Assembly: GCA_963789955.1 (NCBI GenBank)
Contig: CAWBMV010000037.1
Span: forward strand, 64,001-128,000
DNA: 64,000 bases
Reading direction: 5' to 3'
From: an uncultured Candidatus Rokubacteria bacterium
Lineage (GTDB): Bacteria > Methylomirabilota > Methylomirabilia > Rokubacteriales > CSP1-6
Shown here: in pieces, positions 1 through 64,000 of the stretch
How positions within the stretch are numbered: position 1 is the first letter of the stretch
Layout: each line of letters opens with the position of its first letter
Program-made: the position numbers and the translations under genes
Notes under the pieces: generated by a model
Database searches by the model: none
Told to the model about the DNA's origin: nothing
The model's input: the letters and a program-made list of their open reading frames with translations, nothing else

Positions 1-793
1 TGACGAGCGCCTCGTCGATGTGATCGGCGTGGAGCGACGCGAGCGCCTGGGCCCAGTCGAGGGTCTCGGCCACGCCCGGCACCTTCGCGAGCCGCACCTG
101 ACGGAGAGTCTCCATGAACTTGGCGATCTCGCGCGTGAGCCGGCCGTTGATGCCCGGCACCTTGCGCGCGATGATCCGGATTTCCTTGTCGGGCGCCGGA
201 TAGTCGATCCAGAGATAGAGACACCGTCGGCGAAGCGCGTCCGACAGCTCGCGCGTGCGGTTCGAGGTCAGGATGACGTGCGGCGGATGCGTCGCCTTGA
301 TGGTGCCGATCTCGGGGATCGTCACCTGCCACTCCGAGAACACCTCGAGCATGAACGCTTCGAACTCTTCATCTGAGCGATCGACTTCGTCGACCAGGAG
401 AACCGGCGACTGAGACTCTTGCGTGATCGCCTGGAGCATCGGGCGGCGGAGCAGGAACGGCTCCGAGAAGATCTCGTGCTCCTTCTCGACCATCCCCCGG
501 TTGTTGTGTCCGGCTTCCTCGAGCTTGATGTGCAGGAGCTGCTTCTGATAGTTCCACTCGTAGAGCGCCGTCGACGCGTCGAGCCCCTCGTAGCACTGCA
601 GCCGGATCAGGTTCGTCCCGAGCATCCGCGCCATCACCTTCGCGACCTCGGTCTTGCCGACGCCGGCGGGCCCTTCGATCAAGAGCGGCTTGCGCAAGCG
701 CATCGCGAGATGAATCGACGTCGCAACCGGTGCGTCGGTGACGTATTCCGCCGCTTCCATCATGTCCTGGATCTTGCGGATCTCTTCGCGCAT
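1..793 (-). CDS. coxD: MoxR-family AAA+ ATPase (CoxD-like), runs off window start
   Basis: Manual translation from ATG 793: MREEIRKIQDMMEAAEYVTD..., Walker A EGPAGVGKT, IRLQCYEGLD, Walker B LLVDEVDR, LTSNRTRELSDALRRRC. Lies downstream of coxSLM. Confidence 0.85.
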   Translation of the reverse strand, partial: MREEIRKIQDMMEAAEYVTDAPVATSIHLAMRLRKPLLIEGPAGVGKTEVAKVMARMLGTNLIRLQCYEGLDASTALYEWNYQKQLLHIKLEEAGHNNRGMVEKEHEIFSEPFLLRRPMLQAITQESQSPVLLVDEVDRSDEEFEAFMLEVFSEWQVTIPEIGTIKATHPPHVILTSNRTRELSDALRRRCLYLWIDYPAPDKEIRIIARKVPGINGRLTREIAKFMETLRQVRLAKVPGVAETLDWAQALASLHADHIDEALV

Positions 794-799
794 GGCTAG

Positions 800-1376
800 C
801 TATTGTACATGAAGCTTCGCGTAATCTTCGGGCGTGTCCACGTCGGGCGGCATCGCGAGATCGAACGCCACGGTCTCGACGCGCTCCGGATTTTCTTTCA
901 CCACTGCCCGCGCGCCCGCGTCGCCCTTGAGCGCGCGGAGCTCGGCGAACACCTCGGACGAGAAGACCACCGGCGTGCCCTGCACGCCCTGGTAGATCGG
1001 CGCGACGATGGCCTTGCCCGAGCGGCGGAGGGCTTCGAGCAGCGCCGGCACGACCGTGGCGGGCATGCGCGGCTGGTCGCCGAGGGCGACCAGCGCGGCG
1101 GTCGTCCACGGCTTGAGCGCGGCGATACCGGCGGCGATCGAGGTCCCCTGCCCGTCCTGCGGCCGCGGATTGACGGCGAAGCGCACCGTCGAGATCCTCG
1201 AGCGCCTGACGGATGGCCGTGTCGTCCGGGCCGGTCACGACCACGACGTCCTCGACGTGACTCACGATGTGCTCGACGGACCAGCGCACGACGGGCTTGC
1301 CCTGCAGCTGAAGCAGGAGCTTCTGCCGTCCCATGCGTCGCGCGAGGCCCGCGGCCAGCATCACCGCGGCGATCAC
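800..1376 (-). CDS. mocA: Molybdenum cofactor cytidylyltransferase-like nucleotidyltransferase (MocA family), frameshift near 1190
   Basis: N-terminal MLAAGLARRMGRQKLLL in one frame; NPRPQDGQGTSI, LGDQP and DVDTPEDY in the 800..1186 frame. Confidence 0.8.
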
Positions 1377-2088
1377 GACCAGTGGCCCTCGAGCTCCTTC
1401 GCCACGTCGTCGGGTCGCTCGAGCTGCCACCAGTGCGAGCACCCCGCGAACTGGATGAAGCGCGCGCGGGTCCGGCTCGCCAGACGACTTCCGAAGACGG
1501 GCGCGGCGTACGGATCCTTCTCGCCCCAGAGGATGAGACCGCGCGCCGGCGCTCGTTGCAGATCTCCTCGCCACTCCGAGCCGACGCGGACTGCCGAACG
1601 ATAGAGCGCCAGGATGCTGCGCTTCATCGTGGGGTCGAGATGCTCCCCCGCCGTCGTCGCGTCGGCCTGAGGCACGCCGGCGGCGACGAGCGCCGAGGCG
1701 AGGGCCTCGGGCGTGAGCTTCTCCATCACCTGCTCGCCGACTCCGGGGGTCTGCCAGAGCTTTGCCGCCTTGTGCCATTCGTATTCGGGGTCGAGCGGCG
1801 CGGCGCCGGCGGCCCAGGTACGCACCAGGGTTGGCTCGAGCGAGACGGCGCGGACCACGAGGAGCCCGCCCCAGTCGTGGCCGACCAGATCGATCGGTCC
1901 GTCGATGCGGGAGAGCTCGGCGAGCAGCCAGTTGCAGTAGGCTTCCTTCGAGCAGTCGAAGCCCGCGGGGATCTCGCAGCCGAACCCGGGAAGAGAAAGG
2001 GTGACGACGTCGTCGCGGCGCAGCCGCCCGACGACGGACGCCAGACGCGATGCGTGTCCGGCACCCCGTGCACGAAGACCGCCGGCAT
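1373..2088 (-). CDS. Alpha/beta fold hydrolase, frameshift near 2035
   Basis: VFVHGVPD at the start, then GHDWGG nucleophile elbow, LILWGEKDPY and catalytic His in CSHWW in the 1373 frame. Confidence 0.8.
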
Positions 2089-2146
2089 CAGCGGCCTCGC
2101 GCCCGAGGAAGCGTCACGCGTCTCGTGGTGGTCAGCGCCCGATCGG

Positions 2147-3016
2147 CTATCCGCCGGCGCGCTTGACCGCCTCGGTCAACGCGCGCTTGGCGAACACACG
2201 GCAGAGATGCGACTTGTACTCGACGGAGCCCTGCAGGTCCGCCTGCACGTCGACACCCTCGGCGGCCTTCTGGGCGGCCGCCTCGATCGCCGCGGCGTCG
2301 AGCTTCTTGCCCGTGCAGCCCGCCTCGACACCCTTCGCGCGCACGGCCTTGGTGCCGGCGCCGGTAACACCGATCGACGCCTTGGAGCAGGCGCCCTTGC
2401 CGTCGAGCGTGACGGCCGCGGCGACGCCGACGACGGCGAACCGCGAGGCCGGGTGCGGGAACTTCATGTACGCGGCGCCGGTGCTCGCCGGCAGCACGGG
2501 CACGCGCACCTCGACGAGAATCTCGTCCTCGCCGACCGCGGTGGTCATCAGACCCTTGAACCAGTCGTCCACCTTCACGGTGCGTCGCCCCTTGGCGCCT
2601 TCGCACACCATCTCGGCGCCGAGCGCGATCATCGCCGCCGGATAGTCCGCGGCGGGGTCGGCGTGGGCGATCGAGCCGCCGACCGTCCCGCGGTTGCGCA
2701 CCGCCGGGTCGCCGATGATCGCGGCGACCTCGGAAAGGACGGCAAGCTTCGACTTCACGAGCGCCGACGACTCGACCTCCCAATGGGTGGTCATCGCACC
2801 GATCGCCAGCATGTTGCCGTCCTGCTTGATCCCCGAGAGCCCGGGAACCTTGCGCAGGTCGATCAGGTGCTTGGGCTGGGCCAGCCGCAGCTTCATCATC
2901 GGGATCAGGCTGTGGCCGCCCGCGAGCAGCTTGGCGTCGTCCTTGTGCTTGCCGAGAAGCTCCAGCGCTTCCTTGATGGTGCCGGGCGCGTGATAGTCGA
3001 ACGCGGCTGGGTACAT
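2147..3016 (-). CDS. coxM: Molybdo-hydroxylase FAD-binding medium subunit (CoxM/CutM type)
   Basis: MYPAAFDYHAP..., LAGGHSLIPMMKLRLA, RNRGTVGGSIAHADPAAD; AGGAG RBS upstream. Confidence 0.92.
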   Translation of the reverse strand: MYPAAFDYHAPGTIKEALELLGKHKDDAKLLAGGHSLIPMMKLRLAQPKHLIDLRKVPGLSGIKQDGNMLAIGAMTTHWEVESSALVKSKLAVLSEVAAIIGDPAVRNRGTVGGSIAHADPAADYPAAMIALGAEMVCEGAKGRRTVKVDDWFKGLMTTAVGEDEILVEVRVPVLPASTGAAYMKFPHPASRFAVVGVAAAVTLDGKGACSKASIGVTGAGTKAVRAKGVEAGCTGKKLDAAAIEAAAQKAAEGVDVQADLQGSVEYKSHLCRVFAKRALTEAVKRAGG

Positions 3017-3036
3017 GTCGCTCTCCTGGCTCTTAT

Positions 3037-5436
<2,400 letters not shown>

Positions 5437-5446
5437 TACGCTTTCC

Positions 5447-5925
5447 TCACTTCTTCGCGGGCATGTGCTCGGCCGCCCACTCGATCGCCTTCACGATGTT
5501 GTGATAGCCGGTGCACCGGCAGAGATTGCCTTCGAGCTGATGCCGGATCAGCTCCTCCGAGGGCTTCGGATACCGCTCGAGCATCTGGTACACGGACATG
5601 ATCATGCCGGGTGTGCAGAACCCGCACTGCAGCCCGTGCTTCTCCCAGAACCCCATGCTGGATCGGGTGCAGCTCGCCGTCCTTCGCCAGTCCCTCGATG
5701 GTCATGATGTTGGCGCCGTCCAGCCTGGACCGCGAAGAAGGTGCAGGCCTTGACCGCCTGGCCGTTCATGAGGATCGTGCACGCGCCGCACTGGCTCGTG
5801 TCGCAGCCGACGTGCGTCCCGGTGAGCCCCACGGTCTCGCGGATGTAGTGGACGAGCAGCAGACGGGGCTCGACTTCATGGCTGTAGCTCTGGCCGTTGA
5901 TCGTCATCTTGACTGGCAGTTTCAC
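5447..5925 (-). CDS. coxS: [2Fe-2S] small subunit (CoxS), two frameshifts (near 5720 and 5655)
   Basis: [11 protein letters not shown]...[14 protein letters not shown] and GNLCRCTGY spread over three frames. Confidence 0.9.
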
Positions 5926-5989
5926 GACTCATCCTCCGGGATTCGGCGGTTTGGGAGCGGGTTTTGGACGCCCCGATCTGGCGCGACAG

Positions 5990-6019
5990 AGGGTAAGACT
6001 TCGCCCCCCGCTGTGTCAA
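5990..6019 (-). promoter_or_regulatory. Candidate sigma70 promoter for the cox operon
   Basis: TTGACA (6019-6014), 18-nt spacer, TACCCT (5995-5990), about 65 nt upstream of coxS. Confidence 0.5.
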
Positions 6020-6032
6020 CCGGACGGGCGTT

Positions 6033-7636
6033 TGTTGCCGCTGCTAAATAGAACTGTCCTCCCTATCTGTTCGATAGAAGTGTCCCCCCATGGAGACCTT
6101 CTCGATGAGCAGCAAGGAAGTGCCGCGGGCCGGGTTGCTCAAAGCCGCGCTGGCCGGACGCATCACGAATGCGCAAGGAGCGAGGGCGCTGGGGTTGAGC
6201 GTGCGGCAGTTTCGACGACTGAAGAGGCGCTTCCGCGAGCGGAGGCGCCCGCGGCCTGCTCCACGCCCTGCGGGGGCGCCCCGGCAACCGGCGCCTGGCC
6301 CCGCAGGCGCGCGAGCAGATCGCCGCGGCTCATGACCACGACCTACGCCGGCTTCAATGACGTCCATCTCACGGAGAAGCTGCGCGAGGTCCATCAGCTC
6401 GCCGTCAGTCGCGCCGCGGTGCGCGGCATCCGCGTGGCGCTCGGGCACCCGGCGACGCGCCGGCGGTCCGCCCCGCAGCATCGTAGCCGGCGCCCCCGCA
6501 AACCGGCCCTCGGCCAACTGGCCCAGCTCGACGCCAGCCCCTTCGCCTGGTTCGAGGACCGCGGCCCCCTGGCGACCCTGCATGGCGTGATCGATGATGC
6601 GACCTCCACGCCGCTCGCCCTGTGGTTCCGTCCCCAACGAGGATCTGCATGGCTACGTCGCCGTGCTCGAGCGCACCTGCCGGATGTATGGCCTGCCGCT
6701 GGAACTCTACGGCGATCGCCTCAACGTGTTCGCCCGCAACGATGCCCACTGGACGCTCGCCGAAGAGCTCCAGGGCCACCAGGACCCCACGCACTTCGGC
6801 CGCATGCTGCAGGCCCTCGGCATCGGCTTCATCCGGGCCCACTCGCCGCAAGCCAAAGGCCGCATCGAACGGCTCTGGGGCACCCTCCAGGATCGCCTCA
6901 CCAGCGAATTGCGGCGGCGCGGCATCCGCACACTCGAGGACGGCAACGCCTTCCTGCCCGAGTTCCTCGCCGACTTCACGCGCCGCTTTGCGCGGCCGCC
7001 CGCGGACGCCACCCCCGCCTGGCGCCCGGTGCCGCGCGATCTCGCCGACCTCTTGAGCTGCCGGTATCAGCGCACGGTCGCCCGCGACAACACCGTGCAC
7101 CTCGGGCCGCGCTGGGTGCAGATTCCCCCCGGCCCTCGCGGGCGCTCCTATGCCGGCTGTCACGTCCAGGTCCAGGAACGCCTCGACGGCCACCTCCGCG
7201 TCGTCTACCACGACACCGTGATCGCCCGGCAGCCGTCGCCCGGCCCCGCCTTCGTGCTCAAGCCGCGCGAGGGGCCCGGGCAGGGGCGCCGGCGTCCCCG
7301 GCGCGGGCCTCTGCGTCACGCGCTCGGTGAGCTCGGGCGCGCTCCGCTCACGCCGGCGCGCGCGGCATTCCCATCGCGCCCACGCCGGGATCCCGAGGAC
7401 CCACGCGCCACCCGGCGCGCGATCACGAGGCGGCCCGCCATCGCCCTACCCCAGAGCCCACCCCACATCCTTGCCCACCACCTACCTCAGCCCGCCGTCG
7501 CAATGCGCCCACGCATCCATGGAACGCGACCTTTTCACGTCGCCAACGCGCGGTGAAACGCCGCACGAATCACCGAGCCGGACATTTCTATTTAACAGTG
7601 GGGAGGACATTCTCGTTGACCAGCGACACCAGGACA
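6033..7636 (+). mobile_element. IS1202-family (ISNCY / IS481-related) insertion sequence, 1604 bp
   Basis: Ends TGT (6033) and ACA (7636); direct repeat GGCGTT at 6027-6032 and 7637-7642; subterminal AGAA(N)TGTCC motifs twice at each end in inverted orientation; DDE transposase inside. Confidence 0.88.
6090..7556 (+). CDS. DDE transposase (HTH + integrase core), frameshifts near 6242 and 6635 and probably in the 3' tail
   Basis: ARALGLSVRQFRRL HTH; QLDASPFAWFEDRG...IDDATS; LYGDR; SPQAKGRIERLWGTLQDRL; PTHPW at 7508-7522 in a shifted frame. Confidence 0.85.
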
Positions 7637-7647
7637 GGCGTTTGGCG

Positions 7648-8832
7648 CTACTCGCCGAGGAGGCGCCGCCCGTCGGCGCGGGCCTGGTCGAGGACCTCGC
7701 GAACGGGCAGCGACTTCTCGCGCGCGATCCGGGCGACGTCGGCGAACTCGGGCGTGATCGTCACGATTCGACCGCCCAGGCGCGAGACCTTGAACGGGAT
7801 CGTCCCGTAGGCCGTCGTCACCTCGACCATCTCGCGCTGCAGCCGCGCGCGGCGCCATTCCGACCAGCGCACGCCGATCGTCGTCGTCTCCTCGAACAGG
7901 GCGCGGGACAGGTCGCCGACGCGCTCCGGCGCGCAGAGCGCCGTCACCACCACACCCGGCCGGCCGCGCTTCATGATGACGGGCTGGAGGAACACGTCGA
8001 GGGCGCCGGCCTCGAACACCCGCTCGATCAAGGTCTCGTAGAGCTGGGGCGACATGTCGTCGATCGTCGTCTCGACCTGGAGCACCGTCTCGTCGGCGGC
8101 GAGGGTGTCGGCGGTCTGGCCGAGGAAACAGCGCAGGACGTTCGGCGTGCCGGGCAGGTCCATCGTGCCGGCGCCGTAGCCGATGGCGTCGATCGTCATC
8201 GCCGGCATCTTCCCGGCCGAGGCGGACAAGGTCGTGAGGATCGCCGCGCCCGTCGGCGTGACCAGCTCGGCCTTCACGCCCGTGTCGACGACCGGGAAGC
8301 CGCGCAGGAGCTCGACGGTGCCGGGCGCCGGAACCGGGATCCGGCCGTGCGGCCCACGGACGTGTCCGCCGCCCACCGGAAGCGCCGACACGTGAACCGC
8401 CTGCGCCCCGGCCAGATCGAGCGCGATCACGCCGCCGGTCACGTCGACGATCGCATCCACCGCGCCGACGTCGTGGAACTGGACCGATTCGCGATCGGCC
8501 CCGTGCACGCGCGCCTCGGCATCGGCGAGCCGCGTGAAGATCCGCGTCGCCCGCTCCCGCACGCTCGCCTCGAGCGCGCTGCGCTCGAGAATGTCGAGAA
8601 TGTCCCGCAGCGACCGATGATGCCGATGCGCATCCCCGTCGATCTCGACATCCACCTTGGTCGCCCGAAAATCCCCCTTCATCACCTCCCGCACAACGAG
8701 CGTCCACCCGGGCAGCGCCAGCTTCGCCAGCTCCTCCTTCAGCCGCGCGAGCGACACTCCCGCGTCCAGGAGCGACGCCATGATCATGTCCCCCGCCGCC
8801 CCAGAAGGACAATCGAAGTAAGCGACCCTCAC
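7648..8832 (-). CDS. larC: Nickel-pincer (NPN) cofactor nickel-insertion protein LarC
   Basis: YFDCPSGAAGDM, FHDVGAVDAIVD, HGRIPVPAPGT, ELVTPTGAA, ETTIDD, MKRGRPG, ETTTIGVR. Confidence 0.95.
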   Translation of the reverse strand: MRVAYFDCPSGAAGDMIMASLLDAGVSLARLKEELAKLALPGWTLVVREVMKGDFRATKVDVEIDGDAHRHHRSLRDILDILERSALEASVRERATRIFTRLADAEARVHGADRESVQFHDVGAVDAIVDVTGGVIALDLAGAQAVHVSALPVGGGHVRGPHGRIPVPAPGTVELLRGFPVVDTGVKAELVTPTGAAILTTLSASAGKMPAMTIDAIGYGAGTMDLPGTPNVLRCFLGQTADTLAADETVLQVETTIDDMSPQLYETLIERVFEAGALDVFLQPVIMKRGRPGVVVTALCAPERVGDLSRALFEETTTIGVRWSEWRRARLQREMVEVTTAYGTIPFKVSRLGGRIVTITPEFADVARIAREKSLPVREVLDQARADGRRLLGE

Positions 8833-8962
8833 CGCGTCTTCACCTCACCCGACAAATCGAACAAGACCATCGAGCGCTCCACCGCCTCGTCCCCTATGCA
8901 CTATGCCTGCGCGCGAACTCACCAGGCCGCCCGTCGATCACGCCTCTCAAGCGCGGCGCCGC

Positions 8963-9128
8963 TCGCGCCGGCGGGGGCCGGGCGGGCCGGGAGGGGTCGT
9001 GGGACCCGTTCCCTCCAAGGGGCAACGGACGAGACGCGCCCAGATGGAGCCCAGCCACCCCGGAGCAGCGAACGCGTGCCGCGTGGTCCCACGACCCCTC
9101 CCGGCCCGCCCGGCCCCCGCCGGCGCGA
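8963..9128. repeat. Perfect 44-bp inverted repeat with 78-bp spacer (MITE/REP-like)
   Basis: 8963-9006 TCGCGCCGGCGGGGGCCGGGCGGGCCGGGAGGGGTCGTGGGACC is the exact reverse complement of 9085-9128. Confidence 0.95.
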
Positions 9129-9130
9129 CG

Positions 9131-9889
9131 TCACCGCACCTTAGCGATGAGATGATTGATCTGAGAGGCCTGGTGAGCCGCCCCGTAGCCGTTGTCGATG
9201 TTCACCACCGACACACCCGAGGCGCACGAGTTCAGCATCGCCAGCAGCGCGGCGACCCCGCCGAACGAGGCGCCATACCCGATGCTGGTCGGCACGGCGA
9301 TGACGGGCCGATCGATCAATCCCCCGACGACGCTCGGCAACGCGCCTTCCATCCCCGCGACCACGACGAGCACGTTGGCCTCGGCCAGCAGATGGTAGTG
9401 CGCCAGCAGCCGATGCAGCCCCGCCACGCCGCAGTCGTAGAGCCGCTCGACCCGATTGCCCAGCGCCTCGGCCACGAGCGCGGCTTCCTCGGCGACGGGA
9501 AGGTCGGCGGTCCCGGCGGCGAGCACGACGATGAGACCGAGCCCGGCGCCGGGCTCCGGTCGGGCGATCACGAGCTTCGCGTCGGCGTGGTAGACGTGCG
9601 GCAGGCCGGCGGCGGCCACCGCGTCGGCCACGGCGCGATCCGCTCGGGTGGCCAGGATGTTCGGGTGATGAACGATCAAGCGCTCGAGGATCGCGACGAC
9701 CTGCGCGGGCGTCTTGCCGAGACAGAAGACGGCTTCCGGCGCGCCGCCTCGGAGCGCGCGGTGATGGTCGATCTTCGCGAATCCCAGATCTTCGAACGGC
9801 AGCGCGCGAAGCTTCGCGACCGCCGCGTCGACGTCGACGCGCCCGGCCCGGAGATCTTCGAGCAGCGCGCGAAGCGCTTCCCTATCCAC
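9131..9889 (-). CDS. larB: NPN cofactor biosynthesis carboxylase/hydrolase LarB
   Basis: DLGFAKIDHHR, AGTADLPVAEEA, VAGMEGALPSVVGG, PTSIGYGA, MLNSCASGVSVVNIDNGYGA. Confidence 0.95.
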   Translation of the reverse strand: MDREALRALLEDLRAGRVDVDAAVAKLRALPFEDLGFAKIDHHRALRGGAPEAVFCLGKTPAQVVAILERLIVHHPNILATRADRAVADAVAAAGLPHVYHADAKLVIARPEPGAGLGLIVVLAAGTADLPVAEEAALVAEALGNRVERLYDCGVAGLHRLLAHYHLLAEANVLVVVAGMEGALPSVVGGLIDRPVIAVPTSIGYGASFGGVAALLAMLNSCASGVSVVNIDNGYGAAHQASQINHLIAKVR

Positions 9890-10709
9890 CGTTCGCTTTC
9901 GATTTCAGGTTCAGCAACAGATTCGCGCTGCCGGACTGGAAGCCGGCGAGGTCGAGCGTCACGTAGATGTAGCCGAGCTCGCGCAGGCGCGTCACGATCG
10001 TGTCGTGCAGGTCGCCCTCCCAGAGCCTGGCCATCTCGGCCCGGTCGATCTCGAGGCGCGCCAGGCGATCGTGGTGGCGCACCCGGAACTGGCGAAAGCC
10101 GAGCGAGCGGATGAACGCCTCGGCGGCGTCGACCTGGCGGAGCTTCTCGGGCGTGATCCGGTCGCCGTACTGGAAGCGCGAGGACAGGCACGCGAACGAG
10201 GGCTTGTCCCACGTGGGCAGGCCGAGCTCGCGCGAGAGCGTCCGGATCTCTTCCTTCCACAGCTCGGCCTCGATCAAGGGCGCGCGCACGCCCCGCTCCT
10301 TCGCGGCCTTCATGCCCGGGCGGTGGTCGCCGCGGTCGTCCATGTTGGCGCCGTAGACGAGCGCGCGGCAGCCCTCGCGCGCGGCGATGGGCTCGAGCTT
10401 GAGGAAGAGCTCTTCCTTGCAGAAGAAGCAGCGATTCGTCGGATTGCGCGCGTAGTCCGGGTTCTGGAGCTCGTCGGTCCGGACGATCAGGTGACGCATG
10501 CCCAGGAGCTCGCCGAGGCGCCGGGCCTCGTCGAGCTCACTGGCCGGATAGGTCTCGGAATCCGCCGTCACGAGCAGCGCGTGGGCGCCGAGGGCGTCCT
10601 TCGCGGCGCGCGCGAGCAAGGTCGAGTCGACGCCGCCCGAGAACGCGACCACCACGCTCTCCATCTCGCGGAGCACGTCGACCAGACGATCGTACTTGGC
10701 CTGCGTCAT
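9882..10709 (-). CDS. larE: ATP-dependent sulfur insertase LarE (CxxC...C, probable [4Fe-4S] type)
   Basis: PP-loop AFSGGVDS, NRCFFCK, DHRPG, WDKPSFACLSSRF, RVRHH. Confidence 0.93.
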   Translation of the reverse strand: MTQAKYDRLVDVLREMESVVVAFSGGVDSTLLARAAKDALGAHALLVTADSETYPASELDEARRLGELLGMRHLIVRTDELQNPDYARNPTNRCFFCKEELFLKLEPIAAREGCRALVYGANMDDRGDHRPGMKAAKERGVRAPLIEAELWKEEIRTLSRELGLPTWDKPSFACLSSRFQYGDRITPEKLRQVDAAEAFIRSLGFRQFRVRHHDRLARLEIDRAEMARLWEGDLHDTIVTRLRELGYIYVTLDLAGFQSGSANLLLNLKSKANGG

Positions 10710-10714
10710 CGTGC

Positions 10715-11626
10715 TCAGGGCTCGACCCGGATCAGGTCGTGGAACGCCGTGTAGCGCTCGGCGATGTCGTTGGGCGACAGCCGCGTGAGCCGCTTGAGCG
10801 AGAAGTCCTCGACGGTGAACGACGCCATCACCGAGCCGTAGACGATCGCGCGCCGCATCGCGGCGGCGTCGATCCGGTCCTGCGCCGCGAGATAGCCCAT
10901 GAATCCGCCCGCGAACGTGTCGCCGGCGCCGGTCGGGTCGTAGACCGATTCCAGCGGATAGGCCGGCACGAAGAAGAGCCGGTCCTCGGTGCTGAGCAGC
11001 GCGCCGTACTCGCCGCGCTTGACGACGACGGTCTTCGGTCCCATCGCCGAGATGGCCCGCGCCGCGCGGATCAGGTTCGGCTCGCTGGCGAGCTGCCGCG
11101 CCTCGCCGTCGTTCACGGTGACGACGTCCACCTCGGCCAGGACCTTGCGCAGCGCCTCGCGCTTGCCCTGGATCCAGAAGTTCATCGTGTCCAGGGCGAC
11201 CAGCTTCGGGCGCTCCTTCATCTGGCGGAGCACGTCGAGCTGGAGCTCGGGATCGATGTTCGCCAGGAACAGGAAGGGCGTTCGCCCCGATACGTCGTTC
11301 AGCACCGGGCGAAATTCGGCGAAGACGTTCAGCTGGGTCTCGAGGGTCTTGGCCTCGTTCAGGTCGTAGCCGTACTGGCCCGTCCACCGGAAGGTGCGGC
11401 CCTTGGAAGTCTGAAGTCCCCCGATGTCCACGCCGCGATCCGCGAGAAGCTTCAGATGCGCCTCGGGAAAATCCTCGCCGACCGTCGCCACCAGGTGCAC
11501 GGCGGTGAAGAAGCTCGCCGAGTAGGAGAAGTAGGTCGCGGAGCCGCCGAGTGCTTCCTGCACCTTGCCGAAGGGCGTCTCGACGCTGTCCAGCGCAACC
11601 GAGCCGACGACCAGGAGATCGCTCAT
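10715..11626 (-). CDS. PfkB/ribokinase-family kinase
   Basis: LLVVGSVALDSVETP, GGSATY, DPTGAGDTFAGG signature. Confidence 0.9.
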   Translation of the reverse strand: MSDLLVVGSVALDSVETPFGKVQEALGGSATYFSYSASFFTAVHLVATVGEDFPEAHLKLLADRGVDIGGLQTSKGRTFRWTGQYGYDLNEAKTLETQLNVFAEFRPVLNDVSGRTPFLFLANIDPELQLDVLRQMKERPKLVALDTMNFWIQGKREALRKVLAEVDVVTVNDGEARQLASEPNLIRAARAISAMGPKTVVVKRGEYGALLSTEDRLFFVPAYPLESVYDPTGAGDTFAGGFMGYLAAQDRIDAAAMRRAIVYGSVMASFTVEDFSLKRLTRLSPNDIAERYTAFHDLIRVEP

Positions 11627-11692
11627 TGTAGCGGGGTCCTTGAGGCCGGCCTCGACCGAGGGTGGCCTGCCGTGGGTGCACGCCGGCTCCGC
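11623..11692 (-). repeat. 70-bp dispersed repeat family A, copy 1
   Basis: 60/70 identical without gaps to 58326-58395; ends in CTACAATGA, which contains the pfkB ATG. Confidence 0.9.
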
Positions 11693-12585
11693 TCGCGCGG
11701 AACACGGTTCCGGCCGCGCGGAAAGTAGTTGTCGAGGAAGAGCGCCAGTTTCTTGCGCGTCGCCGGCGGGAAGGACGTCGGGTTGGTGATGACGGCGTTC
11801 TTGAGAAGGCTCGGGCACTCGCAGCCGCGCGGCGGCGCGATCGCGGGGATCACCCGGCGCAGGACGTCCTTGGCGGTCGCGACGTTCTTCAAGAGATTCT
11901 GGACGACCGCCTCGACCGAGACCGCTTCGTGCGTCTCGTGCCAGACGTCGTAGTCCGTGGCGAGCGCCAGGGTCGCGTAGCAAAGCTCGGCCTCTCGCGC
12001 GAGCTTCGCCTCGGGCATGTTGGTCATCCCGATGACGTCCACGCCCCAGCTCCGATAGATGCGCGACTCCGCCCTGGTCGAGAACTGCGGCCCCTCGATG
12101 CAGATGTAGGTGCCGCCGCGGTGCACGGTCGCGCTCGTCTGGCGCGCCGCCTTCTCGAGCGCGCCCGCGAGGTCGGGGCACACCGGCTCGGCCATGCCCA
12201 CGTGGGCGACGATGCCGTCGCCGAAGAACGAGGAGACGCGCCGCTTGGTCGCGTCGAAGAACTGGTCCGGGACGACGAGGTCGAGCGGCCGGATCGCTTC
12301 CTTCATGCTGCCGACCGCCGAGATCGAGATGACCCACTGCGCACCGAGGAAGCGAAACCCCCAGATGTTCGCGCGGAAGTTCAGCTCGCTCGGCGTCACC
12401 CGATGGCCGCGACCGTGCCGCGGCAGGAAGATCACCCGCTTGCCGGCGAACCGGCCGACACAGTACGCGTCCGACGGCGCGCCGAACGGCGTCTGGACCT
12501 TCTGCCACTTGACGTCGGTCAGCCCCTCGAGCTCGTAGAGGCCGCTTCCGCCGATGATGCCGATCGCGGGCTCGCTCGCCTTCAT
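11623..12585 (-). CDS. mtnP: S-methyl-5'-thioadenosine phosphorylase with repeat-derived C-terminal tail
   Basis: IGIIGGSGLY, FLPRHG, EGPQFSTRAES, IGMTNMPEAKLARE, ATDYDVW. Confidence 0.93.
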   Translation of the reverse strand: MKASEPAIGIIGGSGLYELEGLTDVKWQKVQTPFGAPSDAYCVGRFAGKRVIFLPRHGRGHRVTPSELNFRANIWGFRFLGAQWVISISAVGSMKEAIRPLDLVVPDQFFDATKRRVSSFFGDGIVAHVGMAEPVCPDLAGALEKAARQTSATVHRGGTYICIEGPQFSTRAESRIYRSWGVDVIGMTNMPEAKLAREAELCYATLALATDYDVWHETHEAVSVEAVVQNLLKNVATAKDVLRRVIPAIAPPRGCECPSLLKNAVITNPTSFPPATRKKLALFLDNYFPRGRNRVPRERSRRAPTAGHPRSRPASRTPLQ

Positions 12586-13916
12586 CGATCGCTCGGCCCC
12601 GCTTCGAGCTCGCCGATCGGCCGATCGTCCTGAACTCCGGTGACGCGAATCGTGGTGAGCGTCCGCACGAGCCGCGGCGGACCGGAGAAGACCGCCTCGA
12701 CGAAGTTGCCGGTGAGTCCCACGAGCCTGCCGGTGGCGCGGTCCGGGGTCTCGAGCACCAGCACGTCCTCGACGTGACCGATGAGTCCGCGCCGGAACGC
12801 GTCGCTCTTGGCGCGACCGATGTCTCTGAGGATAGCGCTGCGTCGCGTCGTCACGCGCGAATCAAGCTGGCCCGGGAGCCGGGTGGCCTCGGTGCCCGCG
12901 CGCGCCGAGTAGGGAAAGACGTGCAGGTACGAGAACGGCAAGTCGCGTACGTAGGCGACGGTCTCGGCGAACTCGGCCTCGGTCTCGCCCGGAAAGCCCG
13001 CGATGACGTCGGCGCCGAGACCGAGCCGCGGCCGCACGGCCGCCAGGCGCTCGACCAGGGCTCGGTACATCCGCGTGTTGTACGGACGCCGCATCGCCTT
13101 CAGCACCCGATCGCTCCCGCTCTGCAGCGGGATATGGAAGTGAGGCACCACGACCGGCGACGAGGTCGCGATCTCCAGCAGCTCCGGCGTGAAGTACGCC
13201 GGGAGCAGGGACGACAAGCGCACCCAGCGCAGGCCGGGGATGTCGCCGAGGGATCGCACCAGCTCCGCCAGGCTCGTGCGCGGGACGAGATCGGCGCCGT
13301 AGTGTCCGAGGTCCACGCCGGTCAGCACGATCTCCGGGTGTCCGGCCTCGACGAGCTGACGGGCCTGATCGAGGACGACCTTGGGCTCGAGACTGCGACT
13401 GGAGCCGCGCGCCAGCGGCACGACACAGAACGCGCAGCGATGCTGGCAGCCGTCCTGAACCTTCAGGAACGCGCGCGACCGGCCGCCGAGCCGAGCGGCG
13501 GGTGTCACCTCGACCGCCCGCACCTCGCCGATATCCGAGACCTGCACACGCTCGGCACCGACTCGGTCGAGCAGCTCGGGCAGGCGATGCTTGTCCGCGT
13601 TGCCGACCACGAGATCGACGTCCGCCAGGCCGGCGACCTCACCCGGGCTCGTCTGCGCCCAGCAACCGGTCACGACCAGCTTCGCCCGCGGACTCACCCG
13701 TGCGGCGCGGCGGATGGTCCGGCGGTCCGACAGCTCGGCGCGCGCGGTGACCGTGCACGTGTTGACGACGACCACGTCCGCGGGCTCGTCGAAGCCGACG
13801 GTGCGGAACCCGCGCGCTTCGAGCATGGTCTGGATCTGCTGCGTGTCGACCTGGTTGAGCCGGCAGCCGAGGGTCGCGAACGAGACGGTCCGGGCCGCGT
13901 TCACCTCAGCTGGCAC
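12582..13916 (-). CDS. mtaB: tRNA t6A37 methylthiotransferase MtaB
   Basis: TLGCRLNQ, NTCTVT, VTGCWAQ, KVQDGCQHRCAFC, HIPLQSGS, GFPGET. Confidence 0.92.
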   Translation of the reverse strand: MPAEVNAARTVSFATLGCRLNQVDTQQIQTMLEARGFRTVGFDEPADVVVVNTCTVTARAELSDRRTIRRAARVSPRAKLVVTGCWAQTSPGEVAGLADVDLVVGNADKHRLPELLDRVGAERVQVSDIGEVRAVEVTPAARLGGRSRAFLKVQDGCQHRCAFCVVPLARGSSRSLEPKVVLDQARQLVEAGHPEIVLTGVDLGHYGADLVPRTSLAELVRSLGDIPGLRWVRLSSLLPAYFTPELLEIATSSPVVVPHFHIPLQSGSDRVLKAMRRPYNTRMYRALVERLAAVRPRLGLGADVIAGFPGETEAEFAETVAYVRDLPFSYLHVFPYSARAGTEATRLPGQLDSRVTTRRSAILRDIGRAKSDAFRRGLIGHVEDVLVLETPDRATGRLVGLTGNFVEAVFSGPPRLVRTLTTIRVTGVQDDRPIGELEAGPSDR

Positions 13917-14961
13917 TCGCGCTCGCCACCGCCGACGGCTCCCGGAGCTGACCGCAGGCGGCTCCGATGTCCTCGCCCTTGCTCCACCGCACCGTCGTCG
14001 TGAGGCCGGCGTCCAGCAAGACCGACTGAAACGCGAGGATCCGGGCGAGTGGCGGCCGCCGGAACCGCGCGCCCTCCCAGTCGTTGAACGGGATCAGGTT
14101 GACCTTGGCCTTGACGCCGCGAAGCAGCCGCACCAGACGCTGGGCATCGTCGACCGTATCGTTGACGTCCTCGAGCATGACGTACTCGAAGAACACGCGC
14201 TGGCGCGAGGCGAGCGGGTATCGCTTCACGGCGCCCATCAGCGCGGCGAGATCGAAGGACCGGTTCACGGGCATGAGCCGCCCGCGAACGTCGTCGGTCG
14301 TCGCGTGAAGCGAGATCGCCAGATTCACTTTCAGATCCTCGCGGCCGAGCTTGTCGATCCCGGGCACGAGCCCGACCGTCGAGACCGTGATCCGGCGAGG
14401 CGAGTAGCCGACGCCGAGCTTCGGGTCGATGAGGATCCTGATCGCCTTGACCAGCGCCGCGTAGTTCGCGAGCGGCTCGCCCATGCCCATGAAGACGATG
14501 TGCGTCGCCCGCCGGCCTTCTTCGAGAAGACGGTTGGCCGCGATGATCTGGCCGACGATCTCGCCCGCGGTCAGATTGCGCTCGAGCCCCATGACGCCCG
14601 TCAGGCAAAAGCCGCACGCGAAACCGCAGCCGACCTGCGTCGACACGCACAGGGTGATCCGCTCGTCGTCCGGCATCAGCACCGAGCTGATCCGGCTCCC
14701 GCCGTCCAGCACGTAGACCAGCTTGCGGCTCCCGTCCGCCGACGGCATCTCGCGCTCGAGCTCGGCCACCTCGACCACGGCCCGCTCGGCGAGCGCCTGG
14801 CGGAAGTCCTTCGGCAGGTCGCTCATGGCGTCCAGATCGAAGACCGACTTGCGATACATCCAGGTCGCGAGCTGGCGGCCGCGATAGCGCGACGCGCCGA
14901 GCTCGACGGCGAGGTCCTCGAGCTCGGAAGGCAATAGCCCGACGAGGTTTACGCGCGACAT
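13906..14961 (-). CDS. rlmN: 23S rRNA A2503/tRNA A37 C2-methyltransferase RlmN
   Basis: CVSTQVGCGFACGFC, FMGMGEP, SLHA, NLIPFN, DIGAACGQL. Confidence 0.96.
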   Translation of the reverse strand: MSRVNLVGLLPSELEDLAVELGASRYRGRQLATWMYRKSVFDLDAMSDLPKDFRQALAERAVVEVAELEREMPSADGSRKLVYVLDGGSRISSVLMPDDERITLCVSTQVGCGFACGFCLTGVMGLERNLTAGEIVGQIIAANRLLEEGRRATHIVFMGMGEPLANYAALVKAIRILIDPKLGVGYSPRRITVSTVGLVPGIDKLGREDLKVNLAISLHATTDDVRGRLMPVNRSFDLAALMGAVKRYPLASRQRVFFEYVMLEDVNDTVDDAQRLVRLLRGVKAKVNLIPFNDWEGARFRRPPLARILAFQSVLLDAGLTTTVRWSKGEDIGAACGQLREPSAVASASAS

Positions 14962-15109
14962 GAAGTGGAGGATATCACGGCCATCGCGGCGGAGCTTTTG
15001 CCGCAGCCGCGTGCAGACGGTTGTCCACCAATACTGTGGCCGAGTCGTGGATAACCGTGTGCGTGGCGGGTTCGCGCGAGCGGCTTTTCAGCCGCTTAGA
15101 CCACCTCGC

Positions 15110-17062
15110 TCATTCGATGAGCACGTCCGACCCGGACAGCAGCGACGTCGATCTGACGGGGGAGCCCGAAGAGCCTGAGCCGGTCGCCCCGGCGCAGCAC
15201 CGTGTCGGCAGTCGGATCCGCCACCACCTCACCGGTCGCGCGAGTCACGCTGACGACGGTGACCCCGAAACGCTCGCGCATCCGCGCTTCGCCCAGCGAC
15301 TGGTCCATGAGGTGGCCGCCCCGGAGACTGATCTCACGAAGCTGCGGCAGCCCCGTCCCCGCCTCCTCGGCCTTGGACGCGCTCCATCGTGCCGCGATAG
15401 CGGTTGAGATACGCCAGCACGCGCTCGCGCGGCAGCGAGAGCCGCTCGAGGGCGTGACGGATCAGGGTCGACGCCGCCTCTTCCTCCGGCTGGATCACCT
15501 CGGCGGCGCCTGCCTCGAGGAGCCGGGCGCGCCAGGCGAGATCGTACACGCGCGCCAGGATCTGGACGGTCGGGTTGAAGGCGCGAATGCGGCGCACGGC
15601 CTGCCGGGCGCGATCGTTCTCCGGAATCGCCAGGATCACGAGCGCGGCGTGGTTGGCCTGGGCGGCCGCCAGGATGACCCGCTGTGCCGCGTCGCCGAAC
15701 ACGGCGGGCACGTTCCGGGCGCGCAGGCTCTTCACGATGTCCGGATCGCTCTCGATCGCGATGTAGGGCACGCCGAACGTCTCGAGCGCCTCACCGATCG
15801 CGCTGCCCACGCGGCCGAATCCGCACAGGACGACGTGGCCCTCGAGCGCTCCGCACCGACGGCAGCCCGAGCGCCGGCGCCCGGCGCTGGTCGAATCGTG
15901 CCGGACCGATCCAGCGCGGGACCATCCGGACGAGCGCCGCGTTGATCAAGATCGTCACGAGCGAGGCGGCCAGGGTGGCGCTGTAGACGTCCGCGCCGAC
16001 GTGGCCGGCCTGGCGCGCCACCTGCACCAGGATGAACGAGAACTCGCCGATCTGGGCCAGGCCGACGCCCACCAGGATCGCCGTCGACAGCGGCTCCCGG
16101 AAGATCAGGCTCACCACCGTCCAGATCGCCCACTGGCCGATCACGACCAGCCCGACCAGCACACCGAGCAGCGGGAGGTTGTCGACCGACCACGCGCAGG
16201 TCGATGAGGACGCCGACGGTCACGAAGAAGAGCGCGACGAACGCGTCGCGCAGCGGACAGCATGCGGGCGAGCATCTCGTGGGCGTAGTCGGACTGGTTG
16301 ATGAGGAGCCCGGCCAGGAACGCGCCGAGCGCCAGCGAGAGACCGACCGCCTGCGTGACCGCGGCCGCACCGAGCCCGACCGCGAGCGTCACGAGCAGGA
16401 AGAGCTCTTCGTTCCGCGTGCGCGCCACGCGCGCCAGCACTTGCGGGAGGATGCGCGAGGCGAGGTAGAAGAACGGCACCAGGATCGCGGCCGCCGTCAG
16501 CAAGGCCTTCGCGACCGCCAGGACCCGGTCGCCCTGCAAGGTCCCGAGCGCCGGGATCAGAATGATCAGGACGACGGCGGCCAGGTCCTCGACGAGCGTG
16601 ATCCCGATCATGATGCGGCCGTGGCGGCTGTGGAGCTCGCCGCGATCCAGGAGCAATCGCGCGAGCACCATCGTGCTGGCCGGCGAGACGACCATGCCGA
16701 TGACCGCGCCCGTGACCGGGCTCCAGCCGAGCAGGCTGCCGACGACGACGCCCATGGCCGTCGACAGGACGATGCCGATCGGGCCGCCGACGAGCGCGAT
16801 CCACTTCACGCCCATCAGGTCCTTGAGCGAGAACTCGATCCCGAGCGAGAACATGAGCAGCACGACGCCGATCTCCGCGAAGAGCTCGAACGTGTGGATG
16901 TCGGAGACGGAGGGCCCGGGCGTCAACGGGCTGATGAGAAGCCCGCCGATGACGTAGCCGAGAATCAGCGGCTGACGCGCCAGCCACGCGAGCGACCCGC
17001 CGAGGATCGCGGCCACGAAGACGTAGGCGAGGTCTCGTGAAGAGGATGGGATCGGCGTTCAC
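15110..17062 (-). CDS. CPA2-family cation:proton antiporter with TrkA_N and TrkA_C domains, several frameshifts
   Basis: AEIGVVLLMFSLGIEFS, LGAFLAG, LAQIGEFSF, CGFGRVG, VFGDAA, and RERFGVTVVSV across frames; 3' end approximate. Confidence 0.85.
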
Positions 17063-18319
17063 GCGCTCACCGCCAGATACAGATCGAGCAGGTTCGTCCG
17101 AGTCGGCCCGGAGACCACCAGGTCACCGCTCGCCCGCAGAAACGCATACGCGTCATTGTCGCCGAGCGCGCGCCGGGCGTCCGCTCCGGCGGCGGCGCCA
17201 CGCTCGAGGCTGCCGGCGTCCACGATCGCGCCCGTCGCGTCGGTCGGGCCGTCGGTCCCGTCGGTGCCGGCGGCGAGGATGGTGATGCGGTCGGACGGCC
17301 GGAGCTCGAGCGCCGCGGCGAGCGCGAACTCCTGGCAGCGCCCGCCCTTCCCCTTTCCCCGGACGGTCACGGTCGTCTCGCCGCCGGCGACGAGGCACGC
17401 GGGCGGCGCGAGCCCGCGCGCGCGCGCGACGAAATCCCGCGCGACGTCGCGGGCCTCGCCCTGAAGCTCGCGCGTCATGAAGTCGGTCCGAAAGCCCAGG
17501 CGCCTCGCCGTCGCGACCGCCGCGTCGGTGACGAGCGCGTTGTTGCCGATGACGACGTTCTCGACGCGGTCGAAGAGCGGATCATGCGGCTTCGGCGTCT
17601 CCGCGATCTCACCCGCGCGGCCGGCCTCGAGCCGCCGCATGATCGCGCTCGGCGACGCGCGCCGCGACACCGCGCCGCGCGAGCACCTCGAGCGCGTCGG
17701 CGAACGTGCTCGGGTCGGGCGCCGTCGGCCCGGAGGCGATCACGTCGAGCGGGTCGCCGATCACGTCCGACAGCGCGAGCGTGAGCACCGTGGCCGGCCA
17801 GGCGGCGCGGGCGAGCTGACCGCCCTTGAAGAGCGACAGATGCTTGCGCACGGCGTTGAGCTCGCCGATGGTCGCGCCGGAGGCCAGGAGAAGGCGCGTG
17901 AGCTCCTGCTTCTCGGCGAGCGTGATCGGCGGCGCCGGCGCCGGCGTCAACGCGGAGCCGCCGCCCGAGACGAGGAACAGGACCAGGTCGTTCTCACCCG
18001 CGCGTCGCGCGACTTCGAGGAGCCGGGCCGAGGCCGCCAGCCCGCGCGCGTCGGGCACCGGATGGCCCGCTTCGGCGATGTCGACGCGCCGCAGGGGTGC
18101 CGCGTAGCCGTCCTTGACGACGACGAAGCCGCCCGCGACCCGATCACCGACGACCTCTTCGGCCGCGGCCGCCATCGCGCCGCTGGCCTTGCCGGCGCCG
18201 AGGAGAAAGACGCGCGCGTGGCGGCGATCGAGGCGAAGGTGGGATCGGACGAGCGGCGTCACGTCGCCCGCCGCCAGCGCCGCGTCCCAGATGGCGCGTA
18301 GGGCGTCGCGCGGGGTCAC
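17059..18319 (-). CDS. Glycerate 2-kinase (GckA/TtuD, MOFRL family), frameshift near 17665
   Basis: GAGKAS, EAGHPVPD, SGGGSAL, RKHLSLFKGG, IASGPT, GGETTV, GTDGTDG, GPTRTN. Confidence 0.9.
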
Positions 18320-19482
18320 GAGCCGAGCTTGAGGAGACGCTCTCCCGCATCCCGAAGCATGTCGTCGGTCTTCGGGAAGCAGAACCGGATCTTGGTGCGA
18401 CCGAGCTCGGTGTGGGCGTAGAACGACGAGCCCGGCACGGTCGCCACGCCCACGTTCTTGATGAGCCACATCGCGAACGCGGTGTCGTCGGGGACGTCGT
18501 ACCGCTTCATGAAGTGGGCGACGTCCGTCAGGATGTAGTAAGCGCCCCGCGGCTTCCACGCCACGAACCCGGCCTTCTCGATGTAGCCCCACAGGAGGTC
18601 GCGGCGCGCCTGGTAGGCCTCGCGAAGGCGGACGTAGTAGGAATCGGGCAGTCCGAGCGCCGTGACCGCCGCCTCCTGCAACGGATGCGGCGCGCCGACC
18701 GTCACGAAGTCGTGAGCGCGCCGGATGCCGATCGCCAGCTCGGGCGGCGCGATCGCGTAGCCGACCCGCCAGCCCGTCACCGAGTACGACTTCGAGATGC
18801 CGGAGATCGTGATGGTGCGCTCGGCCATGCCGGGCAAGGTGGCGATCGGCGTGTGGCCGAGACCGTCGTAGACGATGTGCTCGTAGATCTCGTCGGTGAT
18901 GGCCAGCAGATCGTGCTCGAGACAGAGATCCGCGATGATCTGGAGCTCCTGCCGCGAGAAGACTTTGCCCGTCGGATTGTTCGGGCTGTTGAAGATGATC
19001 GCGCGCGTGCGGGGCGTCACGGCCCGGCGCAGCCGATCAGGATCGAACGTGAAGTCCGGCGGCTCGAGCGGCACGAAGCAGGGCTGGGCGCCCGAGATGA
19101 TGCAGCCCGGTCCGTAGTTCTCGTAGAACGGCTCGAAGATGATGACCTCGTCGCCCGGGTTCAGCACGGCCAGCAGGGTCGACAGCATGGTCTCGGTCGA
19201 GCCGCAGCAGATCGTCACGTGACGGTCGGGCTCGACCTCCATGCGGTAGAACTTGCGGTACTTCTCGGCGATCGCCTGCCGCAGGCGCGGCGTGCCCCAC
19301 GTGATCGCGTACTGGTGGAAGTCGCCGTCGATCGCGCGGTGCGCCGCCTCGATGAGCTCGGGCGGCGGCGGGAAGTTCGGCATGCCCTGCGCCAGGTTCA
19401 CGCCGCCGAGCTGGTCGACGACGCGGGTCATCTCGCGGATGACCGACTCGGTGAACCCCTGAACGCGGCGGGAGATCTGCAT
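18316..19482 (-). CDS. PLP-dependent aminotransferase class I/II (YbdL/MtnE-like); in-frame upstream ATG at 19590
   Basis: NLAQGMP, NSPNNPTGKV, DEIYEH, SKSYSVTGWRVGY, RFCFPK. Confidence 0.9.
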   Translation of the reverse strand: MQISRRVQGFTESVIREMTRVVDQLGGVNLAQGMPNFPPPPELIEAAHRAIDGDFHQYAITWGTPRLRQAIAEKYRKFYRMEVEPDRHVTICCGSTETMLSTLLAVLNPGDEVIIFEPFYENYGPGCIISGAQPCFVPLEPPDFTFDPDRLRRAVTPRTRAIIFNSPNNPTGKVFSRQELQIIADLCLEHDLLAITDEIYEHIVYDGLGHTPIATLPGMAERTITISGISKSYSVTGWRVGYAIAPPELAIGIRRAHDFVTVGAPHPLQEAAVTALGLPDSYYVRLREAYQARRDLLWGYIEKAGFVAWKPRGAYYILTDVAHFMKRYDVPDDTAFAMWLIKNVGVATVPGSSFYAHTELGRTKIRFCFPKTDDMLRDAGERLLKLGS

Positions 19483-19489
19483 TGGATCA

Positions 19490-19575
19490 GATGGGGGGCC
19501 GCGACGGGCCCCCCAAGCCCCCCGCGCTCGGAGGCGCCCCGGCGTCGCCGGGGCGCTCCTCGAGGTCGCTTCCTG
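19490..19575. repeat. GC-rich palindromic REP-like intergenic element
   Basis: Two adjacent hairpins: GGGGGGCC-GCGACG-GGCCCCCC and GCGCCCCGGC-GTC-GCCGGGGCGC. Confidence 0.55.
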
Positions 19576-19589
19576 GGGCCGCGCTGTCA

Positions 19590-19832
19590 TTACGGGACGA
19601 TGACGTCACGCTCGATCGGGTCGACCTGGACGCCCTTGTCCTTGAGCCACGCGACGCCGCGCTCGAGCACCCGCTCGTCGCCTTCCAGCTCCAGCGCCAT
19701 CCAGCCGTGGTCGGCCTTCACGTCGGCGCGGCGGATGTTGATGACGATGTCGAAGTCCTTCACGAGCCGGTAGACGATCGGCTCCTGGATGAGCGCCGAG
19801 GGGAAGGTCAGGCGGACACGCATTCGGGCCAT
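19590..19832 (-). CDS. Stand-alone NIL-domain protein
   Basis: RVRLTFP...EPIVYRLVKDFDIVINIRRADV...GWMALELEG; 80 aa. Confidence 0.85.
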   Translation of the reverse strand: MARMRVRLTFPSALIQEPIVYRLVKDFDIVINIRRADVKADHGWMALELEGDERVLERGVAWLKDKGVQVDPIERDVIVP

Positions 19833-19849
19833 CGTGAGCACCGAGCGCG

Positions 19850-20125
19850 CTACCCTCCCGCGATCGCGGGAACGATCGACACTTCGTCACCGTCCTTCAG
19901 CGCGGTCTTCTTGGCCTGGAGGAACCGGATGTCCTCCTGGTTGACGTAGATATTGATGAAGCGGCGCAGCTCCCCGGCCTCGTCGAGCAGGCGGTCCTTC
20001 AGGCCCGGGTACTGCCGCTCGAGATCTCCGATGAGGCTGTCGACCGTCTCGCCCTTGGCCTGGATCTCGGCGCTGCCCTTCGTCAGGGTGCGCAATGGGG
20101 TGGGAATCCGTACGAGCACCGGCAT
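19850..20125 (-). CDS. MoaD/ThiS/CysO-family ubiquitin-like sulfur carrier
   Basis: VRIPTPLR, RRFINIYVNQEDIR, C-terminal PAIAGG. Confidence 0.92.
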   Translation of the reverse strand: MPVLVRIPTPLRTLTKGSAEIQAKGETVDSLIGDLERQYPGLKDRLLDEAGELRRFINIYVNQEDIRFLQAKKTALKDGDEVSIVPAIAGG

Positions 20126-20136
20126 TCGAGTTCCTC

Positions 20137-21384
20137 CTACGACGTTTGGGACTTGAGATCGGCCAGCGCGCGGTCGAAGGCCGACAGCGACGGCTTGATC
20201 TTCACGTGGACATTCAGGCGTTCCTGCAGCGAGTCCGGCGTCTTCAGGCCGTTGCCCGTGACGCAGATCACGATCGACTCGTCACGCGGGATGACGCCGC
20301 GCTCGATCAGCTTCTTGGTCGCGGCGACGGTCACGCCGCCGGCGGTCTCGGTGAAGATCCCCTCGGTCCGCGCCAGCAGGAGCATCCCCTCGACGATCTC
20401 CTCGTCGGTGGCGTGCTCGCCGGAGCCGCCCGACTCCTTGGCGACCTTGTAGGCGTAGTAGCCGTCGGCCGGGTTGCCGATCGCCAGCGACTTCGCGATC
20501 GTGTTGGGGCGCACCGGCACCAGGACGTCGGTGTCGTTCTTGATCATGGTGACGATGGGCCCGCAGCCGAGCGCCTGCGCCGCGTACATCTTCGTGCCGC
20601 GGTCGCCCTCGATGAGGCCGAGGGTCTTCAGCTCCTTGATCGCCTTGCAGATCTTCGTGATCAGCGAGCCGCCGGCACAGGGCACGACGATGTGCGCCGG
20701 GGTCTTCCACCCGAGCTGCTCGACGATCTCGTAGCCGTAGCTCTTCGAGCCCTCGGAATAGTACGGACGAAAATTCACGTTCACGAACGCCCAGCGGTAC
20801 TTGTCGGCGATCTCGGAGCAGAGCCGGTTCACCTCGTCGTAGGTGCCGTGCACCGCGACGAGGGTCGGGTTGTAGACCAAGGTGGCGAGCACCTTGCCCT
20901 GCTCGAGGTCGGCCGGGATGAAGATGTACGACTTCAGCCGGCCCTCGGCGGCGTGGGCGGCGACCGAGTTGGCCAGGTTGCCGGTCGAGGCGCAGGCCAC
21001 GGTGTCGAAGCCGAACTCGCGCGCCTTCGTGACCGCGACCGACACCACGCGATCCTTGAACGACCACGTGGGGTGGCAGACCGAGTCGTTCTTCACCCAG
21101 ATCTCGCGGCAGCCGAGCTCGTCGGCGAGGTTCTGCGCGCGGATCAGCGGCGTGAAGCCGACGTGGTGGCCGACGGCCACGTCGCCGTCGACCGGCAAGA
21201 GGTCCTTGTACCGCCACATGCTCGGCGGCCCGGCGGCGATCGACTCGCGCGTGACGACGCCCTTCAGCGCGTCGTACCGATAGTCGACCTCGAGGGGACC
21301 GAAACAGAACTCGCACACGTGGATGGGCGCCGCCGGGTAGTGGCGGCCGCACTCGCGACATCGCAGACCGTTCAGCTTTTCCAT
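20137..21384 (-). CDS. thrC: Threonine synthase-like PLP enzyme (fold type II)
   Basis: N-terminal CRECG...CEFCFG, PTWSFKDR, ASTGNLA, EGSKS, ETAGGV, TGNGLK. Confidence 0.85.
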   Translation of the reverse strand: MEKLNGLRCRECGRHYPAAPIHVCEFCFGPLEVDYRYDALKGVVTRESIAAGPPSMWRYKDLLPVDGDVAVGHHVGFTPLIRAQNLADELGCREIWVKNDSVCHPTWSFKDRVVSVAVTKAREFGFDTVACASTGNLANSVAAHAAEGRLKSYIFIPADLEQGKVLATLVYNPTLVAVHGTYDEVNRLCSEIADKYRWAFVNVNFRPYYSEGSKSYGYEIVEQLGWKTPAHIVVPCAGGSLITKICKAIKELKTLGLIEGDRGTKMYAAQALGCGPIVTMIKNDTDVLVPVRPNTIAKSLAIGNPADGYYAYKVAKESGGSGEHATDEEIVEGMLLLARTEGIFTETAGGVTVAATKKLIERGVIPRDESIVICVTGNGLKTPDSLQERLNVHVKIKPSLSAFDRALADLKSQTS

Positions 21385-21450
21385 TTAAGTCTCCATCGGT
21401 AGGGGAATTGAGCCCCGAGTTTTGCTGCACCGACAGCAAGACATTTGCAT

Positions 21451-21480
21451 CACTTAACACTCAACTTCGCGTCCTGTCAA
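21451..21480 (-). promoter_or_regulatory. Candidate sigma70 promoter for the thrC-like operon
   Basis: TTGACA (21480-21475) followed after 17-18 nt by TTAAGTG in an AT-rich intergenic region. Confidence 0.4.
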
Positions 21481-21500
21481 TTGAAGTATGATCCGGTCCG

Positions 21501-23459
21501 GTGGCTCGCGACTCGCTTTTTCCCCTCGCGTTACTAGGGATTTACGGCCTCGCCTTCGGCATCGCGGCGTTCGGCGCCGGGCCACCGGCCTTCGACGATC
21601 ATCCTGGCCAGCTCTATCGTCTGTGGCACGTGATCGCGCGCGGTCCGGCGCCGTGGGCGTGGAATCCAGACTGGTGGGCGGGCTATCCCGAAATGCAGTT
21701 CTATCCGCCGGGCTTCGCCTACCTGGGCGCGCTTCTGCAGCGCGCCTCCGTCAACTCGTTGTCGGTGGCCACCGTGTACCAGATGATCGTCTGGATCTCC
21801 TATCTGGCGCCGGGCCTGACGACGTTTCTCGCGCTCGCGCGCGTGCTCCGGAGCGGCTGGCTCGCGCTGCCCGGCGCGTTCGTCGCCCTGACGCTCTCGG
21901 TCGGCGTCAGCAGCGGCGTCGAGGGCGGCGTGCACATCGGGATGCTCGGCGCGCGACTCGCGTGGGCGCTGATCCCGCTCCTGCTCCTGACGCTCGTGCC
22001 GTGGATCGAGGATGGCGGCCGGCCTTCGGGAGGCTCGGCGCTCGTCATCGCGGCGATCGTGCTGACTCACCCGGCGGCGCTGCCGGCCGCGGTCACCTTG
22101 ATCGTGGTCGGCGCGGTCGTGCGTCCGCCGCGACGCGCCCGGCTCGCCGGCGCGCTCCTGACCCTGGCGGTCGCCGCGGCGCTGACGGCGTTCTGGACCG
22201 TGCCGCTCGTGTTTCGGCTCGAGAACACGCGCGCGCTCGCGTGGGGCGAGGCGCCCTCGATCGGTGGCTTCGGCCTCGGAGTCGCGCTTCTCGCGCTGAT
22301 CGGTCTCGTGCGCGCCCGCGGCGCCGGCGCCGGTGGTCTGGTCATCGCGCTGTTTCCCTGGGCGATGGCGCTCGTCGTCACCGTCGATCGGTTCGTGCTC
22401 GAGCCGCTCGGCCTGCGCTGGCTCCCGGCCAACCGGGTGGTCGACGGCGCCTGGATCGCGTTCGTGCTCGCGGCGGCGCTCGGCTGGTCCGGTGCGCGCA
22501 ACGCGCCGTCGCCGCCCGTTTTGGAAACCGATGCGGAGCCGAGCGCCCGGTTCCCCCGTCGCGAGATCGCGATCGCGCTGGCGGCCGTGCTCCTTGCCGT
22601 CGTCGTCGCCTGGCCCGGCCAGCGAACGCTCACGCTCTGGCCCCGGGCGGCCGCCTGGCCGTCCCTGGCGGCGATCGAGCGCGGGCTCAGACTCACCGAT
22701 CTGTGGACCGCGTTGCGCTCGGCGCCCCCGGGCCGCGTCCTGTTCGTGAGATCGTCGGTGCCACTCGTCTATGGATCGCAGGGGGGATCGCAAGGGCCGC
22801 GGGAGTGGTATCGCCCTCACACGCACGTGACCGCGCTGGCTCCCGTGTTCTCCGGGCGAGCGATCGTCAACGGCACGTTCACGCACCCCTCGCCGATCGC
22901 CGCGCTGGCGTACCGTGGTGACGCAGGGCCCGGGCCGATCACCCGGCTGGTCGAGCAGCTCGACGGCGTTTCGCTCTTCGGCCGCGCCCTGGGCGCGCTC
23001 GACGCAGAGACCTTCAATCGCTATGCGGACCGCCTCGGCATCAGCGTCGTCGTGGCGCTCGACGAAGACGCGCCGCACCTCGGCTTCCTCGACGACAATC
23101 GCGCCTTCGCCCGACGTGAGGCGCTCGAGCCGTTTCTGCTCTACGCGCGCCGTGAGGCCGTGGCGCTGCCGCGCGCCGTCGCGCCCGGCCGCTGGACCAT
23201 CACCCTCACGGCCGCTCGCGATCCCTGGGTGACGACGCGCATGGCGTACTATCCGCTCTGGCACGCCCGCATCGAAGGCGTGCCGATGCAGACGCGCAGA
23301 GGAGCCGACGGCGACCTCGAGGTGAAGCTGGACGCGGGAGGCACGCGAGCGGTCGAGCTGGACTATCGCGCGGGCGCGCCGGAGATCGCCGGCGTGGTCG
23401 TGACCGTGCTGGGGCTCGTCGGTCTGGTCGTATTCAGGCGCCGCGGACAGGCCGCCTAG
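21501..23459 (+). CDS. Polytopic membrane protein (PTPS-related / GT-C-like fold)
   Basis: N-terminal TM then DDHPG...WNPDWWAGYPEMQFYPPG, many TM segments, C-terminal YYPLW domain. Confidence 0.7.
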   Translation: MARDSLFPLALLGIYGLAFGIAAFGAGPPAFDDHPGQLYRLWHVIARGPAPWAWNPDWWAGYPEMQFYPPGFAYLGALLQRASVNSLSVATVYQMIVWISYLAPGLTTFLALARVLRSGWLALPGAFVALTLSVGVSSGVEGGVHIGMLGARLAWALIPLLLLTLVPWIEDGGRPSGGSALVIAAIVLTHPAALPAAVTLIVVGAVVRPPRRARLAGALLTLAVAAALTAFWTVPLVFRLENTRALAWGEAPSIGGFGLGVALLALIGLVRARGAGAGGLVIALFPWAMALVVTVDRFVLEPLGLRWLPANRVVDGAWIAFVLAAALGWSGARNAPSPPVLETDAEPSARFPRREIAIALAAVLLAVVVAWPGQRTLTLWPRAAAWPSLAAIERGLRLTDLWTALRSAPPGRVLFVRSSVPLVYGSQGGSQGPREWYRPHTHVTALAPVFSGRAIVNGTFTHPSPIAALAYRGDAGPGPITRLVEQLDGVSLFGRALGALDAETFNRYADRLGISVVVALDEDAPHLGFLDDNRAFARREALEPFLLYARREAVALPRAVAPGRWTITLTAARDPWVTTRMAYYPLWHARIEGVPMQTRRGADGDLEVKLDAGGTRAVELDYRAGAPEIAGVVVTVLGLVGLVVFRRRGQAA

Positions 23460-23469
23460 GCGCGAGATC

Positions 23470-24234
23470 GTGGACAGTCACACCGGACTGTTGCTCTTCG
23501 CCGCCGGGCTCGCGGGCGGCATCGTCACCGCGATGGTCGGCGGCGCCTCGCTGATCTGCTTTCCCGCGCTGCTCGCGGCCGGTTTGCCGCCGATCGTGGC
23601 CAACGCGTCGAGCACCGTGGCGCTGACGCCCGGCAACCTCGTGGCCGGGTTCGCCGATCTGGAGCGGATGCCGCGCTGGGACCGAGCGTTCGCAAGCCTG
23701 GCGCTGATCGCCGTCGCGGGAAGCGTGGCCGGCGCGGCGCTCTTGCTGGCGACACCGGAGAAGGCGTTCACCGCCGTCGTACCGGTGCTCATCGGGTTCG
23801 CGACGATCCTGTTCGCGCTATCCGGCCGGATCAGGCTCTGGATTCTTTCCCGCACCGCCGATCGCGCCCCCTCGACGGGCTTGAGCAGTCTTTTGTTCGC
23901 GCCCGTCGCGGTGTACGGCGGCTACTTCGGCGCGGGGATGAGCGTGATGATCCTGGCGATCCTGTCCGTGAGCCGGGCCGACGAGTTCCGCACTGCCAAC
24001 GTGATCAAGAATCTTCTGTCGGGGCTGACGAGCTTCGTCGCGGTCGTCGTCTTCGTACTCCGGGGCGTGGTCGCCTGGCCGCCGGCGCTCCTGGTCATGG
24101 GCGGCGCCGTCATCGGCGGATTCCTCGGCGGACGCCTCGCGCGCGTGCTCCCGCCCGAGGCGATGCGCTGGATCGTCATCACCGTCGGCACGGTGTTGAC
24201 GGTGGTCTACGCCTACCGCTACTGGCTAGCTTAG
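23470..24234 (+). CDS. TauE/SafE-family sulfite exporter-like membrane protein
   Basis: GGASLICFPALL, ANASST, YGGYFGAGMSV, NVIKN. Confidence 0.88.
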   Translation: MDSHTGLLLFAAGLAGGIVTAMVGGASLICFPALLAAGLPPIVANASSTVALTPGNLVAGFADLERMPRWDRAFASLALIAVAGSVAGAALLLATPEKAFTAVVPVLIGFATILFALSGRIRLWILSRTADRAPSTGLSSLLFAPVAVYGGYFGAGMSVMILAILSVSRADEFRTANVIKNLLSGLTSFVAVVVFVLRGVVAWPPALLVMGGAVIGGFLGGRLARVLPPEAMRWIVITVGTVLTVVYAYRYWLA

Positions 24235-24639
24235 CCGGCGAGCGCGGCCGCTCCCGCGTCGGAGCATTCCTGGTCTTGCTCGCCAGTGCCGCCGCCGCAG
24301 CCGATGGCGCCGATAACTCGGCCGCCGCGCTGGATCGGCGAGCCGACCGAGCGTCGGCAGGATCTGGCCCTGGAGGACCGTCGGCACGATGGACCAGAAA
24401 CCGCCCTTGGCGACGAGATCGGCGAGCTCGGCGGTGCGCTTCTTGAACGATGCAGCCGCCATCGCCTTGGCTCGCGACGTCTCCGGGCTGAAGAAGCCGG
24501 TGCCGTCTCCGCGGGCGCTCAGCACCAGGCGGCCGGCTTCGTCGACGACCGTGACGGTCATCGGCGACCGGAGCGCGCGCGCCTTGGCCTGCGCGGCCTT
24601 CACCGCGGTTTCCGCCATCTCGAGCGTCATGTCGATCAT
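24231..24639 (-). CDS. GlcG/HbpS-family heme-binding protein, frameshift near 24345
   Basis: VTVVDEAGRLV, SRAKAMAA, then GRVIGAIGCGGGTGEQDQECSDAG* in the shifted frame. Confidence 0.85.
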
Positions 24640-24653
24640 CGCGTTTTTCCTTT

Positions 24654-24778
24654 TATAGGCTCGCCTCGGCCGGCGGGGCCCCAGCCCCACGACGGCCTGC
24701 AGCTCACACGGCTATAGGCTCGCCTCGGCCGGCGGGGCCCCAGCCCCGCGAAGGGCTGCGGCTCACACGGCGATAGGC
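24654..24778. repeat. 59-bp tandem repeat (two copies plus partial), repeat family B
   Basis: Units start TATAGGCTCGCCTCGGCCGGCGGGGCCCCAGCCCC at 24654 and 24713; partial GATAGGC at 24772. Confidence 0.92.
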
Positions 24779-24784
24779 CGCCAG

Positions 24785-25696
24785 CTAAACCATCGGGTCG
24801 TAGTTGAAGTATTGTCCCGAGGTGACGTGCGGCACGAGGTGGTGCTGCAGAGTGCCCGGGAACACCTCGGCGAAGCTTTCGGGCGTCCAGCCGTCGGAAT
24901 TGTGCACGCGCATGATCGGACGCTCGTGGCTGAACAGCATGATCTCCTTGCCGCGCACTCCGAAAACCTGACCGTTGACGTCGCGGGCCGCGTCGCTCGC
25001 CAGGAACACCGCGACCGGCGCGATGTGGGCGGGCGAGAGCTTCTTGATCTTCTCCACGCGCGCCTTCTGCGTCTCGGTCTCGGTCGGGATCGTGCCGATC
25101 ATCCGCGTCCACGCGAACGGCGAGATGCAGTTGGCCGTGACGTTGTAGCGGCCCATGTCGAGCGCCGTCGCCTTGGTGAGCCCGAAGATGCCGAGCTTGG
25201 CGGCGGCGTAGTTCGCCTGGCCCACGTTGCCGATGAGCCCCGAGGTCGACGTCATGTTGACGATCCGTCCCCCCTTCTGCTCGCGCATGAGGGGCGCCGC
25301 GGCGCGGGTCACGGCGAAGGTGCCCTTGAGGTGGGTATTGATGACCGCGTCCCATTCCTCCTCGGTCATATTGAAGATCATGCGGTCCCGAAGGATCCCG
25401 GCGTTGTTGACGATGATGTCGACTCGCCCGAAGGTGTCGACGGCCTTCTTGACGATCGCCTGGCCGCCGGCCATCGAGGCGACCGAATCGTAGTTCGCGA
25501 CGGCCTTGCCGCCGGCCTTCGCGATCTCGCTCACGACCTCGTCCGCCGGCGCGTTCTCGCCGCCGCTGCCGGCCGCCGAGCCGCCGTAGTCGTTCACCAC
25601 CACTTGCGCCCCGTGCCGCGCCATCAGAAGGGCGATCTCGCGGCCGATACCGCGTCCCGCCCCCGTGACCACCGCTACCTTACCCTTGAGCATCAT
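24785..25696 (-). CDS. SDR oxidoreductase (hydroxyacyl-CoA dehydrogenase-like)
   Basis: TGAGRGIG, NNAGILRD, YAAAK. Confidence 0.92.
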   Translation of the reverse strand: MMLKGKVAVVTGAGRGIGREIALLMARHGAQVVVNDYGGSAAGSGGENAPADEVVSEIAKAGGKAVANYDSVASMAGGQAIVKKAVDTFGRVDIIVNNAGILRDRMIFNMTEEEWDAVINTHLKGTFAVTRAAAPLMREQKGGRIVNMTSTSGLIGNVGQANYAAAKLGIFGLTKATALDMGRYNVTANCISPFAWTRMIGTIPTETETQKARVEKIKKLSPAHIAPVAVFLASDAARDVNGQVFGVRGKEIMLFSHERPIMRVHNSDGWTPESFAEVFPGTLQHHLVPHVTSGQYFNYDPMV

Positions 25697-25783
25697 GGGC
25701 GTTCCCTCCGGTCCCAGAGTCAGAAGCCCGACGACGATAGCACAGTCATCGGCGCGCCGAGATCTGGGAGCGGCGGAAGCGGG

Positions 25784-26584
25784 TCAGGTCCGCCGCGAGT
25801 CGAGCGCGGCGACGAACGCGGCGGAGAAGACGAAGACGACCGCTGAATAGTAGACGAACATCGCGAAGGCGACGAGGACCGCCAGCGGGCCGTAGATCTC
25901 GTTGTAGAGGCTCACCCGCTGGATGTAAAAGCGAAAGAGCTGCTTCGCGATTTCCCAGAGCACGCTGGCCAGCACCGCCCCCGCCAGCGCCGGCCCCACC
26001 CTCACCTGCCGGCGCGGCACGTACCGGTAGGCGCAATAGAACATCACGGTGGAGAGGGCGAGGCTCAACGGCAGCGCCGCGAGCGCGAACCAGCGCGGCG
26101 GGACCGGCAGCGAGTTCAGCGCGAGCGCTCGGAACCCGTGATAGAGCCAGGTCATCGTGCTGACGGTGAAGAGCAGCAGGCTCAGCAGCAGCGCCATCCA
26201 GCTGTCGCGCACCAGATTGCGCAGGAAGCCGCCGTCGCCGCGCACGCCGAGGAGACGGTGCAGGATGAGTCGTGAGGCGCTGAGGACCGGCGTCGAGAAC
26301 ACCACGAGGGCCGCCGTGCCCAGGACACCCGACGCGGTGCGCGTCTGGACGATTCGAAGCAGGACCCGAGCAATCTGCCCCTGATAGACCGGAAACTGCT
26401 CGGCCAGCTGGCCGACGACGTGCCGCGCCGCCTCCTCGCCCGACAGCACGAAGCCGACCAGCGAGACACCGAGGAGGAGCTGCGGGATCAAGCACACCAG
26501 GAAGAAGAACGCGAGGCCGGCGCTCATGAAGAACCCGTCGGCGGCGATGAAGCGCGAGACAGCCCCTCGCGGGCCGGCGGTCAC
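25784..26584 (-). CDS. YihY/BrkB-family membrane protein
   Basis: SAGLAFFFLVCLIP, YRYVP, WEIAK, IYGPL. Confidence 0.85.
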   Translation of the reverse strand: MTAGPRGAVSRFIAADGFFMSAGLAFFFLVCLIPQLLLGVSLVGFVLSGEEAARHVVGQLAEQFPVYQGQIARVLLRIVQTRTASGVLGTAALVVFSTPVLSASRLILHRLLGVRGDGGFLRNLVRDSWMALLLSLLLFTVSTMTWLYHGFRALALNSLPVPPRWFALAALPLSLALSTVMFYCAYRYVPRRQVRVGPALAGAVLASVLWEIAKQLFRFYIQRVSLYNEIYGPLAVLVAFAMFVYYSAVVFVFSAAFVAALDSRRT

Positions 26585-27487
26585 AACTGGCGGTAGAAGT
26601 GGGCGCGATCGCCCCCCTTCACCTCGAACCGGCGCATCTTCTTGTCGCGCATCACTTCGAACGTCAGCGCATCGCCCGGCTCGTGACGCCAGAGGCTCGT
26701 GTAGAGATCGCGACGGCTCCCGACTTCTTCGGCGTTGAGCGAGACGATCACGTCGCCCTCCTGCAGCCCGCCTCGATCACCCGGCCCGTCGGGCACCACA
26801 CCGGCGACGACCACGCCCTCCTCGATCACCTGCGCGAACACGCCGAGCCACGCGCGGCGCGGACGGCTCACGACCCGCCCGTAGCGCATCATCTCGTCGC
26901 GATGGTTCCGGTAGAAATCGGTCGGAATCGCCAGGGAGCTGCGGGAGATCTCGTTGAGGTTGAGGGACACGGTCCCGGCGAGGCGACCGTTCGTCGTGAA
27001 GAGCCCGCCGCCGCCGTAGCCCGGGTTCGGAGCATTGGAGATGATGGCGCGGTCGAGCATGTACTCCCAGTACGCCTCGAACTCACCGACGTACGTGACG
27101 AACCCGCCGGTGGCGCACCGCTCTTGCGGTTGTTTGGCGCCGAGCAGCACCACCTCTTCGGACCGCTCGACAGAGCTCACCCGTGCCGACTTCCGCCGCG
27201 ATGAGCCCCTGCCGATTCACCTTGATCAGCGCGAGGCCGACCTCGAAGTCCTGGGCGACGAGCTCGGCCTTCGCGCGGCGCCCCTTCTGGAAGGCGACCG
27301 AGAGCGACTGGCCGCCCATCACCACATAGTTGACGGTCAGGATGAGCCCCGAAGAATCCACCACGACGCCGCTCCCGAGCCGTTCGTTGCCGAGGATCTT
27401 CGTCGACGGATGCTCGCGCGAGACGGTGGTGTGGATGTACACGATGCTCTGCAGGAGATGACGGACCAGCTCGACGGATGTGTCCAT
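26581..27487 (-). CDS. S1C/HtrA-like peptidase-family protein with PDZ domain, frameshifted near 27130-27180
   Basis: ERLGSGVVVD..GLILTVNYV; NPGYGGGGLF; PDZ GPGDRGGLQEGDVI. Canonical catalytic His and Ser are not evident. Confidence 0.75.
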
Positions 27488-27496
27488 GGTCGGCGG

Positions 27497-28342
27497 CTAC
27501 TTGCCCTTCAAATGATAGCCGAAGAACTCGGCGACCCGGCGCCGCGAGTCCGCAAAAGCTCCGGCGTCGAAGGCGACGGTGGCGCCGCAGCACTCGTTCG
27601 GCTTGTTGTGGTTGGCCACCTGGGCCAGGTACTCCCGAGGCTGACCGATGACGTCGAAATAATGATACGCCTGCGGATAGAGGACGATGCTCGCGTCCGC
27701 GCCGCGGCGCCGCATCGCCTCGACCATCTCGACGCAGGGGCCGGGCGCCGTCCAGTCATCCGCGTCGCCGATCATCACCAGCAGGGGGCGGACCACCAGC
27801 TCCTGCACCAGCGAGTAGCAGCCGCCGGGGTAGAAGCCGATCGATGCGCGAAAGCCCGGCTCGGGCAGCACGACACCGCGCTTTTTCGCGCGCTCGAGAC
27901 TCGGCCCGTTGATCACGGAGAGGGCGAACACGCCGCCGTTCGACCAGCCGATCGCGCCCACCCGCGCGGGATCGACGTAGGGACGGCTCTGCAAGTAGCG
28001 CAGCGCGCCCATCGCGTCGTCGAATCGCTCCGTGTTCGGGACATCGGGCAAGCTCGGGTCGCACGTCTTGCCGACGCGGCGAGGCGTCCAGCTGTCGAGC
28101 AGCAGGGCGACGTAGCCCTGATCACGGAACCAGCGCGACCACTCGTGATTCGACTCGAATATTCCGGCGCAGCCGTGCAGGAGGACGACGGCGGGAAACC
28201 GGCCGGGGCCGTCGGGGCGCAGCTCCCATCCGGGCACGGTGAGCGGCTTGCCCGGGGTCGCGTTCGGAATCGACACGGTCGTCGTGGCGCAGCCGGTGAG
28301 AACGATCGCGGCAAGAAGCACCGACACCGCGCGTCGGAGCAT
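27497..28342 (-). CDS. Dienelactone hydrolase-family lipoprotein
   Basis: Lipobox LTGC, VLLHGCAG, GWSNGG, GDADDW, AYHYFD. Confidence 0.88.
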   Translation of the reverse strand: MLRRAVSVLLAAIVLTGCATTTVSIPNATPGKPLTVPGWELRPDGPGRFPAVVLLHGCAGIFESNHEWSRWFRDQGYVALLLDSWTPRRVGKTCDPSLPDVPNTERFDDAMGALRYLQSRPYVDPARVGAIGWSNGGVFALSVINGPSLERAKKRGVVLPEPGFRASIGFYPGGCYSLVQELVVRPLLVMIGDADDWTAPGPCVEMVEAMRRRGADASIVLYPQAYHYFDVIGQPREYLAQVANHNKPNECCGATVAFDAGAFADSRRRVAEFFGYHLKGK

Positions 28343-28594
28343 GAATCGAGCATACACCGGGCCCAACGCCGCGCCATAAAACGAACCGCGGGGCGAGATT
28401 CCCGTGGCGTTCGGCATACGGCTCGGAGACCCTCGTCGCAGGCATGATCGACACGGAACGGTACCTCTTACGTCGCCCTGCTCGAGGCCGTCGAGGACGT
28501 CGAGATGCGGCGATCGCTCGCCCCTCCGCCATCGCGCGGCGTGCGGCTGGCGACGATTGCGCGCTGATCGGCGATCGAGGTCACGTGCCGACGC

Positions 28595-29158
28595 CCGAGG
28601 GCCGCGAATGCGGGCGAGGACCTTCGGGTCCTCCGGCTTCTTCGTGACGACAATCAGACGGACGCCGCCCGCGATGGGCTCCGTCCGCGCCGACCACTCC
28701 GACATACGGTCCAGCTCGACCGCGTGCGGTACCACCATCGCGCGGATGGCCTGCGCCGTCCGCCCCGTGCTCGTGACCTCCATGGCGAGGCCGCCGGGGA
28801 CCCACGTCGGCTTGACCGCCGACCGCAGCATGACCTCGTTCATGTCGATGAGATGCTGGCGCAGGCGCTCGATGTCGACCTTGCTCCAGTCAGTGGCGGG
28901 ATCGGTCTCGAGGATTCGGATGATCTCAGCAATCGCGCCGAACGCGTCCTGCCCGGGCATTGTGGGCGCCCCGCCGGTCATGCCCTGCATCGCGCGCATG
29001 TGCTCGGTGTGCATGTCAGCGCCGTGCGACGGCATCGATCCCTGGTCATGCGGCTGACCGGGCCCCGAAGGCGGCGGATACTGAGCGAACACGGTGTGCG
29101 CCACTACGGCGCCTGCTAGGGTGAGGCCGAGCACGATGGCCAGAGCTGCTCTCCACAT
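28595..29158 (-). CDS. Secreted His/Met-rich hypothetical protein; 3' end unresolved
   Basis: GGAGG RBS, signal peptide MWRAALAIVLGLTLAGA, HGADMHTEHMRAM, PGQDAFGAIAEI, DWSKVDIERLRQHLIDM. Confidence 0.7.
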
Positions 29159-29180
29159 GATTCCCTCCTGTCGAAGATCC

Positions 29181-29223
29181 AGTATGGAGAGCAAAGAGGG
29201 CCGAATCTATGACTTAAGTCACA
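29181..29223 (-). promoter_or_regulatory. CRP/FNR-type box with -10 in class II geometry
   Basis: Minus strand TGTGA-CTTAAG-TCATA at 29223-29208; -10 CATACT at 29186-29181 puts the box centre at -41.5. Confidence 0.65.
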
Positions 29224-29660
29224 CTTCGCCGCCGCGTGCTGCGTCCTCAACGCCCCGGGCGAGGGCGACGAGACGAGCCGGATCACGGATGATCACGTGA
29301 GATCGGTCGCGTGCGATGATCCCGCGGCTCTCCAGGAGCGAGAAGGCGCGTGCGACCAGCTCGCGGACTGTGCCGAGCCGGGCCGCGAGCTGGGCGTGGG
29401 TCAGCGGAATGTCGACTCGAGCGCCGGGCTTGACCGGCCCCCCAACGGCCGTCTCCAGATAGTGGGCTACGCGCTCGGTCACCGGATGAAAGGCGAGGTC
29501 GCTGACGATGCTTGCGAAGTGTCGGACTCGGCGCGCCATCGTCTTGAGCATCGCGAGTGCGACGGCCGGGCGCCGGTGACAGAGCGCGAGCACTTCGGGG
29601 CGCGCGATTTCCGCTGCCGAGGGTACAGCGGCGCGGCCACGGCGACGCAGTTCGAATAGG
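29219..29660 (-). pseudogene. C-terminal half of a Crp/Fnr-family regulator
   Basis: YSNCVAV..., LSDLAF-type SDLAFHPVTERVAHYL, HTH LTHAQLAARLGTVRELVARAFSLL; no N-terminus or start codon. Confidence 0.75.
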
Positions 29661-30156
29661 CCAGCAGAACGAGCATGGCCGGTACGCGCGGCTGGCTGAG
29701 GAGGAGGAACGTGAGGACCATCGCCGGGACCGCCACCAGCGCCCCCCGTTGCATGAGGCCGACTCCTTCGAGGATGAAGCTGAGGCCGAGGCCGAGAACG
29801 ATCCCTCGCACGACGGGACGGCTGGTGAGTGCCGCCAGCCAGGACACGGCGCCGCTGATCCCCATGCCGAACCAGAAGATGCCCGTGATGACGGCGGACG
29901 CGAAGATCGCGCCGGGCGTGGCCATCTGGGGCTGGGTGACGGCGACCGTGGCGATGGCCTTCATCGGCTGCACCGGCATCGGCGTGCGGAAGTAAAGGCC
30001 GGTAGCCAGAGCGAGGAGCCCGAAGCCCAGGAGCACGCCTTGGGGATCGAGCCGGGCGATCGTGATGTAGCCGACGACGAACGGCACGAGCGTGCCGAGA
30101 TCGCCGAAGGCTCCGGCGAGCTCGGAGCGATCGAATCGATTGCCGCCGAGGTTCAC
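29660..30156 (-). pseudogene. N-terminal part of a MOT1-family molybdate/sulfate transporter
   Basis: ELAGAFGDLGTLVP, PMPVQPMKAIA, VVRGIVLGLGL; only about 165 aa before the sequence switches to Crp-type. Confidence 0.78.
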
Positions 30157-30515
30157 GCCCGCCGCGCCCTGAAGGCCGCGCCGTAGAGGTCATCGACCGC
30201 GCGGTCGAGACGGGCGCGGAAGGCGGAGTAGCGCTGGAGGAAGGTCCGAGCTGCGGGCGTAAGCATCGCGCCCCCGCGGTCGTTGCCGCCACGGGCGCGG
30301 GCGACGAGCGGCCGGCCGAAGGCCCGCTCGGCGTTCGTCACGTAGCCGAGCGCGTGCCGGTACGACCAGCCCACCTCCTCCGCGGCGGCACGGACGGAGC
30401 CCGTGGAGTCGATCGCGTAGAAGAGGGCGAGGCCGCCGTCGCCGAGCGCAAATCGTCGACCGTTCTCGAGCCAGACTTTGTGGCGGACTGCGAGCCGATG
30501 TTCTCGTCGAGGCAT
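30153..30515 (-). CDS. ModE-type winged-helix regulator (N-terminal domain only)
   Basis: HKVWLE, TGSVRAAAEEVGWSYRHA, RGGNDRGGAMLTP; start could be TTG 30554. Confidence 0.82.
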   Translation of the reverse strand: MPRREHRLAVRHKVWLENGRRFALGDGGLALFYAIDSTGSVRAAAEEVGWSYRHALGYVTNAERAFGRPLVARARGGNDRGGAMLTPAARTFLQRYSAFRARLDRAVDDLYGAAFRARRA

Positions 30516-30870
30516 ATCGGCGAGAGACTTATCATGGCGAGTCGGGCCGGTCAACAGCCCTGGCGGCGAGCCCGACGACTCACCCTGATATTCCCTCTTT
30601 CCACCCAGTCGCCCATCGCCACACGGCCTTGCTCATTTCGCTCCGGGACAACGGCGTGGGTGCGGAAGAAGAAGGTGCTCGCCGAGGTGAAGCGGACGCG
30701 CGAGCGCGGCCATTAGCGCCCTTCGCGCCGGTGCGCCGGCCCGGCGCATATTGCTCGATGATTGGCGCTGGAGGCCGCGCTCCCCGCGGCACCCGCGACG
30801 TAGACTGCCGAAGCGAGCGAGCTCGACTGCGGCGTGCCGCCCTGCTCGAGCTCGAGACGACGGAGGCGCT

Positions 30871-31005
30871 ATGGACACCTCGGGCCTGCCTGACGATCTC
30901 GATGTCGCGCTCGGCTTCTTCCACGGGACGATGTTCTCGTTGCCCCTGTGGGGACTCCTGCTCACGCTCTGGTATCTCCTGACCTCGCACGCGGGATATT
31001 CGTAG
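30871..31005 (+). CDS. Small membrane protein (44 aa)
   Basis: GGAGG RBS; MDTSGLPDDLDVALGFFHGTMFSLPLWGLLLTLWYLLTSHAGYS with one TM helix. Confidence 0.55.
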   Translation: MDTSGLPDDLDVALGFFHGTMFSLPLWGLLLTLWYLLTSHAGYS

Positions 31006-31023
31006 CCCAGAGCACAATCGAGG

Positions 31024-31052
31024 TTGAGCGGACACGCGCCGGCGCGTATTCT
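31024..31052 (+). promoter_or_regulatory. Sigma70 promoter for a leaderless transcript upstream of polB
   Basis: TTGAGC (31024-29), 17 nt, TATTCT (31047-52), 6 nt, ATG 31059. Confidence 0.55.
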
Positions 31053-31058
31053 GACGCC

Positions 31059-31136
31059 ATGACGACGCGGCGGCCGCTCGTCGGCCTCGCCGATCTCGAC
31101 GCCGGCCGCATCGCCGTTCCGGAGGTCTCCGCCTAG
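31059..31136 (+). CDS. Putative 25-aa leader ORF
   Basis: MTTRRPLVGLADLDAGRIAVPEVSA*; ends 3 nt before the polB GTG and contains its GGAGG. Confidence 0.35.
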   Translation: MTTRRPLVGLADLDAGRIAVPEVSA

Positions 31137-31139
31137 GGC

Positions 31140-33408
31140 GTGCTCACCATCGAGCACGCGCCCCTGCTCTTCGGACGAGACCCGAGCCCGGCGCTCGTCG
31201 CCTTCGATCTCGCCGACGGCGGGCGCGCGATCCGGCTCTACCGGCGCTCGGGCGAGCGGTACCGTCACCGAGACCGCACCCTTCTCGCCGTTCCTGCTGC
31301 TCGTCGATCGCGATCTGGTGAAGGACGCGCCCGGACTGCTCGCGGTCGATGCGCTCGAGGGCCCCGGCGCGCTGCGCTGGCGGGCGCGCTTCGGGTCGTG
31401 GGGCGAGGCGCTCGGCGCGCGCGACCGCTGTCGCGATCAGTCCGGCCAGATCTGGAACGCGCCCGGCGCGCCGTATCTGTTCCTCGGCGACGCGGTCCAT
31501 CAATATCTCTTGCAGACCGGGCGAACCTCGTTCGGCGGGCTCGTCTTCGCCGACCTCCGCCGGCTGGCGCTCGACATCGAGGTGATGACCGGCGAGGGCC
31601 ACGAGTTTCCGAGCGCGGCACGGCCCGGCGACCGGATCATCGCGGTCGCGCTCGCCGACTCGACCGGCTTCCGTCACGTCGTGCGCGGCGACCGACTCGA
31701 CGAGCGCGCGCTGCTCGAAGAGTGCTCTCGCATCATCCGCGAGCGCGACCCGGACGTGATCGAGGGGCACAACATCTTCCGGTTCGACCTCGAGTATCTC
31801 GAGGCCCGCGCCCGCATGCACCGGGTCGCGCTCGCCTGGGGGCGCGGCGGCGAAACGCTCCGGAGCCGGGTGGCGCGCCTTCAGATCGCGGAGCGCACGA
31901 TCGGCTACCGGCGCTACGAGGTCGCGGGCCGCCACGTCATCGACACGTGGATCCTCGCCCAGCTCCACGACGCGGGCACGCGGGATCTGCCCGGGTTCGG
32001 CCTGAAGGACCTGGCTCGCCACTTCGGCGTCGCCGCCGAAGGCCGGACCTACGTCGAAGGCTCGCAGATCACGCGCGAGTTCCACGAATCGCCCGAGCGG
32101 CTCATGGCCTACGCGGGCGATGACGCGATCGAGACGCTCGCGATCGGGTCGATCCTGGCGCCGCCGTACTTCGCGCAGGCGCAGACGGTACCCTTCGACT
32201 ATCAGTCGTGCACGTTGCGCGGCGCGGCCGCCAAGATCGACGCGCTCGTGCTTCGCGAGTACCTCGCGCGGGGCCAGGCGGTGCCCCTGCCCAGACCGGT
32301 CGGTCCCGTCGGCGGCGGCCACACCGTGATCTGTCAGGAAGGCGTCGCTCGGCCTGTCCTGCACGTGGACGTCACCTCGCTCTACCCCTCGCTGATGCTC
32401 GCCAAGTCCATCGCGCCCGCGTCCGACACGCTCGGCGTCTTCCCGGAGCTTCTGCAGCACCTGCGCGACTTCCGCGTGCGCGCCAAGCGCCTGGCCCGCG
32501 AAGCGGCCGAGCCCGCCGAGCGCGCGCATCTGGGTGCGCTGCAGCAGTCCTTCAAGATCCTGATCAACGCGTTCTACGGCTATCTCGCGTTCAGCGGCGG
32601 GCACTGGAACGACTTCGACGCCGCCGACCGCGTGACCGCCGAGGGGCGGGCCGTGGTCACGGCGATCCTGGCGGGGCTCGAGAGTCTCGGCGCGGTGCCG
32701 GTCGAGGCCGATACCGACGGCGTCTACTTCGTGCCGCCGTCGGGACACTCAGCGGCCGACGACGAAGCGCTGCTCGAACGCCTCACGGCGGGCCTCCCGT
32801 CGGGCATCCAGCTCGAGCTGGACGGCCGGTACGCGGCGATGTTCAGCTACAAGATGAAGACCTACGCGCTGCTCGACGAGCGAGGCCGCCTGAGCCTCAA
32901 GGGCTCGGCGTTCCGCTCGCGCGGCCTCGAGCCCTTCCAGCGGCAGATCATCGGCGAGATCGTCCGCTGCCTCGTGCAGGGACGCCGTGCCGAGGCGCGC
33001 GCGATCATCGACCGCTGGCTCCGCGACTTCGCCGCGCACCGCGTCGAGCTTCGCGCCTTCGCGAGGACCGAGACCCTTCAAGAATCACTCGAGGCATATC
33101 GCGAAAAGGTGCGGATCGGCGCGCGCTCGGCGTCGGCGGCGTACGAGCTCGCCGTGGCCTCGGAGCGCGCGGTGCAGCCCGGCGACCAGATTTCCTATTA
33201 CGTGGCGGGCCGCGGGCCGAACGTCACGGTCAACGAGTACGCGAAGCTGGCCAGCCTCTGGGACGCGGCGCGCCCCGACGAGAACGTCGAGTACTACCAG
33301 ACGAAGGTTCTCGAGATCTGGGAGCGCTTCCGCGCCTTCGCCGACTTCGACGGTCTACGGCCTCCGGCGGCGGAGACGGAGACGAACGCCCAGCTCACAC
33401 TCTTCTAG
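31140..33408 (+). CDS. Family B DNA polymerase with 3'-5' exonuclease, frameshift near 31260
   Basis: Exo I LALDIE, Exo II GHNIFRFDL, Exo III YAGDD; Pol A DVTSLYPS, B KILINAFYG, C DTDG; C-terminal QLTLF. Confidence 0.92.
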
Positions 33409-33416
33409 CGACACGC

Positions 33417-33951
33417 GTGGTCACGATCGTCCACCCGGTCCTGCCGGCGGCAGGCCGGCTCATCTGCGGGCCGCGGCCCTCGCGGCCGTTCCGCGCAGGG
33501 CTTGCGGCGCTGGTCGACGCTCGGTGTCTCGACGATCGCGTGCCTGCTCGACGACCACGAGATGCCGGCGGAGCTCGTCGCGGTGTACGACACGTCGGCG
33601 CTCACAATCCTCCGCCACGCGATTCCCGACTTCGGTCGGCCGGCGGACGCCGGCGGTCTGGCGGTCTTCGTGAACGACCTTCTCGACCGGCTGCGACGTG
33701 GCGAGACGATCTACCTGCACTGCCTCGCCGGGATCGGTCGAACCGGAACCGTGCTCGCGTGTCTGCTGAAGACGGCCGGCGCGGCGGGCGATCCCGTCGA
33801 GCTCGTCAGGACGATCTACGATCCCCGGGCGCTCGAGACCGAGGAGCAACAGCGATTCGCCCGGGCTTTCGTGCCCGGACCCGCTACCAGACCAGGCTCA
33901 GCTGCCGGGGCGACCTCTGATCCGGGCGATCCGCGCGGCGCCGAGAGCTGA
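33417..33951 (+). CDS. Cys-based (dual-specificity/PTP-like) phosphatase, frameshift near 33503
   Basis: HAIPDFGRP loop, P-loop HCLAGIGRTG, ALETEEQ. Confidence 0.85.
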
Positions 33952-34825
33952 GCCCAACTTCGTCCGCCAGGCGCCGCACTCGCTCCTCCGTCTCGCGCAC
34001 GTATTCGGCGGGCGCGTAGGCCGCCCCGCGATAGAGGCGCTCGTACTCGGGCACCAGGCGCGGGAAGTCGACCGCGAGGAAGTCGAGAAAGATCTCGCGC
34101 GTGCCCGGCCGCAGGAAGAGCACGTTGGACTCGGCTCCAATCGCTCCGGCGTCGCGAGCCGCCAGCAGCAACGCGCGCAGGTTCTCCTCGTCATCGGTCA
34201 GGCGCGGCAGGATCGGCATGATGAAGAGCCGCGCCGCGACGCCGGCGTCGGCGAGCGCCCTCATGGCCGTGAAGCGAAGGTCGGGCCGCGGCGCCCGGGG
34301 CTCGAGCCTCCGAGCCAGCGCCGCGTCGATGGTGATGATCGAGAGGTTCACGGTCACGTCCGAGGCAGCCGAGATCTCCCGGAGAAGGCCGGCGTCGCGT
34401 GAGACGAGGGTGGACTTGGTCGTGATCGACAGATGGAGCCCCGGGACGGCACGGGCGGCCTCGAGGACGCGCCGGGTCACCTCGAATCTCCCCTCGGCCG
34501 GCTGATAGGGATCCGTCGCGGTCCCGATCGCCACGCTCTGGCCGCTTCGCCGAGCACGGCGCAGCTGGGCCACCAGCCGGTCGCGATCGGCGTCCTTCAC
34601 ATAGATCGTCCGCTCGAACGCGGTGGGATCGTTCAGCCCGAGGAACTCGTGCGTGTAGCGCGCGAAGCAGTAGCGGCAGGCCATCTCGCAGCCGCGATAC
34701 GGATTCACGGTCCAGCCGAACGGCATCGGCCGGCCGTTGAACTTGTTCAGGAGGTCCTTGGCGCGAAGCTGGTGATATTCGACGCCACGTCGCTCGTCGA
34801 TCGTGAGCCCGAGCCTCTCCGCCAT
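33884..34825 (-). CDS. Rv2578c/SplB-like radical SAM DNA-repair-family protein
   Basis: VNPYRGCEMACRYCFAR, GTATDPYQP, ITTKS, LEPRAP; C-terminal RQLSLVW. Confidence 0.88.
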   Translation of the reverse strand: MAERLGLTIDERRGVEYHQLRAKDLLNKFNGRPMPFGWTVNPYRGCEMACRYCFARYTHEFLGLNDPTAFERTIYVKDADRDRLVAQLRRARRSGQSVAIGTATDPYQPAEGRFEVTRRVLEAARAVPGLHLSITTKSTLVSRDAGLLREISAASDVTVNLSIITIDAALARRLEPRAPRPDLRFTAMRALADAGVAARLFIMPILPRLTDDEENLRALLLAARDAGAIGAESNVLFLRPGTREIFLDFLAVDFPRLVPEYERLYRGAAYAPAEYVRETEERVRRLADEVGLSSRRRADRPDQRSPRQLSLVW

Positions 34826-34905
34826 CCCGGGTGCGGCAACACCGGGCTTGATCGGCTGGCCTAGGCCTCTTCAGTCGTCATGTGTTGAGTATAGCAGGCC
34901 CATAG

Positions 34906-34940
34906 AAAAACCCGGGGTCCGACGGTGGGATCCCCGGGTT
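34906..34940 (-). terminator. Rho-independent terminator after the RRM gene
   Basis: Minus strand AACCCGGGGATCC-CACCGTC-GGACCCCGGGTTTTT. Confidence 0.8.
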
Positions 34941-34953
34941 CTTGTCTACGTGC

Positions 34954-35289
34954 CTACCGGCGCCATCCGCCGCCGCCGCCACCACCGCCGGGGCGTGGCC
35001 CGCGGTCGCCTCGCGGACCGCCGCCTGCTCCGGTCCGCTGCGGCTGTGGCCGCGCCTCGTCGACGACGAGGTTCCGGTCCCTGAACAGCCGGCCGTTCAG
35101 CATCTCGACTGCCTTGCCAGCCTCTTCCTTGGTCGCCATCTCGACGAACCCGAATCCGCGCGGCCGACCGGTGAACTGGTCCGTGATGATTCGGACTGTT
35201 TCGACGGTCCCGGCCTGCTGGAAGAGCTCGCGAAGGTCCTCCTCGGTGGCCTGGAAAGAGAGGTTTCCTACGAACAACTTTGCGGCCAT
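34954..35289 (-). CDS. RRM RNA-binding protein with Gly-rich tail
   Basis: RNP2 LFVGNL, RNP1 RGFGFVEM; GGAGG RBS. Confidence 0.95.
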   Translation of the reverse strand: MAAKLFVGNLSFQATEEDLRELFQQAGTVETVRIITDQFTGRPRGFGFVEMATKEEAGKAVEMLNGRLFRDRNLVVDEARPQPQRTGAGGGPRGDRGPRPGGGGGGGGWRR

Positions 35290-35427
35290 CGCACGACCTC
35301 CTAGCCCTAACGAAAGCGGCGGAATTAGGACGTTACTTCCGGGCTGCCCCGTGCTGGCGCAAAGATATATGACAACGGGTGACGCATGTCAAGTTGATCG
35401 AAAAATGAGTGAATCAAACCGAAAGAA

Positions 35428-36222
35428 TCAAAGATAGACGCCGCGAGTCGCGCCACCGTCGACGGTGATGCACACGCCCGTGATGAACGAGGCGCGGGCC
35501 GATACCAGAAAGCAGACGAGATCGGAAATGTCTTCAGGCGTCGCGATCCGCTTGAGCGGATACTGACTCGCCGCTTCGGCGCGCTGCGCCTCGACGGTCG
35601 TGCCCGCCAGCGCTGCTTGCTGAGCGATCAGACTCTCCCAGCGCGCGGTGGCGGTCGCCGCCGGCGACACGGCGGTGACGAGAATGTTCGATGGCGCGCC
35701 GAGGTCGGCGAGACCCTTCGAGAAGTTTATGAGCCCCGAGTTCGCGATGCCGCCTGTCAGATAGCCCGGAGTCGGATTCCGCGCGGCGGCGCCGACGACG
35801 TTGACGATGCGTCCCCCGCCCTGCGCTTGCATCATCGGGAACACGGCGCGAGCCATCCGGACGTATCCGAGAATCTTCAGGCTCCAGTCACCGGCCCACT
35901 GCTCGTCGGGAATCTTGAGGAAGTCGCCGCCGCGGATCGCGCCGGCGTTGTTGATCAGGATGTCGATCCGTCCGAACCGCTCCTTGACCGTCGCGGCGAC
36001 CCGATTGACCTCGTCGAGCCGGCTCAGATCGCCCGGCACGATGAGCGCCTCGGCGTTGGTCTTCGCCTTGACCTCCTGTGCCGTCTGCTCGAGCCGCGAC
36101 TTGTCGCGCGCGCAGATCGCGACTCTCGCGCCCTCCGCGGCGAGACCGAACGCGATGGCCCGCCCGATTCCCTGACTTCCACCCGTCACCAGCGCCGTCT
36201 TACCGGTCAGTTCGAGGTTCAC
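35428..36222 (-). CDS. SDR oxidoreductase
   Basis: TGGSQGIG, INNAG, ITVDGG. Confidence 0.9.
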   Translation of the reverse strand: MNLELTGKTALVTGGSQGIGRAIAFGLAAEGARVAICARDKSRLEQTAQEVKAKTNAEALIVPGDLSRLDEVNRVAATVKERFGRIDILINNAGAIRGGDFLKIPDEQWAGDWSLKILGYVRMARAVFPMMQAQGGGRIVNVVGAAARNPTPGYLTGGIANSGLINFSKGLADLGAPSNILVTAVSPAATATARWESLIAQQAALAGTTVEAQRAEAASQYPLKRIATPEDISDLVCFLVSARASFITGVCITVDGGATRGVYL

Positions 36223-36785
36223 GAGATCTCCTTTCGTATCGGAAATGCCGGGACCGTTTGCCAATCGAGCTGAAAGATCCGTTCGACCGTGCGGCCGACC
36301 GCGAGGGCGAACGCTTCGAGGTCGAGCCCGTCGAGCGTTTGCCCGCGAAGCCGCCGCCGGCCCTCGTCGAGCAGCGCCCGGGCGCCGGCGAAGTTGCCGT
36401 TGGCGAGATGCTGGTAGCCGACCGCGATCTGGATCAGGCCCTGCAGCGCCTCGCGCTCGCCACCTGCGGCATCGCGCCAGGCGGGCTCGAGGAGCTCGTG
36501 CACCTCGAAGTAGAGATGCGCGTCGAACAGCGCCGCGGCCGCCTCGAGAACGTCCGCGCGCGAGCGCATTCGCTCGCTCGCCCGGGCGGCGAGCGCGGCG
36601 TCCGCGCTCAACGCCCGCTGCCGGATCAGCGGTCGGCAGTCGAGATCGCCGGGCTCCAGCCAGTCGGGCGGCGCCTCGGTCTCTGCGAGGGCGGCGAGCT
36701 CACGGCGTGCCTCGGGCTGCTCCAGCGCGGCCAGAATGATCTCGGCGAGACGGTTTCGGACCCGTAGTGGCGCGGTCGGGATCAC
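36219..36785 (-). CDS. DUF309-domain protein
   Basis: LYFEVHELLEPAW...LQGLIQIAVGYQH..NGN..GA. Confidence 0.85.
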   Translation of the reverse strand: MIPTAPLRVRNRLAEIILAALEQPEARRELAALAETEAPPDWLEPGDLDCRPLIRQRALSADAALAARASERMRSRADVLEAAAALFDAHLYFEVHELLEPAWRDAAGGEREALQGLIQIAVGYQHLANGNFAGARALLDEGRRRLRGQTLDGLDLEAFALAVGRTVERIFQLDWQTVPAFPIRKEIS

Positions 36786-37264
36786 ACGATGCCCGCGACG
36801 GCCCCGGGCGTTTCGACCGGCACCGGCGCGGCGGCCTCGGGCTCCGGCAAGTGCTCGACCCGCGTCCCGGCGATCAGGTCGTGCAGCGCGCGCTTGTCGT
36901 GCCGAAGCCCGGCCATCACGAAGCCCAGGGTGAGCGTCGCGACCGAGGCGAAGTACGCCCCGAACCGAAGGAGCGCGGCGCCGAACGGCGGGGGCCCTTC
37001 CTCGCCGGCCACGACCCTGACCCCGACGAGCATCTTGCCGATCGTCTGCCCCGCGAGGCTGTGCAGCACGGTCGTGTAGGCTCCGGCGAAGACCAGGGTG
37101 AAGACGGCCACCAGGGGCTTGAGCGTCGCGGCGCTATCGACGTCGCCGCCCAGCATGCGACGGCCGATGAGCCCCAGCGAGAACTGCACGAAGGCGAACA
37201 CGACGAAGTCGAGGCCGGCGGCGAGCGCGCGAATCCAGAAGCCGGCGGGGCGAGGCTCAATCAT
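36782..37264 (-). CDS. RDD-family membrane protein
   Basis: AGFWIRALAAGLD, GQTIGKMLVGVRV, RALHDLIAGTRV. Confidence 0.9.
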   Translation of the reverse strand: MIEPRPAGFWIRALAAGLDFVVFAFVQFSLGLIGRRMLGGDVDSAATLKPLVAVFTLVFAGAYTTVLHSLAGQTIGKMLVGVRVVAGEEGPPPFGAALLRFGAYFASVATLTLGFVMAGLRHDKRALHDLIAGTRVEHLPEPEAAAPVPVETPGAVAGIV

Positions 37265-37282
37265 GCCGCGTATAATATCGCC
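37265..37282. promoter_or_regulatory. Bidirectional overlapping -10 elements for two leaderless genes
   Basis: Plus strand TATAAT 37271-76, 6 nt, ATG; minus strand TATTAT 37277-72, 7 nt, ATG; only 18 nt between the two start codons. Confidence 0.75.
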
Positions 37283-38479
37283 ATGATTTCGGTGCAGGAC
37301 GGCCAAAATCAGATCCTTCGCCAGCTCGCCGAACCGACACCGCCCGAGGTCGTCGCGGTGACCCGCGCGCGCGATCGCGTGCTCGCCGAGGATCTGCCCG
37401 CGCCGTTCGACGTGCCGCCGGCGGACAACTCGGCCGTCGACGGCTACGCCGTGGCGAGCGACGACGTGCCGGCCGCGAACACGCGCGAGCTCGCCGTGAT
37501 CGCCGAGCTGGCGGCCGGCACCGTGTTCGCCGGCACCGTCGCGTCGGGCCAGACCGTGCGCATCATGACCGGCGCGCCGATGCCGCGCGGCGCCGACACC
37601 GTGTACCCGCAAGAGGTGGTCGAGCGGCGCGGCGATCGCCTGAAGGTCGGCTCGATTTCCAAGGGCGCCAACGTCAGGAAGCGCGGCGAGGACGTCCAGG
37701 CGGGCACGATCGCGATCGAGCGCGGCACCGTTCTGCGCCCGCAGGAGCTCGGGCTCATCACCTCGCTCGGCCAGTGGCAGGTGCTCGTGCACCGCCGCCC
37801 GCGCGTGGCCCTTCTCTCGACCGGCGACGAGGTCGTCGAGCCCGGCACGCCGCGCAAGCCCGGCCAGATCTACGACGCCAATCGCTTCACGTTGCGCGGC
37901 TCGGTCGAGCAGTGCGGCGGCGAGGTCATCGATCTCGGCATCGTGGCCGACGCGCGCGACGAGCTTCGGACGCGGCTGCTCGAGGCGGCGGAGATCGGCG
38001 ACATCGTCGTGACATCGGGCGGCGTGTCGGTCGGCGCGCACGACCTGGTGAAGGACGTGCTCGGCGAGATCGGCGCGATCGACTTCTGGCAGGTGGCGAT
38101 GCAGCCCGGACGCCCGCTGGCCTTCGGGCGCATCGGATCGGCGCACTTCTTCGGGCTGCCCGGCAACCCGGTCGCCTCGATGCTGGCGTTCATGCTCTTC
38201 GTCCGGCCGGCGATCTACAAGCTGGCCGGCCGGCGCCGCCTGTTCCCCGAGATGGCCGAGGCGACGGCCGTCGAGACCATGAGCAAGAAGAAGGGCCGCC
38301 GCGAGTTCAAGCGCGGCGTCGTCCACTGGAAGAACGGCCGCTGGGAGGCGCGGACGACGGGACCGCAGGGTTCCGGTATCCTCTCCTCGATGGCGGCGGG
38401 CAATTGCCTCATCGTGCTCGAAGAAGAGCGAGGCGACGTGGCGGTCGGTGAGACCGTTCTCGTCGAGCCGTTCGCATGA
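37283..38479 (+). CDS. moeA: Molybdopterin molybdotransferase MoeA
   Basis: NSAVDGYA, RIMTGAPMP, STGDE, TSGGVSVG, GLPGNP, QGSG. Confidence 0.95.
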   Translation: MISVQDGQNQILRQLAEPTPPEVVAVTRARDRVLAEDLPAPFDVPPADNSAVDGYAVASDDVPAANTRELAVIAELAAGTVFAGTVASGQTVRIMTGAPMPRGADTVYPQEVVERRGDRLKVGSISKGANVRKRGEDVQAGTIAIERGTVLRPQELGLITSLGQWQVLVHRRPRVALLSTGDEVVEPGTPRKPGQIYDANRFTLRGSVEQCGGEVIDLGIVADARDELRTRLLEAAEIGDIVVTSGGVSVGAHDLVKDVLGEIGAIDFWQVAMQPGRPLAFGRIGSAHFFGLPGNPVASMLAFMLFVRPAIYKLAGRRRLFPEMAEATAVETMSKKKGRREFKRGVVHWKNGRWEARTTGPQGSGILSSMAAGNCLIVLEEERGDVAVGETVLVEPFA

Positions 38480-40041
38480 CCAACAAGGTCTCCGTCGACC
38501 TCATCGACACCGTCACGCCGATGGTCGAGACTCGCGTACGCGAGGCCGCGCGCCGACTGCCCCACCTGCGCTATGCCGACATCCGGCTCGAGGTCACCGA
38601 GGCCAAGGGCGCCGGGTCGGAGAACGGCACGCCCAAGTTCTCCGGCGACGACTACGGCTTCTCGCTCGGCGCGCGCGTCCTCGCCGGCGACCGGATGATC
38701 GCGCCGGGCTACGTCGGGCAGACGCTCGGCACCGCCGATCTGGCCGACCTCGACCGGATCGTGCGCGAAGCGCTCGAGCGGGCCTATCGGCGCGCGATGG
38801 TGAACGGCGAGATGAAGGCCGACGCGCGCGAGAAGTACGGGGCCCTCGGCGAGTCGCTCGCCGACACGCGCCTGCACCCGGTCGAGGTGCGCCAGGACAA
38901 GGTCGCGGCCGTCTACCGGGTCGATCCGCGCACGATGTCGCTCACCGAGATGGTGCGCTACGCGACCGACGTCTCCCGCCAGGTCGCGGCCGTCGACACG
39001 GGGGTCAAGTACAACTACGTCGGGACGGTGACCGAGCTCTCGCGCGAGCTCTTCGTGTCGAGCGAGGGCGCGCGGATCGATCAGTCGTTCGCGCTGACCA
39101 TGGGCACCTGCACGGTCGTCACCGTCGACGGCGAGGTGAGCCAGGATCTGTACGACGCGCTCGGGCACCAGCGCGGCTGGGAGATCTTGCTCGACGGCGT
39201 CGACGAGGCGGCGCTGCGCTTTCCGAGCTTCCTCGATTTCGCGCTGAGCCTGGCGCGCGAGGGCGTGGCGCTCGCGGCCGCCCCGGTGCTGCCGACCTCG
39301 GACGGCGACGTGGTCGTGGTCACCGATCCGCACTACAACACGCTCGTGTCCCACGAGATCATCGGCCATCCCGTCGAGCTCGACCGCGCGCTCAAGATGG
39401 AGACGGCGTACGCCGGGCGCTCCTGGCTGCTCGGCGGGCTCACCGAGCATCAGGTCGGCCGCCGGGTCGCCTCGCCGCTCGTGACCGCGTACTCGGATCC
39501 GGCGCTGCCGGGCTTCGGCCACTACAAGTACGATCACGAGGGCACGCCGGCGCGCCGCGTCGTCCACATCGACCGCGGCATCTTCCGTGGCTTCATGAAC
39601 AGCCGGCAGACCGCGGCGATCTTCGGCGGGGAGCCCAACGGCCACTGGAAGGCGACCGACGCCTCGCTGGTGCCGCTGATCCGGATGTCCAACACCGTGT
39701 TCGACGCGGGCGCGCGGCCGGCGGACGACATCGTGAAGGAAGTCGACCACGGCTACTACGTGGCCGGACACCGCACGCCGTCGATCGCCGAGAGCCGCGA
39801 GAACTTCCGCATCTCCGCGCGCGGCGTCTACGAGATCCGCAACGGCGAGCTCGGGCGGCTCTACCGCGACGGCGGCATCGCCGCCGACTCGCGCGACTAC
39901 CTCATGAACGTCGACGCGGTCGGCACCGACTTCCGGCTCTACCCGATCCCCAACTGCGGCAAGGGCCAGCCGATGCAGACCAAGAAGCTCGGCAACGGCG
40001 GCCCGACGATGCGCACGCGCGCGCGGGTGATCGGCGGCTAG
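38476..40041 (+). CDS. TldD-like metalloprotease subunit (divergent paralog)
   Basis: HEIIGH metal motif, DHEGTPA, PLIRMSNT, NCGKGQP. Confidence 0.88.
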   Translation: MTNKVSVDLIDTVTPMVETRVREAARRLPHLRYADIRLEVTEAKGAGSENGTPKFSGDDYGFSLGARVLAGDRMIAPGYVGQTLGTADLADLDRIVREALERAYRRAMVNGEMKADAREKYGALGESLADTRLHPVEVRQDKVAAVYRVDPRTMSLTEMVRYATDVSRQVAAVDTGVKYNYVGTVTELSRELFVSSEGARIDQSFALTMGTCTVVTVDGEVSQDLYDALGHQRGWEILLDGVDEAALRFPSFLDFALSLAREGVALAAAPVLPTSDGDVVVVTDPHYNTLVSHEIIGHPVELDRALKMETAYAGRSWLLGGLTEHQVGRRVASPLVTAYSDPALPGFGHYKYDHEGTPARRVVHIDRGIFRGFMNSRQTAAIFGGEPNGHWKATDASLVPLIRMSNTVFDAGARPADDIVKEVDHGYYVAGHRTPSIAESRENFRISARGVYEIRNGELGRLYRDGGIAADSRDYLMNVDAVGTDFRLYPIPNCGKGQPMQTKKLGNGGPTMRTRARVIGG

Positions 40042-40464
40042 ATGCGCGGCGCGCTGACCGTCGTCGGGGCCGTCGGCCTGCTGTTCGCCACCGCCGCGCC
40101 CGCGGCGCCCCCCGAATATCCCGTCAACTTCATCAAGGTCGACGAGCTCAAGAGCTTCCTCGACCGCGGCACCAAGGCGGACATCATCGACGTCCGGCAC
40201 TGGGAGCAGTTCGTCGAGAGCCACATCAAGGGCGCCCGCTCGATGCCGCTCCGTGTCGTCAACGACCGCGCCCCCGAGATCTCCAAGACAGGGCTGGTAG
40301 TCTTTTACTGAACGTGCCCGCACGCGCTGTCCCGGGGGGCCAGCGACATTCTGTACTAGCTCGGATGGCGGAATCATCGCGTGCTCGAGGAAGGGCTTCC
40401 CGGATGGATGGACAAGGGCTACCCCGTCGAGGGACGGAACCCGACGGCGCCGCCCGGGCACTGA
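40042..40464 (+). CDS. Secreted rhodanese-domain protein with in-frame UGA (probable selenocysteine) and an in-frame TAG
   Basis: Signal peptide; IIDVR, HIKGARSMP, VVFY-UGA-TCP at the catalytic site; rhodanese C-terminus LGWRNHRVLEEGLPGWMDKGYPVE continues in frame to TGA 40462. Confidence 0.78.
40325..40345 (+). promoter_or_regulatory. Candidate bacterial SECIS hairpin
   Basis: CGCTG-T-CCC-GGG-GGG-C-CAGCG; G-rich apical loop begins 22 nt after the UGA. Confidence 0.5.
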
Positions 40465-40471
40465 GCACACG

Positions 40472-42031
40472 ATGAGGACGGTCGACGAGCTGGCACGGGC
40501 AAGCGAGGAAGCGCTGGCGCTGGTCGCGCGCCAGACGGATGTCCGCGAGGCCGAGGTGTTCGTCGCCGCGAACTCCGCGGTGCTGACCCGGCTCAACTAC
40601 ACGTCCCACATTCCCTGCAACGGCGTCGAGGAGCCCAAATCGACCGAGTCCTACGGCCTGGGCATCCAGGCGGTCTTCGAGACGCCGGAGGGCCCGAGGA
40701 TCGGATTCGGCAGCGAGCCGAGCGACCTTTCGCTCGCGGGGGCCGAGCGCGCGCTGGTCAAGGCGCGCCGGGCGGCGGTCGCCGATCCCGAGTTCGTCTC
40801 GCTCCCCGCGCCGACGGGCGCCTCGCGCACACTCGCCGACTACCACGACCCGCGGCTGATGGCGCTCGACGACGCGGGCCTGGTCGAGGCCGGCTGGAAG
40901 GTCACCGGCGGCGCGCTCCGGACGTTCAGCGCCTCGAGCCGGCTGGCCGATCTCGCCCAGGACGACGAGGGGCTCCGGCAGCTCGGCCTCATCCTCGGCG
41001 GCGACGTGACCATCCTGAGAGAGCGGATGGCGATCGCCTCGACCACGATGCCGCGCGCCCAGACCGACGAGACGTCGCTGATCACCGCGTTCGCGACGGC
41101 CATGGTCGAGACGCGCGGCGCCAAGGGCTCGGGGGCGTCGACGGGAACGCGGCTCGATCACTTCACCGACGAGGCCGGCGTGGAGGCGGCGCAGAACGCG
41201 ATCAACGCGATCGGCGGCGAGCGCGTGCCCTCGGGCGCCTACACGGTCGTCTTCGGTCGCCAGCCCGTGGCCGACTTGCTGAACAACATCGTGATCCCCG
41301 CCTGCCACGCGAGCTCGTTCTACTCCTCGAGCACGCCGTTCCTCGGCAAGCTCGGCCGCGCCGTGGCCTCGACGCGCTTGAGCCTCTACGACGACGGCGC
41401 GCGCCCCGGGTTCATGGGCTCGAAGGGCATCACGTGCGAAGGGCTGCCGACCGGACGGACCGATCTGATCAAGAACGGGATGTTCGTCGGGTGCCTCTCG
41501 AACTGGTACGAGACGCAGCGGCTGCTGCGCGATCCGGCCCTCGCCGAGAAGCTCGGCACCAGCGGGCCCGCCGCGGAAGCGGCGCTCGTGCCGCGCAACG
41601 GCTTTCGGTTCGGCTCCGGCGGCGGCCGCCAGTTCGACAGCGCGCCCGGCGTGGCCGCGTCGAACGTCGTGCTCGAGGGCGGCGAGGCGATCGGCATCGA
41701 CGAGCTGATCCGACGGGTCGGCGACGGTCTCTACATCGGCCGCATCTGGTACACGTACCCGATCAACGGCCTGCGCGCGGGTGATTTCACCTGTACCGTC
41801 GTCGCCGATTCCTATATCATCCGCGACGGACGCATCGCGGCGCCGCTCAAGGCCAACGCGATCCGGATCAACGACAACATCGCCACGTTCCTCAACAACG
41901 TCGTCGGGATCACCAAGGATGTGAAGGGCACGATCGTCTGGGCCGCGGACGAGGTCGTGTACGCGCCCGAGGTGGCCGTCACCGGCGTTCATGTCGACGA
42001 AATCGCGGGATTCATGGAGGACCTCGACTGA
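40472..42031 (+). CDS. PmbA/TldE-like partner subunit (divergent, 519 aa)
   Basis: EAEVF, TCEGLPTGRTDLIKNG, ASNVVLEGG, GDFTCTV; no HExxxH motif. Confidence 0.82.
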   Translation: MRTVDELARASEEALALVARQTDVREAEVFVAANSAVLTRLNYTSHIPCNGVEEPKSTESYGLGIQAVFETPEGPRIGFGSEPSDLSLAGAERALVKARRAAVADPEFVSLPAPTGASRTLADYHDPRLMALDDAGLVEAGWKVTGGALRTFSASSRLADLAQDDEGLRQLGLILGGDVTILRERMAIASTTMPRAQTDETSLITAFATAMVETRGAKGSGASTGTRLDHFTDEAGVEAAQNAINAIGGERVPSGAYTVVFGRQPVADLLNNIVIPACHASSFYSSSTPFLGKLGRAVASTRLSLYDDGARPGFMGSKGITCEGLPTGRTDLIKNGMFVGCLSNWYETQRLLRDPALAEKLGTSGPAAEAALVPRNGFRFGSGGGRQFDSAPGVAASNVVLEGGEAIGIDELIRRVGDGLYIGRIWYTYPINGLRAGDFTCTVVADSYIIRDGRIAAPLKANAIRINDNIATFLNNVVGITKDVKGTIVWAADEVVYAPEVAVTGVHVDEIAGFMEDLD

Positions 42032-42945
42032 TGGGTGAAGTACGTCTCGAGTCGATCGCGCGCGAGTGTCGTGTTCAGATTCTCCGCATGCTCGCTCACG
42101 CGGGCTCCGGGCATCCCGGCGGCTCGCTGTCGGTGATCGACATCCTCACGACCTTGTACTTCGGGCGGCTCCGGTTCGACCCCAAGCGTCCGGACTGGCC
42201 GGATCGCGACCGCGTCGTGCTCTCGAAGGGCCATGCGGTCCCCGCGCTCTACGCCGTGCTCTCGAGAGCCGGCTACTTCCCGGAGAAGCAGCTCATCACC
42301 TTGCGCAAGCTCGGCTCGCCGCTCCAGGGCCATCCCGATCGCACGGCGCTGCCCGGCATCGAGGCGGCCACCGGCTCGCTCGGCGAGGGGCTGTCGATCT
42401 CGCTCGGGATGGCGCTCGGCCTCAAGCTCGCCGGCTCGAAGGCGCGGGTCTACTGCATCCTCGGCGACGGCGAGACCCAGGAGGGTCAGATCTGGGAAGC
42501 CGCGATGTCGGCGCCGAAGCTCGGGCAGCCCGACCACGCGCTCGACAATCTCGTGGTCATCCTCGACTACAACAAGATCCAGCTCGACAACTTCGTGAAG
42601 AAGGTGCTCGACATCGAGCCGGTCACCGCCAAGTGGCAGTCGTTCGGCTGGCCCGTCATCGAGATCGACGGCCACGACCTCGCGCAGATCACGAAGGCGC
42701 TCGACCAGGCGGAAGCGACCCCCGGCGGGCCCACCTTCATCGTGGCGCACACGGTCAAGGGCAAGGGCGTGTCGTTCATGGAGAACGACCCGGAGTGGCA
42801 CGGCAAGGCGCCGAAGCCGGCGGAGGCGATCAAGGCCATTCGCGAGGTCCTCGGCGTCACCGAAGGCGCCTGGGAGGACTACTTGAAGACCGATTCGGCG
42901 ACCCGCGCGATCGTGGACGAGCTCGCCGCCCTGGAGAAGAAGTGA
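42031..42945 (+). CDS. Transketolase N-terminal subunit
   Basis: GSGHPGGSLS, LSKGH, LQGHP, GDGE, HTVKGKG, WHG. Confidence 0.95.
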   Translation: MGEVRLESIARECRVQILRMLAHAGSGHPGGSLSVIDILTTLYFGRLRFDPKRPDWPDRDRVVLSKGHAVPALYAVLSRAGYFPEKQLITLRKLGSPLQGHPDRTALPGIEAATGSLGEGLSISLGMALGLKLAGSKARVYCILGDGETQEGQIWEAAMSAPKLGQPDHALDNLVVILDYNKIQLDNFVKKVLDIEPVTAKWQSFGWPVIEIDGHDLAQITKALDQAEATPGGPTFIVAHTVKGKGVSFMENDPEWHGKAPKPAEAIKAIREVLGVTEGAWEDYLKTDSATRAIVDELAALEKK

Positions 42946-43871
42946 TGCCGGCCAAGGCCAGTCGCGCCGCGTTCGGAGAAGCGCTCCTCGATCTGGGCGC
43001 CAAGGACGAGCGGATCGTCACGCTCGACGCCGACCTGTCGAAATCGACCATGACCGTGAACTTCGCGAAGAAGTATCCGGCTCGGGCGTTCAACCTGGGT
43101 ATCGCGGAGTCGAACATGATCGGCGTGGGCGCCGGGCTGGCGCTCACCGGCCGCATCCCCTTCGCCTGCTCGTTCGCCTGCTTCATCGTGGGCCGCTTCG
43201 AGACGATCCGGATCTCCGTCGCCTACACGAACGCGAATCTGAAGATCGTCGGGACCCATTCGGGCATCGCGATCGGCGAGGACGGCTACAGCCAGATGGG
43301 CATCGAGGACATCGCCTGCATCCGCTCGCTCCCGAACATCGGGATCATCCAGCCCGCGGACGAGCTCGAGACCAAGCAGGCCATCGCCTTCGCCGTCGAG
43401 CACCAGGGGCCGCTCTACCTGAGGCTCACGCGGCAGAACCTCGAGCCCGTGTGTCCGCCCGACTATCGCTTCCAGTACGGCCGCTGGCTCGTGCTCCGCA
43501 AAGGTCACGACGTGACGTTGATCGGCACGGGCGGGCCCCTGTTCAACTGTCTCGAGGCGGCCAAGAGCCTGCAGGCCGACGGCATCTCGGCCGAGGTCAT
43601 CAACGCCGCGTGCATCAAGCCGCTGGACGAAGAGCTGCTGATCCAGTCGGCGGGCAAGACCGGCCACGTCGTGACCGTGGAAGACCACACGGTCGCCGGC
43701 GGGCTCGGCGGGGCGGTCGCCGAGCTGCTCGGCGACGTGCTGCCGACGCCGATGAAGCGGCTGGGCGTTCACGGATTCGGCGAATCGGGCGATCTGAAGG
43801 GCCTCTACGCCAAGCACGGCCTCGATCCGGCCGGGATCGCCGCGAGCGTGAAGAAGTTCCTCAACCGCTGA
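42945..43871 (+). CDS. Transketolase C-terminal subunit
   Basis: DADLSKST, GIAESNM, GEDGYS, YLRLTR, EDH...GGLG. Confidence 0.95.
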   Translation: MPAKASRAAFGEALLDLGAKDERIVTLDADLSKSTMTVNFAKKYPARAFNLGIAESNMIGVGAGLALTGRIPFACSFACFIVGRFETIRISVAYTNANLKIVGTHSGIAIGEDGYSQMGIEDIACIRSLPNIGIIQPADELETKQAIAFAVEHQGPLYLRLTRQNLEPVCPPDYRFQYGRWLVLRKGHDVTLIGTGGPLFNCLEAAKSLQADGISAEVINAACIKPLDEELLIQSAGKTGHVVTVEDHTVAGGLGGAVAELLGDVLPTPMKRLGVHGFGESGDLKGLYAKHGLDPAGIAASVKKFLNR

Positions 43872-43901
43872 GGCACGGCGCGCCGCGTCGGGGCTCGGGT
43901 C

Positions 43902-44495
43902 GTGGAGCGACAGCGCTCCCGACCCTACCGGACTATCTCCGGCCGGGACTCGACCTCGTCTTCGTCGGGATCAATCCCGGACTCTACTCGGCTCGTCAGG
44001 GCCACTACTTCGCGCGCTCGACGAATCGCTTCTGGCCGGCATTCACGTCATCGAGGCTGAGCGAGCGCGTATCCGCGACGGGCCTCGGTACCGACGTCCT
44101 CAGACCCGAGCACGACGCGAGCGCTGCTGGCCTTCGGCATCGGCTTCACCGACGTCGTCAAGCGCGACGTCGAGCAACGCGGCGGAGCTCGAGCGCGAGC
44201 GACTTCGAGAAGTGGGCGCCGCGTCTTCTGAGCAAGCTCAGGCGCTTGGCGCCGCGCGTGGCCTGCTTCCACGGCCTCACCGCCTACCGACCGTTCCTCG
44301 CGCGTGGCACTCGGCGATCGACGACCGAGCGCCGGCGCTCGGTCCTCAGCCAGAGGTCGTCGGGACGACGCGGCTCTTCGTGGTGCCGAACCCGAGCCCG
44401 GCCAACGCCCACTTCACGCTTGGCCGACCAGGCCGCCTGGTATGACCGCCTGGCCGAATTCCTCGACGCGCGGGAGAAGCCAGCCGGCCGGCTAG
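43902..44495 (+). CDS. mug: Mismatch-specific uracil-DNA glycosylase, multiple frameshifts
   Basis: [47 protein letters not shown]. Confidence 0.82.
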
Positions 44496-45886
44496 GGCCG
44501 GACCATGTCGGCCGCGCCGCACCCAGCGGTCGTACTGCTCGGCGGTCACGTAGCCGGAGGCGACCGCCGCATCACGGAGCGTGAGCCCTCCGGCGTGCGC
44601 CTTCTTGGCGATCTCCGCCGCGCGGTCGTAGCCGATATGCGGGGCGAGCGCGGTCACGAGCATGAGCGACCGGTCGACGAGCTCCGCGATCCTGGTCCGG
44701 TTCGCCTCGATCCCCTCCACACAGAACTCGCGGAAGCGCGCGCAGGCGTCGGTCAGCAAATCCACCGAGTGCAGGAAGTTGAAGATGATGACCGGCTTGA
44801 AGACGTTCAGCTCGAAGTTGCCCTGCGAGCCGGCGACGGCGATCGCCGTGTCGTTGCCCATCACCTGGACGGCAACCATCGTCACTGCCTCGGCCTGAGT
44901 CGGGTTGACCTTGCCCGGCATGATCGACGAGCCGGGCTCGTTCTCGGGCAGCGAGAGCTCGCCGAGCCCGCTGCGCGGCCCGGAGCCGAGCCAGCGGAGG
45001 TCGTTCGCGATCTTCATGAGCGCGCCGGCCGAGCGTGCGAAGGGCACCGCTCGCCATGACCAGATCGTCGTGGGCGGCGAGCGCGGCGAACTTGTTGGCG
45101 GCCGAGGTGAACGGCAAGCCCGTCAGCTCGGCGAGCTTCGCCGCGACGGCTTCGCCGAACCCGGCCGGCGCGTTGAGGCCGGTGCCGACCGCGGTGCCGC
45201 CGATCGCCAGCGCCAGGAGCCCGGGCAGGATCGCGTCGATCCGCGCGAGGCCGGCGTCGAGCTGGGCGACGTAGCCCGAGAACTCCTGACCGAGCGTGAG
45301 CGGCACCGCGTCTTGCAGATGCGTGCGGCCGATCTTCACGACGTCGTCGAACTCGCGCGCCTTGGCCGCGAGCGCGTCGCGCAGCGCGCGGACGCTCGGC
45401 ACGAGCCGGCGTGTCAGGTCGAGCGCGGCCGCGACGTGCATGGCCGTGGGGAACGTGTCGTTGGACGACTGCGACATGTTCACGTGGTCGTTCGGATGGA
45501 TCGGATCCTTGCTGCCGAGCCGGCCGCCCGCGAGCTCGATCGCCCGATTCGCGATCACCTCGTTCACGTTCATGTTGGTCTGGGTGCCGGAGCCGGTTTG
45601 CCAGACGGACAGCGGGAAGTGGTCGTCGAGCGTGGCCGGCGATCACCTCGTCCGCGGCGCGCACGATCAGCTCGGCGCGGCGGCTGTCGAGAAGACCGAG
45701 CTTCTGGTTGACCAGTGCGGCGGCCTTCTTCAGGAGACCGAGGGCGCGAACGACCGCGATCGGCATCCGGTCGTGGCCGATCGCGAAGTGGTGCAGCGAG
45801 CGCTCGGTCTGAGCGCCCCAGTAGCGGTCGGCGCGGACGTCGATCCGCCCCATGCTGTCGCTCTCGACGCGGGTCTGCGAAGTCAT
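44492..45886 (-). CDS. fumC: Class II fumarate hydratase, about 3 frameshifts
   Basis: [49 protein letters not shown]. Confidence 0.93.
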
Positions 45887-45901
45887 GCCTGACCTACCGG
45901 A

Positions 45902-46669
45902 TCAAATCAGCCGATACCCGTAGACGAGGCCGAAGGCGATCGAGCCGAGGCCGGCGCAGAGGGCGAGCGCCTGTCGGGCGCGCCGGTAGCGGAGCGCCAT
46001 GGACACGGGATACGCCATGACCGCGGTCAGCACCGTCATGCCGATGATCGTGCCGATCCCGAAGATCAACAGATAGATGACGGCGCTCGCGGTCGAGCGC
46101 AGGGTCGCCAGCACCAGGAGCGAGACCGCCGCGCTGCCGGCCAGACCGTGGACGGCACCGACGACGAGCGCGCGCCCCGCCGGCCAGCCACTGCGCCAGC
46201 CGAGCTTGGCGAGCCAGCGTGAGGGATGAACGTGCGGGTGCTCATGCGTGTGCTCGGCGTCGTGAGCGTGCGGGTGGCTGTGCACCACGCCCACGCCCGC
46301 GCCCCCGCCGTGGTCGTGGTCGGCGACGAGATGCCCGGCGGGCACGGTCTCGAGCCCTCGCACGGCGTCGCGCAGGCGCAGCACGCCCAGCACGATCAGC
46401 ATGGCCGCCACCGCCAGCTCGAGGCTCCCCCCGACCGCCGGCGTGATCGTGAGCTTCAGCCCGATGATGATGGCGCCCACGATCGTCAAGGTCGTCATGT
46501 GGCCGGCGCCCCAGAGCACGCCGATCAGCGCGCCGTCGGCGAAGCGACGCTCGCGCGTGAGGATCGTCGCCACCGCGACCAGGTGGTCCGGATCGGTCGC
46601 GTGCTGCAGACCCAGGAGAAACCCGAGGAGGATCGCCGAGATCGGCGCGGGATCCACGAGCGCGGTCAC
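45902..46669 (-). CDS. NicO/UreH-like high-affinity nickel transport protein with His-rich loop
   Basis: GLQHATDPDH, WGAGH, HSHPHAHDAEHTHEHPHVH, VHGLAGSA. Confidence 0.85.
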   Translation of the reverse strand: MTALVDPAPISAILLGFLLGLQHATDPDHLVAVATILTRERRFADGALIGVLWGAGHMTTLTIVGAIIIGLKLTITPAVGGSLELAVAAMLIVLGVLRLRDAVRGLETVPAGHLVADHDHGGGAGVGVVHSHPHAHDAEHTHEHPHVHPSRWLAKLGWRSGWPAGRALVVGAVHGLAGSAAVSLLVLATLRSTASAVIYLLIFGIGTIIGMTVLTAVMAYPVSMALRYRRARQALALCAGLGSIAFGLVYGYRLI

Positions 46670-47460
46670 TCCGACATCTTCAAGAGGAGCCCGGTGCGCC
46701 GCGCCCGCTGGATCGCGGCGAGGAACGCCCAGTGGGCGAGCGCGGCATAGACGACCGACAGGACCAGCCCGGTCGCGATCGGCGTCTGGAACTCGGACGC
46801 GAATCCGTAGTGCGACCGGTAGGCGTCGAGGAAATACGTGAGCGGGATCGCGCGGGCGATCATCGCGATCGAGTCGGGCAGCACCGAGATCGGATAGTAG
46901 ATCCCCGCGAGCACGAGCACCATGTTGACGCTCGCCCACGCGAACGCCTCGGCCCGGTTGCCGAAGAGCGTGATCAACGCGCACACGGCGACGCCGACCA
47001 CCCAGGCGGTGAGAAAGCAGCCCAGCAGGAACGTGCCGAGCGCGAGCCAGCCGGGCTGGAGCACGTGGAAGCCGAACGCCCACCGGCCGAGCGCCGCCAG
47101 CAGGACGAACACGGCCAGGCTGCGCACCATGCCGACGATCCAGGATCCGAGCGTCAGGTGGCGAATGCCGATCGGCGCCAGGAACTGGTGCTTGAGCGAC
47201 TTCGACCAGACGTCGAGCAGGACCGCATAGGCGACCTCGAGCTGGCAGACGTTGACGATCGACAGCGCGATCGTGCCGACCAGCACGAACGACGCCTGCG
47301 CGTCCGTCAGCTCGAGGAACCGCGACATCAGGCCGATCGAGAGCACGCCCACGATCGGCCAGAAGAGCAGCTCGAAGAAGAAGAACACGTTGCGGGCGCC
47401 CATCAGGGCGTTCCGGAGCGTCACCGCCCAGACGGCGAGCAGCTCATTTCGCCAGCTCAA
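46666..47460 (-). CDS. ABC-2 type transporter permease
   Basis: Six TM segments, ELLFWP, GIYYPISVLP, IPLTY. Confidence 0.85.
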   Translation of the reverse strand: MSWRNELLAVWAVTLRNALMGARNVFFFFELLFWPIVGVLSIGLMSRFLELTDAQASFVLVGTIALSIVNVCQLEVAYAVLLDVWSKSLKHQFLAPIGIRHLTLGSWIVGMVRSLAVFVLLAALGRWAFGFHVLQPGWLALGTFLLGCFLTAWVVGVAVCALITLFGNRAEAFAWASVNMVLVLAGIYYPISVLPDSIAMIARAIPLTYFLDAYRSHYGFASEFQTPIATGLVLSVVYAALAHWAFLAAIQRARRTGLLLKMSE

Positions 47461-48381
47461 CGAAGACCTCCTCGAGCTCCGGCTCGCGGACCTGCACGTT
47501 CCTGATGACGACGCCCTCGGTGTGGAGCGCGCGCAGCAACTCCGGCAGCCGCTTCTCGGCCTCGTCCACGGTGCACTCGACCCAGCCGTCGACCTCGACG
47601 CACCGGAGAACACCCGGAGCTCTCGGCCAGCCACGGCACGCGCGGCGGATCGAGCTTGAGCGCGATGACCTCGCCGAGGCGGATCTGGCGCTTCAGCTCG
47701 CCCGAGGTGCCGCGCGCCAGGATGCGCCCGGCCTTGATGAAGGCGATCTCGTCGCAGAGCTCGTCGGCCTCGCGCATGTAGTGCGTCGTCAGCACGATCG
47801 TGATCCCCTGCTCGCGGCGGAGCCGCGCGATGTGGGCGCGCACGCGCACGGCGACGTCGGGATCGAGACCGAGCGTGGGCTCGTCGAGGAAGAGGAGCTC
47901 CGGCTCGTTGACCAGCGCCTTGGCGAGCGCGACGCGCTGCTTGAGCCCGGTCGACAGGTCCGAATACGGGACGCGGCGATACGGCGTCGAGCTCACACAG
48001 CTCGATCAGCGAGTCGACACGCTGGCGCAGGCGGCGACCGCTCAGGCCGTACAGGCGGCCGTAGAACGCGACGATCTCGCCGACCCGCAGGCTCCACAGG
48101 AACGACGGCCGCCCGCTCACCATGTTGAGCCGCCGGCGCAAGGCACCCGCCTCGCGAACGACGTCGTGCCCGAGGATCGTCACGCGGCCGCGATCGGGCG
48201 TCAGCAAGGTGGCGAGAATCGACAGCAAGGTGGTCTTGCCCGCGCCGTTGGGACCGAGGACGCCGACGATCGCGCCGCGCGCCACCGTCAGCGAAACTCC
48301 GCGCAACGCCTCGGTCGCGCGGCGGCGCGGCCATCCGGAGCGGAACGTCTTCTCTACGTCTTGCGCGTCGATCGCGAGCAT
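47444..48381 (-). CDS. ABC transporter ATP-binding protein, frameshifted
   Basis: GPNGAGKTT, LSTGLKQR, LFLDEPT, LTTHYM, EPELEEVF. Confidence 0.88.
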
Positions 48382-48552
48382 ACTCAGTGATGATACCATC
48401 CACGTCATGGCCGGCTCCGACGAGTGGCGCTGCGCCGCCGCGACGGTGACGCCCGGCCACAGCGCAACGTTCCGTCGAGCGCGCCGGCGCGCTCAACGCA
48501 TTCGTCGTGAATCACGACGGTCAGTACGCGCGTACGTGAACCGCGTCCGGCG

Positions 48553-48969
48553 ATGAGCGATCTCACGGCCGTCGAGCAGGCGAACGCCGGCTTCTATCAG
48601 GCGTTCGAGACGCTCGATATCGCGCGGATGGAGCTCGTCTGGTCGCACGGCGAGCACGTGCAGTGCGTCCACCCGGGCTGGCCCCTCCTGGTCGGCTGGG
48701 AGGCCGTGCGCACGTCGTGGGCGACGATCTTCGAGAACACGGCGGAGATGCGGTTCAGCCTCTCCGATGTCCGCGCGAGCGCGACCGGCGACCTGGCCTG
48801 GGTCACCTGCACGGAGAACATCTTCTCCGAGGTCCACGGGCGCCTCGCGGTCACCTCGGTCCTCGCCACCAATCTGTTCGAGCGCACGGCCGACGGCTGG
48901 CGGCTGATCCACCACCACGCCTCGCACGTCTTCTCGGCAGCCCCCGAGAGCGACTCGACCAACAACTAG
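48553..48969 (+). CDS. SnoaL/NTF2-like protein
   Basis: ANAGFYQAFE, CVHPGW, ATNLF, WRLIHHHAS. Confidence 0.88.
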   Translation: MSDLTAVEQANAGFYQAFETLDIARMELVWSHGEHVQCVHPGWPLLVGWEAVRTSWATIFENTAEMRFSLSDVRASATGDLAWVTCTENIFSEVHGRLAVTSVLATNLFERTADGWRLIHHHASHVFSAAPESDSTNN

Positions 48970-49015
48970 GCCGCGGCCACGGCCGGACGACTCCCCGGCG
49001 TCGCCCGGCACGACG

Positions 49016-50527
49016 CTACCTCGTCTCGCGCTGGAGGAGAATCCAGCCGCCGGCGCGGCCGATCTCGCGATAGCCGGACGCCGGCTGCGCGCGAAGGACC
49101 GGCTCGACGTCCAGGACGTACTCGCTGATCCCCAGACCGGTCGGATAGATGAAGATCTGGCGGCGCGTCGCCAGATGCGGAGCGAGGCGCTCGTTCGCGC
49201 TCACCGCCGCCTCACCGGGAATCTGCCGCATCAGCGAGTAGGCCGCGCGCTGTTCGGCGTCGAGCCGCCAGCGCGTGACCATGAGGTCGTTCGCCGTTCG
49301 CGCCGTGAGCAGCACGCTCGCGAAGAGACCCAGCGCGAGCAGCGCCGGCGCCCGCCGCCAGTCGCGGATCCGCGCGTATCCGTCGATCGCGGCGAGCATC
49401 AGGAACGGCAGGACGAACGACTGGTACTGGGACCGGAAGTTGATGAGCACGGGGTCGATGCTCAGGAGATTCATCGCCAGTCCCGGCACCACCGCCAGCA
49501 GCACGCGCGGCGCGAACAGCGGCAGGAAGCCGAGTGACACCAGCATCACCAGGAGATAGACGAGCTTGCCGCCGGTCGCGGCGACGACGATCCACCGCCA
49601 CGGACGCACCACGATGTTGAGCAGCACCTCCCCGAGCGAAGAACCCAGATAGGCGTAGCGGTGCAGGTGCGGGTACGGCTCGCCCCGGAAGAGCGGCAAC
49701 ACATACTTGAGATCGAACGCCAGCAGCAGCACGCTCGCGACGGCGATCACCGCGCCGAGCCGCCAGCGGCCGCGCGCGACCGCGAGCCAGATCCCGAAGC
49801 CGACCACCACGATCGCGGCGTCCTCGCGGCAGGCCAGGGTCAGCGCGAGCGCGACCGCGCACCACGCGTAACGGCCGGCATCGAACGCGAGCGCCGCGGC
49901 GATGATCAAGGTGATCGCGAACGCCTGGGGATGGATGTCGCGGATGTTGATCCCGTGGAGCGACGGATTGACCAGGAAGAGCAGCGCGAGGCCGCCGGCG
50001 GCCGGCACCGCGCCGAGCCGGCGCACCGCGTATCCGAACACCGCCAGGCCGCCCGCCGCCAGCACGAGCGTCTGCACGACGAGCAATCCGATCGCCCCCG
50101 GCGCGACGCGGCCGAGCGGCACCATGAGATAGAGCACGGGCGAGAGGTGATCGCCCCAGGCGTTCATCGGCGGGAACGTCACGTACGCGCCGCGGCCGGT
50201 GGCGATACTCCAGACGACCTGCACGTAGTAGCCGAGATCGAGGGCGTGGGTCCTCAGCGCCAGGTGCCGGGTGACGACGATGAACCCCATCACGAGGGCG
50301 TAAACGACGGCGCCCAGGATCGCCATCGACGCGGGCGACACCGCGGGCAACCGGAGCGGCGCCGCCAGCGCGCGGAGCGCCACGACCACGGCGAGGGCGA
50401 TGACGAACTCGTCGGCGCGGGTGAACGAGTGACCGGCGACGGTCAACGCGCCCCGCGCGATCACCACCACCAGGAGCAGAGCGACACACGCCGCGACCGC
50501 CTCGAGGAGGCGGGCCGCGCGCGTCAC
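49016..50527 (-). CDS. DUF2079-family membrane protein (GT-C-like)
   Basis: DLGYYVQVVW, GDHLSP, DIHP, CRED; many TM segments. Confidence 0.8.
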   Translation of the reverse strand: MTRAARLLEAVAACVALLLVVVIARGALTVAGHSFTRADEFVIALAVVVALRALAAPLRLPAVSPASMAILGAVVYALVMGFIVVTRHLALRTHALDLGYYVQVVWSIATGRGAYVTFPPMNAWGDHLSPVLYLMVPLGRVAPGAIGLLVVQTLVLAAGGLAVFGYAVRRLGAVPAAGGLALLFLVNPSLHGINIRDIHPQAFAITLIIAAALAFDAGRYAWCAVALALTLACREDAAIVVVGFGIWLAVARGRWRLGAVIAVASVLLLAFDLKYVLPLFRGEPYPHLHRYAYLGSSLGEVLLNIVVRPWRWIVVAATGGKLVYLLVMLVSLGFLPLFAPRVLLAVVPGLAMNLLSIDPVLINFRSQYQSFVLPFLMLAAIDGYARIRDWRRAPALLALGLFASVLLTARTANDLMVTRWRLDAEQRAAYSLMRQIPGEAAVSANERLAPHLATRRQIFIYPTGLGISEYVLDVEPVLRAQPASGYREIGRAGGWILLQRETR

Positions 50528-51300
50528 GGCAGGCGCGTGTATCTGGCCCGCAGGCTGTCGAAGCGGCGCGAGCGCCGCAGACCGCGCTGGTTCAAGGTGA
50601 ACCAGAAGAGCACCGAGAGGATCCGCAGGCCGTAGCCGACCGAGGCGAAGAAGCTGGCGGACGACGCCTCGGGGAAGTAGCGCGTCGGCACGGCGATCTC
50701 GGCGATCCGGAACTTCGCGGCGACCACCTGCGCGATGATCTCCTGGTCGAAGACGAAGCCGTCCGAGTTCGCGGGGAAGTTGACGGTTTCGAGCACCTCG
50801 CGCCGGAACGCGCGATACCCCGTGTGGTACTCCGAGAGCGACAGCGAGAATGCGCGGTTCTCCAGGCCGGTCAGGAAACGATTCGCGAAGTACTTCCACC
50901 AGGGCATGCCCTGCGCGAGCGCCGAGCCTTCCTTGAGGCGCGAGCCCAGCACCACGTCGGCCCGGCCGCTCACGATCGGCTCGATGATCTGCGGCACGAG
51001 CCGCGGATCGTACTGGTAGTCCGGGTGCACCATGACCACGATCTCGGCCCCGGCCCGGAGCGCCTCGGCGTAGCACGTCTTCTGGTTGGCGCCGTAGCCG
51101 TAGTTGCGGTTGTGGACGAAGATCTCGAGGCCCAGCTGGCGCGCGATGTCGAGCGTCGCGTCGGTCGAGCCGTCGTCGACCAGGATGACGAGGTTCACGG
51201 TGTCCTTCGGCAGCTCCTCGTAGGTCAGCCGGAGCGTCTGGCCGGCGTTGTAGGCGGGCATCACGACGACGACCTTCGGGGCGGATCGAGTCACGCTCAT
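50524..51300 (-). CDS. GT2 glycosyltransferase (DPM1-like, polyprenyl-phosphate sugar synthase)
   Basis: VMPAYN, VDDGSTD, NYGYGANQK, HPDYQY, GSR, TGYRAF. Confidence 0.92.
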   Translation of the reverse strand: MSVTRSAPKVVVVMPAYNAGQTLRLTYEELPKDTVNLVILVDDGSTDATLDIARQLGLEIFVHNRNYGYGANQKTCYAEALRAGAEIVVMVHPDYQYDPRLVPQIIEPIVSGRADVVLGSRLKEGSALAQGMPWWKYFANRFLTGLENRAFSLSLSEYHTGYRAFRREVLETVNFPANSDGFVFDQEIIAQVVAAKFRIAEIAVPTRYFPEASSASFFASVGYGLRILSVLFWFTLNQRGLRRSRRFDSLRARYTRLP

Positions 51301-52007
51301 GACACTCCCGGCCGCTCGGCGTTATCTTCGGGATGGGCCAACACGATGAACTGGTAACCGAGAAGACGGCGCACCTTGCGCGCGATCACCGCGTTGATCG
51401 CGTGGGTGGCGTTCACCCACCCGCGATGCCAGCTCACCGGCAGGATCTGGTAGAGCGGCGCCGGGGTGGCGGTGAAGCGCTCGATCGAGAGACCCGCGTC
51501 GGCGAGCATCGCGCGCAGCGAGCGCTCGGTGAAGAACCGCAAGTGCGACTGATCGAGGATTCCACGGTCGAGGTAGTCGAAGCGTCCGACCAGGAGCAGC
51601 AGCCGGATCCACAGGTGCGCGATGTTCGGCACCGAGATGACCACGAACCCGGCGGGCGCCAGGCTTCGGTCGAGCTCCACGAGCACCCGCAGCGGGTCGA
51701 CCAGGTGCTCGAGCACGTCGCCGTACACGATGACGTCGAAGGGCCCCTCACCGACCGGGATCTCGCGGTCGAGATTCAAGGTGATCATGCGCTCGCAGTG
51801 GCGGGCGCCGGCCTGCGCGAGCACCGGATCGCCCTCGATCGCCGTCACGCGCCAGCCGCGCGCGGTGAGCTGGCGGCTCAGCAAACCGTCGGCGGCGCCG
51901 ACATCGAGCAGCCGCCGGCCCCGCCCGTCACCCAGCCAGCGCAGGATCACCGAGTGGCTGCTGTGCGGATCGGGCTTGAGGACGTACCGCGGTGACGTCC
52001 CGCTCAT
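51297..52007 (-). CDS. Class I SAM-dependent methyltransferase
   Basis: LLDVGAADG, GDVLEHLVDP, SVPNIAH, GILDQSHLRFFT. Confidence 0.9.
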   Translation of the reverse strand: MSGTSPRYVLKPDPHSSHSVILRWLGDGRGRRLLDVGAADGLLSRQLTARGWRVTAIEGDPVLAQAGARHCERMITLNLDREIPVGEGPFDVIVYGDVLEHLVDPLRVLVELDRSLAPAGFVVISVPNIAHLWIRLLLLVGRFDYLDRGILDQSHLRFFTERSLRAMLADAGLSIERFTATPAPLYQILPVSWHRGWVNATHAINAVIARKVRRLLGYQFIVLAHPEDNAERPGVS

Positions 52008-52014
52008 CGCTCAA

Positions 52015-53707
52015 TCATCGGACGGCAGGCCCTCGATCAGCAAGATTGGAATAGAGCCGGCGCCCGCCGGCTTCGGCGATCAGGTGGACGGAGGCCGGCG
52101 GCAGGGCGCGCACCACGCTCCGCGCCGGGTCGACCGTCGAGATCAGGAACACGCGGCCCGGAAGCTCGTCCAGACCCGCTCGAGCCGCGGCGAGTCCCAG
52201 AAGACGTCGCGCGCCTCGGGGAAGCCGGCGCCGAACGCGAGATTCGGCTGAAGGCCGTTGACGACATGCACCGGGGCCTTCACGACCAGGAGCAGCGACG
52301 CGCTGCTCTCGATCGGCCCCTCGTGCATGACGACGTCGCCCGGCTGGAGCCGACTCGCGAGCGCCGCCGTCAGCGGACGCACGGAGCGAGCTCGCGCCAG
52401 CTGCGTCCTCGCGTCCGCCGCGACCGCCGGCAGAAAGGCGATCGTCGCCGCCAGCGCGATCCCGACACCGAGCGCCGTGGCGCGCCACCAGGCAGCGGCC
52501 GTCAGCGCCACCGTGGCGAGCGCGAAGATCGCAAGGCCGGCTCGCGAGAGTGCGATGACGTCGAGTCCGGCCGAGCGCCGGACGCGAGCCGGCAGGAGCC
52601 CCGGCCAGGATCGCCACGCACACGCCCGTGACCAGCGCGAACAGCGCGAGCAAGGGGCCCACCAGCATCCGCGCCGTCGTCGCGCCCGTCGCGCCTTCGA
52701 TCGCCTCGTCCCAGACGCGCGCCGCCAGAAGGGCGAGCGCCGGAAACGCGACGAGGGCGTGATGAGGCAGCCTGAACGGCGCGAGCGCAGCGAACCCGAC
52801 GACGATCGCAGCCCAGAGTCCGAGCAGGAGCCAGAGCCGCGCCCGCGCGTCGGCCCAGGGCCGCCTGAACACCAGCGCGAACGCCCACGGCCAGCGCGAG
52901 CGCCCACGGAAGGAACCCGAGCAAGGTCAGGCCGAGGAAGCCGAGCAGTCCCAGCGGGGTTTCGTCGTCGGACGCCAGGCGCGGACGCGTGAACGCGTAG
53001 AGATGATTGTCGACCACGACGTGACGGAGAAAACCCGGGCTCCGCGTTTCCATCACGAGATACCAGGGCACGGCGATCGCGAGCGCCACCAGGACGCCCC
53101 ACCAGGGGATCCACGGGGTCACCGGCCGCTCGCGTGTGAGCCAGAAGAAGACCGCGATGACCGGCACGACGGCGAGCGCGTCGAGAAAGTCGCGTGTGAT
53201 CATGGCCAGGCCCAGGCTCGCGTAAAAGACGAGGAGCCCGCGGCGCGTGTCGCCGAGATACGCGAGCACGAACCCGGCCCAGGCGAGCGTGACCCAGAAC
53301 ACGAACAGGAGCTCCGGCCTCGCGGTGCGGCCGTAGACGAATACGCCGAGGTTCGCGGCGACCATGAGCCCGGCGAGCAGTCCCAGACGCGGCCCGCCCA
53401 GGGCGATGCCGAGGCGCGCGGTCAGCGCCGCGCAGCCCACGGCGGCCAGCGCGGGCCAGAGCCGCGCGGCGAACGGCGTCGCGCCAGCCGCGCCGAACGA
53501 GGCCGACACGAGCCAGTGGAGCAGCGGCGGCTGGTCGACGTAGCGCACGCCGTCGATCCGCGGTGTGATCCAGTCGCGAGCGAGCGCCATCTCACGCGCG
53601 ATCGCGGCATGGAATCCTTCCGGCGGATCGAGGAACGGCGCCGCGCCGAGCCCGACGAGGTACAGGCCGGCCGCCACGAGCGCAACGCCGAGCGGGATGC
53701 CCCGCAC
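52015..53707 (-). CDS. ArnT/PMT-like (GT-C) glycosyltransferase, frameshifted
   Basis: LDPPEG..A.IAREM, DWITPRIDGVRYVDQPPL, AARLWPA, PWY. Confidence 0.82.
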
Positions 53708-53718
53708 GGGACTGGGAG

Positions 53719-54448
53719 CTAGGTGACCTTGACGAGCGCGTCGGCCGGCAGGCTTCGGAGGAACTCGGTCAGCGCGCCGTCGAGGTACTCACGATCGCGG
53801 GACTCGAGCGTGACCTTCACCTTGTATTCAGGATTGGAGAACTCGGGGTAGGAGCCGAGCAGCAGCTGCGGGAAGCCCACCAGGAGCCGGTTCAGGTAGT
53901 CGGCGAGCACGCCCTCGCCGATGGCCACGAACACGTTCTTCAGGTGGATCGGCTGGTCGCGGAACCGTTCGCGGATGGCTTCGAACTTCTGGCGGAAGAT
54001 CTCCGGCACGCCGGGCAAGACGTACACGTTGCGCATCAGCACGGTCGGAAAGCGTATCGTCTCGCCGCCCACCAGCTCGGCGCCCTCGGGAATCTCGGCC
54101 ATCTTGAGATGCGACTCGTTGAGCCGGTCCCGGAAGTGACGCTGCAGCAGCGTCGACCAGCATCGGGTGGCGTACGACCTTGGCCCCCATGGCGAGCGCG
54201 ACCCCCTCGAGGGTGACGTCGTCGTGCGTGGGCCCCACGCCGCCCGAGGTGAACACGACGTCGTGGGCGCGGCTGAAGGCCGCGACTTCCTGGGCGATCA
54301 GCTGGATTTCGTCGGGGATGACGGTGATGCGTCGTACGTCGACGCCGAGCGCGCGGAGCTCCCGGCACAGATACGCGGCGTTGGCGTCGGCGATCTTCCC
54401 GGAGAGGATCTCGTTGCCCACGAGAATGATGCCCGCGGTCTTCGGCAT
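53719..54448 (-). CDS. CinA-like molybdopterin-binding-fold protein, frameshift near 54150
   Basis: VGNEILSGKIADAN, SGGVGPTHDDVT, VYVLPGVP, LGSYP. Confidence 0.88.
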
Positions 54449-54460
54449 GGGTCCCGAGCG

Positions 54461-54478
54461 ATTCTACGATGCTAGAAT
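54461..54478. promoter_or_regulatory. Back-to-back TAGAAT -10 elements between divergent genes
   Basis: ATTCTA-CGATGC-TAGAAT; the plus-strand copy has an extended TG. Confidence 0.55.
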
Positions 54479-54502
54479 GCAGGAGTCCATTCGGTGGTTC
54501 GC

Positions 54503-54543
54503 GCTGCAGGCCGTCGCGGGGCTGGGCCCCGCCGGCCGAGGCG
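54503..54543 (+). repeat. Repeat family B, third copy
   Basis: Reverse complement of 24662-24703 with one indel and one substitution. Confidence 0.88.
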
Positions 54544-54565
54544 CGATTCTGAATTGGAGACAACG

Positions 54566-55366
54566 ATGATTCAATTGAGCGGCTGGGCGCTCACCCTCGG
54601 CGCGTCGTCCGGGTTCGGCGAGGCGGCCAGTCTCGCGCTGGCCCGCGCCGGATTGAACATCTTCGGCGTCCATCTCGACCGCAAGGCGACGATGCCCAAT
54701 GCTGAGCGGATCACCGCCGAGATCAAGGCGCTCGGCCGCCAGGCGGTGTTCTTCAACGTCAACGCCGCCGACGCCGAGAAGCGCGCCGAAGTCGCCGGGC
54801 AGATGGCGCACGTGCTCGAGGAGCGCGGCGAGTCGGGCACGTTACGCGTGCTCCTGCACTCGCTGGCGTTCGGCACCCTCAAGCTCTACGTCGCCGATCC
54901 GATGAAGGAAGCCGTCACGCAGGCGCAGATGGACATGACCCTGGACGTGATGGCCCACTCGCTCGTCTACTGGACCCAGGAGGTCGTGGGCCGCGGGCTC
55001 ATGACGCGCGGCGGGCGCATCTACGCGATGACCTCGTCCGGCGGGACGCGCGTGCTGCCCTTCTACGGCCCGGTGTCCGCGGCAAAGGCGGCGCTCGAGT
55101 CGCATATCCGCCAGCTCGCCTCCGAGCTCGCGCCGCAAGGCATCACCGCGAACGCCATCCGCGCCGGCGTGACCGACACGCCCGCCCTGCAGAAGATCCC
55201 GAAGCACGACTCGATCATCGCCGAGGCACAGCGGCGCAACCCGAGCGGACGCATGACGACGACCGAGGACGTCGCGCGGGCCATCGTCGTGCTGTCCCAC
55301 CCTGACACGTACTGGATCACCGGCAACGTGATCGGCGTCGACGGCGGGGAAGATATCGTCGGGTGA
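54566..55366 (+). CDS. SDR oxidoreductase (FabL-like enoyl reductase family)
   Basis: LGASSGFG, LHSLAFG, YGPVSAAKAALE, GVTDTPAL. Confidence 0.88.
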   Translation: MIQLSGWALTLGASSGFGEAASLALARAGLNIFGVHLDRKATMPNAERITAEIKALGRQAVFFNVNAADAEKRAEVAGQMAHVLEERGESGTLRVLLHSLAFGTLKLYVADPMKEAVTQAQMDMTLDVMAHSLVYWTQEVVGRGLMTRGGRIYAMTSSGGTRVLPFYGPVSAAKAALESHIRQLASELAPQGITANAIRAGVTDTPALQKIPKHDSIIAEAQRRNPSGRMTTTEDVARAIVVLSHPDTYWITGNVIGVDGGEDIVG

Positions 55367-56155
55367 CCTACACCCAGGGGGTGGTGCTCGGCCTCGTCCA
55401 GGGGCTCACCGAGTTCCTCCCTGTATCGTCCTCCGGCCACCTGATCCTCGTGCCGCACGTCTTCGGCTGGCAGGATCAGGGGCTCGGCTTCGACGCGGTC
55501 ATGCATCTCGGGACGCTCGCGGCACTCCTCGCCTACTTCCGCCGCGAGCTCCTCGGCATGGCCACGGGCGCGCTCTCACGGCGACTCGCCGTCTTGCTCA
55601 TCCTGGCGACGATCCCCGGCGCGCTGGTCGGGCGTGATCCTGGAAAAGCTCGTCGAGTCCAAGCTCCGCTCACCCCTGCTCATCGCGTGCACGACCGCCG
55701 GATGGGCGATCGTCATGTGGATCGCCGATCGCCGCGCTGCGCCCGCGCCGACACGAGCGGGCGATCCGCTCGAGCGCGTCTCGCTCGGCCAGGCCCTCAC
55801 GGTCGGCTGCGCTCAGGCCCTGGCGTTGATCCCGGGCACGTCGCGCTCGGGCATCACGATCACCGCGGGACTGTTCAGCGGCTTCGATCGTGCGACGGCG
55901 GCCCGTTTCGCGTTCCTGCTGGGCATTCCGATCACCGCCGGCGCGGGCAGCCTGAAGGCGCTCCACTTGCTGAAGGAAGGTCTCCCGCCCGGTGACGGAG
56001 GGCCGTTGACGGCGGCGCTGATCACGGCGTTCGTCAGCGGCTGGTTCGCGGTGTGGTTTCTGGTCAGCTATCTGAAGACCCGCTCGCTGCAGCCGTTCGT
56101 GATCTACCGGCTGTTGCTCGCGCTCGTGATCTTCCTGGTCATCCTGCGCGGCTGA
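55363..56155 (+). CDS. uppP: Undecaprenyl-diphosphate phosphatase, frameshift near 55632
   Basis: QGLTEFLPVSSSGHL, QALALIPGTSRSG, FAFLLGIP, FVIYR. Confidence 0.93.
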
Positions 56156-56197
56156 CGCGACGACCCGGCCGGCTGCCCGAGGCGCCGAGCGCCGCGG

Positions 56198-56983
56198 TCA
56201 GGCCCACATCAGATCGAAGAGCCGGCAGGCGTTGGTCGAGAGCTGGAACATCACGTCCTCGACCGGCAGGTGCTTGAGCTTCGCGACTTCTTCGGCGACT
56301 CGGCTGGCGAGCCAGGGGCCGGACTCGACGCCCTCGAACTCGCCGCCGTACTCCCACGGACCATCGCTCTCGACCAGCAGGGCGTCGAGCGGGACGCCGG
56401 TGACGAGGTCGCGGTCGCGATCGCGGGACACGAGGTCCGGGGTGACCGAGACCAGGTAGCCGGCGTCGATGATGGCGCGCGTGACCGCGGCGGGCGCCTT
56501 GTGCCAGTGGAACACGGCGCGCTCGACACCGTGGTGCTTGAGCGCGTCGAGCGCGTCGGCCGCGGCGCCGTGGGGCGCGTGCAGCGCCACCGGAAGATTC
56601 CAGCGGATGGCGAGATCGAGGAGCCGGTCGAGCCGCGCTCGGCCCTGCTCACGGAGCGCGTCCGGGTCGGGCGCGCCCTCGAGCGAATACCACGGCAGGC
56701 CGATCTCGCCGATGCCCACGATCCGTGAATGATGCGCGGCGATCTGCGCCTCGACCCGCTGAAGGTCCTCGTCGCCGAGATCGGACCGATCCGGGTGGAA
56801 TCCCAGGCAGGCCCAGACCGACTTGGGCGCGGCGGCGGCCGCCTCGAGCGTTTGCGCATTCGTCTCGGGGTCGCAGCCGACGGCGATCGCGCCCCACACG
56901 TCGTGCGCCATCGACAGCCGGAGCGTCTCCTTGAGGTCGGCGAACGCCGGATCGTGCAGGTGACAGTGGCTGTCGATGAGCAT
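56198..56983 (-). CDS. TatD-family hydrolase
   Basis: IDSHCHL, GFHP, IGEIGL, VFHW, LVESDGP. Confidence 0.9.
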   Translation of the reverse strand: MLIDSHCHLHDPAFADLKETLRLSMAHDVWGAIAVGCDPETNAQTLEAAAAAPKSVWACLGFHPDRSDLGDEDLQRVEAQIAAHHSRIVGIGEIGLPWYSLEGAPDPDALREQGRARLDRLLDLAIRWNLPVALHAPHGAAADALDALKHHGVERAVFHWHKAPAAVTRAIIDAGYLVSVTPDLVSRDRDRDLVTGVPLDALLVESDGPWEYGGEFEGVESGPWLASRVAEEVAKLKHLPVEDVMFQLSTNACRLFDLMWA

Positions 56984-56994
56984 CGTGCAGTCTG

Positions 56995-58329
56995 TCAGGT
57001 TCCCGCCACCACCATCCGGCCGATCCTGAGCGTGGGCGCCACTGTCCGATCACGCAGGACCAGGTCGTCCCCGACGCCGTCGATCGCCGACAGCATCTCC
57101 AGCAGATTGCCGGCCACCGTCACCTCCTCCACCGGATACGCGAGCTCGCCGTTCTCGATCCACTGCCCGACCGCACCGCGAGAATAATCGCCGGTGACGC
57201 CGTTGACGCCGAAGCCGATCAGCTCGGTCACGTAGAACCCGTTCTTGACCGACCGGATCAAGTCCTCCGGCTTCGTCGTTCCCGGCAGCATCATGAGGTT
57301 CGTCGTCGTGACCGAGACACCGCTGCCGTCCCGGCCGGCGTGGTGCGTGGACTCGAGGCCGAGCTTGCGGGCGCAGTAGGTGTCGAGCAAGTACGACTCG
57401 AGGACCCCCTCGCGCACCAGGACGGTCCGGCCCGTCGCCAGCCCCTCGCCGTCGAACGGACGCGAGCCGAGCGCCGACGGGATCAGGGCGTCGTCCACGA
57501 TCGTGACGCTCGGCGCCGCGATCTTCGTGCCGAGCCGGTCGAGCAGGAACGAGGCGCGGCGATAGAGGCTCGGGCCGCTCGCCGCGCCGGCGATCGAGCG
57601 CACCAGGCTCGCCGCGGTCTCCGGGTCGAACACCACCGGCACCTCGACCGATTTCATCTTGCGAGCGCCCAGCCGCCGCACCGCGCGCGCCGCCGCCTTG
57701 CGTCCGACGGCTTCGGGATCCTCGAGCCCGGCGCGCTTGCGCGCGGTCGAGTACCAGTAGTCGCGCTGCATCTCGCCGTTGCGCGACGCGATCGGCGACA
57801 CGCTGATACTGAAGCCCGTCGTCGCGTAGCCGTGGGCGAAGCCGTGCGAGGTCGCGTAGGCGTAGCGGGCGCGGCGATCGGAATACTCGGCGCCCTCGGA
57901 GTTGGTCACGCGCGGATCGCTCTCGAGCGCCGCCGCCTCGGCGCGGCGCGCGATCTCGATCTTCTCCTCGGGCGACAGATCGCCGCCCGCGTCCTCGAGG
58001 TCGAGATCGGGCACCCGCGCGATGAGGGTCGCCGGATCCGGCAAGCCGGCGTGGGGGTCCTCCGCCGTGATCTTCGCCAGCGCGGTCGCCTCGTCCACGA
58101 CCCGCTCGAGCGACTCCCGCGACAGGTCCGACGTCGACGCGGCGGCCGAGGCGCGGCCGGCGAAGACGCGCAGGGACAGCCGCTGCTCGCGAGAGTGGTT
58201 GATGTTCTCGATCTCGCGCATGCGCACGGAGGCGCTGAAGTGGCTCTCCTCGACGAGGAAACCGTCGGCAGCGGTGGCGCCGCGCTGGGCGGCGCGCTTG
58301 AGCACCGACACCAGCAGGTCGGTGTTCAT
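56995..58329 (-). CDS. pmbA: PmbA/TldE
   Basis: MQRDYWYS, SRPFDGEG, GVNGVTGDYSRG, EVTVAGNL. Confidence 0.93.
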   Translation of the reverse strand: MNTDLLVSVLKRAAQRGATAADGFLVEESHFSASVRMREIENINHSREQRLSLRVFAGRASAAASTSDLSRESLERVVDEATALAKITAEDPHAGLPDPATLIARVPDLDLEDAGGDLSPEEKIEIARRAEAAALESDPRVTNSEGAEYSDRRARYAYATSHGFAHGYATTGFSISVSPIASRNGEMQRDYWYSTARKRAGLEDPEAVGRKAAARAVRRLGARKMKSVEVPVVFDPETAASLVRSIAGAASGPSLYRRASFLLDRLGTKIAAPSVTIVDDALIPSALGSRPFDGEGLATGRTVLVREGVLESYLLDTYCARKLGLESTHHAGRDGSGVSVTTTNLMMLPGTTKPEDLIRSVKNGFYVTELIGFGVNGVTGDYSRGAVGQWIENGELAYPVEEVTVAGNLLEMLSAIDGVGDDLVLRDRTVAPTLRIGRMVVAGT

Positions 58330-58395
58330 TGTAGCGGGGTCCTCGAGGCCGGCTTGGACCGAGGGTGGCCTGAGATAGGCGCGAGCCGGCTCCGC
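58326..58395 (-). repeat. 70-bp dispersed repeat family A, copy 2
   Basis: Matches 11623-11692; contains the pmbA ATG. Confidence 0.9.
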
Positions 58396-58493
58396 GGCGA
58401 CGTATTCATCGCGTTATGCTCCGCGAGCCCGGCTTCCCGTCCACGGGCCCCGTGGTGGACCGAAGGTGACTCTGAGAGCGACGCACGCTGGCT

Positions 58494-59942
58494 TCATACC
58501 GCCGTCCCCCCCACGGTGATGCCGTCGATGCGGATCGTCGGGAGACCGACGCCGACCGGCACCGACTGCCCGTCCTTGCCGCAGGTCCCCACGCCTTCGT
58601 CGAGCTTCAGGTCGTTGCCGACTCGGGACACGCGCGTCAGGGCTTCCGGTCCGTTGCCGATGAGGGTCGCGCCCTTGACCGGCGCGGTGATCCGGCCGTC
58701 CTCGACCAGGTAGGCTTCGCTCGCCGAGAACACGAACTTGCCGTTCGTGATGTCCACCTGGCCGCCGCCGAAGGTCACGGCGTAGAGGCCGTGCTTGACG
58801 GACTTCAAGATCTCCTGGGGGTCGTCCTGGCCGGCGAGCATGAACGTGTTGGTCATGCGCGGCATCGGCGCGTACGCGTACGACTCGCGGCGTCCGTTGC
58901 CGGTCGGCTTCATGCCCATGAGCCGGGCGTTGAGCCGGTCTTGCATGTAGCCGGTGAGGATCCCGTTCTCGATCAGCACCGTGCGGCCCGTCGGCGTGCC
59001 CTCGTCGTCGACGTTGAGCGAGCCGCGCCGATTCGCGATCGTGCCGTCGTCGACCACCGTCACCAGCTCGGAGGCGACCTTCTGGCCCATGCGGCCGGCG
59101 AAGGCCGAGGTGCCCTTGCGATTGAAGTCGCCCTCGAGGCCGTGACCGATCGCCTCGTGCAGGAGAATTCCGGGCCAGCCCGGTCCGAACACGACCGTCA
59201 TCGCCCCGGCCGGCGCATCCACCGCGCTCAGCTTGAGCACGGCCTGGCGCGCCGCTTCCGCGGCGAACCGGCGCCAGCGCTCGTCTTGCAGGTAGAAGTC
59301 GAAGGTCACCCGCCCGCCGCCGCCGTACGAGCCGATCTCGCGCTTACCGCCGTCTTCGGCGATGGCGGTGACGTTGAGCCGGGTGAGCGGACGGATGTCG
59401 CCGACGGTCCAGCCGGACGCGGTGGCGATGAGCATGATCACTTCTTCGCTCGCGATCGACGCGATGACCTGCTTGATGCGGGGATCGGCCGCGCGGGTCT
59501 CGGCGTCGATCTTTCGCAACAGGTCGAGCTTGCGCGCGAGCTCGGCGGCGATCGGGGGCTCGGCCAAGGTGTAGAGATCGTGCGGGCGGCCGCGGCCCGG
59601 CAGGGCCAGATTCCCAGACGACGCGCTGCGGTCGGCGATCGCGCGCGCCTGGCGCGCGGCTTCTTCGAGGTTCTTGATCGAGATCTCGTCCGTGTGGGCG
59701 TAGCCGGTCCGGGTTCCCGACTGGGCCCGGACCCCTGCCCCCTGGCTCACGTGGCGCGAGGCCTTTTTGACCGCGCCTTCCTCGAGAACCAGATCTTCGT
59801 TGATGCGGTACTCGAGGTAGATATCGGCGTCGTCGACCTTGCCGATGAGGTTACCGCCGAGGACGCGCTCCATGAGATCGGACGTGATGCTGAATCGGTC
59901 AGAAAAAAAACTCTCCGGACGGGTGCGGGCCAGATCTGTCAT
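58494..59942 (-). CDS. tldD: Metalloprotease TldD
   Basis: GWPGILLHEAIGHGLEGDFNRKG, PRMTNT, CGKDGQSVPVGVG. Confidence 0.96.
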   Translation of the reverse strand: MTDLARTRPESFFSDRFSITSDLMERVLGGNLIGKVDDADIYLEYRINEDLVLEEGAVKKASRHVSQGAGVRAQSGTRTGYAHTDEISIKNLEEAARQARAIADRSASSGNLALPGRGRPHDLYTLAEPPIAAELARKLDLLRKIDAETRAADPRIKQVIASIASEEVIMLIATASGWTVGDIRPLTRLNVTAIAEDGGKREIGSYGGGGRVTFDFYLQDERWRRFAAEAARQAVLKLSAVDAPAGAMTVVFGPGWPGILLHEAIGHGLEGDFNRKGTSAFAGRMGQKVASELVTVVDDGTIANRRGSLNVDDEGTPTGRTVLIENGILTGYMQDRLNARLMGMKPTGNGRRESYAYAPMPRMTNTFMLAGQDDPQEILKSVKHGLYAVTFGGGQVDITNGKFVFSASEAYLVEDGRITAPVKGATLIGNGPEALTRVSRVGNDLKLDEGVGTCGKDGQSVPVGVGLPTIRIDGITVGGTAV

Positions 59943-60076
59943 TGGCGGTTCGGCCTCCAGGCCGTCGTGAGGGCCAATCCTATCGCGCGACCCCCGGCGC
60001 CCCAAGCTTTTTGGATTCGTCTTTCCTACATCTTCATTCTACCTGTCGCGTGAAGTGTGAGACCGGCGGCACGAAG

Positions 60077-60884
60077 CTAACCAGCCGCTTGAAAGGCTCT
60101 GAATTATCTCGTGAATGCGTCTGACCCCGTGCACGAGCGACGGTCCAGGAGACAGGATGTCGGCGCCGTCGATTTCGTGGATTTGGTTGGTCTTCACCGC
60201 CGCGATGTCAGTCCATCCCGGCCGGCGTCCTGATCTGGCTCGCGTCGACCGGCTTGCCGCACCACGACGCGAGGATGATCTGAGGGTCACGCGCGATGAC
60301 GGCCTCGGGCGTGACGATCCGGTCCGGGGCCGCGGGCTGGTCGCGCAGCTCGGCGAACACGTCGCGCCCGCCGGCGATCTCGATGGCCTCGGACACCCAG
60401 CGAATGCCCGCGATCAGCGGGTCCATCCACTCCTCGAAGTAGACACGCGGGCGATCCGGCCACGCCGCCGAGTACTCGCGCACCTGGCGGATGTCGTCCC
60501 GCAGATCCCTGATCAGATCGCGGGCGCGCCCGCTCGCAGCCCAGCGCGCCGCCGATGAGCAGAATCGTTTCCAGGATCTCGTCGAACGAGCGCTGGTTGG
60601 TGCAGAGCACGGTCACGCCGGCCCCGATCAAATCGCGGACGACATCGCGCTGAAGATCGGAGAAGGCCAGGACCAGATCCGGCTCCAGCGCGAGGATCCG
60701 CTCCAGCTTGAACGTCGTGAAGCCGCCGACGCGAGCCTTCTCGCGCGCGGCTTCCGGGCGCCGCGCGGTGCCGGGGACGCCGACGACCCGATCACCGGCG
60801 CCCAGCAAGAAAGGCGATCTCCGCGGTCTCGGCCGTCAGGCAGACGACACGGCGCGGGAACTCCACCGCACTCTCGCCGTACAT
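60077..60884 (-). CDS. BtuF-like cobalamin/siderophore-binding-fold protein, several frameshifts
   Basis: PRRVVCLTAETAE, EPDLVLAFSDLQ, RPRVYFEEWMDP, ASWCGK, ILSPGP; ends approximate. Confidence 0.78.
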
Positions 60885-60886
60885 GC

Positions 60887-61599
60887 TCAGGTCGCAGAGC
60901 GCGCGCGAGCGGCCGCTCGACCCCGGCGAATCCGCTCAGCAGCAGCCATCCGGGAAATGCCCGAGCCCACTCGCGCGGTCCGTGCACGACGACGGCGCGG
61001 GAGCGTACCGCCGCGCTGAAGCTCAGATCCCCGAGCCAGACCTCTCGTCATCGCCTCGAGGTCCGCGCTGACGATCAGGTCGGATTCGAAGCCCGGATCT
61101 CTCACACACAGGTCGACCTCGGGGCGCTGGCAGGACGAGCCACAGGGTCGAGCGCCCCGATACCGCGCCGGGATGCCTCGAAAGTCGAAGCGCGTGACGA
61201 CGCGCTCGGCCGGGAAGACGGTCGACCGCGATCCGCCGGTGGATGTCCCACATGAGAGGCCCGGGGTCCAGGTTCTCCAGGCTCAGTCGCGACCGTGGAT
61301 CCAGCGCTGGCCCCACTCGCCGAGCCGGTCGATGACCGCGCGGAACTCCTCGCCGGCCGGCGTCAACCGATACTCGCGCCCCCGTCCGCTCTTAGCGGGA
61401 TGCTCTCGATCACGCCCGTGTCCTCGAGCGTGGCTGCAAGCGCTGGGCGAGCAGCGAGCGAGAGATCAGGGGCATGCCGCGGCGAGATCTTGAAGCGCCG
61501 GCTGCCGCAGAACATCTCGCGCAGTATCAGCGGGGTCCACCGCTCGGCGAAGACCTCGCTGGCCACCGCGACCGGGCAGAACTGTCCGTAGCCGCGCAT
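60887..61599 (-). CDS. HxlR-family regulator with C-terminal SCP2-like domain, heavily frameshifted
   Basis: MRGYGQFCPVAVASEVFAERWTPLILRE; LDPGPLMWDIHRR; DPGFESDLIVSADL. Confidence 0.78.
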
Positions 61600-61731
61600 C
61601 GTGACCGGACTCTAGGAGTCTGCGATCGACCGGCAAGTCCATTTTTTGGGCTTGCGTCCTCTCGACGGGGCGGCCATTGTCCATGGAGGAGGACATCACT
61701 GGCTGTCGCGACTCCGAGCCTCGACGAGGAC

Positions 61732-62862
61732 ATGGATGGCAGAGAGCAAACACCGGACCTGGGTCGCGTGTCCGAGCGAGCTCGGGCCACGCTTCGCCGA
61801 GCGCGCCGCCGCGCACGACGCCAACGACATCGTTCGTGGCCGACAACTACGACGAGCTCCGGACGCACCGGGTCTTTTCGGCCGGGGTGCCCGCCGAGCT
61901 CGGCGGCGGCGGCGCGTCTCACGCCTGAGCTTTGCGCGATGCTGAGATCCTTCGCGCACTACTGCAGCTCGACGGCGCTGGCGCTTTCGATGCACACCCA
62001 CCTGGTGGCCGTCCCCGCGTGGCGCTGGCGTCACGAGCAGGCGCCGGTCGATCCATTTCTCCGTCGCGTCGCGGCCGAAGAGCTCATTCTCGTCTCGACC
62101 GGCGGGTCGGACTTCCTGGCGGGCAGCGGAACGGCCCGAGAAGGTCGAGGGCGGCTATCGGATCACCGGCCGCAAGATCTTCGGCAGCGGCTCGCCGGGT
62201 GGCGACCTGCTGATGACGATGGCGGTCTTCGACGACCCGCAGCACGGGCCCACGGTGTTGCATTTCCCGTTCCGCTCGACGCGCCCGGCGTTAAGATTCT
62301 CGACAACTGGCGCACGCTCGGCATGCGCGCGACCGGATCGAACGACATCGTGCTGGACGAGGTGTTCGTGCCTGATTCCGCCGTCGGCATCCGACGGACG
62401 CCCGGGGTCTGGAGCCCTCCCTTCCACACGATCGATACGATCGCCTTGCCGCTCGTCTACTCGGTCTACGTCGGCGTCGCCGAGCGCGCGCGTGACCTGG
62501 CGCTGCGCGAGGCGTCGAAGAAGCGCCAAGGACCCGACCGTCCAGCGCTCGTCGGTGAGATGGACAACGAGCTGACGACGGCGCGGCTGGCACTCCGGCA
62601 CATGATCGACGTCGCCGCGACCGACACGATAGGCGCGGAGACGACCAACGCGGTCCTCGTCGGGCGCACGCTCGCCGGACGGGCGGCCATCGGACGGTGG
62701 AGCAGGCGATGGAGGTCGTCGGCGGCGCCGCGTTCTATCCGCGCTCTCGGGCTCGAGCGACTCTTCCGCGACGTCCAGGGCGCCCGCTACCACCAGGTGC
62801 GAGAGCCCGCACAGGTGCTCTACGCGGGACGACTCGCGCTCGGTTTGGATGTGAACGGTTGA
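61732..62862 (+). CDS. Acyl-CoA dehydrogenase-family flavoprotein, heavily frameshifted
   Basis: VPAELGGGG, STALALSMH, GRKIFGSG, WRTLGMRATGS, LERLFRD. Confidence 0.82.
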   Translation: MDGREQTPDLGRVSERARATLRRARRRARRQRHRSWPTTTTSSGRTGSFRPGCPPSSAAAARLTPELCAMLRSFAHYCSSTALALSMHTHLVAVPAWRWRHEQAPVDPFLRRVAAEELILVSTGGSDFLAGSGTAREGRGRLSDHRPQDLRQRLAGWRPADDDGGLRRPAARAHGVAFPVPLDAPGVKILDNWRTLGMRATGSNDIVLDEVFVPDSAVGIRRTPGVWSPPFHTIDTIALPLVYSVYVGVAERARDLALREASKKRQGPDRPALVGEMDNELTTARLALRHMIDVAATDTIGAETTNAVLVGRTLAGRAAIGRWSRRWRSSAAPRSIRALGLERLFRDVQGARYHQVREPAQVLYAGRLALGLDVNG

Positions 62863-62917
62863 ATCCTCGATCACGATCAATGCTCTACCCGAGCATGAAG
62901 GAGTCCGGCCCATGCAT

Positions 62918-64000
62918 ATGAAAAACCGCATCGCCGCCCTCATCCTGATTGCCACGACTTTGACCGGCGCGCTCTACGCCCGCGCCGACGTCGTCACCGA
63001 CGCGAACGCCAAAGCCGCCGACATCGCCTCGAAGGCTCCGGGGACTCCACCGGCGGTGAGGATCATGGCGTTCGTCCAGACCTCGGTATTCGAGGCAGCC
63101 AACGCGATTACCGGTCGCTATCCGCCGCTCATGGCGAAGATCAACGCGGCGCCCGGGGCGTCGGTCGATGCCGCGGTCGCCGCCGCGACGCGGACGGCGC
63201 TCGCGAAGCTGATGCCCACCCAGCAGGCGGCAATCGATGCCGACTACGAGGCCGCCCTGAAGCTGGTGCCGGATGGCGCGGCCAAGACCAGCGGCATCGC
63301 GGTCGGCGAGCAGGCGGCGACCGCGTGCCTCGCCCGCGTCGACGAAGGGCTCGGCCTACCGGACGCGTATCGCCCCCACACGGCGCCGGGTGTCTATGTC
63401 CCGACCTTCATGCCGGCGGTGCCGAACTGGGGCAAGCGGAAACCCTGGGTGATGACCAGCGGCGCGCAGTTCCGGCCGGGGCCCCCACCCGCCCTGACGA
63501 GTGAAGCGTGGGCCCGTGACTACAACGAGATCAAAGCGATCGGGGCGAAGAACAGCACGCGGCGCACGCCGGAGCAGACCGCCATCGCCAAGTTCTGGGA
63601 AGCGACGGCGCCGGCGGTCTACTGGCCCGTGGCGCGCGCGGTGGCGGCCGCCCCGGGGCGGGACGTCACCGCGAACGCCCGCCTGCTGGCGATCGCGGCG
63701 ATGGCGATGGACGACGCGCTGATCGCGGTGTTCGACGCCAAGTACACCTATAACCTCTGGCGTCCGGTCACGGCGATTCGTAATGGCGACGTCGACGGCA
63801 ACGATGCCACCGAGCGCGATCCGAGCTGGACACCGTTCATCGACACGCCCATGCACCCGGAGTACCCGTGTGCCCATTGCATCGTCTCAGCCTCGCTCGC
63901 CGCCGTGCTCCAGGCCGAGCTCGCCAGCGGCCCGGTGCCGGCCCTGAGCTCGGCGAGCTCGACCGCGGGCGGCGCGGTGCGCACGTGGAAGAGCGTCGAC
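62918..64000 (+). CDS. Secreted vanadium-dependent haloperoxidase / PAP2-superfamily protein, runs off window end
   Basis: Manual translation MKNRIAALILIATT... (signal peptide), DYNEIKAIG, IAKFW, FDAKYTYNLWRP, TPMHPEYPCAH. Confidence 0.82.
   Translation, partial: MKNRIAALILIATTLTGALYARADVVTDANAKAADIASKAPGTPPAVRIMAFVQTSVFEAANAITGRYPPLMAKINAAPGASVDAAVAAATRTALAKLMPTQQAAIDADYEAALKLVPDGAAKTSGIAVGEQAATACLARVDEGLGLPDAYRPHTAPGVYVPTFMPAVPNWGKRKPWVMTSGAQFRPGPPPALTSEAWARDYNEIKAIGAKNSTRRTPEQTAIAKFWEATAPAVYWPVARAVAAAPGRDVTANARLLAIAAMAMDDALIAVFDAKYTYNLWRPVTAIRNGDVDGNDATERDPSWTPFIDTPMHPEYPCAHCIVSASLAAVLQAELASGPVPALSSASSTAGGAVRTWKSVD

Follow-up and report, generated by a model that had tools for sequence, protein, structure and literature searches.

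Does the UGA codon in the middle of a small Rokubacteria rhodanese gene end the protein, or is it read as selenocysteine (Sec), and what would the full-length product then do? The gene lies on the plus strand at 40042–40464 of the window, the whole 64,000-nucleotide stretch of DNA that was analysed, and would encode a single-domain rhodanese-fold selenoprotein of 140 codons if both of its internal stops are read through. An initial annotation had observed that an 89-aa reading frame, opening at ATG 40042, stops at TGA 40309–40311 (codon 90, within VVFY*TCPH), exactly where rhodaneses carry their catalytic Cys. Alignment agrees, placing U90 at the YC catalytic position of solved rhodaneses, and the C-terminal half of the domain can be followed in frame as far as TGA 40462–40464. 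Masking both stops gives a product of 140 residues that matches the Pfam Rhodanese model (PF00581) at 43.1 bits against a cut-off of 22.2 (E 6e-11, residues 33–124).

The UGA codon is conserved across a Rokubacteria family

A collection scan returned 228 relatives, of which we used the best 80; nearly all are labelled Rokubacteria or Methylomirabilota. We distinguish the window's own type (family f1, 73 loci) from a second family (f4, seven loci). Among these best 80 orthologous loci, codon 90 is TGA in 78 and TGC (Cys) in the other two, the UGA-or-Cys pattern for which the initial annotation had proposed to look. The residues at +2, +3 and +4 from U90 (Cys92-Pro93-His94, 40315–40323) are Cys, Pro and His in every one of the best 80. 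The half of the protein downstream of the UGA, whose lack of conservation would have spoken against Sec, is conserved in all orthologues. When 61 related genomes were searched, codon 90 was TGA and codon 106 encoded an amino acid in all 29 best loci outside this genome. Across the phylum, 153 of 251 genomes gave a match at E<=1e-20, a count that includes paralogues; among the best 121 rows (E<1e-38), 119 had one TGA and two had none (a hand count that overlaps the 80). Judged by these alignments, a family of rhodanese-fold proteins with a signal-peptide-like N-terminus and a U-x-C-P-H motif is widespread in Rokubacteria.

The Cys homologues (P0007 and P0046) align at the UGA position. In a tree of 76 rows, built from a chosen subset of loci, the two Cys forms make a clade (support 100/99) nested within the Sec clade of family f4. 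Because they are nested in this way and the genomes of both retain selA and selB, the two TGC copies look like gene-specific Sec-to-Cys reversions. The Cys forms use AGC, and the Sec forms there use the rarer AGT.

The genome itself carries the four genes that the initial annotation had named for Sec synthesis and insertion: selC (tRNA-SeC, UCA) at C1:731972, selA and selB beside it, and selD on C6. The selD gene (C6:164410) has an in-frame TGA of its own (CAG*), with a strong hairpin and a loop G at +25. The same genome also encodes three C-x-U-P rhodanese domains, at C30:22165(-) (YCS*PDE), C21:8150(-) (FCT*PNE) and C12:488188(+) (YCT*PNE); each has a hairpin with a loop G at the same +26 from the UGA as in the family studied here, and all score below the cut-off of the NF041203 model discussed below. 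A CTS version of the CxU rhodanese, lacking Sec, lies at C20:128474. A more remote Sec form from a different order of the class (L189:3075–3500, genome G098) has the loop U-A-C-P-T and a C-terminal PPH. Public protein sets represent the family in part as fragments, with seven of the best 150 matches ending at residue 89, that is, cut at the UGA. Taken with the hairpin described next, we consider it almost certain that the UGA of this Rokubacteria rhodanese family, the one at 40309–40311 included, encodes selenocysteine.

A conserved hairpin follows the UGA

A predicted bacterial SECIS (bSECIS) hairpin lies at 40325–40345. The initial annotation had it begin 22 nt after the UGA; that distance is correct for the apical loop (GGG, 40334–40336), but the stem begins at 40325, only 13 nt downstream of the UGA. 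Published bSECIS constraints are a loop of 3–9 nt, a G in its first two positions, a distance of 16–37 nt from the UGA and a minimum free energy of <= -7.5 (PMC13188914), and the hairpin lies within all four, with its 3-nt GGG loop, 22-nt distance and -10.7 kcal/mol. Its stability does not exceed that of shuffled sequences (z +0.64 to +1.23), and it stands out from chance only through its conservation.

That conservation is pronounced. Where 42 Sec genes share a residue, the identity of its codon is 0.75–1.0 at codons +5 to +12, the hairpin region, against 0.2–0.76, mostly under 0.6, at later four-fold sites, and synonymous sites are frozen at codons +6 to +11. The core pairs are kept in 33–34 of 34 distinct sequences, and three of them are invariant; conservation is lower in the outer stem. 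One core pair has changed from C-G to A-U in eight of the 34 sequences, a single inherited event that goes with a replacement of Arg-Gly by Ser-Leu, and one core pair is open in 16 of the 34, including this copy. The G at +26 from the UGA is invariant among the Sec genes compared. By way of background, 1555 of 157582 TGA triplets in the genome (~1%) satisfy the same four pairs plus the G. The comparison shows the predicted hairpin to be under purifying selection, and the Sec-plus-SECIS-like-hairpin arrangement first proposed for this one copy is thereby borne out for the gene family. The Cys forms fold at only -4.1 kcal/mol (loop GCC), compared with a median of -11.8 for 84 TGA rows, but they still have four of the five core pairs, so decay of the hairpin has been partial.

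A probably exported protein with a rhodanese fold

For structural work we turned to the orthologue of genome G004, which is intact and 93% identical to the window copy. The AlphaFold2 model of its domain, computed from a 35-sequence alignment with U treated as C, has a pLDDT of 94.9 and superimposes on single-domain rhodaneses, with TM scores of 0.87 for BH2092 (3nhv) and 0.85–0.88 for Alr3790 (3ilm). Together with PspE/GlpE, these share the fold (TM 0.85–0.88) at 26–32% identity. In the ESM Atlas only generic rhodanese clusters were found.

The N-terminus has the make-up of a Sec-type signal peptide (40042–40104), with MR, a hydrophobic core and A-P-A, from which we infer the cleavage site. 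On a heuristic measure, Kyte-Doolittle hydropathy peaks at 2.46 over residues 5–15, and a hydrophobic N-terminal stretch was found by the same kind of heuristic in all of the best 80 orthologues; on this measure the signal-peptide-like look noted earlier for this copy extends to the family. Export through the Sec pathway is predicted on these grounds and is likely.

Relation to known rhodanese selenoproteins

The closest family match is NF041203 (rhodanese_LYCAU, 'rhodanese-related (seleno)protein'; E 2e-13, residues 25–131), which likewise has a single rhodanese domain and a two-chalcogen C/U-x-C/U loop. Scores against this model, 50.1 bits for the intact orthologue and 40.6 for the window copy, fall below its cut-off of 115. 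The motifs also differ: NF041203 has CxU, with Sec third, whereas the loci studied here have UxC (78 of the best 80) or CxC (two of the best 80), which places Sec first, where the catalytic residue sits. The present family also differs from NF041203 in its signal-peptide-like N-terminus and in the invariant Pro-His that follows the motif.

NF041203 corresponds to form 3 in a table of rhodanese selenoproteins (PMC13188914), which catalogues five forms (UxxS, UxxG, CxU, UxxG and UxxxxU) and, within that table, no UxC. The parts consulted of a 2022 review give three forms (PMC9312934), those of PMC5029168 contain nothing further on such forms, and the main text of deep-Sep does not mention 'rhodanese' (PMC12013277). 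Forms 1, 2 and 4 (UxxS, UxxG) and form 5 (TsoB, NF045694, UxxxxU) also carry Sec in a rhodanese domain but, as tabulated, are without the second Cys at +2 that marks UxC; the TsoB model scores 26.5 here against a cut-off of 805. A UxU rhodanese-related sulfurtransferase was reported in 2007 from symbionts of Olavius algarvensis (PMC1976440), which gives a precedent for Sec at this site. Compared by its description in that source, the UxU form likewise has Sec at the first motif position, but it is deltaproteobacterial and its second residue is Sec, whereas here the hosts are Rokubacteria and the second residue is Cys.

On this comparison, UxC is apparently an uncatalogued variant of the known rhodanese selenoproteins. 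In the titles and opening lines of abstracts of literature on rhodaneses with copper genes or selenoproteins, and on Sec in Rokubacteria and Methylomirabilota, we found no description of the family. Deng et al. (2026) are said to have found 63 selenoproteins in a Methylomirabilota genome, and these may already include this gene.

A candidate periplasmic redox centre

The best explanation overall, to which we assign a probability of roughly 0.6, is that the gene encodes an exported Sec-containing rhodanese-fold protein whose U-x-C-P-H motif forms a periplasmic selenol/thiol redox centre, with a private TAG in this copy. SelB would read the hairpin and insert Sec at the UGA, and the predicted signal peptide would direct the protein through the Sec translocon. 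The selenolate, at a helix N-terminus, could then attack an oxidised sulfur (a disulfide, a persulfide or polysulfide, or an oxidised metal-binding thiol), after which Cys92 would resolve the adduct as a selenenylsulfide, to be re-reduced by a periplasmic partner. The second Cys is invariant, and across UxC, CxU and UxU forms Sec is found in place of each of the two Cys of such a loop, which fits two-residue redox chemistry. Taken separately from the rest, the selenol/thiol redox mechanism is tentative, and we would put it at slightly under an even chance. The neighbourhoods of the closest paralogues suggest envelope copper or oxidative stress as the setting.

Those neighbourhoods also support a different reading, in which the protein acts mainly as a chaperone or buffer for Cu(I) in the periplasm, perhaps one that evolved from the CxC rhodanese-like gene of CopC-CopD-CusF operons, with the selenolate, thiolate and histidines (Sec90, Cys92, His94 and a tail His) binding or reducing copper. 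The putative ligands are well kept: Cys and His in all of the best 80 orthologues, U in 78 of them and a C-terminal P-x-H in 54. Within the phylum, the closest paralogues form a group of predicted exported CxC rhodanese-like proteins (support 99/98), which adjoin CopD-cytochrome c and CusF in nine of 14 loci. In family f4, BufB lies over cut-off within 5 kb of the Sec gene in seven of seven loci, and bufferins are described, in the portion of PMC11626156 consulted, as copper-binding periplasmic peptides. Longer f4 stretches, all from one genus and chosen to span to the rhodanese paralogue, contain CopD-cytochrome c and CusF in 10 of 10 cases, and the distant Sec form of L189 lies ~2.5 kb from an SCO1/SenC gene.

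Against copper binding, no copper gene (Cop, bufferin or SCO) was found within 5 kb in any of the 73 f1 loci, the window's own type, and the Cop cluster of this genome itself (C6) contained no rhodanese match. The His is missing from the CxC paralogues. In L041 (1394–1690) and similar f4 loci, the rhodanese-like gene that ends the CopD-cytochrome c/CusF operon has lost both Cys (AGT or AAS loop) and is conserved nevertheless, so that operon does not need the CxC. Since the Cop-operon CxC clade is only weakly placed relative to the Sec clades (83/77), we claim no order of origin. We regard a copper chaperone as an unlikely alternative to the selenol/thiol redox protein. Between the f4 rhodanese-like gene and the Sec gene lie a bufferin cluster (DUF2282, BufB, DUF2063, DoxX) and a HAMP-adenylate-cyclase gene.

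The initial annotation had pointed to sulfur or selenium transfer by rhodaneses. Another reading is that the protein is a classical thiosulfate or selenosulfate transferase like PspE or GlpE that has moved to Sec. PspE is a periplasmic single-domain rhodanese, the DVR, HI-GA and GW motifs of rhodaneses are present along with the fold, and there are weak matches to the PspE and GlpE models; these scores are, however, far under cut-off (33.9 against 102 for PspE). The loop is what makes transfer doubtful. It reads U-T-C-P-H-A-L, with A (73) or H (7) at +5 and L (76) or M (4) at +6 in the best 80 of 228. Active rhodanese loops are given as Cx4R/T or Cx5R in the sections consulted of PMC10135228 and PMC8533005. 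In the best 80, neither the sulfurtransferase loop Cx4R/T(S) nor the Cx5R loop of Cdc25/ACR2-type phosphatases or arsenate reductases was matched, and the terminal R/T/S of the PspE/GlpE-type thiosulfate sulfurtransferases is missing. Compared with 6mxv and 3tp9, the loop region also contains one extra residue. A classical transferase is accordingly improbable, and somewhat more so than a copper chaperone.

Gene order offers a further possibility, that the protein works specifically with the TldD/PmbA protease or with MoeA, in the latter case delivering sulfur for the molybdenum cofactor. Upstream on the same strand are moeA (37283–38479; Pfam MoeA_N/MoCF_biosynth/MoeA_C), a conserved neighbour, and a TldD-like protease gene (38476–40041) whose TAG stop abuts the rhodanese ATG, and a PmbA/TldE-like gene follows directly downstream (40472–42031). 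The usual order in family f1 is moeA-tldD-[Sec gene]-pmbA-transketolase; of the best 80 orthologous loci, 70 have tldD next to the Sec gene and 68 have moeA close by. TldD/PmbA and MoeA are cytoplasmic, whereas the Sec protein has a signal-peptide-like N-terminus. Moreover, tldD and pmbA are missing beside the Sec gene in five loci (L093, L113, L114, L203 and L204) and in all seven f4 loci, which indicates co-location rather than partnership and leaves this reading with very little probability.

In L113 and L114 (2280–4900 region), which are without pmbA, ~2.5 kb of other DNA occupies the usual tldD place between moeA and the Sec gene. Genome G032 carries the Sec gene twice, as divergent copies (L017 and L060) of which one lies next to tldD and the other immediately follows moeA; this double copy may be binning contamination. 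Farther upstream in the window (31318–34825) are three consecutive ORFs that, judged by motifs, may resemble a family-B polymerase (696 aa), a small phosphatase and a radical-SAM protein.

A second stop codon is private to this genome

The initial annotation had the fold continuing in frame to 40464. In this copy the frame is not open between the UGA and the natural stop: a TAG at codon 106 (40357–40359, ...SDILY*LGWRN...) intervenes before the HRVLEEGLPGW segment. The codon is sense in all 29 loci of the 61-genome search and in all of the best 80 orthologues, and among the best 121 rows of the phylum search this genome alone carries the TAG. That the UGA is a true stop, or that TAG and TGA are both recoded through pyrrolysine or another code, would account for two in-frame stops in one copy but has a negligible chance of being right, given that the downstream half is conserved in all orthologues, the TAG is unique to this genome, TAG terminates the adjacent tldD and tRNA-Trp has CCA; pyrrolysine was rejected on finding no PylS over cut-off in this genome (87% complete; best 28.7 bits against 178).

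We compared codon 106 with soil runs X1, X2, X7 and X15, of 24 listed. Soil contigs with 98–99% identity read TCG. The X1 contig (19 differences in 1015 bases) and the X15 contig (18 differences in 906 bases) both keep the TGA and have TCG at codon 106, as does X2 at that codon; the X15 contig comes from an RNA library and covers the gene, which is no proof of transcription. X7 reads mostly CAG among the rows listed, with ~19 of a depth of 61 unassigned at 40357–40358, where a contig ends; that share could include TAG, so these runs neither establish nor disprove its occurrence in nature. The TAG is one base away from both TCG and CAG.

The assembly is rich in frameshifts: 26 of 86 genes are affected, against 2 of 88 when the comparison is reversed, and a larger survey found 62 affected genes among 238. 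With a quarter to a third of its genes frameshifted relative to relatives, odd reading frames of this genome call for caution; in the window, genes at 44346–45886 (fumarase-like) and 46666–48408 (ABC-transporter-like) appear split across frames. Internal stops in five of the 86 genes of the first control were set aside as artefacts (mis-called N-terminal extensions, shadow frames or stops beside a frameshift) on inspection of four of them plus two from the reverse set. In the larger control of 238 genes, four stops were well flanked, but on inspection each was judged to lie in an upstream or antisense frame, which leaves no clean nonsense codon. Its absence from 238 genes, despite 62 with frameshifts, weakens the case for an assembly error. 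CTAG is not in excess (3.13 against 2.98 per 10 kb), so a systematic motif error does not explain the TAG; changes to and from CTAG relative to G004 are about balanced. A substitution error is plausible, and we give about even odds to a consensus error of the assembly and a recent nonsense mutation.

As written, this genome's copy would not yield the full protein. If the TAG is real, the last strand and the GW motif would be lost and the protein presumably inactivated. The intact representative of the family is the G004 copy (L002); the copy in this genome is a poor one as assembled.

Significance

UxC would add a form to the rhodanese selenoproteins, one that is common in an abundant lineage of aerobic soils and is halved in public protein sets. 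Together with CxU, UxU and the apparent natural Sec-to-Cys revertants, it would provide, within one loop, a test set for what Sec contributes at each position. The same set may be useful for studying the use of selenium in the cell envelope.
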